A stretch of 44,560 bases of DNA, taken from IMG/VR virus record IMGVR_UViG_3300005260_000001, positions 1-44,560 of that record. One strand, written 5' to 3'. The DNA is from a virus. The notes beneath the pieces were generated by a model that was given only the letters and a program-made list of their open reading frames with translations, did not search any database and was not told the DNA's origin. Shown here in pieces: positions 1-44,560 of this stretch (its first letter is position 1; the number at the start of each line of letters is the position of its first letter). The translations under genes and the position numbers were made by a program.

Positions 1-99
1 CTGAGAAGCCGGTGACTTCGTCCTTCTGTGCTTGTTCGCACAAGACGGAAACCGTCACTGTGCTGGTGTGAACGCGCCCGCGCCTCTCCGTTGGAGGAA
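1..99. repeat. Terminal direct repeat, copy 1 (identical to 44462..44560)
   Basis: First 99 nt match the last 99 nt base for base. This implies a circular or terminally redundant unit of about 44,461 bp. Confidence 0.95.
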
Positions 100-304
100 C
101 GCGCTGAATGCGATGGCCGCCAGCCTCGTTCTCTAAACCAGCAATATCGTCGGTCACGATTACGGCGCCACCATCGAAAAACGTGGCGCGGTGCTTTCAG
201 CCTTTGGCCTCTAGAAAGCGCTCGTAGGCGCGCGCCAAATCATGCGCGAAAAGTTTCGCGTCATCTCCGCCTTCTGCGGCCCGAATTTCGATCGTCTTGG
301 TCAT
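1..304 (-). CDS. Class-I release-factor-like protein (no domain 1, RF1-type), 5' part; continues at 44106..44560 across the circular junction; in-frame TGA at 197..199
   Basis: Manual minus-strand translation: ATG(304..302) [84 protein letters not shown]... It is colinear with the E. coli RF1 segment [31 protein letters not shown]...[20 protein letters not shown]. An alternative in-frame ATG lies at 319..317. Confidence 0.6.
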
Positions 305-317
305 AGGATTTTCTAGC

Positions 318-590
318 ATGAACCGCCTGATTGTGCTAACGCTTTTCGCACTCGCCGCCTGCCAAACCGATCAGCCTGGAATACAGGTCCGCACGGTCAC
401 GCAGACGGTCGAAGTTCAACGCCCCTGTCCCGGCACAAAGCCACCGCGCCCAGCACCGCTTGCGCGCCCGCTGCCAACCGATCCAGTGCAGCTCGCAGCG
501 CTACTCGGAGCCAAGCTCGCCGAATACGCAGCGAAAGGGATGTACGCCGATCAGGCCGATGCAATAATGAACCGCTGCCTCACCCCCTAA
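318..590 (+). CDS. Lipoprotein, candidate o-spanin (Rz1-like)
   Basis: ATG at 318. Signal peptide with lipobox (MNRLIVLTLFALAAC), Pro-rich mature part (RPCPGTKPPRPAPLARPLP) and further Cys residues. It is the next plus-strand gene after the i-spanin candidate once the circle is closed. Confidence 0.55.
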   Translation: MNRLIVLTLFALAACQTDQPGIQVRTVTQTVEVQRPCPGTKPPRPAPLARPLPTDPVQLAALLGAKLAEYAAKGMYADQADAIMNRCLTP

Positions 591-619
591 GACCTTAGTA
601 AGCAAGGGTGCTGCTGAGT

Positions 620-955
620 TCAGTCCGAACTAGGGCTTTCCTTGCGGAGACGTTCTTCGCGAATACGCTCTCCGCTCTCAAGGAAGTCGTCGAGACCTGT
701 GGGCGTCAACAGCACCTTCGCTCGTTCATGGTCGGTCATCCTCGGAAGTTTGACCGCATGGTGGATGTCGTTCTTCCACTCGCTCACCTTGATCCCCCAA
801 CTCTCGAGCTCTGCCACATCCACCTCGCGCCCGAGCAAGAGCCTGGTCACGATATGGGACAGGATACCCTCGCTGCGGGCACAGTGGCGAGAGGCGTCAA
901 TGTCGCCGGTTATCTCGATGCGCCATTTGCCGGTAAGTTTCATCTGCCTGCCCAT
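620..955 (-). CDS. Hypothetical protein (111 aa from internal ATG)
   Basis: Protein-like sequence MGRQMKLTGKWRIEITGD...ERAKVLLTPTGLDDFLE. The N-terminal extension to 1189 has an odd composition, and shadow ORFs lie on the plus strand. Start uncertain. Confidence 0.45.
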   Translation of the reverse strand: MGRQMKLTGKWRIEITGDIDASRHCARSEGILSHIVTRLLLGREVDVAELESWGIKVSEWKNDIHHAVKLPRMTDHERAKVLLTPTGLDDFLESGERIREERLRKESPSSD

Positions 956-1198
956 GCGATCAGCGCAGCGCTCAACACAGCAAGCATCAGCAAGCCGCCA
1001 AGTAGCGTTCGGTTGGGCGTATCTGTCTTTTACAAACCCGACCGCAGAAACGGCGGATTTCAGCGGGTCCAACCTAGAGAACCGGAGTGGTGAAAATGAA
1101 GCATGAAATGTCGTACATCCGCCGGGTCTTCGCGGCGCTATGCATGCTGGGCCTTTGGTCGCCGAACTGGTGGCTACCCAAAGGCCCAACGTTGCCCC

Positions 1199-1423
1199 CT
1201 AGTGCGTGACGATCAGCCGCCAGCGAATGTTGCCTTGGGAGTAACCGTGCTGATGGTGGTTCTGCGGAGGCAGGGGATGCCCATGTGTCGAGACCACGTT
1301 CAGCCCGCAACCCTCGCAGCGGTAAATCCCCGAACGTGGGGTACTAGCCCCGGCCGAATGAACGCCATCGAACATGTTATCGACTGATTGGGCGAGGTAT
1401 TGGGGGTACTTGTAAAAGGCCAT
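1199..1423 (-). CDS. Small Zn-ribbon-like protein
   Basis: AAGGAAA Shine-Dalgarno 5 nt before the ATG. Contains a CEGC pair plus a His-rich HGHPLPPQNHHQH segment. Confidence 0.55.
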   Translation of the reverse strand: MAFYKYPQYLAQSVDNMFDGVHSAGASTPRSGIYRCEGCGLNVVSTHGHPLPPQNHHQHGYSQGNIRWRLIVTH

Positions 1424-1730
1424 GCGCGTTTCCTTTGCAGGTTAACGCAATCGCCTTGACCTCAAACCCGAACCGGACAATTATTCCGGCGCCTAAAGAG
1501 CTCGTTCCCACCGGCGATTGCTAGATCATGGTGGAATGATAGGGGGTCGGGTCGGAAGCCCGACCTCCAATCATGTCAGGCCGACATTATCGAATCGGAA
1601 CCTGCACAGAGTCGAATCTTTTCAAGCCGATTCCGGGTATAAACGGCTAGTTATCCACAGGCGCGGCCCATTAGAACATTCGCGGAACAAACCGCTTGCC
1701 CGAATCGGGCGGACAGCGCTTTTTGGCCGG

Positions 1731-2030
1731 ATGTCGAATCGGCTCCCGCGCTCCGCTGTCTCTCGCCTCGCGCTGGTCGCAATTGACGTTCTGGACGAAG
1801 CCTACCGGACGGCGGACCGTAAGCCAATTGAGCGCACGGCAATCCACCGCCTGGCACTCGGCTACCTGTTGCTATCCGGCCTCGCCTCCAAGGGGCATGT
1901 GCGGACAATCTGGCAGGTGCTGGGGCACGAAGGGTTGTTCGTACAGATGCCCTGCCGACAATCGCACTTCGGCAACATCATCCACGGCATACGGGAGCGA
2001 GCGCGGGGCCTATACCCCGGCGAAGGCTAG
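1731..2030 (+). CDS. Hypothetical protein (99 aa)
   Basis: Internal ATG of ORF 1518..2030. Third-codon-position GC is high, as in confident genes of this genome. RBS is weak. Confidence 0.4.
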   Translation: MSNRLPRSAVSRLALVAIDVLDEAYRTADRKPIERTAIHRLALGYLLLSGLASKGHVRTIWQVLGHEGLFVQMPCRQSHFGNIIHGIRERARGLYPGEG

Positions 2031-2257
2031 CACCGTTCGGATCAACCAGTAGGCCATCGGCGCCAGCAAGATGAACGCCAGCATGGTGAACTCTAACTCG
2101 GTCTTTGAAGGTGACCGCTTCATCACGGCCACGTATGCCCCAAGGGAGGATGTAGGAAAGTAATTCTTCGCACTTGTCGATAACGGAGCCAGTTGGACTC
2201 GACTCCCCACCGCCGGTCTATAACCTCTGACGATCTGACAAAACAGGAGGCGTCGCT

Positions 2258-2563
2258 ATGGCAGACGGCCCAAAGGAAATCAGTCCAAACGCTAGTAAAA
2301 TCAGCGTCTTAGCACCGAAATCAGGTGGATTGGAAATCAGTCCCGCGCAAGGTTCTCTCGAACTTGGTATCGAGAAGGACGCAGAGTTCGGTGAGATTGG
2401 CATGGGCGTGCTGTCCGATGGCACGCCATATTTGAAGAGCTTATCGAGCATGGCTTGTCCTACTCAGTCAGGGAGGGATGGGCAATGGCAGGAAAAGGTT
2501 CGCCAACGCTTCCGGGACTCGGCGGGCCTCCGTTGTCAAGTTGGGGCGGTTCGCCAACCGTAA
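2258..2563 (+). CDS. Questionable ORF (possibly a gene remnant or a non-coding attP arm)
   Basis: AGGAGG lies 7 nt upstream of the ATG. However, third-position GC is much lower than in neighbouring genes, and the ORF contains four AAATCAG DNA repeats falling in two different codon phases. Confidence 0.25.
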   Translation: MADGPKEISPNASKISVLAPKSGGLEISPAQGSLELGIEKDAEFGEIGMGVLSDGTPYLKSLSSMACPTQSGRDGQWQEKVRQRFRDSAGLRCQVGAVRQP

Positions 2564-2627
2564 GCGATTGAAGTGGCGACTATAGGTGATTCCACCCCTG
2601 TCCACCACCTCTTTCTGAAAACGACGG

Positions 2628-3671
2628 TTATTCAGCATCTTGCGACCCCCGCTTGGCAAACCGGCGGCTCAGGTTTGCCACCGCTTCATCCGCCAAAAGC
2701 TCCCGATTGGCCTTTTCGGCATAGTGGGCGAACTGCTTGTCGGTCTTGTGGCCGGTCACGGCTCGGCCCTGGAATGTCGTTGCGCCGGATTCGGCTAGTC
2801 GGCGGCTCATGGCTTTGCGCAGCCCGTGCGGGGAGCAATGCGGAACGCCCGCCTTCACGCAGGCGCGCTTAAACCACTTGGCAAGCCCTTTGGTCGTGTA
2901 GGGCTTGCCGAACTCCGTCACCAGATAGGTCATGTGCCCGCTGTCGCAGGCGTCAATCGCGGCGTCGAGTTCGGGCGTGGCGGGGACTATCGTGTCGCTG
3001 TCATTCTTGCCGTGGTGCAGGTGGAATTTCCCGCCCCGGCGATGCTGGCGACCGACAACTGCCGCATCGCTCACTCGAAGCGCCAGATAGAGCATAAGCG
3101 CTTCGGCAAGGCGCTCCTTCGTGCCAAGTGGCCACCGGGCCTCGAACAGCGCGATTTCTTCCTCGGTCCATGTGTGAAAGCCCTTGCCCTCAGGGTAGGG
3201 ATCGGTGGCGTCCACAGGATTGTCCGAGCGCCAGCCCAGCCATACCGCGTGCTTGTGGATTCGCTTCAGTATCTTGCGTAGAACATTTGCCGCGCCCGGC
3301 GTCCCGGCCATGCTAACCAGCTTGTCATCGATCAGGCGAGCAGTCATGGTTTTGGCGCTCTTGGACCCGTTTTTTGCCCGGAACCGCTCAAGCACCCCAC
3401 GATAGGTTTTCTGGCTCGATGGCTTCATCTTGAGCCACTGTTTTGTGCGGTAAAAGCTTGAGATTAGAGCATCATAGGTGTAGGGTTCAAACCTTGGCTC
3501 TTTGACAGGTTCGGCATTTTTCGCTGCGGCGTATTCTTCCATGAACTCGCGCGATCCGGGGGAGTGTCGGAAGTGATAAGTCGGCTGCCCCGTCTTGCGG
3601 AAGCGATAGCGCTTCTTGCCATGCCGGTCGGTCCACTCGGTCACATTCTCGGGCAACCAGCGGCGTTTCAT
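2628..3671 (-). CDS. int: Tyrosine recombinase / phage integrase
   Basis: C-terminal catalytic region ...HGLRKAMSRRLAESG...VTGHKTDKQFAHYAE... (R, HxxR and H/Y signature). Sits at the end of the early operon next to a repeat-rich non-coding region. Confidence 0.9.
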   Translation of the reverse strand: MKRRWLPENVTEWTDRHGKKRYRFRKTGQPTYHFRHSPGSREFMEEYAAAKNAEPVKEPRFEPYTYDALISSFYRTKQWLKMKPSSQKTYRGVLERFRAKNGSKSAKTMTARLIDDKLVSMAGTPGAANVLRKILKRIHKHAVWLGWRSDNPVDATDPYPEGKGFHTWTEEEIALFEARWPLGTKERLAEALMLYLALRVSDAAVVGRQHRRGGKFHLHHGKNDSDTIVPATPELDAAIDACDSGHMTYLVTEFGKPYTTKGLAKWFKRACVKAGVPHCSPHGLRKAMSRRLAESGATTFQGRAVTGHKTDKQFAHYAEKANRELLADEAVANLSRRFAKRGSQDAE

Positions 3672-3835
3672 TCCAGGCGCTCCGGCTCTGGTTCATCGTT
3701 CGCGGCCTTGCCGACGATAATCTCCATTTGGCCGTCAGCTCCGATTCTCACCCGCACATCTTCGTAACCGCACCCCTTGGCAGCCAACAAGGCTCGCTTG
3801 ATATCAGCCTGTCGAAAACGTGCAGGAGCGGTCAC
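3668..3835 (-). CDS. Small protein translationally coupled to int (55 aa; candidate directionality factor)
   Basis: Not in the ORF track (<60 aa). GTG start in a GTGA overlap with the upstream stop, and its TGA overlaps the int ATG (ATGA). Sequence VTAPARFRQADIKRALLAAKGCGYEDVRVRIGADGQMEIIVGK... Confidence 0.5.
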   Translation of the reverse strand: MTAPARFRQADIKRALLAAKGCGYEDVRVRIGADGQMEIIVGKAANDEPEPERLE

Positions 3836-4026
3836 AACACCTTCCTTGCTTCCACTATGGCTGCTTCGAGGGCATCCAAATATAATCTGAGTGTGTTCCT
3901 CGTGTTCTCTTTCGCCAACTCTGTAGAGAGTTCCGGGCTATCCAGATGCTCCTGACAGCGGTAAGCCCATTCCGCCATTTGGCGGGCTGTCCCGGCTAGG
4001 TGGACTAGGGGTGGAATATCAGTCAT
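3832..4026 (-). CDS. Hypothetical protein (64 aa)
   Basis: Internal ATG has an 8-nt overlap (ATGACTGA) with the upstream gene's stop. Confidence 0.5.
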   Translation of the reverse strand: MTDIPPLVHLAGTARQMAEWAYRCQEHLDSPELSTELAKENTRNTLRLYLDALEAAIVEARKVL

Positions 4027-4417
4027 TGGGCGCACCCTCCGGGTCGGGCTTTCGCGGCTTCGCCGTCGAGCCTGCATCCGCAGTCTCGCCCGTTCCGGCT
4101 TCAATCCCTTGCGCAACGCGCTGCGCAACAGGAACATCACGCGAGTATGTTCTAATCCAAAGGACAGTCGCCTCACTCGCTTCATGCGGTGGCCAGCAAA
4201 GTTCGCGGACGATATACGCGGACGCGTTCCACATATTGGTGCGACCTGATGCGCGCAATTGATCGAGATATTCGAATGCCTCGGTCAGTTCATCCGCGGT
4301 CAATCCGCCCGCGCTAGCGATACCCGCCCGAAGGGCCGAGACGGAACGGCTCGGGCTTTGCCGGGTAGCGCGGTCGACGCCAGTCGAAGCGCCCGTATCT
4401 TGTTGTTTTCCGGTCAT
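4019..4417 (-). CDS. Hypothetical protein (132 aa)
   Basis: ATG at 4417 is in an ATGA overlap with the upstream stop. Protein-like core LTADELTEAFEYLDQLRASGRTNMWNASAYIV. Confidence 0.55.
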   Translation of the reverse strand: MTGKQQDTGASTGVDRATRQSPSRSVSALRAGIASAGGLTADELTEAFEYLDQLRASGRTNMWNASAYIVRELCWPPHEASEATVLWIRTYSRDVPVAQRVAQGIEAGTGETADAGSTAKPRKPDPEGAPND

Positions 4418-4755
4418 TTGCCCTCCTGGAGAATGCTGCGACCCCTGATGGCGGCGGCAATTGAATTCGCAGCTTGGCAAATAGCTTCGTTCTGTCCCAA
4501 CCAGCCTAGGACGGCCCAATCCTCCGCCACCTTCGCACAAGCCTCCCGCTCTGCCAGAACCAGTGCTTGGAAGTGGGGCGCAAGCTCGGCAGGCCATTCT
4601 ATTTCGGCGAGGCTGTCTCGAATTTCATCCAATCCCACATCACAGTCGGCGATTCCGTCGAAGGCAGCCAGAACGACATTCGTGAGAATTGTCACCACGC
4701 TCTCCGGCAGATCGATCACTTCGCCAGCTTCTGGTGGGAGGGTGGGGTTAGGCAT
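4414..4755 (-). CDS. Hypothetical acidic protein (113 aa)
   Basis: ATG at 4755 has an 8-nt overlap (ATGCCTAA) with the upstream stop. Confidence 0.5.
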   Translation of the reverse strand: MPNPTLPPEAGEVIDLPESVVTILTNVVLAAFDGIADCDVGLDEIRDSLAEIEWPAELAPHFQALVLAEREACAKVAEDWAVLGWLGQNEAICQAANSIAAAIRGRSILQEGK

Positions 4756-4942
4756 GGGACGCTCTCCGCTCTGCCGCACGAAGCAGTCTCCGCAGCCGTT
4801 CGCTTTGTTCTACAGAGAGTGTCGCTTCAACATTCGCCCCTGCCGGGCCTCTGGCTGTCAGCACGATTGCGTGGCCGTAATTGGCGATTGTGAGCTGAAC
4901 CGTTTTGCCGACGATGAAGCCCTCGATGATGTCAGACTCCAT
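4748..4942 (-). CDS. Hypothetical protein (64 aa)
   Basis: The start overlaps the stop of the upstream gene by 11 nt. Same-strand operon context. Confidence 0.45.
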   Translation of the reverse strand: MESDIIEGFIVGKTVQLTIANYGHAIVLTARGPAGANVEATLSVEQSERLRRLLRAAERRASHA

Positions 4943-5624
4943 CGGCGCTATCCTTGTTGGTGAGGCGGCGGGCGGTTTCTAGCTCAGCGGCAATTTCAGC
5001 CAGACCGTCCGTTTCTTCGTCGAGCCTGGCGGGCCTCCAAGCGACTGGAACGCCACGACCTGCCGTGAAGTGATCGTGCGACCAGCACCAGCCGGCGAGG
5101 AACCATTCGTCCTCACCGGTATCCTCGAATCCGTTGAACCCGATTGTGACGCCATAGCGGGCTGTATCTTGCAGCGCGTGGTCCGCGTCCTCGCCCGAAT
5201 AATCCACGATCAGTTCGAGCATGCGATGGTCGCGCGGTGCGCTCGCAATGTCGCGCCATTCCTCGCGCTCCGCCTTCTCGGCTTCTAGTTGGCGGAACCA
5301 CCACGCGATTTGGTTTGCGATGATGACCGGATTGTCGCCGCGGACGGCACAATCTACGAGCTCCCCTATCTTGACGCGTATATTTTCACTCTCCCCCACA
5401 GATACGGGAGTGCGGGGCTTTTCGGATGCGATGCGGTGGTTCCAGGCTGAGACGGCTCGTTCTTCCGTGTCACGGTTTGGTCCATGAAAGGCAGATGGGC
5501 CGCATGCTCCACAGCCTTTGCAGAATGTTTCTTTTCCATCTCGAACGTAACGTAAGACCGCACCGCCCCCACAAAACGGGCACGGCAGCAAATCCACCTG
5601 CTCGACCTTGAGTTCGTTAGCCAA
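4932..5624 (-). CDS. Lar-like restriction-alleviation Zn-ribbon fused to a DUF551-like domain (230 aa)
   Basis: AAGGAGG then TTG start at 5624, overlapping the ninB stop (TTGGCTAA). N-terminus LLPCPFCGG...CKGCGACGP...EERAVSAWNHR resembles the Lar family. The C-terminus is near-identical to gene 11321..11656. Confidence 0.6.
   Translation of the reverse strand: MANELKVEQVDLLPCPFCGGGAVLRYVRDGKETFCKGCGACGPSAFHGPNRDTEERAVSAWNHRIASEKPRTPVSVGESENIRVKIGELVDCAVRGDNPVIIANQIAWWFRQLEAEKAEREEWRDIASAPRDHRMLELIVDYSGEDADHALQDTARYGVTIGFNGFEDTGEDEWFLAGWCWSHDHFTAGRGVPVAWRPARLDEETDGLAEIAAELETARRLTNKDSADGV
4991..5241. repeat. Internal direct repeat, copy A (about 251 bp)
   Basis: By-eye alignment to 11359..11609 shows about 12 mismatches and no gaps. 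It encodes the DUF551-like domain. Confidence 0.85.
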
Positions 5625-6135
5625 GATTACCTCCTTTAGGCGCGTCCTGCGGTAGGTTGGGCGCATCGGCCTGATGGCCGACCGGGCCTGCGGGCTTCGC
5701 CCCGAGCCGGTTCCCGTCTCGGCCAGAGGCGCTAGTCCCTTGCGCTGGTTCATCGTCTTTCGTCCAAACGACGCCATGCTTGGCACCGAAGGCAAACAGC
5801 AGTTCGATCAGGGCCGAGAATTGCTCCACAGTGAGCGTGGATGACCGTAGGCCCACGGGGAACACGCCAGCGCCTTCCAGTTCGGGCAGGAAGCGCATTT
5901 CGGCCCCCAAGGCGTTCAGGAAGCGTAGTTTCAGATCCTCCGCGCTGAACCGCGTCATCTCGGGCACCTGGCGCTGAATGTCGGCCAACATCGGCCAGAG
6001 CTTGCGATTCTGGTCATCCGTGCGGGTGCGCTGGCTTACCCGGCACACGTGATCCTCGGGCGCACGGTCGATCATCTGCTTGGCATGTTCGCGTCCGCGC
6101 TTCGTATCGAGAAAGATGGTGCGGCGCTCAGCCAT
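5617..6135 (-). CDS. ninB: NinB/Orf-family recombination mediator
   Basis: RTDDQNRKLWPMLADIQRQV and STLTVEQFSALIELLFAFGAKHGVVWTKDDE are colinear with lambda NinB (RSLDQNRKLWACLGDVSRQV ... EFAELLELIQAFGTERGVKWSDE). ATG at 6135 overlaps the upstream stop by 8 nt. Confidence 0.85.
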   Translation of the reverse strand: MAERRTIFLDTKRGREHAKQMIDRAPEDHVCRVSQRTRTDDQNRKLWPMLADIQRQVPEMTRFSAEDLKLRFLNALGAEMRFLPELEGAGVFPVGLRSSTLTVEQFSALIELLFAFGAKHGVVWTKDDEPAQGTSASGRDGNRLGAKPAGPVGHQADAPNLPQDAPKGGNLG

Positions 6136-6388
6136 GCCACTCCCCGCATAGGTCATCCTTCGCCTTCTTCGTTGCCTCGGGAAACCTGCGACAGCGCACG
6201 CTTGTGCGAGCGGCTTTATCAGCGGCGTCCCACAACAACTGGCGTGTGAAATCGAAATCGAACAGCGGATACCCGGCCCAAATCTGCCATAATTTAGGCT
6301 TAGGAGGCTCCCCTGTTGGGCGCGGTCCTTTTGGTGGATCGTAGGCCTGCGCATGGCAGCAGGTTTCGCAGCGCTTTGGCTTAGCCAT
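6128..6388 (-). CDS. Hypothetical protein (86 aa)
   Basis: Internal ATG overlaps the upstream stop by 8 nt. Sequence begins MAKPKRCETCCHAQ... Confidence 0.45.
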   Translation of the reverse strand: MAKPKRCETCCHAQAYDPPKGPRPTGEPPKPKLWQIWAGYPLFDFDFTRQLLWDAADKAARTSVRCRRFPEATKKAKDDLCGEWHG

Positions 6389-6731
6389 GCTTGGCCTCCC
6401 AAGCCGGCCGACCTTTCCAAGCATACCAGAACGTCCGGCACACCTCGCGCATGTCGAGCTTGTATTTTGCGATGAATGTATCCCAGCCTAGCCGATGCTG
6501 TTCTTCATGATGCCCGTCGCAACCCGCGAAAGCCCAGCAATCTGAAACCTTGGTCCCCATGCCCTTGTCGCCAGCCTGATCCCAATGACAGGCACGGACC
6601 TTCCCCCAGCACTCTCCGGTGTAGGCGAGTATGCAGTTACGCCCCCGCAGGAATTGCAGGAAGCCGGGGGCCGACTTGTGTTCGGGTCGGCCGCGGTTCT
6701 TGTGGCGGGGGGCAGTATCAACGCGGTTCAC
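6381..6731 (-). CDS. Zn-binding putative nuclease (YbcO/DUF1364- or DUF968-like)
   Basis: Cys/His pattern RNCILAYTGECWGKVRACHWDQAGDKGMGTKVSDCWAFAGCDGHHEEQH resembles lambdoid YbcO-type proteins. Confidence 0.5.
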   Translation of the reverse strand: MNRVDTAPRHKNRGRPEHKSAPGFLQFLRGRNCILAYTGECWGKVRACHWDQAGDKGMGTKVSDCWAFAGCDGHHEEQHRLGWDTFIAKYKLDMREVCRTFWYAWKGRPAWEAKHG

Positions 6732-7057
6732 GCCGCCCTCCTAAGTCCACCCAGGCATTGCTCTATGGCGGCAAAGCCTTCATCGGTAATCCTAAGCCAG
6801 ACGCGGCGCGTATCGCCTTGCCCCGGAAAGCGGCGCACCCATCCTTTTTCGACAAGTACCTTGAGATAGCGAAGGCCCGTAGTCGTAGAGACCCCGGCGG
6901 CTAGGCACGTGGCAGAGATATCCACCTTGTGCATGGCTAGCCGCTGCTCGGCTAGATTAAGCAGGATCATCCAGCCATGGTCGCGCAGCTCGGGTGCAAC
7001 CATTGCGGCTCTGCGCCTTACGGCCAGTTCGTTGGCAAGGGTGGTGCGAATGTCCAT
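6728..7057 (-). CDS. Winged-helix (MarR-like) DNA-binding protein
   Basis: VSTTTGLRYLKVLVEKGWVRRFPGQGDTRRVWLRITDEG is a typical wHTH recognition helix plus wing. Confidence 0.5.
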   Translation of the reverse strand: MDIRTTLANELAVRRRAAMVAPELRDHGWMILLNLAEQRLAMHKVDISATCLAAGVSTTTGLRYLKVLVEKGWVRRFPGQGDTRRVWLRITDEGFAAIEQCLGGLRRAA

Positions 7058-7767
7058 CAGGCCCTCGCGATGTCCACCATCTGCTGAGCCGTTTCGCTGT
7101 CAAACTCGCCAACCATCTGCTCGGCAAGATTGAGTAGGCCCTTGAACTCCGGCGGCGCGGGGTCGCCACCGCGCAGATAGTGCGGGGAGTGTTTCTCCGC
7201 GATCTTGACGAACTCGCGCCATTCGTTTGTCGCGGTAAGGCCATAGACCATGTCGCTATCGCCACACCCGGCCAGCTCGCGTTCCAGACGCGCAAGTTCG
7301 CGGTGCAGTTTCGTCGGCGTCGAAAGCGGGCTGTCTGGCTCTCGCCAGCCTTTTGTGGTATCCGTTGCGGGGCCGCCCGAGGCCGACTGCGCCTCTTTGC
7401 TTTGTCCTCTGGCGGACCCTTGTTGATGAATGGCGTTCTCGACTTCATTGGCAGTCGCGAACTCCGTTCCACCAAGCCCGAATGCGGCAAGCGCGCGCCC
7501 GATTGCGGACGTTTCGGCATTCTCAAGCGCGCTTGTGCGATTGATCTGCGAGGCCTTTCGAAATTCCTCGGCATGGCCCGTCGCCAATACCCGCCCGGCA
7601 GCATCAGTGATCTGTGCGAGCATCACCACGCTTTCATCGGTGCGGTCGATCACGCTGGTGAGCAAGGAATGCTCTGGATGTTCCTCCCGGAACTTCTGTA
7701 CGCGAAGGGCGACCGTTTGGTACTCGCGCCCTCGAATGTTGACGATGCCCGACTGGACGTTCATCAT
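7057..7767 (-). CDS. ERF-like single-strand annealing protein (236 aa)
   Basis: AAAGGAA RBS before the internal ATG at 7767. REYQTVALRVQKFREEHP...AQITDAAGRVLATGHAEE...ENAETSAIGRALAAFGLG follows the P22 Erf pattern. Confidence 0.55.
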   Translation of the reverse strand: MMNVQSGIVNIRGREYQTVALRVQKFREEHPEHSLLTSVIDRTDESVVMLAQITDAAGRVLATGHAEEFRKASQINRTSALENAETSAIGRALAAFGLGGTEFATANEVENAIHQQGSARGQSKEAQSASGGPATDTTKGWREPDSPLSTPTKLHRELARLERELAGCGDSDMVYGLTATNEWREFVKIAEKHSPHYLRGGDPAPPEFKGLLNLAEQMVGEFDSETAQQMVDIARA

Positions 7768-7798
7768 TCCGTTCCTTTGGTTAGACTGGTGTTGGGGA

Positions 7799-7996
7799 TC
7801 ACGAGAGCCGCCATTTCGGAAAGCCTTTCGGCAGTAGCTCACATGCGCGAGCGCCAAGTCGGTGGACGGATCGGTCAGCAAGGGTGTAATATGCGCCTTC
7901 CCCGCCATTGCCGATTGCGCGACCTTCAACGACCAGCGATCGGCGGTTGGCGTCGACAAAGTCGGCGGCTTGCTGCTCTGGCGTTCTCGCCATCAC
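7799..7996 (-). CDS. Hypothetical protein (65 aa)
   Basis: ATGA overlap with the upstream gene. Confidence 0.4.
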   Translation of the reverse strand: MMARTPEQQAADFVDANRRSLVVEGRAIGNGGEGAYYTLADRSVHRLGARACELLPKGFPKWRLS

Positions 7997-8181
7997 CCCT
8001 TCTCCTCAATAAGACTGCGATCCCACTCTGCGTTCAGTTCGCTCCAACGAACTTCGCCCATGCGCTTGCGTGCGCTGGCGGCTTCCCGATTGAGCGTGAA
8101 GGTTGGTGCCCATTCAGGCATGGGATCGGGAACCACGGCACTCGTGCGGTTGCGCCATTTGTGCCTGTTGCGATTACTCAT
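7993..8181 (-). CDS. Hypothetical basic protein (62 aa)
   Basis: Start overlaps the upstream stop by 8 nt. Confidence 0.4.
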   Translation of the reverse strand: MSNRNRHKWRNRTSAVVPDPMPEWAPTFTLNREAASARKRMGEVRWSELNAEWDRSLIEEKG

Positions 8182-8425
8182 GATCCCGGTCCTTCCGTAG
8201 AATCTGGATGGCGGACAGGATGGCTCCCGCCGCCAGCAGCGCGCAAAGCAGGGCGAAGCCGTTCATCAATATCCAGCAGAACCAATACCAACCGAGCGGC
8301 AGCCAGTCGGCGAGTTCTGTCGAGCCAACCGCAAGGCCGATAAAACCGGCGGCGAATAGGATCGTAAAACACAAATTGCCGATTGCGGTTTCGCTGAAAT
8401 GGACTTGCCCGTTGTCGTTACCCAC
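8174..8425 (-). CDS. Small membrane protein (83 aa from GTG; alternative ATG at 8506)
   Basis: Hydrophobic helices (NLCFTILFAAGFIGLAV; WYWFCWILMNGFALLCALLAAGAILSAI). GTG at 8425 overlaps the upstream TAA (GTGGGTAA). Confidence 0.5.
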   Translation of the reverse strand: MGNDNGQVHFSETAIGNLCFTILFAAGFIGLAVGSTELADWLPLGWYWFCWILMNGFALLCALLAAGAILSAIQILRKDRDHE

Positions 8426-8570
8426 GACCGAATATCCTTTTCCAAAGCGAGGGGCGCTCGTACTCCATGGGTAAAATCTTGCCGTAGAAGTGCTGGCGAT
8501 CAGCATCGGTCATAGGGCGCTTGGGTAAGGTCCAGTTGTCTGGGCGGGAGCAGGTGAAGCGGGCGCTCAT
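8418..8570 (-). CDS. Hypothetical protein (50 aa)
   Basis: Internal ATG at 8570 is in an ATGA overlap with the upstream stop. Confidence 0.35.
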   Translation of the reverse strand: MSARFTCSRPDNWTLPKRPMTDADRQHFYGKILPMEYERPSLWKRIFGRG

Positions 8571-8929
8571 TGGGGCCTCCATTCTTCGCGAACCTCTGCA
8601 CCACGTCCTCTGAGGGTGCGTTTCCAGTTCCATCGTTCGAGAATTGCGGGCATGATCGGCCCAATCGGGCAGACAATCACAGGCGACAGCCCTGCTGTCG
8701 CCGCGCCTTCGATCAAGCGTTTGAGCGATCCACGCCGGGTTGAGCTAATCGCGACGATATGCAGTTCGTCGCCCTCAATCGCGAGAACCGGCCACGGCTC
8801 CCAATCTTCCGCATCGAGCCATGCAGGCTTGTTTCGCGGCCAGATTGGGGTCCGGCCTTCGGCGGCCTCTGCTTCAAGCATAAGTGCCCCCATCGTTGAA
8901 AGACGAGGCAAGTGGGCCAAGCCGATCAT
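8567..8929 (-). CDS. Hypothetical protein (120 aa)
   Basis: ATG at 8929 is in an ATGA overlap with the upstream stop. An alternative ATG lies at 8950. Confidence 0.5.
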   Translation of the reverse strand: MIGLAHLPRLSTMGALMLEAEAAEGRTPIWPRNKPAWLDAEDWEPWPVLAIEGDELHIVAISSTRRGSLKRLIEGAATAGLSPVIVCPIGPIMPAILERWNWKRTLRGRGAEVREEWRPQ

Positions 8930-9183
8930 CTCACAATCTCCTTCGGACACTGATCCAACTTCTCCACCTCACAGGTATGCACACCCACAATGCATCGTAT
9001 CGCCACCTCAAGGATCAGAGCGGCAATGATGAGCCAAGAGCCAGCCATGCAGAGCTTCCTCCCGAAGCCCCTCCCGCCCGCGTTCCTAACAACACGGGAC
9101 GAGAGGGACTGTGGGGACACCGAAGCGGACGATCTGGCGTGCTCCTGAGTAGGCCAGCTCCGGTGGGGGAATTTGGCGGTCAT
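8926..9183 (-). CDS. Hypothetical protein with C-terminal TM helix (85 aa)
   Basis: ATGA overlap with the upstream gene. Hydrophobic segment MAGSWLIIAALILEVAI. Confidence 0.4.
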   Translation of the reverse strand: MTAKFPHRSWPTQEHARSSASVSPQSLSSRVVRNAGGRGFGRKLCMAGSWLIIAALILEVAIRCIVGVHTCEVEKLDQCPKEIVR

Positions 9184-9539
9184 GACGGGGTGCCCCGGCG
9201 GGCGAGGGCCGCATTGATTTGCCCAAGGATTATTGGGCAGTTATGCTGCGCCGTTTCCAAGATCGCGGGTATTGGAAGCGCTTGGACCCGCTGTATGACG
9301 TTGACCATGTCGAGGAATGCTTGAGCGCAGCCCTTGGCATTTTCGAGTACCCCCACCAGCTCAGCTTGGCTATCGATGCGGTGGCGGGTGAAGGCTTGGA
9401 TCGCGGGGTGCCCATCGCTTGGCAAGCCAACCGCAAAGCCGCGCACCTTGTGCATGAACACAACTGCAGCCTCGCGATCCTGTTGCGTCACCGGCAGCAG
9501 TTCTGCTTTGGTATCAGGGTTCGTTCGCTCCGACATCAT
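9180..9539 (-). CDS. Hypothetical protein (119 aa)
   Basis: ATG at 9539 is in an ATGA overlap with the tnpB stop. Protein-like sequence ...LPVTQQDREAAVVFMHKV...GHPAIQAFTRHRIDSQ... Confidence 0.5.
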   Translation of the reverse strand: MMSERTNPDTKAELLPVTQQDREAAVVFMHKVRGFAVGLPSDGHPAIQAFTRHRIDSQAELVGVLENAKGCAQAFLDMVNVIQRVQALPIPAILETAQHNCPIILGQINAALARRGTPS

Positions 9540-10642
9540 GCCGCCGCCTTTCTCGGAGAAACCGGCGCAACCGCCAGCTTGGCCTCCGCAGGACCACGAA
9601 CGGCCCTGAACAGGATTACTTGTGCCGCCGCCACGTCCCGATCGGCCTTGAAGCCGCAGGGGCACGAATGAACGCGCTCCGACAGTTTCTTCGGTTCGAC
9701 CAGGCCGCAGCTTGGGCAGGTTTGAGAGGTGCCGCGAGGATCGACCTTCACCACCTGACAGCCGGCGCTTTCAGCCTTGTCGGTCAGGATTTGAAGAAAG
9801 CCGCCCCATGCAGCGTCGTTTACGTCACGAGCGAGACGCGAACGCGCCAAGCCTTTGATGTTCAAGTCCTCGACCGCGATCAGCCCGAACTTGCGGGTGA
9901 GATCGGAAGCGACCTGAAAATGGAACGTGCGCCGACTGCGCCTGATTTTGGCGTGAGTGGCCGCTACTTGCTGCCGCGCTTTGCTCCGGCGCTTCGATCC
10001 GCGCTTGCACCGAGATAGCGCCCGCTGGCGACGGCGGAGTTCCTTCTGGGCTTTTCGTGCATGGCGCGGATTTGGTATCAGCGTGCCATCTGACAGTGCC
10101 GCGAAGCTCGAAAGGCCAAGGTCCAGCCCGATCGCTTCGGCATTGTCGTTTGCGGCCCCTTCAACCTCGCAAACGAGCGAAAGATACCAGTGCCGTCCCT
10201 CGCGCTTGATGCGGCAGGAAACGGGCTTACTCGGTAACTGACGGTGCTGGTGAACGCGGATCGATCCGATGCCCTTCGCATGGAAGCGACCGTCGAAGCG
10301 AAAGCCGTCAGCCTGCGGCCATGAGAGGCTTTTGAACCATTCGCGACCCTTGAAGCGAGGGAAGCCGCCGCGCCGGAAGAACGCCTTGTAGGCGTGGTCG
10401 ACTTGGCGCAGCGTCCCCCGCTGCATTACTGCGGGGTAATTTGCGAAAACTGGGTCAGTCCTCAGTTCGGTCAACGCACGACATTGGTCCATGAAGGACC
10501 GCCCGCGCCCGGTCTTGCGGTAGCATTCAATCCGTTCGGCCAGCGCCGCGTTATAGAGTTCGCGGCAATGTTCCAGGGCTTCGCGCAAGCGGTTGTGCTG
10601 CACGCGCGTTGGCTTAAGCCGAAAGCGATAGGAGCGTATCAT
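9536..10642 (-). CDS. tnpB: TnpB (IS200/IS605-family OrfB, RuvC-type RNA-guided endonuclease)
   Basis: 368 aa. N-terminus MIRSYRFRLKPTRVQ..., RuvC-I IGLDLGLSSF, RuvC-II LIAVEDLNIKGL, Zn finger CPSCG...CPCG, RuvC-III ADRDVAAAQ. All catalytic acidic residues are present. Confidence 0.9.
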   Translation of the reverse strand: MIRSYRFRLKPTRVQHNRLREALEHCRELYNAALAERIECYRKTGRGRSFMDQCRALTELRTDPVFANYPAVMQRGTLRQVDHAYKAFFRRGGFPRFKGREWFKSLSWPQADGFRFDGRFHAKGIGSIRVHQHRQLPSKPVSCRIKREGRHWYLSLVCEVEGAANDNAEAIGLDLGLSSFAALSDGTLIPNPRHARKAQKELRRRQRALSRCKRGSKRRSKARQQVAATHAKIRRSRRTFHFQVASDLTRKFGLIAVEDLNIKGLARSRLARDVNDAAWGGFLQILTDKAESAGCQVVKVDPRGTSQTCPSCGLVEPKKLSERVHSCPCGFKADRDVAAAQVILFRAVRGPAEAKLAVAPVSPRKAAA

Positions 10643-10682
10643 TCCCCCGCCTCCCGAGCATATGCCCGAGCGCGGAGGGCGG
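9536..10682 (-). mobile_element. tnpB-only IS605-family element or domesticated remnant (ends not determinable)
   Basis: No tnpA anywhere in the window. A GC-rich imperfect inverted repeat (10647..10682) lies just 5' of the tnpB ATG. The right end and omega-RNA region must overlap the tnpB 3' end and the start of the next gene. Confidence 0.35.
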
Positions 10683-11121
10683 CTGCGTCATCGTCAAGGC
10701 CCCCGCCGTCTCGCATCGCAACGCCGTGAAGGCTGCGGATCGCGCTTTCGATCATTCCTCGAAGGAACGGGATTTGCCCCAGCCTATTCGCGGGCAGCAT
10801 CGGGATGGCCCATCTTTGCAGCATATCCGCGGTGGCGCTTAATCCTTGCGGCGAAAGGTCAAGTTGGCGGTCTTCGTCGTCAGCGACCGACTTGCAGTAT
10901 TCCGCATAGGACGCCTCGCCTTCTGGGCACTCAGGTGCTTCCCAAGTGTCGATCACGTCGGGCGGCAAGCCGGGGTCTTCGCCCCATCCCGGGTGCCAAT
11001 TTGAGCGGATACTTTGCGCAGTGGCTGCATCGCCACCTTGCTCGACAAATCGAGCCATCATCTCGCGGCAGGCTTGCGCGCCACGAGCGAAATCGTCGTC
11101 TGCATAGTCAGCCTCGCTCAT
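10639..11121 (-). CDS. Hypothetical acidic protein (160 aa)
   Basis: GGAGG RBS 7 nt before the internal ATG at 11121. Its stop overlaps the tnpB ATG (ATGA). Confidence 0.55.
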   Translation of the reverse strand: MSEADYADDDFARGAQACREMMARFVEQGGDAATAQSIRSNWHPGWGEDPGLPPDVIDTWEAPECPEGEASYAEYCKSVADDEDRQLDLSPQGLSATADMLQRWAIPMLPANRLGQIPFLRGMIESAIRSLHGVAMRDGGGLDDDAAALRARAYAREAGE

Positions 11122-11324
11122 TGGATTACCTCCAAAACCGTGAGAATTGAGCGCGCTGCACCAAGAGCCGCTTCTTCGTCGTTCTGTTGAGCGGGGGCGC
11201 CACGGGCGTGCGCATAGGCACGGAGGTTGATCGCTAAGCGCTCGACCTTCGCCACCTCCCGGCTCGGCCCATCCAGCGCTTCGACAGGCGAGGCGAGGGA
11301 GAGGAGTTCTTTGTTGGGGGTCAT
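11118..11324 (-). CDS. Hypothetical protein (68 aa)
   Basis: ATGA overlaps at both ends. Confidence 0.45.
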   Translation of the reverse strand: MTPNKELLSLASPVEALDGPSREVAKVERLAINLRAYAHARGAPAQQNDEEAALGAARSILTVLEVIQ

Positions 11325-11656
11325 GATGCAGCCTCGTCGGTCGGCGAAAGGGTCTGAACAATTTCAGCCAGACCGTCCGTTTCTTCGTCGAAGCGGGTCG
11401 GCCTCCAAGCGACTGGAACGCCACGACCTGCCGTGAAGTGATCGTGCGACCAGCACCAGCCGGCGAGAAACCATTCGTCCTCACCGGTATCGTCGAATCC
11501 GTTGAACCCGATTGTGACGCCGTAGCGGGCTGTATCTTGCAGCGCGTGGTCCGCGTCCTCGCCCGAATAGTCCACGATCAGTTCGAGCATACGATGATCG
11601 CGTGGTGCGGAATCGATCGCCGCCCACTTCCCCATGCTCTCTGGATTGGTGGTCAT
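11321..11656 (-). CDS. DUF551-like protein (111 aa)
   Basis: ATG at 11656 is in an ATGA overlap. W..IDSAPRDHRMLELIVDY...WFLAGWCW is a paralogue of the C-terminus of gene 4932..5624. Confidence 0.55.
   Translation of the reverse strand: MTTNPESMGKWAAIDSAPRDHRMLELIVDYSGEDADHALQDTARYGVTIGFNGFDDTGEDEWFLAGWCWSHDHFTAGRGVPVAWRPTRFDEETDGLAEIVQTLSPTDEAAS
11359..11609. repeat. Internal direct repeat, copy B (about 251 bp)
   Basis: Same orientation as copy A, offset 6,368 bp. Confidence 0.85.
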
Positions 11657-12309
11657 GGCTGACCCTTTCCGGATGCGTCGATATTGCCGTGATTTACATC
11701 GAACGTGATGGCGACGATCCAGGGGTTGTCGTTCCAGCGCTCGCCGTGCTTGGTGTGGAGGCTGTCCCACAATACCGAGAAGCAGATGCTGGCGGGGTGC
11801 TTGTCGCGCCAGAACTCAGTCGTCTCTATGCCCTCTGCGCGTGCATCTTCTTCGCTAATTTCCTGCACCCGCTGTACCCGCACATCGGTGACGGCGAGCC
11901 ACAGCCGTGAGGCCCAGCGGGGCATGTGGATGGAGGGCTTGTAGGACGGCCAGGTTACGACGGGCCGCTTGCCCTTCGCGTCAATCGCCGATGCTACGGG
12001 CCATTGTTCGACAAACTCGGTATGGCTGGCGTTCTGGTGGGCCTGATAGCCAACCTCGACAACGTCTGAGTAGATGCCTCGGACGGAGTATGCCTCGCGC
12101 ACATAGAGCCGATCGCCGGGAGCGTAGTGGTGCGCCGTCTGGAGCCATTCGGCGTTGCCTGGATCGAGAATATAACTATCATCGAACCCAGCATTGAGCA
12201 GACAGCGGGCCACTTCATTGCGCCCGGAAATCAACCGCCGCGTTTGCGTCTTGCGCCCGTCCAGCAGCGCGCGAACCATCGGTGCTGAGAAGATGACGCC
12301 CTTATCCAT
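11653..12309 (-). CDS. ASCH/PUA-like domain protein
   Basis: N-terminus VIFSAPMVRALLDGRKTQTRR resembles the ASCH motif (..G.KT.E.R). Confidence 0.5.
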   Translation of the reverse strand: MDKGVIFSAPMVRALLDGRKTQTRRLISGRNEVARCLLNAGFDDSYILDPGNAEWLQTAHHYAPGDRLYVREAYSVRGIYSDVVEVGYQAHQNASHTEFVEQWPVASAIDAKGKRPVVTWPSYKPSIHMPRWASRLWLAVTDVRVQRVQEISEEDARAEGIETTEFWRDKHPASICFSVLWDSLHTKHGERWNDNPWIVAITFDVNHGNIDASGKGQP

Positions 12310-12607
12310 GGCTCACCCCCATCGGAAAGAACCGACGATCAGCATTCCAATCGCGATCACCTTCATCGGTCAGCGGGTATCCCTCGGGGTCAAGCCGCAG
12401 CTCGAACATCAGGTCATTGCGCACACGCACCAGATCGTCCGCATCGGGCCACACCCGACATGCAGCATCTATGGCGCGCAGTTCGCTCCAGTCATCACGT
12501 GGACGTTCAGCCCAATCGGCAAGTTCCTTGGCAAGCCGCATGATCGCAGCAGCCCGTATTGCCGAACGGGTATCCACGGGGGGGTGGAGTTGGGTGAGGG
12601 CGTTCAT
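12302..12607 (-). CDS. Hypothetical protein (101 aa)
   Basis: ATGA overlap with the upstream gene. Confidence 0.5.
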   Translation of the reverse strand: MNALTQLHPPVDTRSAIRAAAIMRLAKELADWAERPRDDWSELRAIDAACRVWPDADDLVRVRNDLMFELRLDPEGYPLTDEGDRDWNADRRFFPMGVSHG

Positions 12608-13029
12608 TGAACAGCCCCCTCGATTGCTTTCGAGGTGCTAGCGTAAACTCGCTTACGAAGCGGCGCGCACCAAAGTCGCAGGGCCGCAGCCGCGAGCGCC
12701 AACGGGATACATTGATTGGTCCCGTCAAAGCGTTCTTGAGCCGCCGCGTTAAATGGGCTGGCTCCGTACACAGAAACAGAGTCATCCGTATATTTACGCC
12801 AAATCGCAGGGGGCACCAGCAATGCGATAGCGGCGTCCATGTAGGCGCCAGCGTCGATGAACGACGAAACTTCATGGAGGTGCACTTCGCTAGCGCAGCC
12901 TTCCTTGGCCACCGCCCAAAGCAGATCAGGAGCATAATCCCCGCTCCCCTTTTCGCAAAGGACGATGAGTCCTTCCATGCGACCCAGTGCGGCGGCGGCT
13001 TCGGCCAATTGCGTTTTGCGGGATGCCAT
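12604..13029 (-). CDS. First gene of the leftward early operon, hypothetical (141 aa)
   Basis: GGAGGTG RBS 4 nt before the ATG at 13029. Operator and promoter motifs lie immediately upstream. Confidence 0.6.
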   Translation of the reverse strand: MASRKTQLAEAAAALGRMEGLIVLCEKGSGDYAPDLLWAVAKEGCASEVHLHEVSSFIDAGAYMDAAIALLVPPAIWRKYTDDSVSVYGASPFNAAAQERFDGTNQCIPLALAAAALRLWCAPLRKRVYASTSKAIEGAVQ

Positions 13030-13062
13030 CTATCACCTCCATCGGCCTGTGCCGTTGGAAGC

Positions 13063-13091
13063 GTTATGCAACAATCTGTTGCATGGAGCAA
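13063..13091 (-). promoter_or_regulatory. Candidate leftward early promoter (PL-like)
   Basis: Minus strand reads TTGCTC - 17 nt - CATAAC. The 17-nt spacer is almost entirely the operator palindrome 13067..13083. Confidence 0.35.
13067..13083. promoter_or_regulatory. Operator palindrome TGCAACA-ATC-TGTTGCA (OL site 1)
   Basis: Perfect 7+3+7 inverted repeat. Related copies lie at 13101..13117 and 14061..14077. Confidence 0.6.
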
Positions 13092-13100
13092 GCGGAAAAA

Positions 13101-13117
13101 TGCAACAATCCGTTGCC
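13101..13117. promoter_or_regulatory. Operator-like site TGCAACA-ATC-CGTTGCC (OL site 2)
   Basis: The left half is identical to site 1. The right half has 2 mismatches. It lies 34 bp from site 1. Confidence 0.5.
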
Positions 13118-13168
13118 GAGCGGTTAGCCCGTTGGTTTCAAACCGTTTTAAATTGTGGGCAACCTAGA

Positions 13169-13642
13169 TTAGGGTGAGGGAGGCGCGGCCTCGTCTGGCA
13201 GGTATTTGATCACCGCCATCTGGGTTATTGTCTTGCTGCCACCCATAGCGAAAATTCCCCAGAAACCGCTGCCTCCGGTTGACCCAGCTTCATCCTGTGA
13301 GCGCAGGATCACCGCATCGCCGCCAGCTTCCTTGACCTTGGAGGCGACCTTTGGGCTACCAACCGCGTGGCCGCCGTCCCATGTTTCATCGCGCTTGTCC
13401 GAAATCAGGCCGATCACCTGATAGCGCCGGGGCGGCGTTCCGCTCGTCCAGTAGTCGATCCCATGCTTGGTGATTTTCGTCCCGCCGGTCCCCGTTTCGA
13501 TGACCGCTGGGCCTTCATATCCCGAGTAGGTGGTTTTGGCCTGAGCGAGCGCATGGGTCGGCAGGACAATGGCCACCAGCGCGAATGCGGCGATCAGCCC
13601 GAGACAGCCCGGATTGTTTTTCGGGCGCGGCGTTATGGCCAT
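13169..13642 (-). CDS. Secreted protein co-transcribed with the repressor (candidate exclusion or conversion factor)
   Basis: GAGGGGGAAG RBS. Signal peptide ...LIAAFALVAIVLPTHALAQA. Starts 14 bp downstream of the cI-like stop on the same strand. Confidence 0.6.
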   Translation of the reverse strand: MAITPRPKNNPGCLGLIAAFALVAIVLPTHALAQAKTTYSGYEGPAVIETGTGGTKITKHGIDYWTSGTPPRRYQVIGLISDKRDETWDGGHAVGSPKVASKVKEAGGDAVILRSQDEAGSTGGSGFWGIFAMGGSKTITQMAVIKYLPDEAAPPSP

Positions 13643-13655
13643 GTCACTTCCCCCT

Positions 13656-14033
13656 CTAAGCGGCGTCTGTCCCCGTCCTCTTTTTCACGACCACCTTAGC
13701 CAAGTCGGCGATTTGCTGGCGTTCGGTCATGCTGGCGCTCGACCACATATCGATCACGTCGGCGCTCAATTCCTCGGGGCTGTGATCCAGCAACATGCCG
13801 GGCGTAGTACCTAGGACCGGGGCGAGCTTGCGGAGCCACTTTGCGGAAAGCTGCGTTCGCCCCCGCTCAAGGTAGCCGATTACCTGGTGCGTTGTGCCCG
13901 CCAGTTCGGCCAGCTCGGCCTGAGACAACCCACGGTGTTCCCGCCATGCGCGCAGGTAATTGGGGCCACCGTTGGAATCATCCTCGTTCACTGCATCATT
14001 ATGCCGCCAAGCGATTTTTCCACCGAGCGGCAT
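13656..14033 (-). CDS. cI: CI-like repressor (XRE-family HTH)
   Basis: HTH motif GLSQAELAELAGTTHQVIGYLERGR. Divergent from the Cro-like gene across a 52-bp operator-containing spacer. Confidence 0.8.
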   Translation of the reverse strand: MPLGGKIAWRHNDAVNEDDSNGGPNYLRAWREHRGLSQAELAELAGTTHQVIGYLERGRTQLSAKWLRKLAPVLGTTPGMLLDHSPEELSADVIDMWSSASMTERQQIADLAKVVVKKRTGTDAA

Positions 14034-14050
14034 AACGTTGCAATTGGGGC

Positions 14051-14079
14051 TTGCTTTAATTGCAACAATCTGTTGTATT
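14051..14079 (+). promoter_or_regulatory. Candidate rightward early promoter (PR-like)
   Basis: TTGCTT (14051..14056) - 17 nt - TGTATT (14074..14079). The operator 14061..14077 overlaps the spacer and -10 element. The predicted start site falls at or near the cro ATG. Confidence 0.35.
14061..14077. promoter_or_regulatory. Operator palindrome TGCAACA-ATC-TGTTGTA (OR site)
   Basis: One mismatch to the perfect OL palindrome. An extra GTTGCA half-site lies at 14037..14042. Confidence 0.55.
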
Positions 14080-14085
14080 GCGGTT

Positions 14086-14283
14086 ATGGCTACACCTCAG
14101 GAAATCGCGAACGCTATGGGTAAGAGCGCGGCTTTCGCGCGGATGATTATCAACGGCAAACGCAGCCCCTCTCTCGCGAACGCACTTAAGATATTCGACG
14201 GCACCGGCGAGAAACTTGGCCCCTTGCGCGATTTGAGCGACGAGGAAATTGCGACCGCCCGCCGGATGGCAGACGCGGCATGA
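14086..14283 (+). CDS. cro: Cro-like small HTH protein (65 aa)
   Basis: Internal ATG. MATPQEIANAMGKSAAFARMIINGKRSPS is a YdaS/Cro-type HTH. Divergent from the cI-like gene. Confidence 0.65.
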   Translation: MATPQEIANAMGKSAAFARMIINGKRSPSLANALKIFDGTGEKLGPLRDLSDEEIATARRMADAA

Positions 14284-14813
14284 ACGCGACTCTCCACAAC
14301 ATCGCCCCCAAAACGGTTTACTTCATCAAGCCGATAGGGATGGATGGTCCGGTCAAGATCGGCGGCAGCAAGTTGCCTACCAAGCGCCGCGATGAACTGG
14401 AAGTTTGGTCGCCGTTCCCGCTTGAGATTGTCGCCGAGCTCCCCGGCAATCTTTTGGTCGAACGGCAATTCCATGCCTTGTTCGAGCATCTGCACGAGAA
14501 CCGCGAGTGGTTCACGGCTGCGCCCGAACTGATTGCCGTAATCGAGCAGATCAAGGCTGGCACGTTCGACGTGGCCTCCCTGCCTGAGCCGCGCGGGCTT
14601 AGGCCTATGGGCCGCAGAACAGCCGCCTTTACGCGGCAATTGAGCTTGAGCCAGCGCGTGACACACACTGAGCGCCGGACGGGCTACAAGTGCCCTGTCA
14701 GTACCTGGAACATGATCCGCGATAACGACACCGCGCGGATCGCAGCCGTTGAGGCTTACCTTTCCGATCCGATTACGCACGGCATTCGCTCTCGCGACAC
14801 GGAAGCGGCTTAG
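14280..14813 (+). CDS. T5orf172 / GIY-YIG-like (MUG113) domain protein
   Basis: VYFIKPIGMDGPVKIGGSKLPTKRRDEL...ERQFHALFEHLHENREWF matches the T5orf172 pattern. ATGA coupling to cro. Confidence 0.6.
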   Translation: MNATLHNIAPKTVYFIKPIGMDGPVKIGGSKLPTKRRDELEVWSPFPLEIVAELPGNLLVERQFHALFEHLHENREWFTAAPELIAVIEQIKAGTFDVASLPEPRGLRPMGRRTAAFTRQLSLSQRVTHTERRTGYKCPVSTWNMIRDNDTARIAAVEAYLSDPITHGIRSRDTEAA

Positions 14814-15013
14814 CGATGCTTCGGGAGCGGAACCACAGCAGCGCCACACTTGCCCTGCCAGAGCTTGTAGGCGGCATCCATGCGACGCTTAAGCAGCAGC
14901 ATGGACGTGGGCCTGTAGGCGGCGATGTCTTTGCCTCCACGGCTGAAATAAAACAGTCCGCCGCGTTCGATGATCTCCGGAACATCGTCATGCTCCACGA
15001 TTTCTGCGCCCAT
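14810..15013 (-). CDS. Antisense small gene (67 aa), hypothetical
   Basis: Strong GAGGAGG RBS 4 nt before the ATG at 15013. Its TAA overlaps the TAG of the convergent T5orf172 gene (TTAG). Confidence 0.55.
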   Translation of the reverse strand: MGAEIVEHDDVPEIIERGGLFYFSRGGKDIAAYRPTSMLLLKRRMDAAYKLWQGKCGAAVVPLPKHR

Positions 15014-15123
15014 AACCCCTCCTCACCCAGACACGACTTCTTGTTTATTACACAACTCAAGAAATCACGTCGAGCCTGTGAACGGGACCTGACCGAACAT
15101 GGTTTATACCGGGGGAGGCTATC

Positions 15124-15540
15124 ATGAGTGAGGGATGGCAGCCCGGTGACTTGGCTCTGTGTATTCGAGCGGGGCGTGGGCGCGTTAAAGGCAAGATATA
15201 TCTGGTGGTTGAAGTGTTCGATGACTGCCCTGCGAGCGGCGGAGGTACCGTTGTAGGGCTCGTTATTGAAGGTCCTCGGAACCCCTATAATCCTTTCTGG
15301 AATGGTGCTCATTGGTGCCGCCACTTCACCAAGGTGCCTCGCCATGAGGCCGATGAGTTCGACCACGAAGTAATCGCTGCCATGCGTGATGAGCCTGTCA
15401 CAGCACACAGCCGGGACGCACACACTATCGCCCCGGCTGCATCTATTCATCTGGCTTTCCAGCCTATCGACAATTCGGGCTGCGATGACGCCGATTGCCA
15501 TCGCTTCAGTGCGGGTTCCTTTCACGAGGGGAGCCTCTAG
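15124..15540 (+). CDS. Hypothetical protein (138 aa)
   Basis: GGGGGAGG RBS before the ATG. Confidence 0.6.
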   Translation: MSEGWQPGDLALCIRAGRGRVKGKIYLVVEVFDDCPASGGGTVVGLVIEGPRNPYNPFWNGAHWCRHFTKVPRHEADEFDHEVIAAMRDEPVTAHSRDAHTIAPAASIHLAFQPIDNSGCDDADCHRFSAGSFHEGSL

Positions 15541-15542
15541 CG

Positions 15543-15881
15543 ATGCACGGAGGGAATATCCTCGGCTTATTTGCCGATGTGAGGCGAGAAGATTGCCTCA
15601 AGGCGGTCAGCTTGGCGCTGCTGCGTGTGCGCGGCGCGGGCGAGACCTGTGAGGAAATCGGCCGCAAGCTAGGCTGTCATGCCGATACCGTTGAGAATGC
15701 GAGCAACGAGAAATCCATGCTCGCCTTCGACAGCATCGCCCGGCTGTGCGCCAACTACCCCGACATTGCCCCGCTGATCGAGGCGGTTTGGCGTGGCGGT
15801 GCGGCACCGGCCCCAACACTAGCAGAACGCCTCGATCGGATCGAGCGCGAAGCTGCAACTATCCGGAGGGAATTGGCATGA
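15543..15881 (+). CDS. Putative HTH regulatory protein (112 aa)
   Basis: Internal ATG after GAGGGGAG. ETCEEIGRKLGCHADTVENASN is an HTH-like segment. Confidence 0.45.
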   Translation: MHGGNILGLFADVRREDCLKAVSLALLRVRGAGETCEEIGRKLGCHADTVENASNEKSMLAFDSIARLCANYPDIAPLIEAVWRGGAAPAPTLAERLDRIEREAATIRRELA

Positions 15882-16069
15882 GTGGGCAGAGGGAACGAGA
15901 GGCGATCGTGGCTTGGCTTCATAAGGAAGCAGACAGGTTTAGTGCGCTCGCGGATACGACAACTTGGCTTACCAAGACGCTCTTGCAAACTGACGCCGAA
16001 CTTGTCGATCGTCTCGCTGACGCCATTGAGCGCGGCGACCATCTGAAAGCCCCCACCAATGAGGGCTGA
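15878..16069 (+). CDS. Hypothetical protein (63 aa)
   Basis: ATGA overlap with the upstream gene. Confidence 0.45.
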   Translation: MSGQREREAIVAWLHKEADRFSALADTTTWLTKTLLQTDAELVDRLADAIERGDHLKAPTNEG

Positions 16070-16583
16070 AACACCCACCCCATCGGACGCAGGCTTACTC
16101 CTCATGTCGCCCACGTCCGGCCGCCGGAGTTCGCCAGGGGCTTCGGCGGCACAGATTCCAATCCGCATTCAGCTTTCGCGTCGCAAGGGTTGGCGATTGC
16201 CGCCTAACACCGTGAGCGTCGCGCGGCCCACCAAGTGGGGAAATCCCGAGCGCGTCGTGCTCGACGAAATGCGGTGGGACGGCGAAAGCTACGATGACGC
16301 CGGCGAGCCGATCGAACATGGACCTTGGCTCTGCCTTGGTCGCGGCAGCACGTTCCCGCCCGAGCCACTGAAGTCGTTTAATGGCTGGTGGTTTGCAAGC
16401 CGCATCGAAGCGGTCGGGAAGGCGGTCGCGATGTTCCGGTTTCGTCTTACCACCGATATCACGAGCTGCCGACTAGCCATTGCCGATGAGCTGGCCGAGT
16501 TGCGGGGCAAGAATCTCGCATGCTGGTGCCCGCTCGATCAGCCTTGTCACGCTGACGTGCTGCTGGAGCTAGCGAACCAATGA
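16059..16583 (+). CDS. DUF4326 domain protein
   Basis: C-terminal GKNLACWCPLDQPCHADVLLELAN is the DUF4326 signature. Confidence 0.6.
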   Translation: MRAETPTPSDAGLLLMSPTSGRRSSPGASAAQIPIRIQLSRRKGWRLPPNTVSVARPTKWGNPERVVLDEMRWDGESYDDAGEPIEHGPWLCLGRGSTFPPEPLKSFNGWWFASRIEAVGKAVAMFRFRLTTDITSCRLAIADELAELRGKNLACWCPLDQPCHADVLLELANQ

Positions 16584-16623
16584 AACCCCAGCCTACACCC
16601 CTACGCGGCCTCCGTGCCCACTG

Positions 16624-17124
16624 TTGGATGCTCTGCGCAGACTTCCGCATGTGGAAGAAGAGGCACTTTGTCAGACCTGTATTGGCGAAGGCTGGTCAGC
16701 GTGGATGGGATACCAGGAGGGCTGGGCGGTGATCGGTCCACTTCCCGAGGATATCTCCCGCGAGCAGGCCCTTGAGCGTGGCAGCGAAGAACTGCGCGAA
16801 GCAATCGAGGCTGTGCGCGCCGGACGCGATCCTCAAACACGCGTGCGCCTGATCTGGTCGAGCACAGAAAGCCAAGTCAAGCGCGATCCCGATAGCCGCA
16901 GCTCGGCAAGCTCAAGGCACTTCGAAAAGGTCTATGCTGAGAAGCGCGAGCGGGCCGAACTACAACGCACCCTGCGCGACCCTTGTCCACAGTGCGGCAC
17001 CAGAATGGATCTGGGGTGCAGCCATGTCAAGCACTTGATTCCGGGCGATGAATTGATGGTCAACCCGGTACATATCAACAGGGCATGGGATCGCCTTGTG
17101 CGTAACTTGAAGGGCGAGGAATGA
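16624..17124 (+). CDS. Hypothetical Cys-rich protein (start uncertain)
   Basis: Contains CQTC and CPQC...C.H pairs. TTG at 16624 lacks an RBS. An alternative GTG at 16729 follows AGGAGGG. Confidence 0.5.
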   Translation: MDALRRLPHVEEEALCQTCIGEGWSAWMGYQEGWAVIGPLPEDISREQALERGSEELREAIEAVRAGRDPQTRVRLIWSSTESQVKRDPDSRSSASSRHFEKVYAEKRERAELQRTLRDPCPQCGTRMDLGCSHVKHLIPGDELMVNPVHINRAWDRLVRNLKGEE

Positions 17125-17465
17125 CCCGCGCCCACAAATACCGCGCCCGCGCCACAGAGTGCCATGAAGGGCATAAACACCCAAGCAAGCGTGAAGCCGT
17201 CAGGTGCGATGAATTGCACTTGCTACAGGCGTGCGGCCAGATCGCGGACCTGGAAGTGGAGCCAAGTTTCTTCTTTGTGATCGACGGTGCCGAGCTGAAG
17301 CACGCGAAGGGCCGGCGCGCAGGGTATAAACCAGATTTCTCGTACACCGAAAACGGCAAGAAGATTGCCGAGGACGTGAAAGGCATGACCGCACGGGATT
17401 TCCCGCTGCGGCGCGCACTGTTCGAGCACCTATATCCCGAGATTGAGCTGCGAGTGGTGAAATGA
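17121..17465 (+). CDS. DUF1064-family (YqaN / SPP1 G44P-like) putative endonuclease or junction resolvase
   Basis: KYRA...H.SKREA.R..EL.LL...G.I.DLE.....F......Y.PDF.Y.ENGK...EDVKG......L.R.LF...YP.IE follows the DUF1064 pattern. Confidence 0.75.
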   Translation: MTRAHKYRARATECHEGHKHPSKREAVRCDELHLLQACGQIADLEVEPSFFFVIDGAELKHAKGRRAGYKPDFSYTENGKKIAEDVKGMTARDFPLRRALFEHLYPEIELRVVK

Positions 17466-17647
17466 CCCTCCCTGAAGCCGAATCCATCCAGCAAGAGCCT
17501 GAAACAGAACTACAGGACCACTACGCTACCTGGCGCACGATAGGCCTGTATGCCCTGCTAATCGCATTCTTGCTGTTGTTCATACAGTTCGTGATCTGGG
17601 CGATGCAGGCCATGGAGCCGATGCTGGAGGGGTTGGGCATCGGATGA
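17462..17647 (+). CDS. Small membrane protein (61 aa)
   Basis: ATGA coupling. TM helix IGLYALLIAFLLLFIQFVIWAM. Confidence 0.5.
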   Translation: MTLPEAESIQQEPETELQDHYATWRTIGLYALLIAFLLLFIQFVIWAMQAMEPMLEGLGIG

Positions 17648-18129
17648 GCATCCATCCTCTTGAACGAGTTTGCGCGCGCTGCGGTGCAGAGGCTGGCCAG
17701 AAGTGCGTCGGCTCGCGCGGTCACGAGCGCAAATCGTTCCATCGCGAGCGCGGTAGTCGGCGGAAGGCACACGCCGTCTATTCAGTCGATGATCTGACCA
17801 CGGAAAGCCCGATTGAAAAGCTGTTGGCTGGCGCGATCCGGGAGTGGCTAGAACACAATGACATCTCGGATGTGACCGTGCGCACACAGGTTTCGATTGG
17901 ACCATACCGAGCTGACATAATGCTGGTCGATGGCATATGGGGCCTTGTGGTCGAATGCGAGGGCGCTGCGTTTCACAACAGCCGCGAACAAGTCGAGAGA
18001 GACAAGCGGCGTGATCGCTACTGCGTAGCCCGTGGCTATGCCGTCATGCGGTTTTCCGGGAGCGAAATCCAGCGCGATCCTCGCGGCTGTGCCGCCGAAG
18101 TCGGCCTATGGGTCATGGGGCCTGGATGA
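17644..18129 (+). CDS. Zn-finger plus DUF559 / Vsr-like endonuclease-fold protein
   Basis: N-terminal CARCG...C. The C-terminus YRADIML...VVECEGAAFHNSREQVERDKRRDRYCVARGYAVMRFSGSEI follows the DUF559 pattern. Confidence 0.6.
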   Translation: MSIHPLERVCARCGAEAGQKCVGSRGHERKSFHRERGSRRKAHAVYSVDDLTTESPIEKLLAGAIREWLEHNDISDVTVRTQVSIGPYRADIMLVDGIWGLVVECEGAAFHNSREQVERDKRRDRYCVARGYAVMRFSGSEIQRDPRGCAAEVGLWVMGPG

Positions 18130-18974
18130 GCCGCATCCGCTCCATACACCCCGGGCTCTGGACCGATGAAGCGTTTGTCTCGCTCAGCCCGCTCGCGCGC
18201 CTGCTTTTCATCGGCATGTGGAACGAGTGCGATGACAAGGGAATATTCCCGTGGTCGCCGCTTAAACTCAAGATGCGCGTTCTGCCGGCCGATAACGCCG
18301 ATGCGAGCGTTCTGCTGGCGGAGATTGAAGCGACCGGCTTTGTGCGTCGCTATGACTTTGGCGACAAGCCTTATGGGGCTGTGCGTAATTTCACGAAGCA
18401 CCAGCGACCAAAAAAGCCGAACGACATTCATCCCGCCTCCGCAGAGATACTGCGTTTCGCGGGCATGGATGAGGAACAGGCTGGCCTTATAGGCAAGTCA
18501 GTTCCGAACCAGTTCCCCACCAGTGGGGGAAAGTCTCCGCAGATGGAGGATGGAGGATGGAGGGGTAGTTCGGAAGCTAACGCTTCCGGCGCCAACGCGC
18601 CGACATTGACCCCTGCTGAAATCACGAAAAGCATTTGGGATACGGGCAAAGCGATCCTCAAGGCGGCCGGTCACGATGACCGACAAGCTGGTTCGATCAT
18701 CGGCCGTCTCCGAAAGACCTACTCCGACAGCCAAGTGCTGATCGTGCTCTCTCGCTGCCAGGTTGAGCAGCCATCGGAGCCGCTGGAGTGGATCACGAAG
18801 GCCCTTCAGTTCGAGAACGGAGAATCCAATGGGCGCGGACAACATCCATCCATTTCCAAGCCGACAACTCGGGAGATCGGGGAGCGGGTTGCCGCCCGTT
18901 TCGCCGATGGAGGCAACGGCGGTTCTCACCTCCTGCCTCGCCTTGGTGCGGCCGGTGGGCATGACCGCCGCTGA
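18126..18974 (+). CDS. Putative replication initiator / replisome organiser
   Basis: ATGA-coupled ATG. N-terminus IHPGLWTDEAFVSLSPLARLLFIGMWNECDDKGIF is typical of phage replication-organiser wHTH proteins. The 3' end overlaps the next gene by 146 nt, so the true stop or C-terminus is uncertain. Confidence 0.5.
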   Translation: MSRIRSIHPGLWTDEAFVSLSPLARLLFIGMWNECDDKGIFPWSPLKLKMRVLPADNADASVLLAEIEATGFVRRYDFGDKPYGAVRNFTKHQRPKKPNDIHPASAEILRFAGMDEEQAGLIGKSVPNQFPTSGGKSPQMEDGGWRGSSEANASGANAPTLTPAEITKSIWDTGKAILKAAGHDDRQAGSIIGRLRKTYSDSQVLIVLSRCQVEQPSEPLEWITKALQFENGESNGRGQHPSISKPTTREIGERVAARFADGGNGGSHLLPRLGAAGGHDRR

Positions 18975-19311
18975 GGCGGAAGATTGGCTCGGGGTAGCTG
19001 TGGGCGAAGTCCTGCAATACCCCGCCGCCGTGCTGCACGAAGCTGCTGTCGAAGCACGCCGGACCTGCACACACCACGCGCAGATCGTGCCCACGCTGAC
19101 CGCTGCCGCCGAGGAACGCATGGAGCATTACCGCCGCATGGCCGAGCTATCCGCGCCGGTTCCTGTGCAGGCGCTTCCGCCACCGCCAGAATTGAGCGAC
19201 GACGAGTTCGACCGGATCGTAACCGAACGGGGTTTGGCTCTTTCTGCCCACATCGATCGGGGCCTGATCGTCTCGAATGGCGACGGCACATTTCGCAGGG
19301 CGACCCGATGA
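18829..19311 (+). CDS. Hypothetical protein (160 aa)
   Basis: GGAGA RBS 5 nt before the internal ATG. Confidence 0.5.
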   Translation: MGADNIHPFPSRQLGRSGSGLPPVSPMEATAVLTSCLALVRPVGMTAAEAEDWLGVAVGEVLQYPAAVLHEAAVEARRTCTHHAQIVPTLTAAAEERMEHYRRMAELSAPVPVQALPPPPELSDDEFDRIVTERGLALSAHIDRGLIVSNGDGTFRRATR

Positions 19312-19345
19312 CCAACCCTATCCACTACATAAGGGAGATGAGGTG

Positions 19346-19606
19346 ATGGAATGGCGGCCGATTGAAACTGCACCGAAGGGTCCGGAGGACACCATCCTCG
19401 TTTTGGAGTTCACCCACATCGAGGATTACCATACCTCAATTTCTATCGGCTTTTGGTCAACGATTGATGCGTTTGCCGACGATCCCCGTGAGGGTTGGTG
19501 CGCGTGGGAAAGTGATCTGACCTCATCTGGCGATTACTGGCGCGAACTTCATCCGACCCATTGGATGCCTCTGCCGGCCCCTCCCAGCACTACCAGCGAG
19601 GAATAA
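19346..19606 (+). CDS. DUF551 protein
   Basis: AAGGGAGA RBS. MEWRPIETAPKG...THWMPLPAPP are DUF551 hallmarks. Confidence 0.7.
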   Translation: MEWRPIETAPKGPEDTILVLEFTHIEDYHTSISIGFWSTIDAFADDPREGWCAWESDLTSSGDYWRELHPTHWMPLPAPPSTTSEE

Positions 19607-19614
19607 CCCAGACA

Positions 19615-20157
19615 ATGGCAAGAAGGGGCAGACCACGTAAAGGCGGACGGCGCACAAAAGCCGACAAGCCGATTCGCACGGCAACGATCGTAAAGGGCAA
19701 CGACCGCGCCGAAGCGATCAAGTCGCGCTATGGGATCGAAGGCAGCGATCCGCTTGGCCGGGCCTACATCGCTGGGCTACTCGGAGAAGGCAACCGCGCC
19801 AAGGAACGGCTCGATATGGGCCGCAAGTTCGCCCGTGTGCATCGTGCGGTGATACCTGGCCACTCCTACCGCTGTGCCCTCGACACAAGCCCCAGATCGG
19901 TCCTGACGTTCCAGACGCCCAAGCAACGCGACGAGGAACACTGGCTCAGGGCATCGCTCCCGTTGCTCGACAATGCCCTGCGCCCGTTCTTCGACCAACT
20001 CGTCCTGCCGGCCAATCCCGACAACAACCCGCACTGGCTGGAAAGCCTGCTGAGCAGCTACAAAGACCATCGCGATGTGATGATCCTCGACGCAGCACTC
20101 AAGGCGCTGGATTCGCTGCTGGAAAATTCCTCACAAAAACATCGAGCAAGCGCTTGA
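19615..20157 (+). CDS. Hypothetical basic protein (last early gene; possible late-gene regulator)
   Basis: MARRGRPRKGGRR is an AT-hook-like N-terminus. Lies directly upstream of the structured non-coding leader of the late operon. The function is inferred from position only. Confidence 0.45.
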   Translation: MARRGRPRKGGRRTKADKPIRTATIVKGNDRAEAIKSRYGIEGSDPLGRAYIAGLLGEGNRAKERLDMGRKFARVHRAVIPGHSYRCALDTSPRSVLTFQTPKQRDEEHWLRASLPLLDNALRPFFDQLVLPANPDNNPHWLESLLSSYKDHRDVMILDAALKALDSLLENSSQKHRASA

Positions 20158-20333
20158 CAGCATCGGCAAAACATGCGCTTGTGCACGTAAATGATGATTG
20201 GAGTTGCGCCCGCTGTCTGCGCAACGGGCCATCATCGACAAAGTTCCCCTTCGCCCGTTCCCCAATCCGCACTTCACCCTCCCATGTTGCGGGATTCGTG
20301 TGTGAACGGGCGAAACCCATTGTGAGCTAGATT

Positions 20334-20543
20334 GTGCTGTGTTCCTTATGCAAAGGCTCTGGCAATCTGCTTGTCACCCAACCGCGCTTAACATGGTGGC
20401 CCTGCGCTGCTTGTGGTGGTGCAGGCGTCCTCTGGATGAGTGCAACTCCACCTACGATCCGGATGCATAAGCTGGAGCCTGAAAAATGGCGCAAGCTTCA
20501 AGAAAAAAGAGCGCGAAAATTGGCCGCTAGCCAAGCGAGATAG
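20334..20543 (+). CDS. Small DnaJ-type zinc-finger protein (2x CxxCxGxG)
   Basis: GTG start. Contains CSLCKGSG and CAACGGAG motifs. Confidence 0.5.
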   Translation: MLCSLCKGSGNLLVTQPRLTWWPCAACGGAGVLWMSATPPTIRMHKLEPEKWRKLQEKRARKLAASQAR

Positions 20544-20546
20544 TTT

Positions 20547-20639
20547 ATGTGCCCCAATAACGCTCATCTATGCGTCATGCCCGGCGAAACGCGGCATAGG
20601 GCGTTCCCGCATTGGCTGTGCTGGTTCTGGTGGTTTTGA
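20547..20639 (+). CDS. Micro-ORF (30 aa, Trp/Cys-rich)
   Basis: Not in the ORF track. ATG lies 3 nt after the upstream TAG, and its TGA is immediately followed by the next ATG. Sequence MCPNNAHLCVMPGETRHRAFPHWLCWFWWF. Confidence 0.25.
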   Translation: MCPNNAHLCVMPGETRHRAFPHWLCWFWWF

Positions 20640-20864
20640 ATGTTCGAGCCCGAGCAAATGGATCGCATCATTGCGATAATGTTGGACGCCGAGCATCCAT
20701 ACTCGCCAGTGTTTATGGGCTGGGCATTACGCAAGGCGTTCGAGGCGAACGGCAAGCTCGACCTGGAGGCGGGCAAGTTTATTCTCGACCCGCTTTTTGA
20801 AGCTCAGGTCGATGGCATGTTGGCCGATGCGTTAGCGGCTAATGAAGCGCGCGGTGCGGAATGA
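20640..20864 (+). CDS. Hypothetical protein (74 aa)
   Basis: Operon context. ATGA coupling to the TerS candidate. Confidence 0.5.
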   Translation: MFEPEQMDRIIAIMLDAEHPYSPVFMGWALRKAFEANGKLDLEAGKFILDPLFEAQVDGMLADALAANEARGAE

Positions 20865-21220
20865 CCATGCCCGAAAAGCCTAAAATAGGTGTGAATAGGG
20901 GAAACGCGGGCAAGGGCCGGCCCAAAGGCGCGACCAACAAAACGACGACGCAGGCGAAGGAAGCGATTGCCCTTGCGGCCGAAGGGCTCGGCGGCACCGA
21001 ACGTCTGATCGCATGGGCACAAGAGGACCCGAAGAACGAAAGCGTCTTTTGGTCGTCGATCTACCCCAGACTCGTGCCGCTCGACGTGAACGGAACGCAT
21101 ACGCATGCAATCATGGACCGAGCCGAGCTGCTACAGCGAGCTGGCGACGAAGTTCGAGCAATCTTTGGTGACCGAACCGGAGATGGCGCACGCAATGATG
21201 GCAGAGGCCTGCCGCACTGA
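20861..21220 (+). CDS. terS: Terminase small subunit candidate
   Basis: Basic N-terminus GNAGKGRPKGATNKTT... Sits immediately upstream of and overlaps TerL. Confidence 0.5.
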   Translation: MTMPEKPKIGVNRGNAGKGRPKGATNKTTTQAKEAIALAAEGLGGTERLIAWAQEDPKNESVFWSSIYPRLVPLDVNGTHTHAIMDRAELLQRAGDEVRAIFGDRTGDGARNDGRGLPH

Positions 21221-22628
21221 TCTCTATTTCCTACTGCGCTACGGACTTCGCCGAGAGGACTGTGCTAATCGCTGGGTTTATGAGCGCTGCCAGGAGGTCC
21301 AGGCATCCCCAGATGGCCACTTGGACCTGTGGGCACGCGAGCACTACAAATCCACGATCATCACGTATGCGCTGACGATCCAGAACATTCTCTGCGATCC
21401 CGAAATCACCATCGGGATATTTAGTCACACCAGGCCGATTGCAAAAGCGTTCCTGCGGCAGATCAAACAGGAGTTCGAGCAGAACGACCTGCTGCAAAAG
21501 TGGTTTCCCGATATCCTGTGGCCCAATCCGCAGAAGCAAAGCCCCAAGTGGTCGGAAGACGAAGGCATCGTCGTCAAACGCAAGGGCAACCCAAAGGAAG
21601 CGACTGTTGAGGCGTGGGGGCTGGTGGATGGCCAGCCAACCTCAAAACACTTCGCCTTGCTGGTTTACGATGACGTTGTGACGCGCGAGTCCGTGACGAC
21701 CCCGGAAATGATGGCGAAAACGACAGCGGCTTTCGAGCTGAGCGATAATCTGGGATCGCGCGGCGGCCGCATGAGGTTCATCGGTACGCGGTATCACTTC
21801 AATGACACCTACAAAACGATCATGGATCGAGGGATTGCAAAGCCGCGCCTCTACCCGGCAACGGTCGATGGCAAGATGGAAGGCGAGCCGGTGTTTTTAA
21901 GCCGCGAAGAACTTGCGGCAAAGCGTATCAAGCAAGGGCCTTACACATTCGCCTGCCAAATGCTTCAGGATCCCAAGGCAGACGAAACGCAGGGCTTCAA
22001 AGAGGAATGGCTCAAGTTCGCCGCTCCGAACCCTGAGGGCTTGAACGTAGTCCTGCTGTTCGATCCCGCCAGCGCCAAGAAGAAGGATTCGGACTACACT
22101 GCCGCATGGGCGTTGGGCCTAGGCGGTGATCGCAACGTCTATGTGCTGGACTGCGTCAGGGACCGGCTCAATCTGACCGAGCGTGCTGACCTGGTGTTCA
22201 ACTGGCACCGCAAGTGGCGTCCGATGGCGGTCGGATACGAACGCTACGGGATGATGGCAGATATCGAGCATATCGAGGATCGGCAGGCGCGAGAGAACTA
22301 CAGGTTCACGATTACCGAGCTGGGTGGACAACAACCAAAGGTGGATCGCATTCGCCGGCTGATCCCGTGGTTCGAACAGGGGCGTATCTATATGCCCCAA
22401 GCAATGATGAAAACGAACTACGAAGGCCGCACGCTGGACGTGATCGGAGCCTTCATCGAGGAAGAGTTCAAGCCGTTCCCAGTCGCGCTGCACGACGACA
22501 TGCTCGATGCGATGGCGCGGCTGCTGGACAGCAACTTGCCGGTCGAGTTCCCGGCACCCACACCGAACCTGTGGGATGAAGACCTGGAACCGGCCGGCGC
22601 TGGCCGCAACGCAATGACGGGGTATTGA
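21105..22628 (+). CDS. terL: Terminase large subunit (start uncertain; alternative ATG at 21183)
   Basis: ATPase-like Walker B (ALLVYDDV). RNase-H-type nuclease region LFDPASAKKKDSDYTAAWALGLGGDRNVYVLD...HDDMLDAMA. Confidence 0.8.
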   Translation: MQSWTEPSCYSELATKFEQSLVTEPEMAHAMMAEACRTDLYFLLRYGLRREDCANRWVYERCQEVQASPDGHLDLWAREHYKSTIITYALTIQNILCDPEITIGIFSHTRPIAKAFLRQIKQEFEQNDLLQKWFPDILWPNPQKQSPKWSEDEGIVVKRKGNPKEATVEAWGLVDGQPTSKHFALLVYDDVVTRESVTTPEMMAKTTAAFELSDNLGSRGGRMRFIGTRYHFNDTYKTIMDRGIAKPRLYPATVDGKMEGEPVFLSREELAAKRIKQGPYTFACQMLQDPKADETQGFKEEWLKFAAPNPEGLNVVLLFDPASAKKKDSDYTAAWALGLGGDRNVYVLDCVRDRLNLTERADLVFNWHRKWRPMAVGYERYGMMADIEHIEDRQARENYRFTITELGGQQPKVDRIRRLIPWFEQGRIYMPQAMMKTNYEGRTLDVIGAFIEEEFKPFPVALHDDMLDAMARLLDSNLPVEFPAPTPNLWDEDLEPAGAGRNAMTGY

Positions 22629-22631
22629 GCG

Positions 22632-22877
22632 ATGTTCAATCAATACGCCGATTGCTCGATCATCGGCGGAGAAGGAACCGAGCGCACGCGGTACGCCTGC
22701 AAGCTGCGCCAAGCTGGCATCTCGACGTTTGCCGAGCTGACGAACCGCAAGCGCGACAAGATGTTCAAGCGAGCCTGTCAGGAGAATTGGTGGGGTAGCG
22801 CAGGCGTGTACGATCTGGACGACACAGAGGATCGGGCGTGGCTCGACCGCACTGATTTAGCGGAGGTGGGCGTCTGA
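22632..22877 (+). CDS. Hypothetical protein (81 aa)
   Basis: Lies between TerL and the portal. Its stop overlaps the portal ATG. Confidence 0.5.
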   Translation: MFNQYADCSIIGGEGTERTRYACKLRQAGISTFAELTNRKRDKMFKRACQENWWGSAGVYDLDDTEDRAWLDRTDLAEVGV

Positions 22878-24904
22878 TGGACAACCAGACCATCGACCTG
22901 CCTCATTCTGAGTTCGACGTAGCCGAACAGGTTGCGAGCGAGTTCAGCGCGGCCCAGATACTCGATGGCCTGGCAAAGACCGAAGGCGACATTTCCGACG
23001 CACTGAGCGAGGACCAGCTTACCGATCTCGGCTCGAAAGTGATCGAGGACTACGAAACCGACAAGTCCGACCGCGAGGAATGGGAAAGGATCGCTCGCGA
23101 CGCGCTTGAGAAAGCCGGTCAGGAAAAGGGCCGCGAGGAAAAGACCTATCCATGGTCGAAGGCGTCCAACGTTCAGTACCCGTTGCTGACCGTTGCCGCG
23201 CTCCAGTTCAACGCCAGAGCCTATCCGGCGATCGTCAAGGGCGATGAAGCGGTATCGGTCAAGGTGGTCGGTGCGGACAAGGGCGTTCCACGTCTAGGAC
23301 CCGATGGACAGCCGCTGGCAACGGTCAATGGCCTGCTGGTAGTCCCTACACCCCAAGGCCCTGCCATGATGGCTCCACAAGGCCCGGTGCCGGTCCCTGA
23401 GGGTGCTCAGCCGCAGATCGTATGGGCAAGACCGCCCGGAGCGAAGGCAACCCGTGCGCGGCGCGTAAAGGATTACCTGAACGCCACCATTTTCTACCGC
23501 ATGGAAGGGTGGGAAGGCGATACCGACATGCTGCTGATGCAGCTCCCGGTAATCGGCTGTGCGTTCCGCAAGGTCTATTACCGCGACGGCAAGCATTGCG
23601 CCAAACTGGTGAGCGCATTGAACCTGCTGGTGCCGTGCGACACGAAGGAGTTGAAGAACGCGGCGCGCATCTCTGAAATTCTTCCGCCGATGGCTCCGTA
23701 TGAAGTGCTGGAGAACATCAAGGCTGGGTATTTCCGGGCCGCTCAGTTCGTTGAGGGCGAGGAGTTCGACGGTAAATCCCGCAAGCTGATCGAACAGCAT
23801 CTGCGCTACGATCTGGATGGCGACGGCTATCCCGAGCCGTATATCGTCACGGTGGACCATGAAAGCCGTGAAGTCCTGCGGGTCGTGGCCAACTACGGAC
23901 CCGACGACATCAAGCGCAAGCAGAACGGATTGCTCGCGAGGATCGAGGCAGGCACGTATTACGTCAAGTACGGCTTCTTCCCGCATCCGGAAGGCAAGTT
24001 CTACGATCTGGGCTTGGGACACCTGCTTGCCAGTATCGGCAACGTGGTGGAGACGCTGGTAAACCAGATGATCGACGCCAATACGGTTGCGGTGGCCGGT
24101 GGTGGATTCATCGGTTCCGGGGTGAGACTACAGGGCACGAACCGCTCCACTACAATTAGGCTGGCGCCTGGCGAATGGAAGCCGGTCAACGTTCCCGGGG
24201 ATCAACTCAGGAACGCGATGGTCGAGCGGACTGTGCCGCAGGTATCGCAGATTACGTTCCAGGTGCTGGAATTGCTGTTGGGGGCGGCTCAGGACATCTC
24301 CAGCACGAAGGACGTGTTGACCGGCGACGCGAGCAACACCGGGCAGGTCGGAACCACGCTGGCGCTGATCGAACAAGGCCTTCAGATGTTCACCGCGATC
24401 TACAAGCGGGTGTACCGTTCGCTGAAGGACGAGTTCCAGCTTCTGTTCGACAACATCGGCAAGTACGCCACTGCCGAGACGCAAGCCGACTATCAGCAGG
24501 TGCTGGACGAACCCCAAGCCGATATCCGCGCCGACTTCAACGAACAGGACATGGATATCCGGCCGGTTTCCGATCCGACCAGCGTGACCAAGATGCAGAG
24601 CCTGGCGAAGGCCAATTTCCTGATGTCCACCGCGCCGATGGCCGTTCAGGCAGCGAACAATCCGGTGCTGCACAATATTCTGAAGCGGGTTTATGAGGCG
24701 GCAGATATCGAGGATGTCGATGGTATCCTGATCCAGACGCCTCCGCCGCCGCCCAATCCGAAAGACATCGCCAGCGCGAAGAAGGATTCCGCAGCAGCGG
24801 ATGAAAGCTCGGCCCGGGCGGCACAGATATTGCAGGACATGGAAGTGCAGCGCGTCGAGAAGGCCGCTGAGCAATTCATGGCCGGGATATCGGCTGCGGG
24901 ATGA
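22877..24904 (+). CDS. Portal protein
   Basis: 675 aa, directly after the terminase and before the head-assembly genes. Confidence 0.7.
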   Translation: MDNQTIDLPHSEFDVAEQVASEFSAAQILDGLAKTEGDISDALSEDQLTDLGSKVIEDYETDKSDREEWERIARDALEKAGQEKGREEKTYPWSKASNVQYPLLTVAALQFNARAYPAIVKGDEAVSVKVVGADKGVPRLGPDGQPLATVNGLLVVPTPQGPAMMAPQGPVPVPEGAQPQIVWARPPGAKATRARRVKDYLNATIFYRMEGWEGDTDMLLMQLPVIGCAFRKVYYRDGKHCAKLVSALNLLVPCDTKELKNAARISEILPPMAPYEVLENIKAGYFRAAQFVEGEEFDGKSRKLIEQHLRYDLDGDGYPEPYIVTVDHESREVLRVVANYGPDDIKRKQNGLLARIEAGTYYVKYGFFPHPEGKFYDLGLGHLLASIGNVVETLVNQMIDANTVAVAGGGFIGSGVRLQGTNRSTTIRLAPGEWKPVNVPGDQLRNAMVERTVPQVSQITFQVLELLLGAAQDISSTKDVLTGDASNTGQVGTTLALIEQGLQMFTAIYKRVYRSLKDEFQLLFDNIGKYATAETQADYQQVLDEPQADIRADFNEQDMDIRPVSDPTSVTKMQSLAKANFLMSTAPMAVQAANNPVLHNILKRVYEAADIEDVDGILIQTPPPPPNPKDIASAKKDSAAADESSARAAQILQDMEVQRVEKAAEQFMAGISAAG

Positions 24905-25134
24905 AGCTCGAAGACTTCGACGCATGGCGTCGCGAACCTGCCACCAAGTTCATCTTCGCCGCTATCAGGAAGGCCGTCGAGCAGGAAAAGGCCGAATGGC
25001 TGCGCCTGTCATGGGAAGGCGGGGACGCCGACCAGCACAATCTGACGGTTCTCAAGACGCGCGCCGATGCGCTCTTGGAGCTTGTCGATAATGACTACGA
25101 TACATGGATCAATTGGAGCGAAAATGCAGCTTGA
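24901..25134 (+). CDS. Hypothetical protein (77 aa)
   Basis: ATGA coupling to the portal gene. Confidence 0.5.
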   Translation: MKLEDFDAWRREPATKFIFAAIRKAVEQEKAEWLRLSWEGGDADQHNLTVLKTRADALLELVDNDYDTWINWSENAA

Positions 25135-25402
25135 ACCTGTAGGCCACTTCGTGTTCGTGAAGATGCCCAAGATCGACAAGGTTACACCGGGCGGGATCAT
25201 CATTCCGAACCAATCCGTGGAGGTCCAGGAGCGCGCCAGCATCAACGGCGAGCTGCTTGGCGTCGGACCTGCCTGCAAGAACCTCAATGGCGAGCATGTC
25301 GGAAAGACCGCGTGGTTTGGTCGCTATGCCGGCGTCATCATCGAAGAAGACAAGGAACTCTACCGCCTGATCGACGAGGACGAGATCAGGGCCGTTTCGT
25401 GA
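25124..25402 (+). CDS. GroES/Cpn10-like co-chaperonin
   Basis: GGAG RBS. MQLEPVGHFVFVKMPKIDKVTPGGIIIPNQS...GELLGVGP...YRLIDEDEIRAV is colinear with GroES (IRPLHDRVIVKR...AGGIVL...GEVLAVG...ILAIV). Confidence 0.7.
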   Translation: MQLEPVGHFVFVKMPKIDKVTPGGIIIPNQSVEVQERASINGELLGVGPACKNLNGEHVGKTAWFGRYAGVIIEEDKELYRLIDEDEIRAVS

Positions 25403-25830
25403 CCACAATCGCCTGTGACGGTAAATCGATGGCTGGGGACAGCCTGATTACCGCGAACGGCGAAATCGTCGGGAACACAACCAAAGTTCAACGCACCGAT
25501 GACGGCAGGATTTTTGGGGCGTCAGGCTCAATCGTCGACATCACGCGATTTGCCAAGTGGATGCATGGGGCGGAAGCTCCTGAATTATCGGAAGATTTCT
25601 GCGCGTTGATCCTCATGCCCAACGGCAAGGTCTATTACGTCGGCAACAAGCTGGAGCCATCCGAATACATCGTGCCGCAAGCGATCGGCAGCGGAGCTGA
25701 TTTCGCCATAGGCGCGATGCTCGCTGGCCAATCGCCGCATGAAGCCGTCGAGATTGCGATGCAACGCGACACGCGAACCGGTGGTGAGATTACCGTATTT
25801 CATATCGATCCGCAGTTAGCTGCGGCTTAG
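25399..25830 (+). CDS. HslV / proteasome-beta-like Ntn-hydrolase peptidase (candidate head maturation protease)
   Basis: GTG start in a GTGA overlap. N-terminal TTIACDG..MAGDS, KV.R..DGRIFGASG and AIGSGADFAIGAMLAG follow the HslV pattern, including the N-terminal Thr. Confidence 0.65.
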   Translation: MTTIACDGKSMAGDSLITANGEIVGNTTKVQRTDDGRIFGASGSIVDITRFAKWMHGAEAPELSEDFCALILMPNGKVYYVGNKLEPSEYIVPQAIGSGADFAIGAMLAGQSPHEAVEIAMQRDTRTGGEITVFHIDPQLAAA

Positions 25831-25897
25831 AGTTTCCGCACAAGGCGGACAGGGCCTCGCTCCGGCCAATAGGGGCAATCACGCAAGGAGCCGCCGA

Positions 25898-26704
25898 ATG
25901 GCGAAGAAAGCAGCGTCCCCGGAGGGGGATGACGGCGTCGTTGACGATATGGTCGATGACGGCACGACGATTACGATCGATACCGAAGAGGAAAACCAAC
26001 CCGCACCTCCTACCGTCGAGGACTTCGCCCGCGCCAAGGGCTGGAAGCCGAAGGAAGAATGGGATGGGCAAGGTGAATGGCGCGATGCCACCCAGTTCCT
26101 CGAATTCGGGCTTGATCGCGGACGCGACGTTTCCCGCGAACTGAAAGAGCTTCGCGAAACCACCTCGCGCATGGCCGACACGCAGGCGCGCGTGATGGAA
26201 CAGAACATGGAGCGCGTTCGCAACGAAGAGCGCGCCAAGTGGCAGAACATTCACCACCAGGCGGTTGAGGAAGGCAACACCGAAGTTGCATCGCAGGCCG
26301 TTGGCAAGCTGACCGAACTTGCCGCGCCGATCACTCCGCAGCGCGATTATATCTCTGAATTTGCTCGCGAAAATCCGTGGTTCAACACCGACCCGATGGC
26401 CAAGGCGGTCGCGATGGCTGCTGCCGAAGGGGTGAAGAATCTTCCGGCCGACGAACAACTCAAGGCCGCGAGGGAAGCGGTTCACAAGCGCTTTCCGGAA
26501 TACGCGCCGAAAGCCGAGGCGAAAGTGATCGAAGTTGGTGACCCGGCAACTCGTGCTGGCCCGCCCAAAAGAGGAAAATCGGTTCACGATCTGCCCGCCG
26601 AAGCGCTCGAAGCGGCGCGGGCATTGCAACGGCGCGGCCTGCTGCCCGGCGGCCTTGAAGGCTACGCCAAGCAGTACTTCAACAAGGATGGGTCAGTCCT
26701 ATGA
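25898..26704 (+). CDS. Scaffolding protein candidate
   Basis: GGAG RBS. Acidic N-terminus and long charged helical regions. Lies upstream of the capsid genes. Confidence 0.5.
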   Translation: MAKKAASPEGDDGVVDDMVDDGTTITIDTEEENQPAPPTVEDFARAKGWKPKEEWDGQGEWRDATQFLEFGLDRGRDVSRELKELRETTSRMADTQARVMEQNMERVRNEERAKWQNIHHQAVEEGNTEVASQAVGKLTELAAPITPQRDYISEFARENPWFNTDPMAKAVAMAAAEGVKNLPADEQLKAAREAVHKRFPEYAPKAEAKVIEVGDPATRAGPPKRGKSVHDLPAEALEAARALQRRGLLPGGLEGYAKQYFNKDGSVL

Positions 26705-27180
26705 TCGAGATTCAAGAGCAGCCCCGGAGGGGGCGTCCGCCAAAAGAGGCGACTGTGGGGGCAACCGCTCCCGAAGAACGGCGTGAGCGGCGTCGTAAGG
26801 ACGGGGAAGTCCAGAATGCGGGCCTGCGCCTCGCAATCCCCGACTGGGTGTACGAGAAGTACCCCGAAACGCAATTCAGGCATCGTTGGCTCCGGGACGA
26901 ACCGGGCCGCATCATGCAGAAATACAACGAGGACTGGGACCCCGTAGAGGGGGTAAATCCCGTTCCTGGTGCGCATGATCGCAATGGCGATCCGGTGAAG
27001 CTCATCCTGCACGTGAAGCGCAAGGAATGGGCCGATCAGGACCGGGCACGAGCCGAAGAGCGACGCAGGGACATCGAACGGCAGGCTGAGCGAGGGCGCG
27101 TTACCGCACGAGGTGACGATGCCGGAGCGACGCTGGCCGAGAACGTGGCTTATGCGGATGACGCGAACCGTCTCCGCTAA
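26701..27180 (+). CDS. Head-module protein, hypothetical (159 aa)
   Basis: ATGA coupling. Arg/Glu-rich. Confidence 0.5.
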   Translation: MIEIQEQPRRGRPPKEATVGATAPEERRERRRKDGEVQNAGLRLAIPDWVYEKYPETQFRHRWLRDEPGRIMQKYNEDWDPVEGVNPVPGAHDRNGDPVKLILHVKRKEWADQDRARAEERRRDIERQAERGRVTARGDDAGATLAENVAYADDANRLR

Positions 27181-27194
27181 GGAGATTCTTCAAC

Positions 27195-27776
27195 ATGGCT
27201 AATGCTAATGCACCCTTCGGCTTCAAGCCGATCCGGGGCGCCAGCAGCGGGCCGTACAACGATGGCGCACAGGTTTATGCGGCGGCGGCGGGCGACAGCA
27301 CTGTCATCCGTCTCGGCGATCCTGTGACCGTCACCGGGACTGCGACCGCTGACGGCGTTCCCATTGTTGCCCAGTCCACTGCTGGTTCGGGCAACGCGAT
27401 TACCGGCATCGCTGTCGGTTTTCGTCCCTACGGCGCGACTTCCTGGCTGAACTATCGGCCAGCGTCCACGGCGTATGAGGTCCTGGTCGAGGATGATCCG
27501 TTCGCGGAATACTGGATCCAGGAAGATAGCGACACCAGCACCCTTGCTGCGGTCGATACCGGCCTCAACGCTGCGATCATCTTCGGTACTCCCGGGGTCG
27601 ATGGCCGTTCCGCGTGCATGATCGACAGTTCGACCAAGGCGACTACGGCTGCCCTTCAGGTCCGGCTGCTCGGCGTTGCGCAAATCGTCAACAACGCAAT
27701 CGGGAACTACGCGATCTGGCGTGTTCGTCTCAACAATGTGACGACCACTCCGAACGCTGGTTCGACCGGCGCTTAA
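27195..27776 (+). CDS. Capsid-associated structural protein (decoration-like), hypothetical
   Basis: GGAGA RBS. Lies immediately upstream of the major capsid candidate. Confidence 0.5.
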   Translation: MANANAPFGFKPIRGASSGPYNDGAQVYAAAAGDSTVIRLGDPVTVTGTATADGVPIVAQSTAGSGNAITGIAVGFRPYGATSWLNYRPASTAYEVLVEDDPFAEYWIQEDSDTSTLAAVDTGLNAAIIFGTPGVDGRSACMIDSSTKATTAALQVRLLGVAQIVNNAIGNYAIWRVRLNNVTTTPNAGSTGA

Positions 27777-27791
27777 GGGGAGGGCTGAGAC

Positions 27792-28706
27792 ATGCTTATC
27801 ACCCGTTCAGTCCACCCCAAGCTGCTGCTCCCGGGCGTCAAAGACTTCTTCGGCATGAAGTACAAGGACTACAAGCCGATCTGGTCGCAGATGTTCGAGA
27901 CCACCACCTCGCAGCGGGCTTACGAAGAAATCGTCGAAGAAAGCGGTTTCGGGCTCGCGGCCATCAAGGGCGAGGGTCAGTCGATCGCTTATGACACGAC
28001 CAGCGAAGGCGCGACCACGCGGTTTACCCCCGTGAATTTCGCCCTCGGCTTCATCGTCACCGAAGAAGAGGTGGACGACAATCTCTATGGCGACAAGGCG
28101 TTCAGTCGCGCCGGTTCGCTCGCCCGCTCGATGCGGGTGACCAAGGAGATCGTCCACGCAAACGTGCTGAACCGTTCGCAGAACAGTTCGTATGTCGGCG
28201 GCGATGGGGTGCAGCTCGTATCGAGCGCGCATCCCACGATCAACGGAACGCAGTCGAACCTGTTGACCGCTGCGGACCTGTCGGAAGCCTCGCTCGAAGA
28301 CGCGATGACCAACATCATGCTGGCCAAGGATAGCCGTGGCCTGCCGATCATGGCGCGCGCCGTCAAATTGCTGATCCCGCCGAACGAAGCGTTCAATGCC
28401 TACCGCATCCTGAACGCCCGGCTTCAGACCGGCAAGGGGACGGACTCGACCAACACAAACAACCCGAACGCGATGCGTGAAATGGGTTGGGCACCCGAGG
28501 TCGTGGTCAATCCCTACTTCGACGACACCGACCAGTGGTTCATCGTCACCGACGTTCCGAATGGCCTCCTGAGCGTTCAGCGCAAGGGTCTGGCGTTCGG
28601 CGATGACGGCGACTTCGACACCGGCAACCTCAAGCACAAGGCCCAGGAACGCTACGTTCCCGGTTGGGCCGACTGGCGTGGGGTGTACGGCAACGCCGGA
28701 GCCTGA
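27792..28706 (+). CDS. Major capsid protein candidate
   Basis: GGGGAGGG RBS. 304 aa, located after the scaffold and followed by a hairpin. The call rests on position and size. Confidence 0.6.
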   Translation: MLITRSVHPKLLLPGVKDFFGMKYKDYKPIWSQMFETTTSQRAYEEIVEESGFGLAAIKGEGQSIAYDTTSEGATTRFTPVNFALGFIVTEEEVDDNLYGDKAFSRAGSLARSMRVTKEIVHANVLNRSQNSSYVGGDGVQLVSSAHPTINGTQSNLLTAADLSEASLEDAMTNIMLAKDSRGLPIMARAVKLLIPPNEAFNAYRILNARLQTGKGTDSTNTNNPNAMREMGWAPEVVVNPYFDDTDQWFIVTDVPNGLLSVQRKGLAFGDDGDFDTGNLKHKAQERYVPGWADWRGVYGNAGA

Positions 28707-28720
28707 CGGCTCAAGGGAAG

Positions 28721-28753
28721 GCTCCGCGCCCTAAAGGCGGAGCAACCTCTTTC
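28721..28753 (+). terminator. Possible attenuating hairpin after the capsid gene
   Basis: GCTCCGC-9 nt-GCGGAGC followed by AACCTCTTTC. The U-tract is weak. Confidence 0.3.
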
Positions 28754-28766
28754 AAGGGGCGCGGCC

Positions 28767-29018
28767 ATGAGCGATGAAGTTCCCGCGTCTCAATACGGCT
28801 CGCCCTTTATCTGCATGCGCTGCGGCTTTCGCTGCAAGGGCAGTGAAATCAGGAAGGAATGGACCGGCGCTCGGGTGTGTCCCCGCTGTTGGGACCCCAA
28901 GCCGGAAAACCTGAAAGCCCCGAAGCTGCGCCCCGAAGGTGTGCCGAAGAAAAACGCCAGCCCTGAGCCCGAAGTCGTGTTCGTGGGCCTCAACGAAATC
29001 ACTCCTGCCGATCTGTAG
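28767..29018 (+). CDS. Small Zn-ribbon protein (83 aa)
   Basis: Contains CMRCG...CPRC. Confidence 0.5.
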   Translation: MSDEVPASQYGSPFICMRCGFRCKGSEIRKEWTGARVCPRCWDPKPENLKAPKLRPEGVPKKNASPEPEVVFVGLNEITPADL

Positions 29019-29032
29019 GGAAGGACAAGCCA

Positions 29033-29461
29033 TTGGTCGCCTTCACGAAACTCAACGGATTTGTCGAGAACCTGGCCGAGAAGGTATTCAACCTTGGCTC
29101 GGACCAGCTCGTGGTCGCGTTGAGCAACACCGCGCCCGCTTCGGAAGCAACGCCTCCGAGCGGAGCCACCAGCGCATGCAAGCTCGCGAACGTCACGCAG
29201 ATCAGCTACACGAACTGTTCGTCTCGAAACCTGACCACCAGTTCGAGTACGCAGTCCTCGGGCACCTATGCCTTGGTGCTGGCGGATTTGGTGCTGAGCG
29301 CCACCGGCACGGTCGGACCGTTCCGATATATCTACCTGTACGATGACACGGCCACGAACGACGAGCTGATCGGGTACTACGATTATGGCTCGTCGATCAC
29401 GCTCGCGTCCGGCGCGACGTTTACGCTCGACTTTGGCGCCAGCGCCATCACCCTCGCTTAA
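29033..29461 (+). CDS. Structural protein, hypothetical (142 aa)
   Basis: GGGAAGGA RBS followed by a TTG start. Confidence 0.5.
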   Translation: MVAFTKLNGFVENLAEKVFNLGSDQLVVALSNTAPASEATPPSGATSACKLANVTQISYTNCSSRNLTTSSSTQSSGTYALVLADLVLSATGTVGPFRYIYLYDDTATNDELIGYYDYGSSITLASGATFTLDFGASAITLA

Positions 29462-29471
29462 GGATCGAACC

Positions 29472-29729
29472 ATGATCTTGACCGAAGAAGCCTTGCGCGC
29501 ACGCTGGCAGGAACTGACTTCCAAGCGCGAGGAAATCGACGCGCAGTTGCACCCTGCATGGGCCGAACTCAATGCTCTGGTAGCAGGCGATACTGCCCTG
29601 ACGATCAAGCAGGCACACGAACGCGAAGCAGTGTTGCGCGAGCAGATCAAGGCGGCCCAAGCCGAACTATTTCCTATCGAACAGGAACGCGCGATGGTGG
29701 CCCGCGCGTTGGGCGGCCAGACCGGCTGA
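29472..29729 (+). CDS. Coiled-coil protein (85 aa)
   Basis: Internal ATG. Helical, charged sequence. Confidence 0.45.
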   Translation: MILTEEALRARWQELTSKREEIDAQLHPAWAELNALVAGDTALTIKQAHEREAVLREQIKAAQAELFPIEQERAMVARALGGQTG

Positions 29730-29732
29730 CGC

Positions 29733-30713
29733 ATGGCCCAGACCTACTATCTGTCCAGCCTAAGCAGTGATCTCTCGGGCGGGGCGGATTTCAACAGGAA
29801 GCTGGTATCGGCGGTTGAGACTGCCGGTTCGATCGTATTCAACGTAGCGTTTAATTCAACCGAGGACAGTTTCGCATTCACCGAACCGGGCATACCGGGG
29901 TCTGGCGGTGCGACGGGCGACTATTCGGTTGTCGTCAAAATCAGCGCCAACAATTCCACTGGCCCCAGTTTGGCGATTGCGTGGGCGAGGGTCGATTCAA
30001 GTGGCACGCAGCAAGCCATTTCGAGCTTCACGTCCAGTCAGGCAGTAACGACAACCACTCAAGTCCTGACGTTTAGCGCGACGGCTGTTAACCTTGGCAC
30101 ATGGGCCGTTGGTGATCGCCTGAAGGTCGTTTACCGCTTCATCAACACTGCCGGCGGCGGGCGACAGTTCACAGTCGAGACCGGGACCGCAAACGCGGCC
30201 GTCACGACAGCGTTCAATTACACGATGGCCGCAGGGGCAGGTTCATTTGCGCTCAGTGGTCCCAGTGTTGCGCTGAATTATGGCTATACCCTCAGTGCCG
30301 ATGAGGGCGATTTTCAGCTTACCGGACAAGATATCGACCTGACCGCTGCTGCCGTATTGGCGGCGGGTGCTGGCAGCTTCACCCTTGCCGGACAAACGGT
30401 TGGAATGAGTTGGGATTACCCGGTGGCCGCTGGTGCCGGGGCTTATGTCCTAACCGGGCAGGATGTCGGCCTTACTGCTTCAGGAGCGATCAGCGCGGCT
30501 GCTGGGGTATTCGTTCTAAGCGGCACCGATGTAGCATTGAAGACGGCGCTTTATCTCCAGGCGGATAGCGGAGCGTTTACGCTGACCGGCGTGACTATTC
30601 GGTTGTCGCAATCGTTCCCCACGGTTCTGAGTCCCGTTCCTGCCGCATGGGCGCTAACCGCAGCGAATGCGAACAGCGGGTGGCTGACGGTTCCTGAAAG
30701 GTACATCGCATGA
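29733..30713 (+). CDS. Structural protein with six 22-aa tandem repeats
   Basis: Repeats of A-x-x-G-x-F-x-L-(T/S)-G-x-x-V-x-L span aa 166-293. Confidence 0.6.
   Translation: MAQTYYLSSLSSDLSGGADFNRKLVSAVETAGSIVFNVAFNSTEDSFAFTEPGIPGSGGATGDYSVVVKISANNSTGPSLAIAWARVDSSGTQQAISSFTSSQAVTTTTQVLTFSATAVNLGTWAVGDRLKVVYRFINTAGGGRQFTVETGTANAAVTTAFNYTMAAGAGSFALSGPSVALNYGYTLSADEGDFQLTGQDIDLTAAAVLAAGAGSFTLAGQTVGMSWDYPVAAGAGAYVLTGQDVGLTASGAISAAAGVFVLSGTDVALKTALYLQADSGAFTLTGVTIRLSQSFPTVLSPVPAAWALTAANANSGWLTVPERYIA
30228..30611 (+). repeat. Six tandem 66-nt (22-aa) coding repeats
   Basis: AAGAGSFALSGPSVAL / ADEGDFQLTGQDIDL / AGAGSFTLAGQTVGM / AGAGAYVLTGQDVGL / AAAGVFVLSGTDVAL / ADSGAFTLTGVTIRL. Confidence 0.7.
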
Positions 30714-31366
30714 CCACTTCGGGGACTACAGCGTGGTCGATGAGCGCGCTGGCAATCGTCCAGCAGGCCTTGCGTGAAAACTCGATCATCACGCTCGACG
30801 AAACGCCTACAACCGATGAAATTGCAGCCTGCCTCGTTTGCCTCAACGGCATTCTGCGGAGCTGGATACCTGCATCGTGGCTTGGTTCGACAGCGACGAT
30901 AACCGTTCCCGCCAATGCTGCCTCCGGGGCATTGCCTGCGGAACTGGATGAAATCCTTTCCGTCCGAATGGTGCAAAGTTCGACCTATGAACGCCCACTC
31001 AACCGTTGGGGTCGGAGCGAATACCTGGAGATGCCGAACAAGCTCCAGACCGGCGATCCGATTTCCTATTACGTGGACAACCAGCGCGATTCCATCATCA
31101 TGTACGTCTGGCCGGTTCCGACCAGCGATACGACGCTCAAGGTCGAATACCTGCGCTTTCCCGAGATCATCACGGACTCCGCGCAAACTGTTGATTTTCC
31201 GCAGAAATACAACGAATTGCTGTTTGTCTCGCTGGCGATGCGGTGTGCCGGGATTTTCGGACGCCAGCCCACGCCGGAATTGGTTGCCAGGGCTTCCCTG
31301 CTTCAACGCCAGTTCGAGGACGGCGAGCGCCCGGAAACCTACATCATCGAAACAGGGCTTGATTGA
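30710..31366 (+). CDS. Head-tail adaptor-like structural protein
   Basis: ATGA coupling. W.RSEYLEMPNK..GDPISYYVD....IMYVWPVP is a motif seen in podovirus adaptor or tail-tubular-A-like proteins (from memory). Confidence 0.45.
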   Translation: MTTSGTTAWSMSALAIVQQALRENSIITLDETPTTDEIAACLVCLNGILRSWIPASWLGSTATITVPANAASGALPAELDEILSVRMVQSSTYERPLNRWGRSEYLEMPNKLQTGDPISYYVDNQRDSIIMYVWPVPTSDTTLKVEYLRFPEIITDSAQTVDFPQKYNELLFVSLAMRCAGIFGRQPTPELVARASLLQRQFEDGERPETYIIETGLD

Positions 31367-32793
31367 TGCCAGCCTTGGGTTTGCCGACCGGCACCGAGGA
31401 GCGATCCTACGGTGGCCTACCCAAGCTGCCGATCGTCAATCTGGTCTCCGAAAAAGCGATTACCGAGCCAAGCCAGATCGTTCTGCAATCCCGACCAAGG
31501 CTGCAACGATACCTTTCCTCGGCATTGGGTGCGGCAACTGCGATCCGTGCGCTATTTTATACCGAAACCGCTTCATTGGGCACGTTTTTTGCCGTCTATG
31601 GATCGACGTTCCGCCAACAATCAGGGGGAACGACTGCGACGCTGACCGATGGCGGCGTGGTCCCGTCGATCGCAGGGAATGAAATAGGTGTGGTCGCCAC
31701 GATGGGGGCCGGGGCCAAGTGGTGGAACGGGTCGGCCTTCAAGTCGATCAGCTTTCCCGACAGCGCCAATGTAACGAAGGTTCTGCAATCGCAGGGACGG
31801 TTCATATTCATTCGCGCCGACAGTGAGCGGTACTATGTGACCGAGCCGCTATCGAACATGATAAATGGTTCCGGAGACATGGTGATCGACGGCGCGGCCT
31901 ATGTCAGCGCCGAGAATGATGCCGATTTGTTGGTTGACGGGGTAATCTGGCAGGATCGTATCGTTTTGGGCGGCACCAGCACGGTGGAGATTCACGGGCC
32001 GTCCGGCGACGACAACGCACCTTGGCAGCCGATCCTCGGCAGCACGATCCATAAAGGGGTTTTCCGCACTGGCTGCATGGCCGCGTTCGACAATACCTTT
32101 GTCTGGCTTTCGCCGGATCGGGTAATCTGGCGCTACAACGGTTCTTCGCAGCCCGACCGAATCAGCAATGCCGGGATCGAGGAGGCGTTGAAGTTCGCCG
32201 ATTCCCCTCGGCTCGACAGCTTCTTCCTGGAAGGCCGGGAATTTCTCCATGTCTGGAACGAGGACGGCGGATTTACGATCCTTAACGGGGACCTCCTGCT
32301 CGACGCTTCGACTGGCGAATGGTGCGAATGGGAAACGAATGGTGGGCCGCTGGATGCAGGACCCGCGATCAGCATTGGCGAGAGTTACCCGCTGTTCGGA
32401 GCAAAGACCGACAGCCGTATTCTCGGAATGAGTTCGCGTAGCACGTTGCCGGGCGGGTCATGGGAAACGGCGGTTGAACATCGGTTTACGGCGGGAATGG
32501 CGATCGACGGCGGATCGGTGGCGTTCGCCAATCTGCTGCTGCGCTGTCAGACCTATAACGGCGCGGGAAGCCAGACAGTTTCGATGCGCTACAGCCGCGG
32601 CAAGGGTTCAACCTGGTCCGCTTGGAAAGACCGCTCGCTGGTAGGATCGAGCATTCGCAACAAGATCGAATGGCGACAACTCGGATTGATGGATAATCCC
32701 GGCTTTCTTGCCCAGTTCCGCACCGCGAACTGCACCGAGTTTTCCGTCTCTGGGGCCTATTACAACGAGTTCGTACAGGGCCGCAGCAGATGA
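31366..32793 (+). CDS. Tail nozzle / tail-tubular-B-like structural protein
   Basis: 475 aa and beta-rich, located after the adaptor candidate. An alternative TTG start lies at 31363. Confidence 0.45.
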   Translation: MPALGLPTGTEERSYGGLPKLPIVNLVSEKAITEPSQIVLQSRPRLQRYLSSALGAATAIRALFYTETASLGTFFAVYGSTFRQQSGGTTATLTDGGVVPSIAGNEIGVVATMGAGAKWWNGSAFKSISFPDSANVTKVLQSQGRFIFIRADSERYYVTEPLSNMINGSGDMVIDGAAYVSAENDADLLVDGVIWQDRIVLGGTSTVEIHGPSGDDNAPWQPILGSTIHKGVFRTGCMAAFDNTFVWLSPDRVIWRYNGSSQPDRISNAGIEEALKFADSPRLDSFFLEGREFLHVWNEDGGFTILNGDLLLDASTGEWCEWETNGGPLDAGPAISIGESYPLFGAKTDSRILGMSSRSTLPGGSWETAVEHRFTAGMAIDGGSVAFANLLLRCQTYNGAGSQTVSMRYSRGKGSTWSAWKDRSLVGSSIRNKIEWRQLGLMDNPGFLAQFRTANCTEFSVSGAYYNEFVQGRSR

Positions 32794-33080
32794 CCAAGCG
32801 CAGCTCGCTTGTGTCGCTCGGAGAGAAGATCGTCGATGCATCCGGTGGCGCGCTGCTCAATCTGGTGGAGAAGTTTCAGGCCCTATCAAGGCCCGATCCA
32901 ACGACTGTCGGCAGTTTGCCCGCAAGCGGCCGGATCGGCGAAACCCGCTATTGCACGGACCTCAGGGTATTCAACGGAACCGGGACAAGGGAAACTGCCG
33001 GGAATGGAACCGGGGGTAGCGTCGAATGGAACGGCGCTCACTGGGTCATTACCGGGACCAACGTGACGGCGGCTGCGTGA
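32790..33080 (+). CDS. Hypothetical structural protein (96 aa)
   Basis: ATGA coupling. Confidence 0.45.
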   Translation: MTKRSSLVSLGEKIVDASGGALLNLVEKFQALSRPDPTTVGSLPASGRIGETRYCTDLRVFNGTGTRETAGNGTGGSVEWNGAHWVITGTNVTAAA

Positions 33081-33508
33081 GATCGTTCAATGGGGTGCGG
33101 CTCAATTACTTGGTGAACCATCCTTCGATCCGGCCCTTCGCTGGCGGGGATGGCAAGAGTTGGATCGAGCTTTCCTCACAAGCTGAAGACCCAAGCAATC
33201 ATTTCCTCAATGGAGAGCACGGGGGCCTTTTCTTTCACTGGCAGGCCCCGGATACCTACGAGGTGCATATTTTCGTCCTGCCAGAAGGCAGGGGAACATG
33301 GGCCTACCGATTGGCGGAATACGGCCTGCAATACATGATTTCGGCAGGTGCAATTCACCTCTGGGCACGGCTCCCGGCAGAAGCACGACATTCGCAGATT
33401 TTCACGCTTCGGGCGGGCTTCAGGCCGCGCGGAGAAAAGACGTTCGACCTTGGTGGCGGCCCGGTTCGCTACCGGCTTTACGACTGGAGAAAAGAATGCC
33501 CCCAGTAG
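33077..33508 (+). CDS. Hypothetical protein, possibly GNAT-like fold (143 aa)
   Basis: GTG start in a GTGA overlap. Contains YEVHIFVLPEGRGTWAY. Confidence 0.4.
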   Translation: MRSFNGVRLNYLVNHPSIRPFAGGDGKSWIELSSQAEDPSNHFLNGEHGGLFFHWQAPDTYEVHIFVLPEGRGTWAYRLAEYGLQYMISAGAIHLWARLPAEARHSQIFTLRAGFRPRGEKTFDLGGGPVRYRLYDWRKECPQ

Positions 33509-34758
33509 CAATTGCTGTTGGCGCTGCCGGCCTGCTCGGTGCGGGCGCGTCGATTGTCGCAGGAAGCCAGAACGCCAAGGCGATCAACAAATCGACCGAC
33601 GCCAATCTTGAGGCTCAGCGGGAAGCCATCGCCGCCCAAACCGCAACGGTGGACAAGCAGATTGCGGCTTCCACCGACGCGCTCAACAAGCAGCTCGGTT
33701 ATTCGACCGACACGTTCAACAGCTCGGGACAACTCCAGACCGACGTTCGCAATCAGAACATCAACATCCTCAATCCGCTGGCGCAAACCGGCTATTCGGC
33801 GATGAACAAGATCAACTCGCTGGTGGGCCTCCCCCAACAGGCAGCCTACACGCCAACGCCGATCACGTTCACGCCCGTAACCGCGCCAACGACCACTCCG
33901 ACGCCTACGCCAACTCCCGCGCCCGGCTCGGCACCTTTGACGAGCAATGTGTTGATCCCCGCTTACGCCAAAGGAACGCCGCCATGGGGCCATCCCGGCG
34001 GCCCTGCGCTGGTCGGTGAAAACGGGCCTGAAGTGGTCAACCTTCCCGCTGGTTCAAGTGTCATTCCGAACAACGTTCTTCAGCGCCATGGCTGGGGCAG
34101 TGGGAACGTGTTTTCCAACGACAATCCTGCCGCGCACCCGACCCCTACGCCGACGCCAACAGCGACAACTTCTGCTACCAGCGTCCTGTCGCCACAGGAT
34201 CAGGCGCTCAATTCGTTCTACAACACGCAGTTCTATCAGTTCCCGCTCCAGCAGGGCCTCAACGCGCTCAACTCCAGCTATGCAGCGCGCGGGCTGCTAC
34301 AGAGCGGCGCGGCCCAGAAATCGCTCGAACAGTATGCCTCCGGTGTCGCTTCGGGCGCGTTCGGCGATTACCTGCAAGTGCTTGGCAACCAGCAGAGCCT
34401 AGGGGCCAACGCGGCGTCCGCCGAAACGGGCATCGGTAGCAATTACGCCAACGGACTTTCCGGACTAGGGCAGAATCTGGCGGGCAATATCTCGAACGCC
34501 TACGGCAATTACGGGAACGCCCTTTCCAACGCTTACGGCAACCTGGGCAATGCTCAAGCCGGATATGCCCAGAACGTCGGCAACATCAACTCGAACTCGG
34601 TCCTCGCTCATGCAGGGAACACCGGACAGGTAATCAGCGGCGTCGGCAACGCGCTCGGGAGCGCGGCCGGGTATTTCGCCTATCAGCCGATGTGGGGCAC
34701 GGCAGCCAACTCCAATTCCAGCGCGCCCGCTGGTTTTTGGGACGCCTTGGGCTCGTAA
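33496..34758 (+). CDS. Internal virion / ejection protein with PT linkers and Gly/Asn-rich tail
   Basis: GGAGA RBS. N-terminal TM helix, a LVGENGPEVVNLPAGSSVIPN motif and PTPTPTP linkers. Confidence 0.5.
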   Translation: MPPVAIAVGAAGLLGAGASIVAGSQNAKAINKSTDANLEAQREAIAAQTATVDKQIAASTDALNKQLGYSTDTFNSSGQLQTDVRNQNINILNPLAQTGYSAMNKINSLVGLPQQAAYTPTPITFTPVTAPTTTPTPTPTPAPGSAPLTSNVLIPAYAKGTPPWGHPGGPALVGENGPEVVNLPAGSSVIPNNVLQRHGWGSGNVFSNDNPAAHPTPTPTPTATTSATSVLSPQDQALNSFYNTQFYQFPLQQGLNALNSSYAARGLLQSGAAQKSLEQYASGVASGAFGDYLQVLGNQQSLGANAASAETGIGSNYANGLSGLGQNLAGNISNAYGNYGNALSNAYGNLGNAQAGYAQNVGNINSNSVLAHAGNTGQVISGVGNALGSAAGYFAYQPMWGTAANSNSSAPAGFWDALGS

Positions 34759-34769
34759 GGGGAAACCGC

Positions 34770-35585
34770 ATGCCAGATTACAGCGTCCTCGCCAATCCTT
34801 CTGCGGTCGGCGCTCAGGTGTCGCAGAACTTCCTTGCCGGGATGGAATACGCCCGCCAGGCCAAGACAAGACAGGCGTTCGTGAATTACCTGCGCGACCC
34901 GAGCGAGCAGAACGTCAACGGGGTCGCGGTGAATGATCCAGAGCTTGGAATGCAGCTCATGGACCGCGAGGCGCAGCGCAAGCAGATGCTTCTGGCCAAG
35001 ACCCAGCAACTTCAGGCCCAACAGGTCAGGGAAAGGGCAGCCGCCGGCGATCCGCAAGCCACTGCACAACTCGCCGGGATCGATTTCGACGCATGGACCA
35101 AGCTCGACGCTCACCAGAAAGCGGCGGTCAAGGACAGCAACGATTATATCGGGCAGGCTGCATTGCAGATTTCGCAGCTTCCCGAAGCCCAGCGACCGGC
35201 GGCATGGGATGCAGCGATCGATCAGGGCACCCAGATGGGCTTTGACCAGCTCGCGCAGTACAAGGGCCGCTACTCGCCCGACGCCTTGAACGCGGTTCTC
35301 GCGCACGCGGGCCAGATGAAACAATTTCTCGACCTGACACGACCACAATACATGACGGTCCCGGAAGGCGGAATGCTGGTCAACACCCGCGATCCCGCCG
35401 CACTTCAGCAGACCCAGCAAGGCATTCCACCGGAAGCAATCGACGCACTCAAGAAGGGCGAAGGAACGCCGGAACAGTTCGACGCGCTGTTTGGCAGCGG
35501 CGCGGCGGCCAAGGTCATGGGAGGCGCCAGCGGCAACGCTGGCGGCGGCTTTCCAAACATTGCCAGCTATTACGGCCAGCACTGA
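34770..35585 (+). CDS. Internal virion protein, hypothetical (271 aa)
   Basis: AGGGGAA RBS. Gln-rich with a Gly-rich C-terminus. Confidence 0.5.
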   Translation: MPDYSVLANPSAVGAQVSQNFLAGMEYARQAKTRQAFVNYLRDPSEQNVNGVAVNDPELGMQLMDREAQRKQMLLAKTQQLQAQQVRERAAAGDPQATAQLAGIDFDAWTKLDAHQKAAVKDSNDYIGQAALQISQLPEAQRPAAWDAAIDQGTQMGFDQLAQYKGRYSPDALNAVLAHAGQMKQFLDLTRPQYMTVPEGGMLVNTRDPAALQQTQQGIPPEAIDALKKGEGTPEQFDALFGSGAAAKVMGGASGNAGGGFPNIASYYGQH

Positions 35586-35925
35586 AAGCGGCAATCGGGA
35601 CTACGTCAACGGCAATCCGGTGCGTTCTCCGAAGGGCGCGATGTACGCGATGCAGGTCATGCCTGCCACTGCAAGCGACCCAGGCTTCGGCGTAAAGCCC
35701 GCTCAGAGCCAAACGCCCGCCGAGTACAACCGAGTAGGCCGGGATTATCTCGACGCGCTCAGAGGCCGCTACAAAGGCGATCTGGCGGCAATGTGGGGTG
35801 CTTACAACTGGGGCGCGGGCAATGTCGATCAGGCGATTGCGAAATATGGGCGCGACTGGTGGCGACATGCGCCTGCCGAAACCCAAAACTACATTGAGCG
35901 GAACCTGTCCGCAATGGGGAGATAG
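35560..35925 (+). CDS. Soluble lytic transglycosylase (SLT) domain protein (start uncertain)
   Basis: TESGNR...SPKGAMYAMQVMPATA...AYNWGAGNV is the SLT signature with catalytic Glu. The ORF is open from 35491, in the +1 frame relative to the upstream gene. TTG at 35560 is the nearest plausible start. Confidence 0.6.
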   Translation: MPAITASTESGNRDYVNGNPVRSPKGAMYAMQVMPATASDPGFGVKPAQSQTPAEYNRVGRDYLDALRGRYKGDLAAMWGAYNWGAGNVDQAIAKYGRDWWRHAPAETQNYIERNLSAMGR

Positions 35926-35927
35926 CG

Positions 35928-36833
35928 ATGGCAGATAACCCGTTTGCGAAATATCTCCCTGCCGCCACCCCGCCTTCCGCGCCCGGTGTGATCTATGGCA
36001 GGCCCAAGGCCCCCGCTATCCCGAGTGGATATGAAACCAATCCCGCAGGCGGTGTTCGTCCGATCAAAGGTGGTCCCGCCGATCCGAACGCCAATCTGGT
36101 CGGAACGCCCGGAGACACGACCAAAACTGGCGAGGATTACCTAAAAACGCTTCCATTAGGCCTCGCGGGGCAGGTGAGGGCTCTTTCCGAAGGGCGCAGA
36201 GCGTTCCCGACCGGCACCGCTTTGAAGGATCCCAAGGTGCAGGAACTGATTGCGGCCGCTACCCAGTTCGACCCCGCTCTTGACGCATCGAATGCAGCAA
36301 CTCGCGTAGCCACACGCAAGGATTTCACGTCTGGTGCGACATCGAAGAATATCACTTCGATCAACACCGCTTTGGGCCACTTGGGCACCCTGAAGGACGC
36401 GGCGGACAATCTTCACAACCGCGCGTTTCCTTTGTGGAATACCGTTGCCAACGCGGCCGAAACGGCAAGCGGCGATTCCAGGGTGAAGACCTTTAACATT
36501 GCCCGCGATGCCGTGGCCAACGAACTCATGCGCGTGTTCCGTGGCACTGGAGGTTCACTGGCTGAAATCGAGGAATGGAAAAACAATATCGAATCGTCCG
36601 ACAGCCCTGAGCAGTTGCAGGGCGAAATCTCGAAGGCAGTCGATCTGCTCAATTCCCGCCTTGAAGCCGTTGGCGATCAATATTCGCGCGGCATGGGGCG
36701 TTCCGCCGATCCGATGAGCTTTCTTACGCCGCATGCGCGGGCCGTTTACGAACGACTCTCGGGCGGTACTGACAAGCCCGCGCCGGCCAGCAACATCATC
36801 CGCTACGATGCGAACGGGAATCGCCTGAAATGA
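35928..36833 (+). CDS. Internal virion protein, hypothetical (301 aa)
   Basis: GGGGAGA RBS. Confidence 0.5.
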   Translation: MADNPFAKYLPAATPPSAPGVIYGRPKAPAIPSGYETNPAGGVRPIKGGPADPNANLVGTPGDTTKTGEDYLKTLPLGLAGQVRALSEGRRAFPTGTALKDPKVQELIAAATQFDPALDASNAATRVATRKDFTSGATSKNITSINTALGHLGTLKDAADNLHNRAFPLWNTVANAAETASGDSRVKTFNIARDAVANELMRVFRGTGGSLAEIEEWKNNIESSDSPEQLQGEISKAVDLLNSRLEAVGDQYSRGMGRSADPMSFLTPHARAVYERLSGGTDKPAPASNIIRYDANGNRLK

Positions 36834-38701
36834 GCAGGCAGGCCCATCTTCCGGACGGCACGATCCTTGAGTTTCCTGACGGCACGCCGGACGCCGTCAT
36901 GGACAAAGCCGTCAAAGAGCACTTGGGACAGGCATCAGCCAAACCCGTGGCGAAAGCGCCCCCGCCAAAATCGTTCGGAGAAAGCCTTTGGGATGCGACC
37001 AAAGGTGTCGGCGGCTCAATTCTTGAAGGCGTTGGACAGGTTGCTGATTTTCTCTCCGATCCGAACCTGGTTGGAGCGGCCGCACAACTAACCCCCGCAG
37101 GGTCGCTGGTCGCGCCCCTTGCTCAAAAGGGAGCGCGGGCCTTGAACCGCAGCGGGCTGACGGGCCATGCCGCAGAATCGGTCGCGAATGCCATCCCCGA
37201 GACTAAGCAACTGGCGGGTCCTGTCCGGTTCGCAGGAAATATGATTGGCGGAGCGCTTCTCCCGGTCCCGGAAGCGCGTGTAGCCGATGTTCCAAAGAAC
37301 GTTCTCGCTCCGGCCAAGCCCGCTGCGAGCGAGGTAGCCCAGGCGGCTCAGCGCCAAGGGGTCGATTTGATCCCCGCCGACGCCCGGGGCGAAACCATTA
37401 AGCGGCTGACCAGCGCGGCCAAAGCCTCGCCGCTGTCCGCTGCACCCGTAGTCAAGGCGGCAAGAGCCTCTCAGCAGCAGCTCGGAGACGCGGCGGCGAG
37501 GATCGCGAGCAGTCAAGGCACAGCGGTAACGACCGATGCGGCGGGACAAGCGATCCGCCAAGGTGCCGAGCGCTATAGCCGCCAGACCGCGACGACGTTG
37601 AGCAGGCTTTACGACAAGGCGAACCAGCTCGCCGGCGACATCAAGATCATCCCGCAACAGACTATGGCCAAGCTCGACGAGCGGATTGCGAGGCTTCAGA
37701 ACGACCCCTCTGCACCTGAAGGCGCGGCTCAGGAATTGATCCGGTTTCGCGACAACATTTCCAAGGGCGTAGATGTTCAAGGACTTCGGGATGCTCGCAC
37801 GCGGCTATCGCAAGGCGTGTATGACGGGAAGCTTCGTTCCAGCTCCGACACGGCGATGTGGAAGGACATTCTGGGCAACCTTTCGGACGATATCTCCAAC
37901 GGCTTGACACAGGCTGGTAAGGGTCAGGCGGCGCGGGCGTTCAATGTCGCTGACAAAGGCTGGGCGGCCCGAGCCGAGCATATTGACGAAGTGCTACAAC
38001 CTATTCTCGGGAAGGGCCGGAGCGGCGAGGATATCGTCGGCTCGATTGAAAGCATGGCGCGCGGCAGTTCCGGGGGAAATGCCCGGTTGTCTCGGTTGCT
38101 GGCCAACATGACACCTGAGGAATCCGGCAACGTCCGTTCGGTCATTATCGACCGCATGGGCAAAGCGACTGCCGGAAACCAAACCGCTGCGGGCGATGTG
38201 TTTTCACCATCGACGTTCCTGACCAACTGGAACAAGATGACCCCACAGGCGAAGGCGTCACTGTTCAACGATACGCAACTGCGTAGCGATTTGAATGACG
38301 TGGCGTTGTTGGCGGAAAAGATGAAGGCCAGCCAGGCGCTGTCGAACTTCTCGAACACGGGCGTTGCCTTGGTCGGAAACGTCGGCGCGATGTCGGCGCT
38401 GGCGGTGAACCATCCCGTGGCCGCCTTGCTGGGCGCGGGTAGCCAATATCTAACCGGCCGAGCGCTTGCATCTCCCGGTGTAGCACGCCTGTTGGTCAAC
38501 GCAGGGAAACTTCCCGCCGAAAGGCAGACCGCGTTTCTTCTGCCGCGCCTAAAGCGATTGGCTACGAAGGCCAGTCCAGCGGCAGCGCAGGATCTGAAGC
38601 AAACCATGCAATCGCTGGTTTCTGCCGCGAACGACAATGTCGGGGCGGCCGCTCTAGGGCAGACACCCGAAGAGCAACAGCGCGATCAGACCGCGCCTTA
38701 G
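36830..38701 (+). CDS. Large internal virion / ejection protein (623 aa)
   Basis: ATGA coupling. Largest ORF of the tail module and Ala-rich. Confidence 0.5.
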   Translation: MSRQAHLPDGTILEFPDGTPDAVMDKAVKEHLGQASAKPVAKAPPPKSFGESLWDATKGVGGSILEGVGQVADFLSDPNLVGAAAQLTPAGSLVAPLAQKGARALNRSGLTGHAAESVANAIPETKQLAGPVRFAGNMIGGALLPVPEARVADVPKNVLAPAKPAASEVAQAAQRQGVDLIPADARGETIKRLTSAAKASPLSAAPVVKAARASQQQLGDAAARIASSQGTAVTTDAAGQAIRQGAERYSRQTATTLSRLYDKANQLAGDIKIIPQQTMAKLDERIARLQNDPSAPEGAAQELIRFRDNISKGVDVQGLRDARTRLSQGVYDGKLRSSSDTAMWKDILGNLSDDISNGLTQAGKGQAARAFNVADKGWAARAEHIDEVLQPILGKGRSGEDIVGSIESMARGSSGGNARLSRLLANMTPEESGNVRSVIIDRMGKATAGNQTAAGDVFSPSTFLTNWNKMTPQAKASLFNDTQLRSDLNDVALLAEKMKASQALSNFSNTGVALVGNVGAMSALAVNHPVAALLGAGSQYLTGRALASPGVARLLVNAGKLPAERQTAFLLPRLKRLATKASPAAAQDLKQTMQSLVSAANDNVGAAALGQTPEEQQRDQTAP

Positions 38702-38787
38702 CCAAACCGGCGAAACATACCGGGCGATCAGCACGCCCAGCAACACAGCCTGCCACACTTTCATCCGTATTTAGGAGGTAGCATTCT

Positions 38788-39468
38788 ATGCCTACTGTCA
38801 AGGCCCAGCGCGCGTCGCAAGAGCCGCAGCCGATTGCATGGGGAGCGGACGGCGCAACGCCACTGCCGGTTTCCGCCGCCAATCCTTTGCCTGTCTCCAG
38901 CACTGCTGGCGGCGCTGCGGTTTCTTCGACCAATCCCGAGCCGGTCTATTCCCCCGGCGGCTTCTTCACCGTCTCGGCCAACTTCACTCGCCCAGCGGAT
39001 ACGACTGCCTACGCTCAATATGACCGCGTAGCGGATTCGACCAGTGCGGCAACGGTGCTTGAGTTCACCAACGTAGCAAGGGCCACGGGTGAGGCTGTCC
39101 GTGTCGAGCGCATCCGCCTTCGCAAGACCGGCACGTCACTGACCAACGCGCAGTTCCGCGTCCATCTGTTCCGCACCTTACCCACCGTCTCGGCGAACGA
39201 CAACGCGGCTTTCAGTACGGGCGGTTCGGTTCTGGCCGTTGCCGATATCGCTGGCTACGTCGGCACGATCGATATCACGATGGACAAGTCCGGCACTGTC
39301 GGAGCGAGGGGTGTTGGCGTCCCTACGGCGGGCACAGGGATCACCTGTGAAGCCGCCGGTACATCTGGCCATGAAACCAGCCTGTGGTGCGTGATCGAGG
39401 CTCTGGCAGCTTATACGCCTATCTCCGGGGAGGTGTTCACCGTCACTCTGGAAGCGGCGAAGAGCTGA
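38788..39468 (+). CDS. Tail fibre / receptor-binding protein candidate
   Basis: TAGGAGG RBS. Beta-rich, at the distal end of the structural operon. Confidence 0.45.
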   Translation: MPTVKAQRASQEPQPIAWGADGATPLPVSAANPLPVSSTAGGAAVSSTNPEPVYSPGGFFTVSANFTRPADTTAYAQYDRVADSTSAATVLEFTNVARATGEAVRVERIRLRKTGTSLTNAQFRVHLFRTLPTVSANDNAAFSTGGSVLAVADIAGYVGTIDITMDKSGTVGARGVGVPTAGTGITCEAAGTSGHETSLWCVIEALAAYTPISGEVFTVTLEAAKS

Positions 39469-40256
39469 TGCAAGCCGCTGTCAGGATGGCGATCCTGTCG
39501 GGAAAGCCCTTCAACCCCGCCTCGCTGTTCGCGAACGGCGAAAAGGGCTTCTTTTACGACTTCCAGAACACCGCAACGCTGTTCTCCGATACGTCCCTGA
39601 CTACCCCTGCAACCAGCGCGATTGCAGGCGTGAAGGATTTGTCACCAAACGGGGTCAACGCAACTCAGGCGACCAGCACCAGACAGCCGACGATCAACAG
39701 CTTTTCCGGCCACGCGGCCGCGCTGTTCGACGGGCTGGACGATAACTGGTCAACTGGATCGATCGATTTCAGCGGGAGCGATAAGCTCAGCATTTTCGCG
39801 GTGGCGCGTAAGACAAGTGATGCAGCAACGGGCGTGTTCGCTGAGCTAAGCGTGAATTTCAATTCCAATGCCGGATCGTTCGGGTTCTTTACTCATGATA
39901 CCTCTTCTCGTGAATGGGAATGCGGCGCGCGGGGATCGGCTGCAGTCGCTAATGGGCAGTATGCCTATGACACCACTGTGTCTCCTGACACGGCGGTTCT
40001 AACGGTCACGCACGACATTGCTGGTGACCTTTCAACCCTTCGTCGGAACGGTGTCGCTGGAACCAACGGGACCGCCGATAAGGGTTCGGGAAACTTCGGC
40101 AACTACCCGATGTACATCGGCCGCCGTGGCGGCACGACGGCCCCCTACACGGGCTACGTTGTTGCCCTGCTTGTGATCGGCAGGCTCTTCACTGCGACGG
40201 AAATCACCAACCTGGAAAAATGGGGCGCTGCCAAATGCGGCGTTGCCCTGCCGTAA
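39468..40256 (+). CDS. LamG / concanavalin-like tail fibre protein candidate
   Basis: TGATG coupling. LFDGLDDNW...YIGRRGG...YTGYVVALLVIGRLFTATEITNLEKW is a LamG-like pattern. Confidence 0.45.
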   Translation: MQAAVRMAILSGKPFNPASLFANGEKGFFYDFQNTATLFSDTSLTTPATSAIAGVKDLSPNGVNATQATSTRQPTINSFSGHAAALFDGLDDNWSTGSIDFSGSDKLSIFAVARKTSDAATGVFAELSVNFNSNAGSFGFFTHDTSSREWECGARGSAAVANGQYAYDTTVSPDTAVLTVTHDIAGDLSTLRRNGVAGTNGTADKGSGNFGNYPMYIGRRGGTTAPYTGYVVALLVIGRLFTATEITNLEKWGAAKCGVALP

Positions 40257-40268
40257 GGAGGAATTGAT

Positions 40269-40670
40269 ATGGCATATGTTGCTTCGTGCCTTCTAGTGAA
40301 GGTCGCATCCGCCGCCGTGATCGACGCGGTGTTCGACAAGGTGTTCAACCAAGGCCCCGGCACTTTCGTTGGTGGCATTCCCTTATCGGGCGACGGCAGC
40401 GAACCGGCGACCTATGCCGCCGCTTATTACGCCGCAGCCGACGAAACGATGGCCTTCGTCTGGCAGCAGATGGCCAACGGAACTCTTCCCGCTGCCGATG
40501 CCTATGTCGAGGGTTTGGAATGGGGCGTTGACGGCGTGCCGAGCGAGCAGGACGTGCTGGACGCGGTGGCCGACAAGGGGATGATCGTGGACAATAAGGC
40601 CAACGGCACGAGTAGCCTCGCGCACTTCAACGCCGTGATCACGAGCGAAAATCTGATGCAGGTTTCCTGA
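40269..40670 (+). CDS. Hypothetical protein (133 aa)
   Basis: AAGGAGG RBS. Confidence 0.5.
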   Translation: MAYVASCLLVKVASAAVIDAVFDKVFNQGPGTFVGGIPLSGDGSEPATYAAAYYAAADETMAFVWQQMANGTLPAADAYVEGLEWGVDGVPSEQDVLDAVADKGMIVDNKANGTSSLAHFNAVITSENLMQVS

Positions 40671-40671
40671 G

Positions 40672-41124
40672 CTACATCGGGCGGGCAGGATTCCCCGCCC
40701 AAGTCTCCCCGTCTGGCACGTCTTTGGTGACCACCGCACCCGCACCGATCATCGCGCGCTCGCCGATGGTCACACCCGGCAGGATGATCGCTCCCGCGCC
40801 GATGCTCGCGCCGCGTTTGACCAGCGTCTGCGGCCAGTGATCGGGATAGACTTTCGAGCGGGGATATTTGTCGTTCGTGAAGGTCGCGTTGGGGCCGCAG
40901 AACACGTCGTCCTCAAGCGTGATGCCGCTCCAGACGAACACTCCCGACTTGAGGGTCACGCGGTCGCCGATGACCGCACCGCCTTCGACGAGGGTGTGCG
41001 CGTTAAGATTGCAGTCGCTGCCGATTTTCGCACCGGCCAGCACGACCGACCACTGCCAGACCGTGGTTCCGTCTCCGATCTGATCGGATTGAACGTCGGC
41101 GAGCGGGTGAATCTTTGCGGGCAT
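40672..41124 (-). CDS. Left-handed beta-helix sugar N-acetyltransferase (QdtC/FdtC/WxcM-C-like)
   Basis: [31 protein letters not shown]...[17 protein letters not shown]...[33 protein letters not shown]...GNPAR is colinear with dTDP-3-amino-3,6-dideoxy-sugar acetyltransferases. Confidence 0.75.
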
Positions 41125-41170
41125 CGCGCCCGTCTATTGCAGTTCCAGCCTCTCAACAAGGAGAAGTAAA

Positions 41171-41266
41171 ATGGCCCTAACCCCCACTCCCTCGCCAAGC
41201 CCGACTCCGTCGCCAACTCCTACGCCCAAGCCGACGATCCCGCCGCCTCCGGGGCAAGGCAATTGA
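41171..41266 (+). CDS. Pro/Thr-rich micro-ORF with polyproline (31 aa)
   Basis: Not in the ORF track. GGAGAAG RBS. MALTPTPSPSPTPSPTPTPKPTIPPPPGQGN. Its TGA overlaps the TTG start of the next ORF. Confidence 0.35.
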   Translation: MALTPTPSPSPTPSPTPTPKPTIPPPPGQGN

Positions 41267-41673
41267 TCTACACGGCCGCACTGACGGTTGCGATCCTATT
41301 CGGCTGCGCGACTGTCTGGAAGGGCAGTCGTCGCAGTTCGATCCCGCTGCTGCTCAGCGCGTTGCTGGCAGTGGCGTTTTGCCGCCTTGGTGTGCCGTTC
41401 AATTTCTACTTCTGGCTGGTGATCGACTGCGCGGTGATCGTGGCGATCTGGCACGAGGACATGACCAACAAGGACATGGCGATCATCGTGTTGTTTCTGC
41501 CTGCCTGGATCAATTACGCGCTGACCGGAAATGAGCCGAATTTCTGGGTTTCGTGGGGCATCGTTATGGCTCAATTCGGACTTACTCTCCCGCTTGAAAA
41601 GGCGCTTTCATTGCTACGGCGGAAAGGCGTTGCCGAGAAACCCGATCGCTTCGACCTGCTGGTTCTCGCATAA
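41263..41673 (+). CDS. Polytopic membrane protein (about 4 TM)
   Basis: Hydrophobic helices throughout. TTG start. Confidence 0.5.
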   Translation: MIYTAALTVAILFGCATVWKGSRRSSIPLLLSALLAVAFCRLGVPFNFYFWLVIDCAVIVAIWHEDMTNKDMAIIVLFLPAWINYALTGNEPNFWVSWGIVMAQFGLTLPLEKALSLLRRKGVAEKPDRFDLLVLA

Positions 41674-42101
41674 TGGATGCGCTGCAGAGTATCGTATCGC
41701 AGTTCACTCCGGGCGCAGCGGGAGTTTGGACAGGTGTTGCGATGTTCGCTGCCTATATCCTGCGGGAATGGCGCGAAACCCGCAAGCTTTCCTATGAGGA
41801 TCGTATGGCCCGCCGGGAAGGCTACGCGAGGCAGGTTCAGGAACTATCGGACGAAAACCGCGCGCTCAGAAACGACCAGCGCCTGCTGCGCGAGGAATAC
41901 GATCATTACCGGCGCATCTGCCAAGCCGAGAACGACCAGCTCCGCACCGAAATGCAGATGCAGGGCAACCGTATCTCGGGGATGATGCGCAAGCTGGCGG
42001 ACATTGCCGTTCACGCCGCCCAAGGAAACATCGACGCCAAGCTGGTCGCTTCCATCCTTCAACTTGCCAGCGAAGGCCAAGCTGAAAGCGGCAAGGACTA
42101 G
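41673..42101 (+). CDS. N-terminal TM plus coiled-coil protein (142 aa)
   Basis: TAATG coupling. TM helix GVWTGVAMFAAYIL followed by heptad-like charged sequence. Confidence 0.5.
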   Translation: MDALQSIVSQFTPGAAGVWTGVAMFAAYILREWRETRKLSYEDRMARREGYARQVQELSDENRALRNDQRLLREEYDHYRRICQAENDQLRTEMQMQGNRISGMMRKLADIAVHAAQGNIDAKLVASILQLASEGQAESGKD

Positions 42102-42135
42102 ACCACGAGGCCGCCTGCCAGCTACGCCCTAGTGC

Positions 42136-42258
42136 CTATTTGATCGCCCAATAGGCATAGCACTCCTCGCATAGCCCATCTGGTGGACATTCTTCACAGC
42201 GAAGCGGTTCGGAGCTTTTGGCAAACCAGGCCCAAAAGCGTCTGAGCAATTGCATCAT
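42136..42258 (-). CDS. Small Cys-rich protein (40 aa)
   Basis: GGAG RBS before the internal ATG. Contains CEEC...CEEC. Confidence 0.3.
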   Translation of the reverse strand: MMQLLRRFWAWFAKSSEPLRCEECPPDGLCEECYAYWAIK

Positions 42259-42308
42259 AGGACGACTCCGAAAGGTTGACCACGAAAGCGCGTTAAGCCG
42301 CCCTACGA

Positions 42309-42578
42309 TTAGACCGCCGGCAGTTGATCTCCGCAATATTGCTCGGTGCACCCATCGCATCCGCAATCTGGCCCGGCGATATCATTGGGCGCCTCGGGCA
42401 CTGGCATCCAGTATTTCGGCTCGCCGTCGTGCGAATTGATGTAATCCCAATCGCCCCACATTCCGCGCTGTTTAACCCGCGTGCAAATCGAAACGTGGTT
42501 TTCCCCATGGCCGTGATACGCCACTAGCACGGTTGCGCCGATCGGCACCTTCTCCACATCGCTTCGCCACTCGCTCAT
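42309..42578 (-). CDS. DUF551-like protein (89 aa)
   Basis: GAGGAAGG RBS before the internal ATG. MSEWRSDVEKVPIG...KYWMPVPEAP. Confidence 0.55.
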   Translation of the reverse strand: MSEWRSDVEKVPIGATVLVAYHGHGENHVSICTRVKQRGMWGDWDYINSHDGEPKYWMPVPEAPNDIAGPDCGCDGCTEQYCGDQLPAV

Positions 42579-42616
42579 AAGCCCTTCCTCAATACCCAAA
42601 ATCACAGGATAAAGCA

Positions 42617-43081
42617 ATGCAGATTGGATCTGACGGCATAGCGCTTATCAAGCGTTTCGAGGGCTGCGCGAAGGCGCTCGGCAATGGCAGTTTCGATGCC
42701 TACCCCGACCCCGGAACTGGCGGCGATCCGTGGACGATTGGCTGGGGATCGACCGGCCCTGATATCCACAAGGGCCTTGTCTGGACACAGGCACAATGCG
42801 ATGCTCGCCTAGAGGCTGATCTACAGCATTTCTCGGCCAAAGTCGCCGCGATGGTGCCGAGCGCGACGCAGCACCAGTTCGATGCCCTGACCAGCTTTGC
42901 ATACAACCTGGGGCCTGGAAATCTCGCCAGCTCGACCCTGCTGAAAAAGCACAAGGCTGGCGACTTCGCGGGTGCCGCCAACGAGTTTCTCCGTTGGAAC
43001 CGAGCTGCCGGTCGCGTCCTGCCGGGCCTGACCAAACGCCGCGCTGCAGAACGCCTGCTGTATCTGGGCGAAGCGGCATGA
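42617..43081 (+). CDS. Endolysin, GH24 lysozyme family
   Basis: LIKRFEGC...AYPDPGTGGDPWTIGWGSTG...QFDALTSFAYNLG is the T4/lambdoid lysozyme signature. Confidence 0.9.
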   Translation: MQIGSDGIALIKRFEGCAKALGNGSFDAYPDPGTGGDPWTIGWGSTGPDIHKGLVWTQAQCDARLEADLQHFSAKVAAMVPSATQHQFDALTSFAYNLGPGNLASSTLLKKHKAGDFAGAANEFLRWNRAAGRVLPGLTKRRAAERLLYLGEAA

Positions 43082-43371
43082 CCTTTTCCAACGTCCTCAA
43101 AGGCATCGGCGGCGAGATAGAAATCGGCCGCACGCTACTCGCCAGTAGCGGGGTAGCGGCGATCACCACCCCGATCATTTTCGAGATGATCTCGATGGCG
43201 AAAACAGGCTGGCACTTCGACGTGACCGCGTGGTGTGTAGCTTATCCCGGCGGGCTGACTGCCCTAGGCGGCCTTGGGGTGTTCGCTATCGGCAAGAAGG
43301 ACAAGGCTGTTGCTGAGGCGCGGGCAACTCAAGCCTCTACCAACGCGACTAATGCAGGAGCAACCCAATGA
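43078..43371 (+). CDS. Holin candidate (2 TM, 97 aa)
   Basis: ATGA coupling to the endolysin. Two hydrophobic helices and a charged C-terminus. Confidence 0.55.
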   Translation: MTFSNVLKGIGGEIEIGRTLLASSGVAAITTPIIFEMISMAKTGWHFDVTAWCVAYPGGLTALGGLGVFAIGKKDKAVAEARATQASTNATNAGATQ

Positions 43372-43595
43372 CCGACGAACAGATCAAGCACATGGCGAAC
43401 CGTTTCCTTGGATGGAAAATCCCGCAACCCTTCCGGCCTGATGCCGGGATCAGTTTCGAGCCAGAGTTCAACGTCGAATACATGGCTCGGCAGGGCAAGC
43501 CGCCGATGAGGAACGAGCCGACCGGCACCAACCTGTTCGGCTATACGGAGGCCGAAGCGATGATCCGCTACATGCTGGAAGGATTGCCCCAATGA
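43368..43595 (+). CDS. Hypothetical protein (75 aa)
   Basis: ATGA coupling. Confidence 0.45.
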   Translation: MTDEQIKHMANRFLGWKIPQPFRPDAGISFEPEFNVEYMARQGKPPMRNEPTGTNLFGYTEAEAMIRYMLEGLPQ

Positions 43596-43699
43596 ACACC
43601 CTACGTAAGCAATGGAACTCACTGACGCCGACTGGAAAGATGTTCGTATCAGTCGCAGCGGCTTTTGTGGTGCTGGCTGTGCTGGTGGCGGTGCTCTAG
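43592..43699 (+). CDS. Small single-TM protein (35 aa)
   Basis: Not in the ORF track. ATGA coupling. MNTLRKQWNSLTPTGKMFVSVAAAFVVLAVLVAVL. Confidence 0.35.
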   Translation: MNTLRKQWNSLTPTGKMFVSVAAAFVVLAVLVAVL

Positions 43700-44109
43700 T
43701 GCCTATCTGGCTGGCGAGCGCCGCGAAGGTCATTGGATGGAAGGGCTTCGTCTCGATCGGCCTCGCCATCGCCCTGCTGGCCGCTTGGCTGCTGCACAAG
43801 CATGACGTTGGCACAATCGAGAACCTGCGCAACAAGAACGCCCAGACCGAAGCGCGGCTTACGATCAGCAACCAGAGCATCGCCGAACTGCAATCCGACC
43901 TCGCCGCAAAGAACGCCGAAAGCCTTGCAAGAGCCGCTGCACTTACCGCCAGCGAGAAACAACGCGCTGCGGACGATCTGAGGCTCGCTCAGGAGCAAAA
44001 GGCATCGCAGACGCAGATTGACCGGCTCAATGGGTTAGCTCTCTCACAGAGGCCTGTAGGGGAATGCACAGTGCCGAAGGAGCTCGATGACGCGCTGACG
44101 GGCCTTTAG
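43699..44109 (+). CDS. i-spanin (Rz-like) candidate
   Basis: GTG overlaps the upstream TAG. N-terminal TM helix, coiled coil and a C-terminal Cys. A longer form from ATG 43612 is possible. Confidence 0.6.
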   Translation: MPIWLASAAKVIGWKGFVSIGLAIALLAAWLLHKHDVGTIENLRNKNAQTEARLTISNQSIAELQSDLAAKNAESLARAAALTASEKQRAADDLRLAQEQKASQTQIDRLNGLALSQRPVGECTVPKELDDALTGL

Positions 44110-44560
44110 GCCCATAGGCGATAAAATTCACCTCGCATTATATGCGAAGCCTTGGCCCGTTTGCCGGTTACGTGATCGACAACAGAGTCCTCTTGAAACC
44201 GATAGGTGCGCCTTTTGTCCCCGCGCATTCCTGCACCGATCTGCCGCTTGCGGATGCAATTCGTTTCGGCCTGCTCTGCGCTCGCCGCGCCTATCTTAAT
44301 GTCCCGAACAAGCGCGGCATGGGCTTCGCGATAATTTGCTTCGCGCGACCGCGACGACGCACCTATGCGTCTCTTGCCAGTCTCCAAATGGACCAGCTCG
44401 CAACAGTTCTGATGCTTGTTTCGGTGCTGACCGCCCTTGCCTGTGCCCGAGAACCATCGCACTGAGAAGCCGGTGACTTCGTCCTTCTGTGCTTGTTCGC
44501 ACAAGACGGAAACCGTCACTGTGCTGGTGTGAACGCGCCCGCGCCTCTCCGTTGGAGGAA
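44106..44560 (-). CDS. Class-I release-factor-like protein, 3' part (GGQ domain); 5' part at 1..304 across the junction
   Basis: ...[12 protein letters not shown]...FSGTGKGGQHRNKHQNCCELVHLETG...RTYRFQEDSVVDHVTG... has GGQ and RF-1 domain motifs. The frame stays open to the window end and continues at positions 100 onward. Confidence 0.75.
   Translation of the reverse strand, partial: PPTERRGRVHTSTVTVSVLCEQAQKDEVTGFSVRWFSGTGKGGQHRNKHQNCCELVHLETGKRRIGASSRSREANYREAHAALVRDIKIGAASAEQAETNCIRKRQIGAGMRGDKRRTYRFQEDSVVDHVTGKRAKASHIMRGEFYRLWA
44462..44560. repeat. Terminal direct repeat, copy 2 (identical to 1..99)
   Basis: Exact 99-nt identity with the window start. Confidence 0.95.

Follow-up and report, generated by a model that had tools for sequence, protein, structure and literature searches.

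A truncated RF1-type release-factor gene with a conserved in-frame UGA in a temperate phage, a candidate for control by programmed readthrough

Recoding control of the RF2 gene prfB by +1 frameshifting (CUU UGA C, with an SD-like stimulator) is textbook knowledge: this class-I release-factor gene carries an early UGA, its recoding is set by termination at that UGA, which RF2 itself reads, and the SD-stimulated frameshift cassette responds to the RF2 level. Canonical bacterial RF1 (prfA) comprises four domains, and we know of no prfA that carries a recoding site. A readthrough-type control of release-factor genes was proposed before prfB was sequenced and is reported never to have been found; likewise, no RF2 gene is described in which an early in-frame UGA is followed by continuation in the same frame, and an RF1/UAG counterpart is unknown (2016 recoding review, PMC5009743). 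In Mimivirus and Megavirus, the class-I release factor gene requires one readthrough and one frameshift, which has been read as a bacterial-like autoregulation (PMC3521657). Huge phages encode RF1, RF2, and tmRNA, often among tRNA genes (PMC7162821), and the recoded Lak, Jade, and Agate phages carry full-length release factors (bioRxiv 10.1101/2021.08.26.457843). Among the shorter GGQ proteins, PrfH (RFH) lacks domain 1, possesses a divergent decoding region peculiar to it and invariably occurs with RtcB (PMC1586002), while ArfB/ICT1 combine the GGQ with a basic tail and have no codon-recognition domain.

The window analyzed here, i.e. the whole stretch of 44,560 nucleotides of IMG/VR virus record IMGVR_UViG_3300005260_000001, repeats its ends exactly over 99 bp in self-comparison, so the contig is circular with a unit of 44,461 bp, and the release-factor gene that crosses its junction is to be read over the end overlap once only. 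The phage is a temperate tailed phage, temperate since it encodes an integrase (Table 1). Among GenBank phages, no megablast match to it was obtained, its terminase is at most 28% identical, and no close relative of the release-factor gene was found (best 39.5% identity); an Rfam search of the window returned no family. With the lysis genes on one side and the integrase on the other, the release-factor gene occupies a typical cargo ('moron') position, where it is isolated in antisense orientation between a putative i-spanin and a lipoprotein-like ORF. Standing alone in this position, it could be expressed in the lysogen. Neither a sigma-70-like promoter near the gene nor an obvious Shine-Dalgarno sequence before its ATG was found. 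The putative i-spanin gene is the final gene of the lysis cassette ahead of the release-factor gene; the call is based on sequence features and on its position after the endolysin. The o-spanin, whose ATG sits 13 nt from the release-factor ATG, is likewise a putative assignment, and neither of these ORFs gave an HMM match in profile searches.

Table 1. Positions of the release-factor gene segments and of other features in the window.
Feature	Position	Strand	Remarks
Release-factor gene, segment 1 (ATG 304..302 and codons 2-35)	200..304	-	Helix alpha-5 of RF1 domain 2; EGGDD tip at 274..260
In-frame TGA, codon 36, context GGC TGA A	197..199	-	Proposed programmed readthrough site
Segment 2, part 1 (codons 37-101 and first base of codon 102)	1..196	-	
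Segment 2, part 2 (rest of codon 102 to codon 219, then TAA 44108..44106)	44106..44461	-	Pfam RF-1
Terminal overlap	1..99	.	Exact 99-bp match to 44462..44560
Putative o-spanin, divergent neighbor	318..590	+	Small Pro-rich lipoprotein-like ORF (MNRLIVLTLFALAAC...)
Integrase	2628..3671	-	phrog_1 integrase, 1.1e-25
Terminase	21105..22628		Profile match; ends in TGA
Portal	22877..24904		Profile match; ends in TGA
Major capsid	27792..28706		Profile match; ends in TGA
Endolysin	42617..43081	+	phrog_7 endolysin, 4e-58
Putative i-spanin, convergent neighbor	43612..44109	+	Predicted membrane segment and coiled coil

Read circularly on the minus strand, the gene consists of 35 sense codons beginning with the ATG, the in-frame TGA (199..197), 183 sense codons and a TAA, giving a conceptual product of 219 codons with the TGA as codon 36; the earlier note had described this junction-spanning frame, and the translation obtained here is identical to it. 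The other two Trp codons (44456..44454 and 44114..44112) are TGG. Using models of the RF domains, the product matched Pfam PCRF (2.6e-21, over profile positions 103-194 of 194 only) and RF-1 (8.2e-12), and the NCBIfam models prfA (2.5e-44), prfB (1e-18), and PrfH (1e-6), all three under the family cut-offs; the prfA match begins at profile position 107 of 347 and reaches 151.8 bits against an equivalog cut-off of 400 bits. Among PDB sequences (phmmer), E. coli RF1 was the best match (3e-31, with RF2 at 1e-10). Residues 5-36 align gap-free to E. coli RF1 from residue 113 onward, which places the TGA on a conserved RF1 Trp, and the alignment carries on past the TGA with no residue missing, showing QRVPPTE..GRVHTS and the GGQ. 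RF1 domain 1 (~105 residues) and ~25 C-terminal residues are missing from the product. Together, the Pfam, NCBIfam, and PDB-sequence searches agree on the RF1-type family and the missing domain 1, and the alignments bear out the PxT-type tripeptide, the GGQ, and the Trp position of the TGA, all of which had been claimed in the earlier note. On these alignments, the gene is classed as an RF1-type class-I release factor with domains 2-4 and without domain 1.

The first part of segment 2 holds Gln67 (106..104), PPT (97..89), and HTS (70..62), all of them matching residues by which RF1 recognizes stop codons, and the second part holds the GGQ (44435..44427) and a switch-loop-like GAGMRGDKRRTYRF stretch. 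The roles of the RF1 decoding residues are established from ribosome structures of RF1 and RF2, and Gln67, Thr72, His79, and Thr80 align with the residues which we take to select A at position 2 and A or G at position 3. Gln67, PPT, and His79-Thr80 therefore predict a specificity for UAA/UAG and not for UGA. In the absence of domain 1, the factor is presumably not recyclable by RF3; RF1 truncated of domain 1 is reported to be active in vitro and in vivo but unable to engage RF3 (PMC1586002). The fold was modeled on P0030, a family member with a DNA-verified TGA, rather than on the window sequence; this AlphaFold model (pLDDT 89.7) superposed on ribosome-bound RF1 with TM 0.83-0.89 and on free closed RF1 with TM of only 0.54, and RF2 superposed less well. 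In the alignment and in the model, a helix-strand unit of RF1 domain 2 runs on without a break from one side of the TGA to the other.

Compared with the described systems, canonical RF1 is the best match of the factor in sequence and fold, with the PxT, the Gln/His/Thr decoding residues, the GGQ, and the switch-loop region common to both, whereas the window factor is phage-borne and lacks domain 1 and the C-terminal residues. The earlier suggestion of a PrfH-like architecture holds for the missing domain 1, and the GGQ is also shared, but not for the rest: the PrfH model TIGR03072 scored 28.4 bits against a cut-off of 166.65, over the GGQ domain only, no PrfH chain appeared among PDB sequences at E <= 1e-3 or within the top 50 fold matches of the P0030 model, and the decoding residues are RF1-like. 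Whereas PrfH of the RtcB2-PrfH ribosome repair module has its paired rtcB, a tblastn query of the window with the RtcB of a phage retrieved nothing (best E 0.47), and the neighboring genes are lysis genes. The ArfB model gave no match to the window protein, which, unlike ArfB/ICT1, retains a well-conserved codon-recognition domain 2/4. The Mimivirus/Megavirus factor is of the eRF1 type, belongs to a eukaryotic virus and requires two recoding events, whereas the window factor is of the bacterial RF1 type, phage-borne and would require one. The factors of huge and recoded phages share the tRNA-gene setting with the short family, but they are described as uninterrupted genes in the standard code that serve a genome-wide code switch, while the window phage, with a standard code and no tRNA genes, has a truncated factor that is itself recoded. 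As for prfB, the likeness to the window gene lies in the early UGA of a class-I release-factor gene; prfB is of the RF2 type and uses a +1 frameshift at a site in domain 1, whereas the window gene is of the RF1 type and would use frame 0 readthrough at a site in domain 2.

The conservation of the in-frame TGA was determined across viral and cellular relatives. The nearest proteins in the databases (65-70% identity) are without exception annotated as fragments of 162-183 aa beginning just past the stop, and the DNA of these relatives holds the missing 35 codons followed by the TGA. In the three closest (67-69% protein identity), the site reads GGC TGA ATG CAC CGC (L001, L002) or GGT TGA AAG CAC CGG (L003), as compared to GGC TGA AAG CAC CGC in the window, with different flanking synonymous sites (GGC/GGT, CGC/CGG). 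A single-protein query of IMG/VR found no relatives; an alignment-based scan found 393, of which 80 were fetched and 73 were scorable at the homologous codon. This codon is TGA in 72 of the 73 and never TAA or TAG, the lone exception (L007) reading TGG GCG TGA. All 75 genes scored end to end contain exactly one in-frame stop, always TGA; the 154 Trp codons that remain are TGG without exception, and 70 of the genes end in TAA. In a classified set of 142 genes, 98 carry an in-frame TGA, 44 a +1 shift and none is intact, and each of the 98 has its one TGA at or near the position of window codon 36. Overall, the interrupting TGA is conserved in nearly all of more than 180 related genes scored, nearly every one of these short RF1-like genes would have to be recoded at a stop by one of the two mechanisms (readthrough or frameshift), and the recurrence of the same TGA in relatives excludes chance. 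The in-frame TGA is found 10-15 codons further on in L098, L100, and Variovorax. Uninterrupted members are few (P0069/L171, which has TGG, L184, L203/L204, and L219), and TGG at this codon occurs in rare uninterrupted or differently interrupted relatives (P0069/L171, L092, L007); the existence of uninterrupted relatives indicates that recoding is not indispensable.

Both halves of the gene are under purifying selection, with a pN/pS (Nei-Gojobori, across the family) of 0.29 for the 35 codons upstream of the TGA and 0.35 downstream, and with synonymous sites near saturation across the family (pS ~0.79). The PPT is present in 93 of the 98 readthrough-clade genes. Among 67 unique genes, the codon before the TGA is GGN in 65, and the base after it is A in 54, C in 7, G in 6, and T in none, U at this +4 position being reported to lower readthrough (PMC5289835). 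From -30 to +75 around the TGA, RNAalifold gave no conserved RNA pairing, on which basis a SECIS element or a stimulatory hairpin is rejected.

The remaining relatives combine the same truncated factor with a prfB-type cassette. In a cellular scan covering one genome per species, the closest copies were Alphaproteobacterial (Pararhizobium at 56%, Sphingobium, Sphingomonas, Kiloniella, Jiella, and Gemmobacter), all with the in-frame TGA, and remoter copies were found in Myxococcota (Minicystis, Nannocystis, and many Polyangia MAGs), Betaproteobacteria (Thiobacillus denitrificans and a Hydrogenophilales MAG) and other MAGs; large viral contigs also carry such remoter copies. In these the N-terminal segment lies in another frame, with a junction CTT TGA C and the downstream ORF at +1, and in most cases with GGAGG, GGGAG, or GGGGG upstream at a 3-nt spacing, e.g. 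GGGGGCATCTTTGACC; slippery codon and spacing of the SD-like element are those of prfB. Across 44 genomic +1 sites, the slippery CTT is present in all and the SD-like element in 34; the stop is TGA in 37, TAG in 5, and TAA in 2, followed by C in 36 and G in 8. In viral contigs, 7 of 30 +1 sites have TAG or TAA, so that specificity for RF2 is not universal at the frameshift sites. The cassette lies 30 codons past the IRAAEGG motif of domain 2 and at most one codon from the position of the readthrough TGA. The joined frameshift products are ~224 aa long, without domain 1, and match RF1 best (194-219 bits) and not RF2 or PrfH. A second IMG/VR scan, with a query from the frameshift clade, allowed the classification of 41 genes, including 30 with a +1 shift, 5 with an in-frame TGA, and 4 intact; one of the five (L173) has its in-frame TGA as CTC TGA C exactly at the frameshift spot. 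The tripeptide in this clade varies (PPN, PPS, PPG). A common origin of the two clades is plausible on shared features (PPT, GSGMRGDK, and the missing domain 1) rather than on a tree; the median identity between them is 41%, barely above the 37-39% of each clade to E. coli RF1, which leaves a single origin plausible and not proven. No gene neighbor is conserved among the Myxococcota loci.

Based on these data, we propose that programmed UGA readthrough, probably with Trp insertion, makes production of an RF1-type, RF3-independent factor depend on inefficient termination at UGA, a reading to which we assign a probability of about two in three. The UGA at codon 36 would be deliberately maintained in the mRNA; termination there would release a 35-aa fragment, and the full-length factor would require sense decoding of the UGA, most likely through the near-cognate tRNA-Trp(CCA), whose Trp would restore the ancestral residue. 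In E. coli and Salmonella, Trp is the residue inserted on misreading of UGA, and prfB mutants of B. subtilis show 19-54% UGA readthrough, up from 6% (PMC7918605). As UGA is read by RF2 only, the full-length yield should vary inversely with RF2 activity, rising when RF2-dependent termination is slow or saturated and falling when it is efficient, so that the circuit may be viewed as a translational sensor of termination capacity. The additional RF1-type activity at UAA may then free RF2 for UGA, closing the loop, and the factor may supplement termination or rescue in infection or in the lysogen. Given the predicted UAA/UAG specificity, such a loop would be a cross-regulation by RF2 and not a clean autoregulation, and its benefit is argued indirectly. 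Of the explanations listed in the earlier note, the comparative data strongly favor leaky decoding of UGA as Trp and dependence on RF2.

The most serious rival is direct autoregulation through an altered specificity, in which the short factor would read UGA, or all three stops, and halt its own translation at codon 36 in the manner of RF2 on prfB. Such a factor would account for the use of two recoding mechanisms on a stop at one position and for a prfB cassette copied in detail; the tripeptide is PPT and not the usual PAT or PVT and varies in the frameshift clade, and TAG or TAA at some frameshift sites is what would be expected of a factor reading several stops. We nevertheless consider it unlikely, since Gln67, Thr72, His79, and Thr80 align with what are presumably the selectivity residues of RF1 and RF1 models outscore RF2 models by far, while the constancy of the TGA in the readthrough clade is also explained by a single TGG-to-TGA transition and misreading by tRNA-Trp. 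In prfB, RF2 reads its own sensor UGA; the window product is not expected to do so, which argues against simple autoregulation.

Alternatively, the TGA could be a fixed, unregulated throttle that lets only a few percent of initiations yield an additional, potentially toxic release factor. Basal UGA leakiness would by itself give low, constitutive expression; conserved stimulatory RNA elements are absent, and some relatives are uninterrupted. A weak ribosome-binding site or promoter would suffice for this purpose, however, and would not call for the conservation of one codon across lineages that differ at ~79% of synonymous sites; furthermore, stop-dependent recoding by two mechanisms, one of them an SD-stimulated prfB-type cassette, points to sensing, and a mere throttle is therefore judged improbable.

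The gene may also be viewed as split, a 35-aa peptide and a 183-aa protein being produced by termination-reinitiation, or as decoded with selenocysteine or by ribosome hopping, all of which have very little probability. The TGA ATG of two of the closest relatives (L001, L002) would allow reinitiation, and GGN-stop superficially resembles the take-off site of T4 gene 60, but in the window the TGA is followed by AAG, and the nearest downstream candidate start, a GTG, comes only 17 codons later, and across the family the codon after the TGA is usually ACT, AAG, GCT, or CTN, not a start. The continuity of the helix-strand unit across the stop, the lack of a SECIS-like or other conserved hairpin, and the completeness of the RF1 alignment past the TGA also speak against these readings.

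Even less credible is a genome-wide reading of TGA as Trp (code 4) in the phage or its host, or a late code switch as in recoded gut phages. For many family members, public gene callers apply code 4, and the TGA-recoded Jade phages carry a full-length RF1 (bioRxiv 10.1101/2021.08.26.457843). Against this, the terminase, portal, and major-capsid genes of the window all end in TGA, several of its gene pairs overlap by 4 nt across a stop, a tRNA scan found no tRNA gene in it, and a scan for further ORFs split by a single stop gave ordinary gene boundaries only, from which TGA is a real stop here, in agreement with the earlier note. The Trp codons elsewhere in the family are all TGG, and 37 related loci contained no tRNA(UCA), tRNA-Trp(CCA) being common in them; the combination of a reassigned stop and a suppressor tRNA that marks recoded phages was not found in the window phage. 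Finally, a recent nonsense mutation, a sequencing error, or a decaying pseudogene, which could be argued from TGA being one transition away from TGG and from the single available assembly of the phage, is refuted by the same TGA in the three closest and ~95 remoter relatives (98 in all), with no other in-frame stops or frameshifts and with both halves under purifying selection.

The setting of the gene in related phages is consistent with a family that would form part of phage translation or rescue modules, and fits a role in sustaining termination or rescue. Of 37 related loci scanned, 22 have at least 5 tRNA genes within 10 kb of the gene and five have amber-suppressor tRNAs nearby, and a phage tmRNA begins at the gene's stop or within ~600 bp of it in L010, L017, L022, L024, L061, and L072. 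This tRNA-island location, seen in large phages, could instead stem from common descent inside a subclade. Neighbors conserved in one phage subclade are a CX5R phosphatase, a metallophosphoesterase, and an AAA_33 kinase; these may mirror relatedness only and were not used to assign a function. A wider proposal, which we advance tentatively and at slightly less than even odds, is that a large unrecognized family of RF3-independent RF1 paralogues spans phages, prophages, and some bacteria (Myxococcota, Betaproteobacteria). These factors would be induced by failed termination at a sensor stop, through UGA readthrough in one clade and a prfB-like +1 shift in the other, as a termination-stress or rescue response with which phages would sustain translation when host RF2 is limiting or attacked; this would be the first natural instance of the readthrough-type control that had been put forward ahead of the sequencing of prfB.

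The new element is a recoding-controlled release-factor gene of the RF1 type, recoding control being known for RF2 genes. A literature search returned no description of the short RF1 family or of its recoding; most subscription journals lay outside this search, and a prior description is possible. Within a single family that counts hundreds of sequences from phages and bacteria, an RF1-type factor bears both the readthrough and the frameshift design, and the conservation of a UGA readthrough site in an RF1-type gene, together with the reuse of the prfB cassette at the same site in an RF1 paralogue, is unexpected to the specialist. If the proposal is true, the site would be a natural, compact UGA-readthrough sensor for which the GGN UGA A context appears sufficient, with no RNA structure, and phages would both monitor and supplement the termination capacity of the host, in keeping with a gene that often adjoins phage tRNA arrays and tmRNA. 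The old hypothesis of readthrough control is now directly testable.

The gene is also subject to a systematic annotation error, being split, truncated, missed, or rendered in code 4. RefSeq cuts the Variovorax plasmid copy into a 'hypothetical protein' and a 'peptide chain release factor-like protein', and the Bosea copy was missed by RefSeq annotation. The 'intact' Trp-containing database proteins of ~222 aa are code-4 gene calls; for P0046, P0030, and P0003, the DNA reads TGA despite the 'intact' protein in the database. On short metagenomic contigs, a gene mis-annotated in this way may yield false code-4 signals.

Several public gene calls for relatives of the release-factor gene bear on how its in-frame TGA is handled by annotation pipelines. 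In the protein database entries P0003, P0030 and P0046 (from DNA loci L170, L165 and L163/L164), the TGA is rendered as Trp under code 4. The contigs called with this code are mostly ~1-6 kb long, those of the loci checked being 1.6-5.8 kb, and the choice of genetic code on short metagenomic contigs may be skewed by one recoded release-factor gene. The release-factor-like gene of a 634-kb uncultured phage (L167, LR745206.1, 3001..3669) contains two in-frame TGAs (..VEH*IPGYVSI*LTG..), pointing either to a TGA-recoded phage or to double readthrough. In a Hahella MAG (L092, ~6001..6664), the Trp codon is still TGG, but the gene has CTT TAG C, with its remainder in +1; this would be a frameshift site based on the RF1-specific stop codon. 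The Nannocystis pusilla relative (L157, ~6001..6668) has CTTGAC at the frameshift site, one T fewer than its close homologues, and, upstream of it, AG where these have AAG. Being two homopolymer deletions, these differences point to errors in the long-read assembly and not to biology.

Translation-related RNA genes are found close to the release-factor gene in a number of phages. Phage tmRNA genes begin at, or within ~600 bp of, the stop codon that ends the short release-factor gene (L010, L017, L022, L024, L061 and L072), an amber suppressor tRNA(CTA) is present in L010, L017, L024, L040 and L072, and L024 also encodes a tRNA(TTA). A 2026 paper (PMC13092985) ties UGA reading to a mismatched 27:43 pair that leaves a 4-bp anticodon stem; judged by eye, this feature appears to be present in two of the 13 tRNA-Trp(CCA) genes that phages carry close to the release-factor gene (table).

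Coordinates of features in the window and at loci carrying relatives of its release-factor gene
Feature	Locus	Position	Strand	Remarks
Terminal direct repeat, 99 bp	window	1..99 and 44462..44560		exact identity
Transposase-family ORF, 368 aa	window	9536..10642	-	phrog_506, 5e-94
Endolysin homologue	L004	10907..11353	opposite to release-factor gene	~250 bp apart
Phage tmRNA gene	L010	10660..11173		starts at or within ~600 bp of release-factor stop codon
Phage tmRNA gene	L022	10660..11123		starts at or within ~600 bp of release-factor stop codon
tRNA-Trp(CCA), 27:43 mismatch	L036	9718..9791		by eye
tRNA-Trp(CCA), 27:43 mismatch	L081	1663..1736		by eye

Protein-coding neighbours include a CX5R dual-specificity phosphatase-like protein, a calcineurin-like phosphoesterase and an AAA_33 P-loop kinase, which recur in the L008-L083 phage subclade, Macro and Thg1 in L171, and RtcB ~8 kb from the release-factor gene in L166. 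These neighbours hint at RNA-repair functions, but the arrangement may reflect synteny by descent. At L004, a 54%-identical relative, the proximity of an endolysin homologue resembles the location of the window gene beside the lysis cassette.

The window contig closes into a circle of 44,461 bp, and genes that cross its junction escape linear ORF finders. Only 13 nt separate the release-factor ATG (304..302, minus) from that of the divergent lipoprotein-like ORF (318..320, plus), and a palindromic CATG in this region (302..320) provides the release-factor gene with a second in-frame minus-strand ATG at 319..317. The promoter of either gene would have to sit within its neighbour; no sigma-70-like promoter was found in window 1..1200. 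The region that separates the lipoprotein-like ORF from the integrase (600..2600) gave no convincing gene call by length or GC3, and the attachment site may lie here. Elsewhere in the window, the transposase-family ORF is possibly an insertion sequence within the phage genome.

Follow-up and report, generated by a model that had tools for sequence, protein, structure and literature searches.

A tnpB gene within the early operon of a temperate phage

The stretch of DNA analyzed here, referred to as the window (44,560 nucleotides), is that of a temperate phage, with genes for an SU10-type portal and adaptor, lysozyme, NinB, and an integrase. In its early leftward operon lies an uninterrupted tnpB gene (Table 1). 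The 368-aa product matched three Pfam families, HTH_OrfB_IS605 (1.4e-11), OrfB_IS605 (3.6e-24), and Cas12f1-like_TNB (9.7e-22), all of them beyond the curated cut-offs, as well as phrog_506 "transposase" (E = 5e-94). Among solved structures the closest was that of ISDra2 TnpB (8BF8, 8EXA, and 8H1J; E = 1.8e-40 for 8BF8 and 8EXA), and the catalytic and cysteine motifs aligned with those of the top solved-structure match, an AI-designed homologue of the ISDra2 type. The RuvC triad is intact (D174 in GLDLG, E258 in AVEDL, and D336 in ADRD), as is the CxxC..CxC zinc finger (C309/C312/C327/C329), and the C-terminal region that holds both is of full length. Triad and zinc-finger cysteines are invariant in an alignment of 46 clade members. 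A preliminary description of this DNA had credited the protein with every TnpB hallmark, and careful alignment of the RuvC motifs, which turned up no inactivating substitution, bears this out. It had also stated that TnpA is missing; in agreement, neither a Y1 transposase nor a serine recombinase was present among the 150 longest of the 155 window ORFs of at least 95 aa.

We compared the locus with a set of 16 related loci, 52-86% identical. Between the window copy and 12 relatives, the dN/dS of tnpB ranged from 0.12 to 0.24, a sequence-based estimate that indicates purifying selection and hence a working protein. The dS between copies was 0.6 to more than 2. It is possible that the selection recorded between copies stems largely from a period in which they were mobile, left-end-bearing elements.

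All genes neighboring tnpB lie on the minus strand, confirming that tnpB is co-oriented with the operon, and the ATGA overlaps described at its two ends can both be read in the sequence, at 10642..10639 and at 9539..9536, where the start of the downstream gene overlaps the tnpB stop. The GGGAGG motif that precedes the tnpB ATG presumably serves as its ribosome-binding site. We found no promoter and no surplus of terminators around tnpB.

Table 1. Features of the tnpB locus, in window coordinates
Feature	Position	Strand	Remarks
Upstream phage gene	10639..11112	-	C-terminus looks native, not derived from a left end
Proposed hairpin and TTGAC region	10643..10700	-	Outside the element as far as detectable
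GGGAGG, Shine-Dalgarno-like	10650..10655	-	7 nt 5' of tnpB ATG, in the terminal part of the upstream gene
5' junction ATGA	10639..10642	-	tnpB start overlaps stop of upstream gene
tnpB CDS	9536..10642	-	368 aa, ATG start, ISDra2-like RNA-guided nuclease
Omega-RNA core, covariance-model match	9516..9628	-	113.5 bits from a model that includes the window sequence itself; sole strong match in window
Stem A, CAGGGCC/GGTCCTG	9589..9608	-	7/7 pairs with compensatory changes; 100% of cells paired
Stem B	9554..9588 (9583..9588 with 9554..9559)	-	5/6 pairs compensatory; 98.8% paired
Stem C, inside stem B	9572..9575 with 9564..9567	-	1/4 pairs compensatory; 100% paired
Scaffold linker	9525..9553	-	GAAAGG, tnpB stop (9538..9536), downstream ATGATG start(s)
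Pseudoknot 3' strand, ACGAAC	9519..9524	-	Final bases of scaffold and right end; 5/6 pairs covary
Predicted guide, CCTGATACCAAAGCAGAACT	9499..9518	-	From codon 8 of downstream gene
Downstream phage gene	9180..9539	-	119 aa; codons 1-7, MMSERTN (9539..9519), are right-end sequence
tnpB-free allele of the downstream gene of L021	4414..4755	-	Starts MPNPTLP, followed by PEAGEV

The omega-RNA scaffold, the right end, and the predicted guide

The omega-RNA scaffold is nested in the 3' coding end of tnpB, where it takes up at least the last ~90 nt of the ORF. The loop of stem A (9596..9601, GTTCGT) forms the 5' strand of a pseudoknot whose 3' strand closes the scaffold. Over scaffold and pseudoknot together, 18 of 23 pairs covary, a count reached by 0 of 500 shuffles; the named structure including the pseudoknot had 96.9% of cells paired, compared to 77.4% in shuffles and ~40% in slid controls, and RNAalifold reported compensatory changes in 18 of 33 pairs. 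Loop-tail complementarity of at least 5 nt was found at 15 of 15 cognate loci versus 17% of non-cognate pairs, with ~10 different sequence pairs in use across the 15 loci. The pseudoknot is weaker at three loci (L031, L168, and L178), having G-U pairs or 4-5 bp.

A covariance-model search, which the preliminary description had proposed as a check, returned a single strong match in the window, on the expected strand; the next-best match scored 9.9 bits (E = 0.8). The model also matched the 3' ends of ~20 tnpB genes that are only 40-47% identical, and where these distant genes matched the full model, their stop usually lay 13-45 nt before the end of the match. The synonymous-codon identity of tnpB climbs from ~0.42 to 0.57-0.82 over the last ~90 codons, which suggests a scaffold that may reach as far 5' as about 9800. 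Rfam returned no match in the whole window at gathering thresholds, nor did its curated omega-RNA families match the window; in 9300-10900 at E<=10 there was only a chance snoU83B match on the wrong strand.

Covariation thus upholds the earlier placement of an omega RNA inside the tnpB 3' coding region, but the scaffold does not stop with the ORF. The 3' strand of the pseudoknot (9524..9519) begins beyond the tnpB stop, and because it ends at 9519, 17 nt past that stop, we place the right end there. An independent comparison of the flank of L021 gave the same boundary: the pseudoknot of that locus ends at 2897, and homology of its flank to the window starts at 2898. It follows from the right end at 9519 that the ribosome-binding site, the ATG, and codons 1-7 of the downstream gene are transposon right-end sequence. 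The GAAAGG in the scaffold linker is invariant and resembles a ribosome-binding site, and its arrangement with stop and start is common to 12 of 15 relatives; the downstream start that most relatives conserve is not that of the ATGA but the second ATG (TGATG/TAATG, with a 1-nt overlap).

The native downstream gene appears to begin at about codon 8, its own start having been replaced in frame. Its homologue P0122 starts MTQPTAEQLEVTQ, and BLASTP aligned residue 12 of the window protein with residue 6 of P0122. The gene has coding-like GC contents by codon position (0.70/0.42/0.68). In-frame start replacement is seen independently in L021, the downstream gene of which starts with MMSARTN followed by PEAGEV, compared to MPNPTLP followed by PEAGEV in the tnpB-free allele that the window itself carries; positions 2898-2939 of L021 and 4734-4693 of the window are 100% identical. 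With the boundary at 9519 and these two comparisons, the suggestion that an IS right end now supplies the start of the downstream gene holds. Coding-like ORFs of 116-194 aa begin at the right-end ATG in the window and in L021, L168, L020, and L178. Such long in-frame ORFs are present at 5 of 16 loci, where ~1/3 would be expected if junctions fell at random in co-oriented genes, and an apparent adaptation for coupling may therefore be survivorship. That 14 of 16 right-end-initiated ORFs end in ATGA, GTGA, or TGATG was discounted as a sign of designed coupling, because GC-rich DNA gives NTGA (N = A/G) about half the time.

The predicted guide (probably 16-20 nt long, with its position set by the right-end boundary) lies in the coding sequence of the downstream gene, as previously proposed, but it begins at codon 8 (9518) and not in the first codons. 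Allowing up to 3 mismatches, the window contains no second copy of it, and no convincing target for it was found in the window, in IMG/VR, or in any of the fetched loci. An 18-nt guide had three matches in IMG/VR (two distinct sequences) in unrelated phages; we judged these to be chance, although two directly follow an ATG. Scanning all fetched loci with the guide of every locus gave one match, that of the L021 guide to the window allele 4414..4755. The match is perfect, and its 5' flank is CCCTCCCA, with no TTGAT-like motif, so that simple homing into a cognate empty allele is not supported by the sequences of the L021/window pair. A search of IMG/VR with the right-end pattern CCSRGAAAGGYGGYGGCRTRA gave one true locus; five other matches were without tnpB and were set aside, as they look like ordinary ribosome-binding sites with stop/start junctions. 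The flank that follows the right end in L032 weakly resembles the 5' region of L111, but no more than chance would give.

The left boundary and the distribution of the locus

Seven relatives (L021, L168, L019, L023, L033, L041, and L082) have a conserved left end of ~125 nt with YTTG(A/C/T) at its boundary, and score z = 4.6-17 for it. The window scores z = 0.5, with no left-end similarity in the 130 nt 5' of tnpB and nothing found there by nhmmer. The blastn similarity to L021, L168, L019, and L020 starts exactly at 10641, the second base of the start codon. Overall, the left end is missing at 8 of 16 loci. Relatives with and without it are interleaved, and the two closest to the window (L021 and L168) have retained it.

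The upstream gene has homologues 70-78% identical in the tnpB-less phages L170-L173, and the tail of its protein resembles the variable native tails of tnpB-less homologues. With a native-like tail, no detectable left end, and similarity that begins only at 10641, the idea that the left end supplies the C-terminus of this gene has to be abandoned. At the 5' junction, the TGA falls within two codons conserved in the family, Leu-Ile (xTG ATA), and relatives have CTG, GTG, or TTG at the position of the tnpB start codon, leaving the A of the ATG as the only new base. The start codon was thus created at the junction, exactly on the stop of the upstream gene, by conversion of the family Leu codon to ATG.

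The GC-rich hairpin described just 5' of the ATG (10647..10682) folds at chance level: for 10643..10700, z was 0.60 and 141 of 200 shuffles folded equally well or better, which rules it out as a left-end hairpin. The pentamers TTGAC (10697..10693) and TTCAC (10730..10726) do exist in the sequence, but the role proposed for them, as TAM or left-end junction, found no support. TTGAC fits YTTG, but its distance to the ATG is 50 nt and not ~125 nt, and the sequence between the two is unrelated to any left end. Comparison with tnpB-less relatives, suggested earlier as a way to define the insertion site, yielded no true empty site for this copy, as L170-L173 have different genes downstream.

Nearly all of the 16 related loci belong to early operons of phages or prophages (phage or prophage DNA surrounds at least 11 of 14), and the placement of the gene in early or recombination modules is consistent. 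At every clade locus examined, tnpB points in the same direction as its neighbors, mostly with overlaps of 1-4 nt. The flanking genes are unrelated between loci, and tnpB has no conserved neighbor. ORF and catalytic residues are intact and the pseudoknot has been kept at all 16 loci, the 8 that lack a left end among them, and no examined locus is decayed. The N-terminal HTH is absent in a few of the 120 listed clade proteins (for example P0017, P0074, P0081, and P0085, of ~300-317 aa). Nearly every clade protein is a singleton, represented by a single member on a single contig. tnpB is present in some related phages and absent from others, and occurs in 581 of 50,697 phage genome records. A DNA search of the phage database gave only short matches to an ASCH-domain gene and no close relative in that database. 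Copies in host genomes had been proposed as a further means of defining the ends and the TAM; a scan of species-representative genomes gave none that could do so, only actinobacterial and archaeal relatives 31-40% identical.

Interpretation and comparison with known systems

Taken together, these observations make it probable that the window copy is a right-end-only remnant of a tnpB-only, ISDra2-like, non-autonomous IS200/IS605 element, fixed in co-orientation in the early leftward operon. Reasoning by analogy with ISDra2, from which we take processing, guide length, TAM, and cleavage, the operon transcript would carry tnpB, TnpB would be translated by coupling, and the protein would carve its omega RNA from the same polycistronic mRNA, with a guide corresponding to codons 8-14 of the next gene. 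As guide and message would share one mRNA, each transcript would serve either as guide RNA or for downstream translation. The ribonucleoprotein would cut DNA bearing the guide sequence beside a TTGAY-like TAM, and the phage's own copy would be protected because the scaffold end CGAAC, and not a TAM, precedes the guide sequence there. Having no left end and no TnpA, the copy should be unable to move in the manner of an IS. Most probably it survives as a selfish module, an RNA-guided nuclease that relies on inter-phage recombination to spread or to compete, and its ends would be tolerated because translational coupling is preserved. Its role could be homing, inter-phage conflict, or simply that of a tolerated immobilized element. 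The proposal that tnpB has become a domesticated phage gene is apt only in part: the copy is immobilized and embedded in the operon, but retains all the features that mark a selfish RNA-guided nuclease.

A further-reaching proposal, which we regard as conceivable but rather doubtful, is that an active TnpB/omega-RNA lineage has left the transposon life cycle and now acts in temperate phages as an RNA-guided "free-standing homing endonuclease," its left end dispensable and repeatedly lost and its right-end tail exapted as a portable translation-initiation region, by which the module would fit into operons without polarity. If so, the guide would automatically correspond to the beginning of the adjacent phage gene's coding sequence, and the nuclease would be aimed at alleles of that gene in competing or co-infecting phages, which would amount to RNA-guided marker exclusion or homing.

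The right-end-only remnant has to be weighed against four other explanations. It seems unlikely that the nuclease has been domesticated to the benefit of the phage, whether as a weapon (to exclude superinfecting phages, or to cut rival phages, prophages, or host DNA in which the guide match adjoins a TAM) or as a source of recombinogenic breaks for the neighboring ERF/RecT/NinB recombination module. TnpB and omega RNA have stayed intact even though half of the phage-borne copies lost the left end, the placement in early and recombination modules is consistent, and TldR offers a precedent in temperate phages (10.1101/2023.11.30.569447). However, no neighbor gene is conserved and the flanks differ at every locus, the guides are whatever adjoins the right end and no target was found for any of them, and related phages manage without tnpB. 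We give similarly little credence to a functionless relic, that is, a tnpB-only IS that landed or was recombined into the operon, lost its left end, and now could not be removed without harm to the downstream start. The dependence of the downstream gene on right-end sequence fits such a history, as do a lost left end whose presence and absence are interleaved, with L021 and L168 retaining it, an in-frame fraction of about chance, and the lack of targets found for the guides; intact ORF and RNA would then be due to recent descent from active elements. Against this, the ORF, catalytic residues, and pseudoknot are intact at 16 of 16 loci despite dS values of 0.6 to >2, only a few of the 120 listed clade proteins lack the HTH, and none of the examined loci is decayed.

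Alternatively, the locus could be an ordinary non-autonomous IS200/IS605 insertion, complete at both ends, that a host TnpA could mobilize in trans and that abuts its neighbors by chance. No tnpA lies near about 75% of tnpB genes (PMC10055086), and seven relatives do carry the ~125-nt left end preceded by YTTG. Yet nothing like a left end is present in the window by score or by nhmmer, similarity to relatives sets in within the start codon, at its second base, and the supposed hairpin is at chance level, all of which makes this very improbable. Least credible, to the point that we give it almost no weight, is a TldR-like, nuclease-dead, RNA-guided repressor. The temperate phage, the absence of TnpA, and the absence of a left end are as for TldR, but the D-E-D triad and zinc finger are intact and clade-invariant, the C-terminal RuvC/zinc-finger region is not shortened, and there is no conserved partner gene.

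To our knowledge, the role of TnpB in phage genomes has not been studied, although it is common there. The window locus and its relatives offer a concrete test case for tnpB genes without a transposase: judging by sequence, this copy is an intact nuclease with a well-defined guide RNA that can no longer transpose, is wired into an operon, and donates the start of the next gene. Should its ribonucleoprotein be active, this would speak for homing or exclusion among phages guided by RNA, hitherto a matter of theory only, and would show a third way in which TnpB can reside in transcription units, in addition to insertion between genes and the splicing of IStrons. With a compact scaffold whose boundary is exact to the nucleotide, the clade also lends itself readily to testing as a genome-editing nuclease.

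Among known systems, ISDra2 has a TnpB of the same domain architecture and catalytic triad, and its scaffold likewise overlaps the tnpB 3' end and stops at the right end, with a guide taken from flanking DNA. In ISDra2 structures, too, a pseudoknot adjoins the guide. The window TnpB is only about 30% identical to that of ISDra2, however, its ORF spans nearly the whole scaffold with just 17 nt left beyond the stop, the copy lacks left end and TnpA, and the tail of the right end codes for the N-terminus of a neighboring gene. IS1341-type elements also consist of tnpB alone, with any mobility provided in trans, and their sense-overlapping transcripts, as cited in PMC10055086, include a non-coding RNA that lies within the 3' portion of the ORF. 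Both ends are retained in those elements, usually with non-coding flanks, whereas here the left end is gone and both boundaries are fused to phage genes. TldR is a TnpB-lineage gene fixed in temperate phages without tnpA or identifiable transposon ends (10.1101/2023.11.30.569447). It has lost the RuvC site and has a conserved partner (fliC or oppF) and a promoter-targeting guide; the window nuclease, in contrast, is intact, its right end and omega RNA are canonical, and its neighbors are variable.

The Seg and Mob homing endonucleases of T4 are likewise small selfish nuclease genes wedged co-directionally between phage genes and patchy among related phages. "Non-restorative homing" of TnpB elements into co-infecting phages has been raised as a theoretical possibility in a 2026 review (PMC13565253). 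Unlike in Seg and Mob, recognition in the window system would be by RNA guide and TAM rather than by protein, and the sole tnpB-less allele that matches a guide, that of L021, lacks a TTGAT-like TAM. IStrons, in which a group I intron is combined with an IS605/IS607 TnpB, represent another route into genes and operons that spares expression, and there, too, one RNA has two competing uses (PMC10690162). The window has no intron (Rfam gave no match), and the neighboring gene would be rescued not by splicing but by the translation start that the right end provides.

The tnpB gene and its relatives

The window is a temperate phage, with genes for an SU10-type portal and adaptor, lysozyme, NinB, a DUF1064 protein, HTH repressors, and an integrase, and tnpB lies within its long minus-strand early operon. 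As the preliminary description had claimed, the product carries the hallmarks of TnpB: it matches HTH_OrfB_IS605, OrfB_IS605, and Cas12f1-like_TNB (each exceeding its curated Pfam cutoff), and D174, E258, D336, and four zinc-finger cysteines are present and, by alignment, invariant in 46 clade members. The closest solved structure is that of ISDra2 TnpB (8BF8/8EXA/8H1J; E ~2e-40). The ATGA overlaps described at both ends are real, as ggggaATGAtacgc is found at 10642..10639 and ggcATGAtgtcg at 9539..9536. The reported absence of TnpA also held, with no Y1 transposase or serine recombinase among the 150 longest of the window's 155 ORFs of ≥95 aa.

Coordinates of tnpB, its flanking genes, and other features of the window
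Feature	Position	Strand	Description
tnpB ORF	9536..10642	-	368 aa
Upstream phage gene	10639..11112	-	
Downstream phage gene	9180..9539	-	
Pseudoknot 3' strand	9524..9519	-	ACGAAC; complementary to stem A loop
Integrase	2628..3671		phage gene

No promoter-like site was seen around tnpB, nor were terminator-like sites in excess there, and its GC content (61.6%) matches that of the phage (59.7%). The dN/dS of tnpB was 0.12 to 0.24 against 12 relatives (dS, 0.6 to >2), and the active site and pseudoknot are kept in all copies; the protein and its RNA have been under selection as a pair.

Phages commonly carry TnpB genes (found in 581 of 50,697 records), and the best of these was only 42% identical to the window's TnpB. 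A large protein collection contains a dense clade 55 to 86% identical to it, and nearly all entries were singletons; the lineage is therefore a diverse one and not a multicopy IS. Sixteen further distinct loci were recovered as DNA, all of them on draft or metagenomic contigs; of the first 14, at least 11 were phage or prophage DNA. Neighboring genes encoded ERF, RecT, SSB, NinB, Cro-like proteins, methyltransferase, or integrase; tnpB was co-oriented with its neighbors in every locus, and gene boundaries overlapped by 1 to 4 nt in most. BLASTP found no homology between the flanking ORFs of different loci, and the module has therefore reached many differing contexts. The window phage has a mosaic sibling in the relative L021 (window 6716..5593 and L021 239-1362 are 95% identical), which has its tnpB elsewhere.

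A 251-nt direct repeat (95% identity; window 4991-5241 and 11359-11609), part of two paralogous minus-strand gene copies of ~149 aa, flanks 6.4 kb of the early operon including tnpB. The lower copy occupies the position where L021 has its own tnpB, a placement that points to recombination or duplication around segments bearing tnpB. In two loci with a tnpB 56% identical (L033:2100-2250 and 3385-3415; L041:3860-4000 and 5128-5160), 22- to 25-bp inverted repeats, of which the pseudoknot strand forms part (GGGGATTTATATACTTGACTACCCG ... CGGGTAGTCAAGTATATAAATCCCC), bound the element, whose left end bears a sigma-70-like promoter (TTGATC, 16 nt, TATAAT). In L041, the element is flanked on either side by ACGAAAGG, which looks like a target-site duplication; IS200/IS605 elements do not usually show this. 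Directly upstream of a more distant tnpB is a small ribbon-helix-helix (Arc/CopG-like) ORF (L111:1-230), absent from the window, that recalls the Arc repressors reportedly described of late in IS605 elements.

A predicted omega-RNA scaffold within the tnpB 3' end

An omega-RNA scaffold had been proposed to lie in the tnpB 3' coding region, with a covariance-model search as the check. On an alignment of the last ~200 nt of tnpB together with the sequence downstream, RNAalifold predicted stems with many compensatory changes, and a structure of three stems and a pseudoknot was then defined on a cleaner 14-sequence alignment. Two-sided changes occurred in 18 of the 23 pairs of this structure, and 96.9% of cells were paired, versus 77.4% in shuffles; none of 500 shuffles reached the observed values on any measure, and sliding partner columns by 1 to 3 lowered pairing to ~40%. 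The pseudoknot joins the stem A loop to a short strand 3' of the tnpB stop codon. Watson-Crick complementarity of at least 5 nt was present in 15 of 15 loci tested, versus 17% of noncognate loop/tail pairs, through ~10 different sequence pairs (e.g., GTTCG/CGAAC, GTCCAT/ATGGAC, GTGTCT/AGACAC, GGGATT/AATCCC, and GGGAAT/ATTCCC).

The covariance model built from the stems gave one strong match in the window, at 9516..9628 (all others, ≤10 bits), in agreement with the proposal. It also matched a scaffold at the 3' end of ~20 tnpB genes only 40 to 47% identical; in those matched by the full model, the stop codon generally lay 13 to 45 nt before the match end. Nesting of the scaffold, with a short tail, is therefore characteristic of the family. 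Synonymous-codon identity climbs from ~0.42 to 0.57-0.82 across the last ~90 tnpB codons, as an overlapping functional RNA predicts. The stems encode the TnpB C-terminal tail (FRAVRGPAEAKLAVAPVSPRKAAA; residues ~345-368, window 9536-9608), and clade tails come in two versions, AEAKLA-VAPVSPRK and AEHNVGGCAVRAPRK, whose occurrence follows compensatory RNA changes. This peptide seems to be set by RNA structure rather than protein function.

Element ends and the flanking genes

Because the pseudoknot strand ends at 9519, the scaffold, and hence the right end, stops there, 17 nt past the tnpB stop codon. An independent test in L021 gave the same boundary: its pseudoknot runs to 2897, and from 2898 on L021 is 100% identical to window 4734..4693. 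With the right end at 9519, ATGATG (9539..9534) and the following codons (MMSERTN) are part of the element, not the phage gene. Two comparisons show that a native gene start has been replaced in frame. P0122, the closest full-length homologue of the downstream protein, begins MTQPTAEQLEVTQADRDAA, and BLASTP aligns its residue 6 with window residue 12, so the native start would fall at about the right-end boundary. In L021, the gene downstream of tnpB begins MMSARTN followed by PEAGEVIDLPESVV, and the window's tnpB-free allele (4755..4414) begins MPNPTLP followed by PEAGEVIDLPESVV. The earlier suggestion that the IS right end supplies the next gene's start region is thus borne out.

ORFs opened by the right-end ATG were 116 to 194 codons long and coding-like in the window, L021, L168, L020, and L178; in the remaining loci they were short, mostly ending at or near the next gene's start. 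Long in-frame ORFs at 5 of 16 loci are near random expectation, and coupling-friendly ends may reflect insertion survival rather than design. An invariant GAAAGG, 7 to 10 nt upstream of the right-end ATGs, resembles a ribosome-binding site. Since the conserved downstream start in most relatives is the second ATG (TGATG or TAATG), the ATGA at the tnpB stop is incidental. The right-end motif CCSRGAAAGGYGGYGGCRTRA was also matched at ordinary gene junctions of tnpB-less phages (L160, L161, L162, L164, and L165), and the linker is therefore hard to distinguish from a stop/start junction that has a generic ribosome-binding site. The downstream protein's conserved C-terminal domain (QAFLDMVNVIQRVQALPIPAILETAQHNCPIIL) is fused to a Lar restriction-alleviation domain (PF14354) in homologues P0139 and P0140, and a separate Lar-like ORF is encoded elsewhere in the window.

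A left end of ~125 nt, preceded by YTTG, is common to seven relatives (pairwise local scores, 4.6 to 17 SD above shuffles). It was not detected in the 130 nt upstream of the window's tnpB (z = 0.5; no nhmmer match), and seven other loci (L020, L031, L022, L080, L032, L166, and L177) also lack it. By similarity, copies that have it and copies that do not are intermixed, and it is retained in L021 and L168, the nearest relatives of the window; it has therefore been lost repeatedly. Similarity to four relatives starts at 10641; the relatives have CTG, GTG, or TTG followed by ATA CGC (Leu-Ile-Arg), versus ATG ATA CGC in the window, and the tnpB start codon was made at the junction. The upstream gene's stop is a TGA embedded in the conserved tnpB codons there. 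Its homologues in tnpB-less phages (70 to 78% identical) have variable C-terminal tails, which the window's tail weakly resembles; the left end is therefore not the source of this C terminus, contrary to one of the two readings offered in the preliminary description. The hairpin described upstream of the ATG is no better than chance (z = 0.60).

Proposed working and comparison with known systems

By analogy with ISDra2 and Geobacillus elements (PMC10055086), the operon mRNA would be messenger and omega-RNA precursor at once, the guide would span 9518..~9499, and the self locus would be safe because it is preceded by the scaffold end and not a TAM. The guide would lie within the downstream gene, as first proposed, but with the right end at 9519 it would start at codon 8 rather than in the first codons. 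Such an arrangement would carry a built-in conflict, as a transcript trimmed to omega RNA could not express that gene. The TAM was deduced solely from YTTG at the relatives' left boundaries and the ISDra2 precedent.

The window's guide is unique within the window, and its few database matches look like chance. The L021 guide matches the window allele perfectly, but that allele carries CCCTCCCA in the position that would require a TTGAT-like TAM, and for the window's copy a true empty site was not found. For these reasons, homing or inter-phage exclusion by TnpB is a reasoned hypothesis rather than a finding, and a tolerated, immobilized relic is a live alternative. The intact active site excludes a repressor of the TldR kind. 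The 18-nt guide CCTGATACCAAAGCAGAA also occurs at L174:4995-5012 and L176:12970-12987 (IMG/VR contigs), exactly behind the ATG start codon of a gene that is otherwise unrelated, in a phage with ~51% GC; the register is curious, and the match is probably chance.

Our literature search found no report of a TnpB clade that is embedded in phage operons, lacks a left end, and has an intact nuclease, or of a right-end tail read as a neighboring gene's start. Omega RNAs overlapping the tnpB 3' end are already known, as is tnpB without tnpA, ~75% of cases (PMC10055086), and so are TnpB genes in phage genomes (10.64898/2026.02.14.705889). "Non-restorative homing" into co-infecting phages has been put forward, as a possibility in theory, in a 2026 review (PMC13565253). 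TldR is likewise a TnpB-lineage gene fixed in prophages without transposon ends, but it is nuclease dead, whereas the active site of the window's TnpB is intact.
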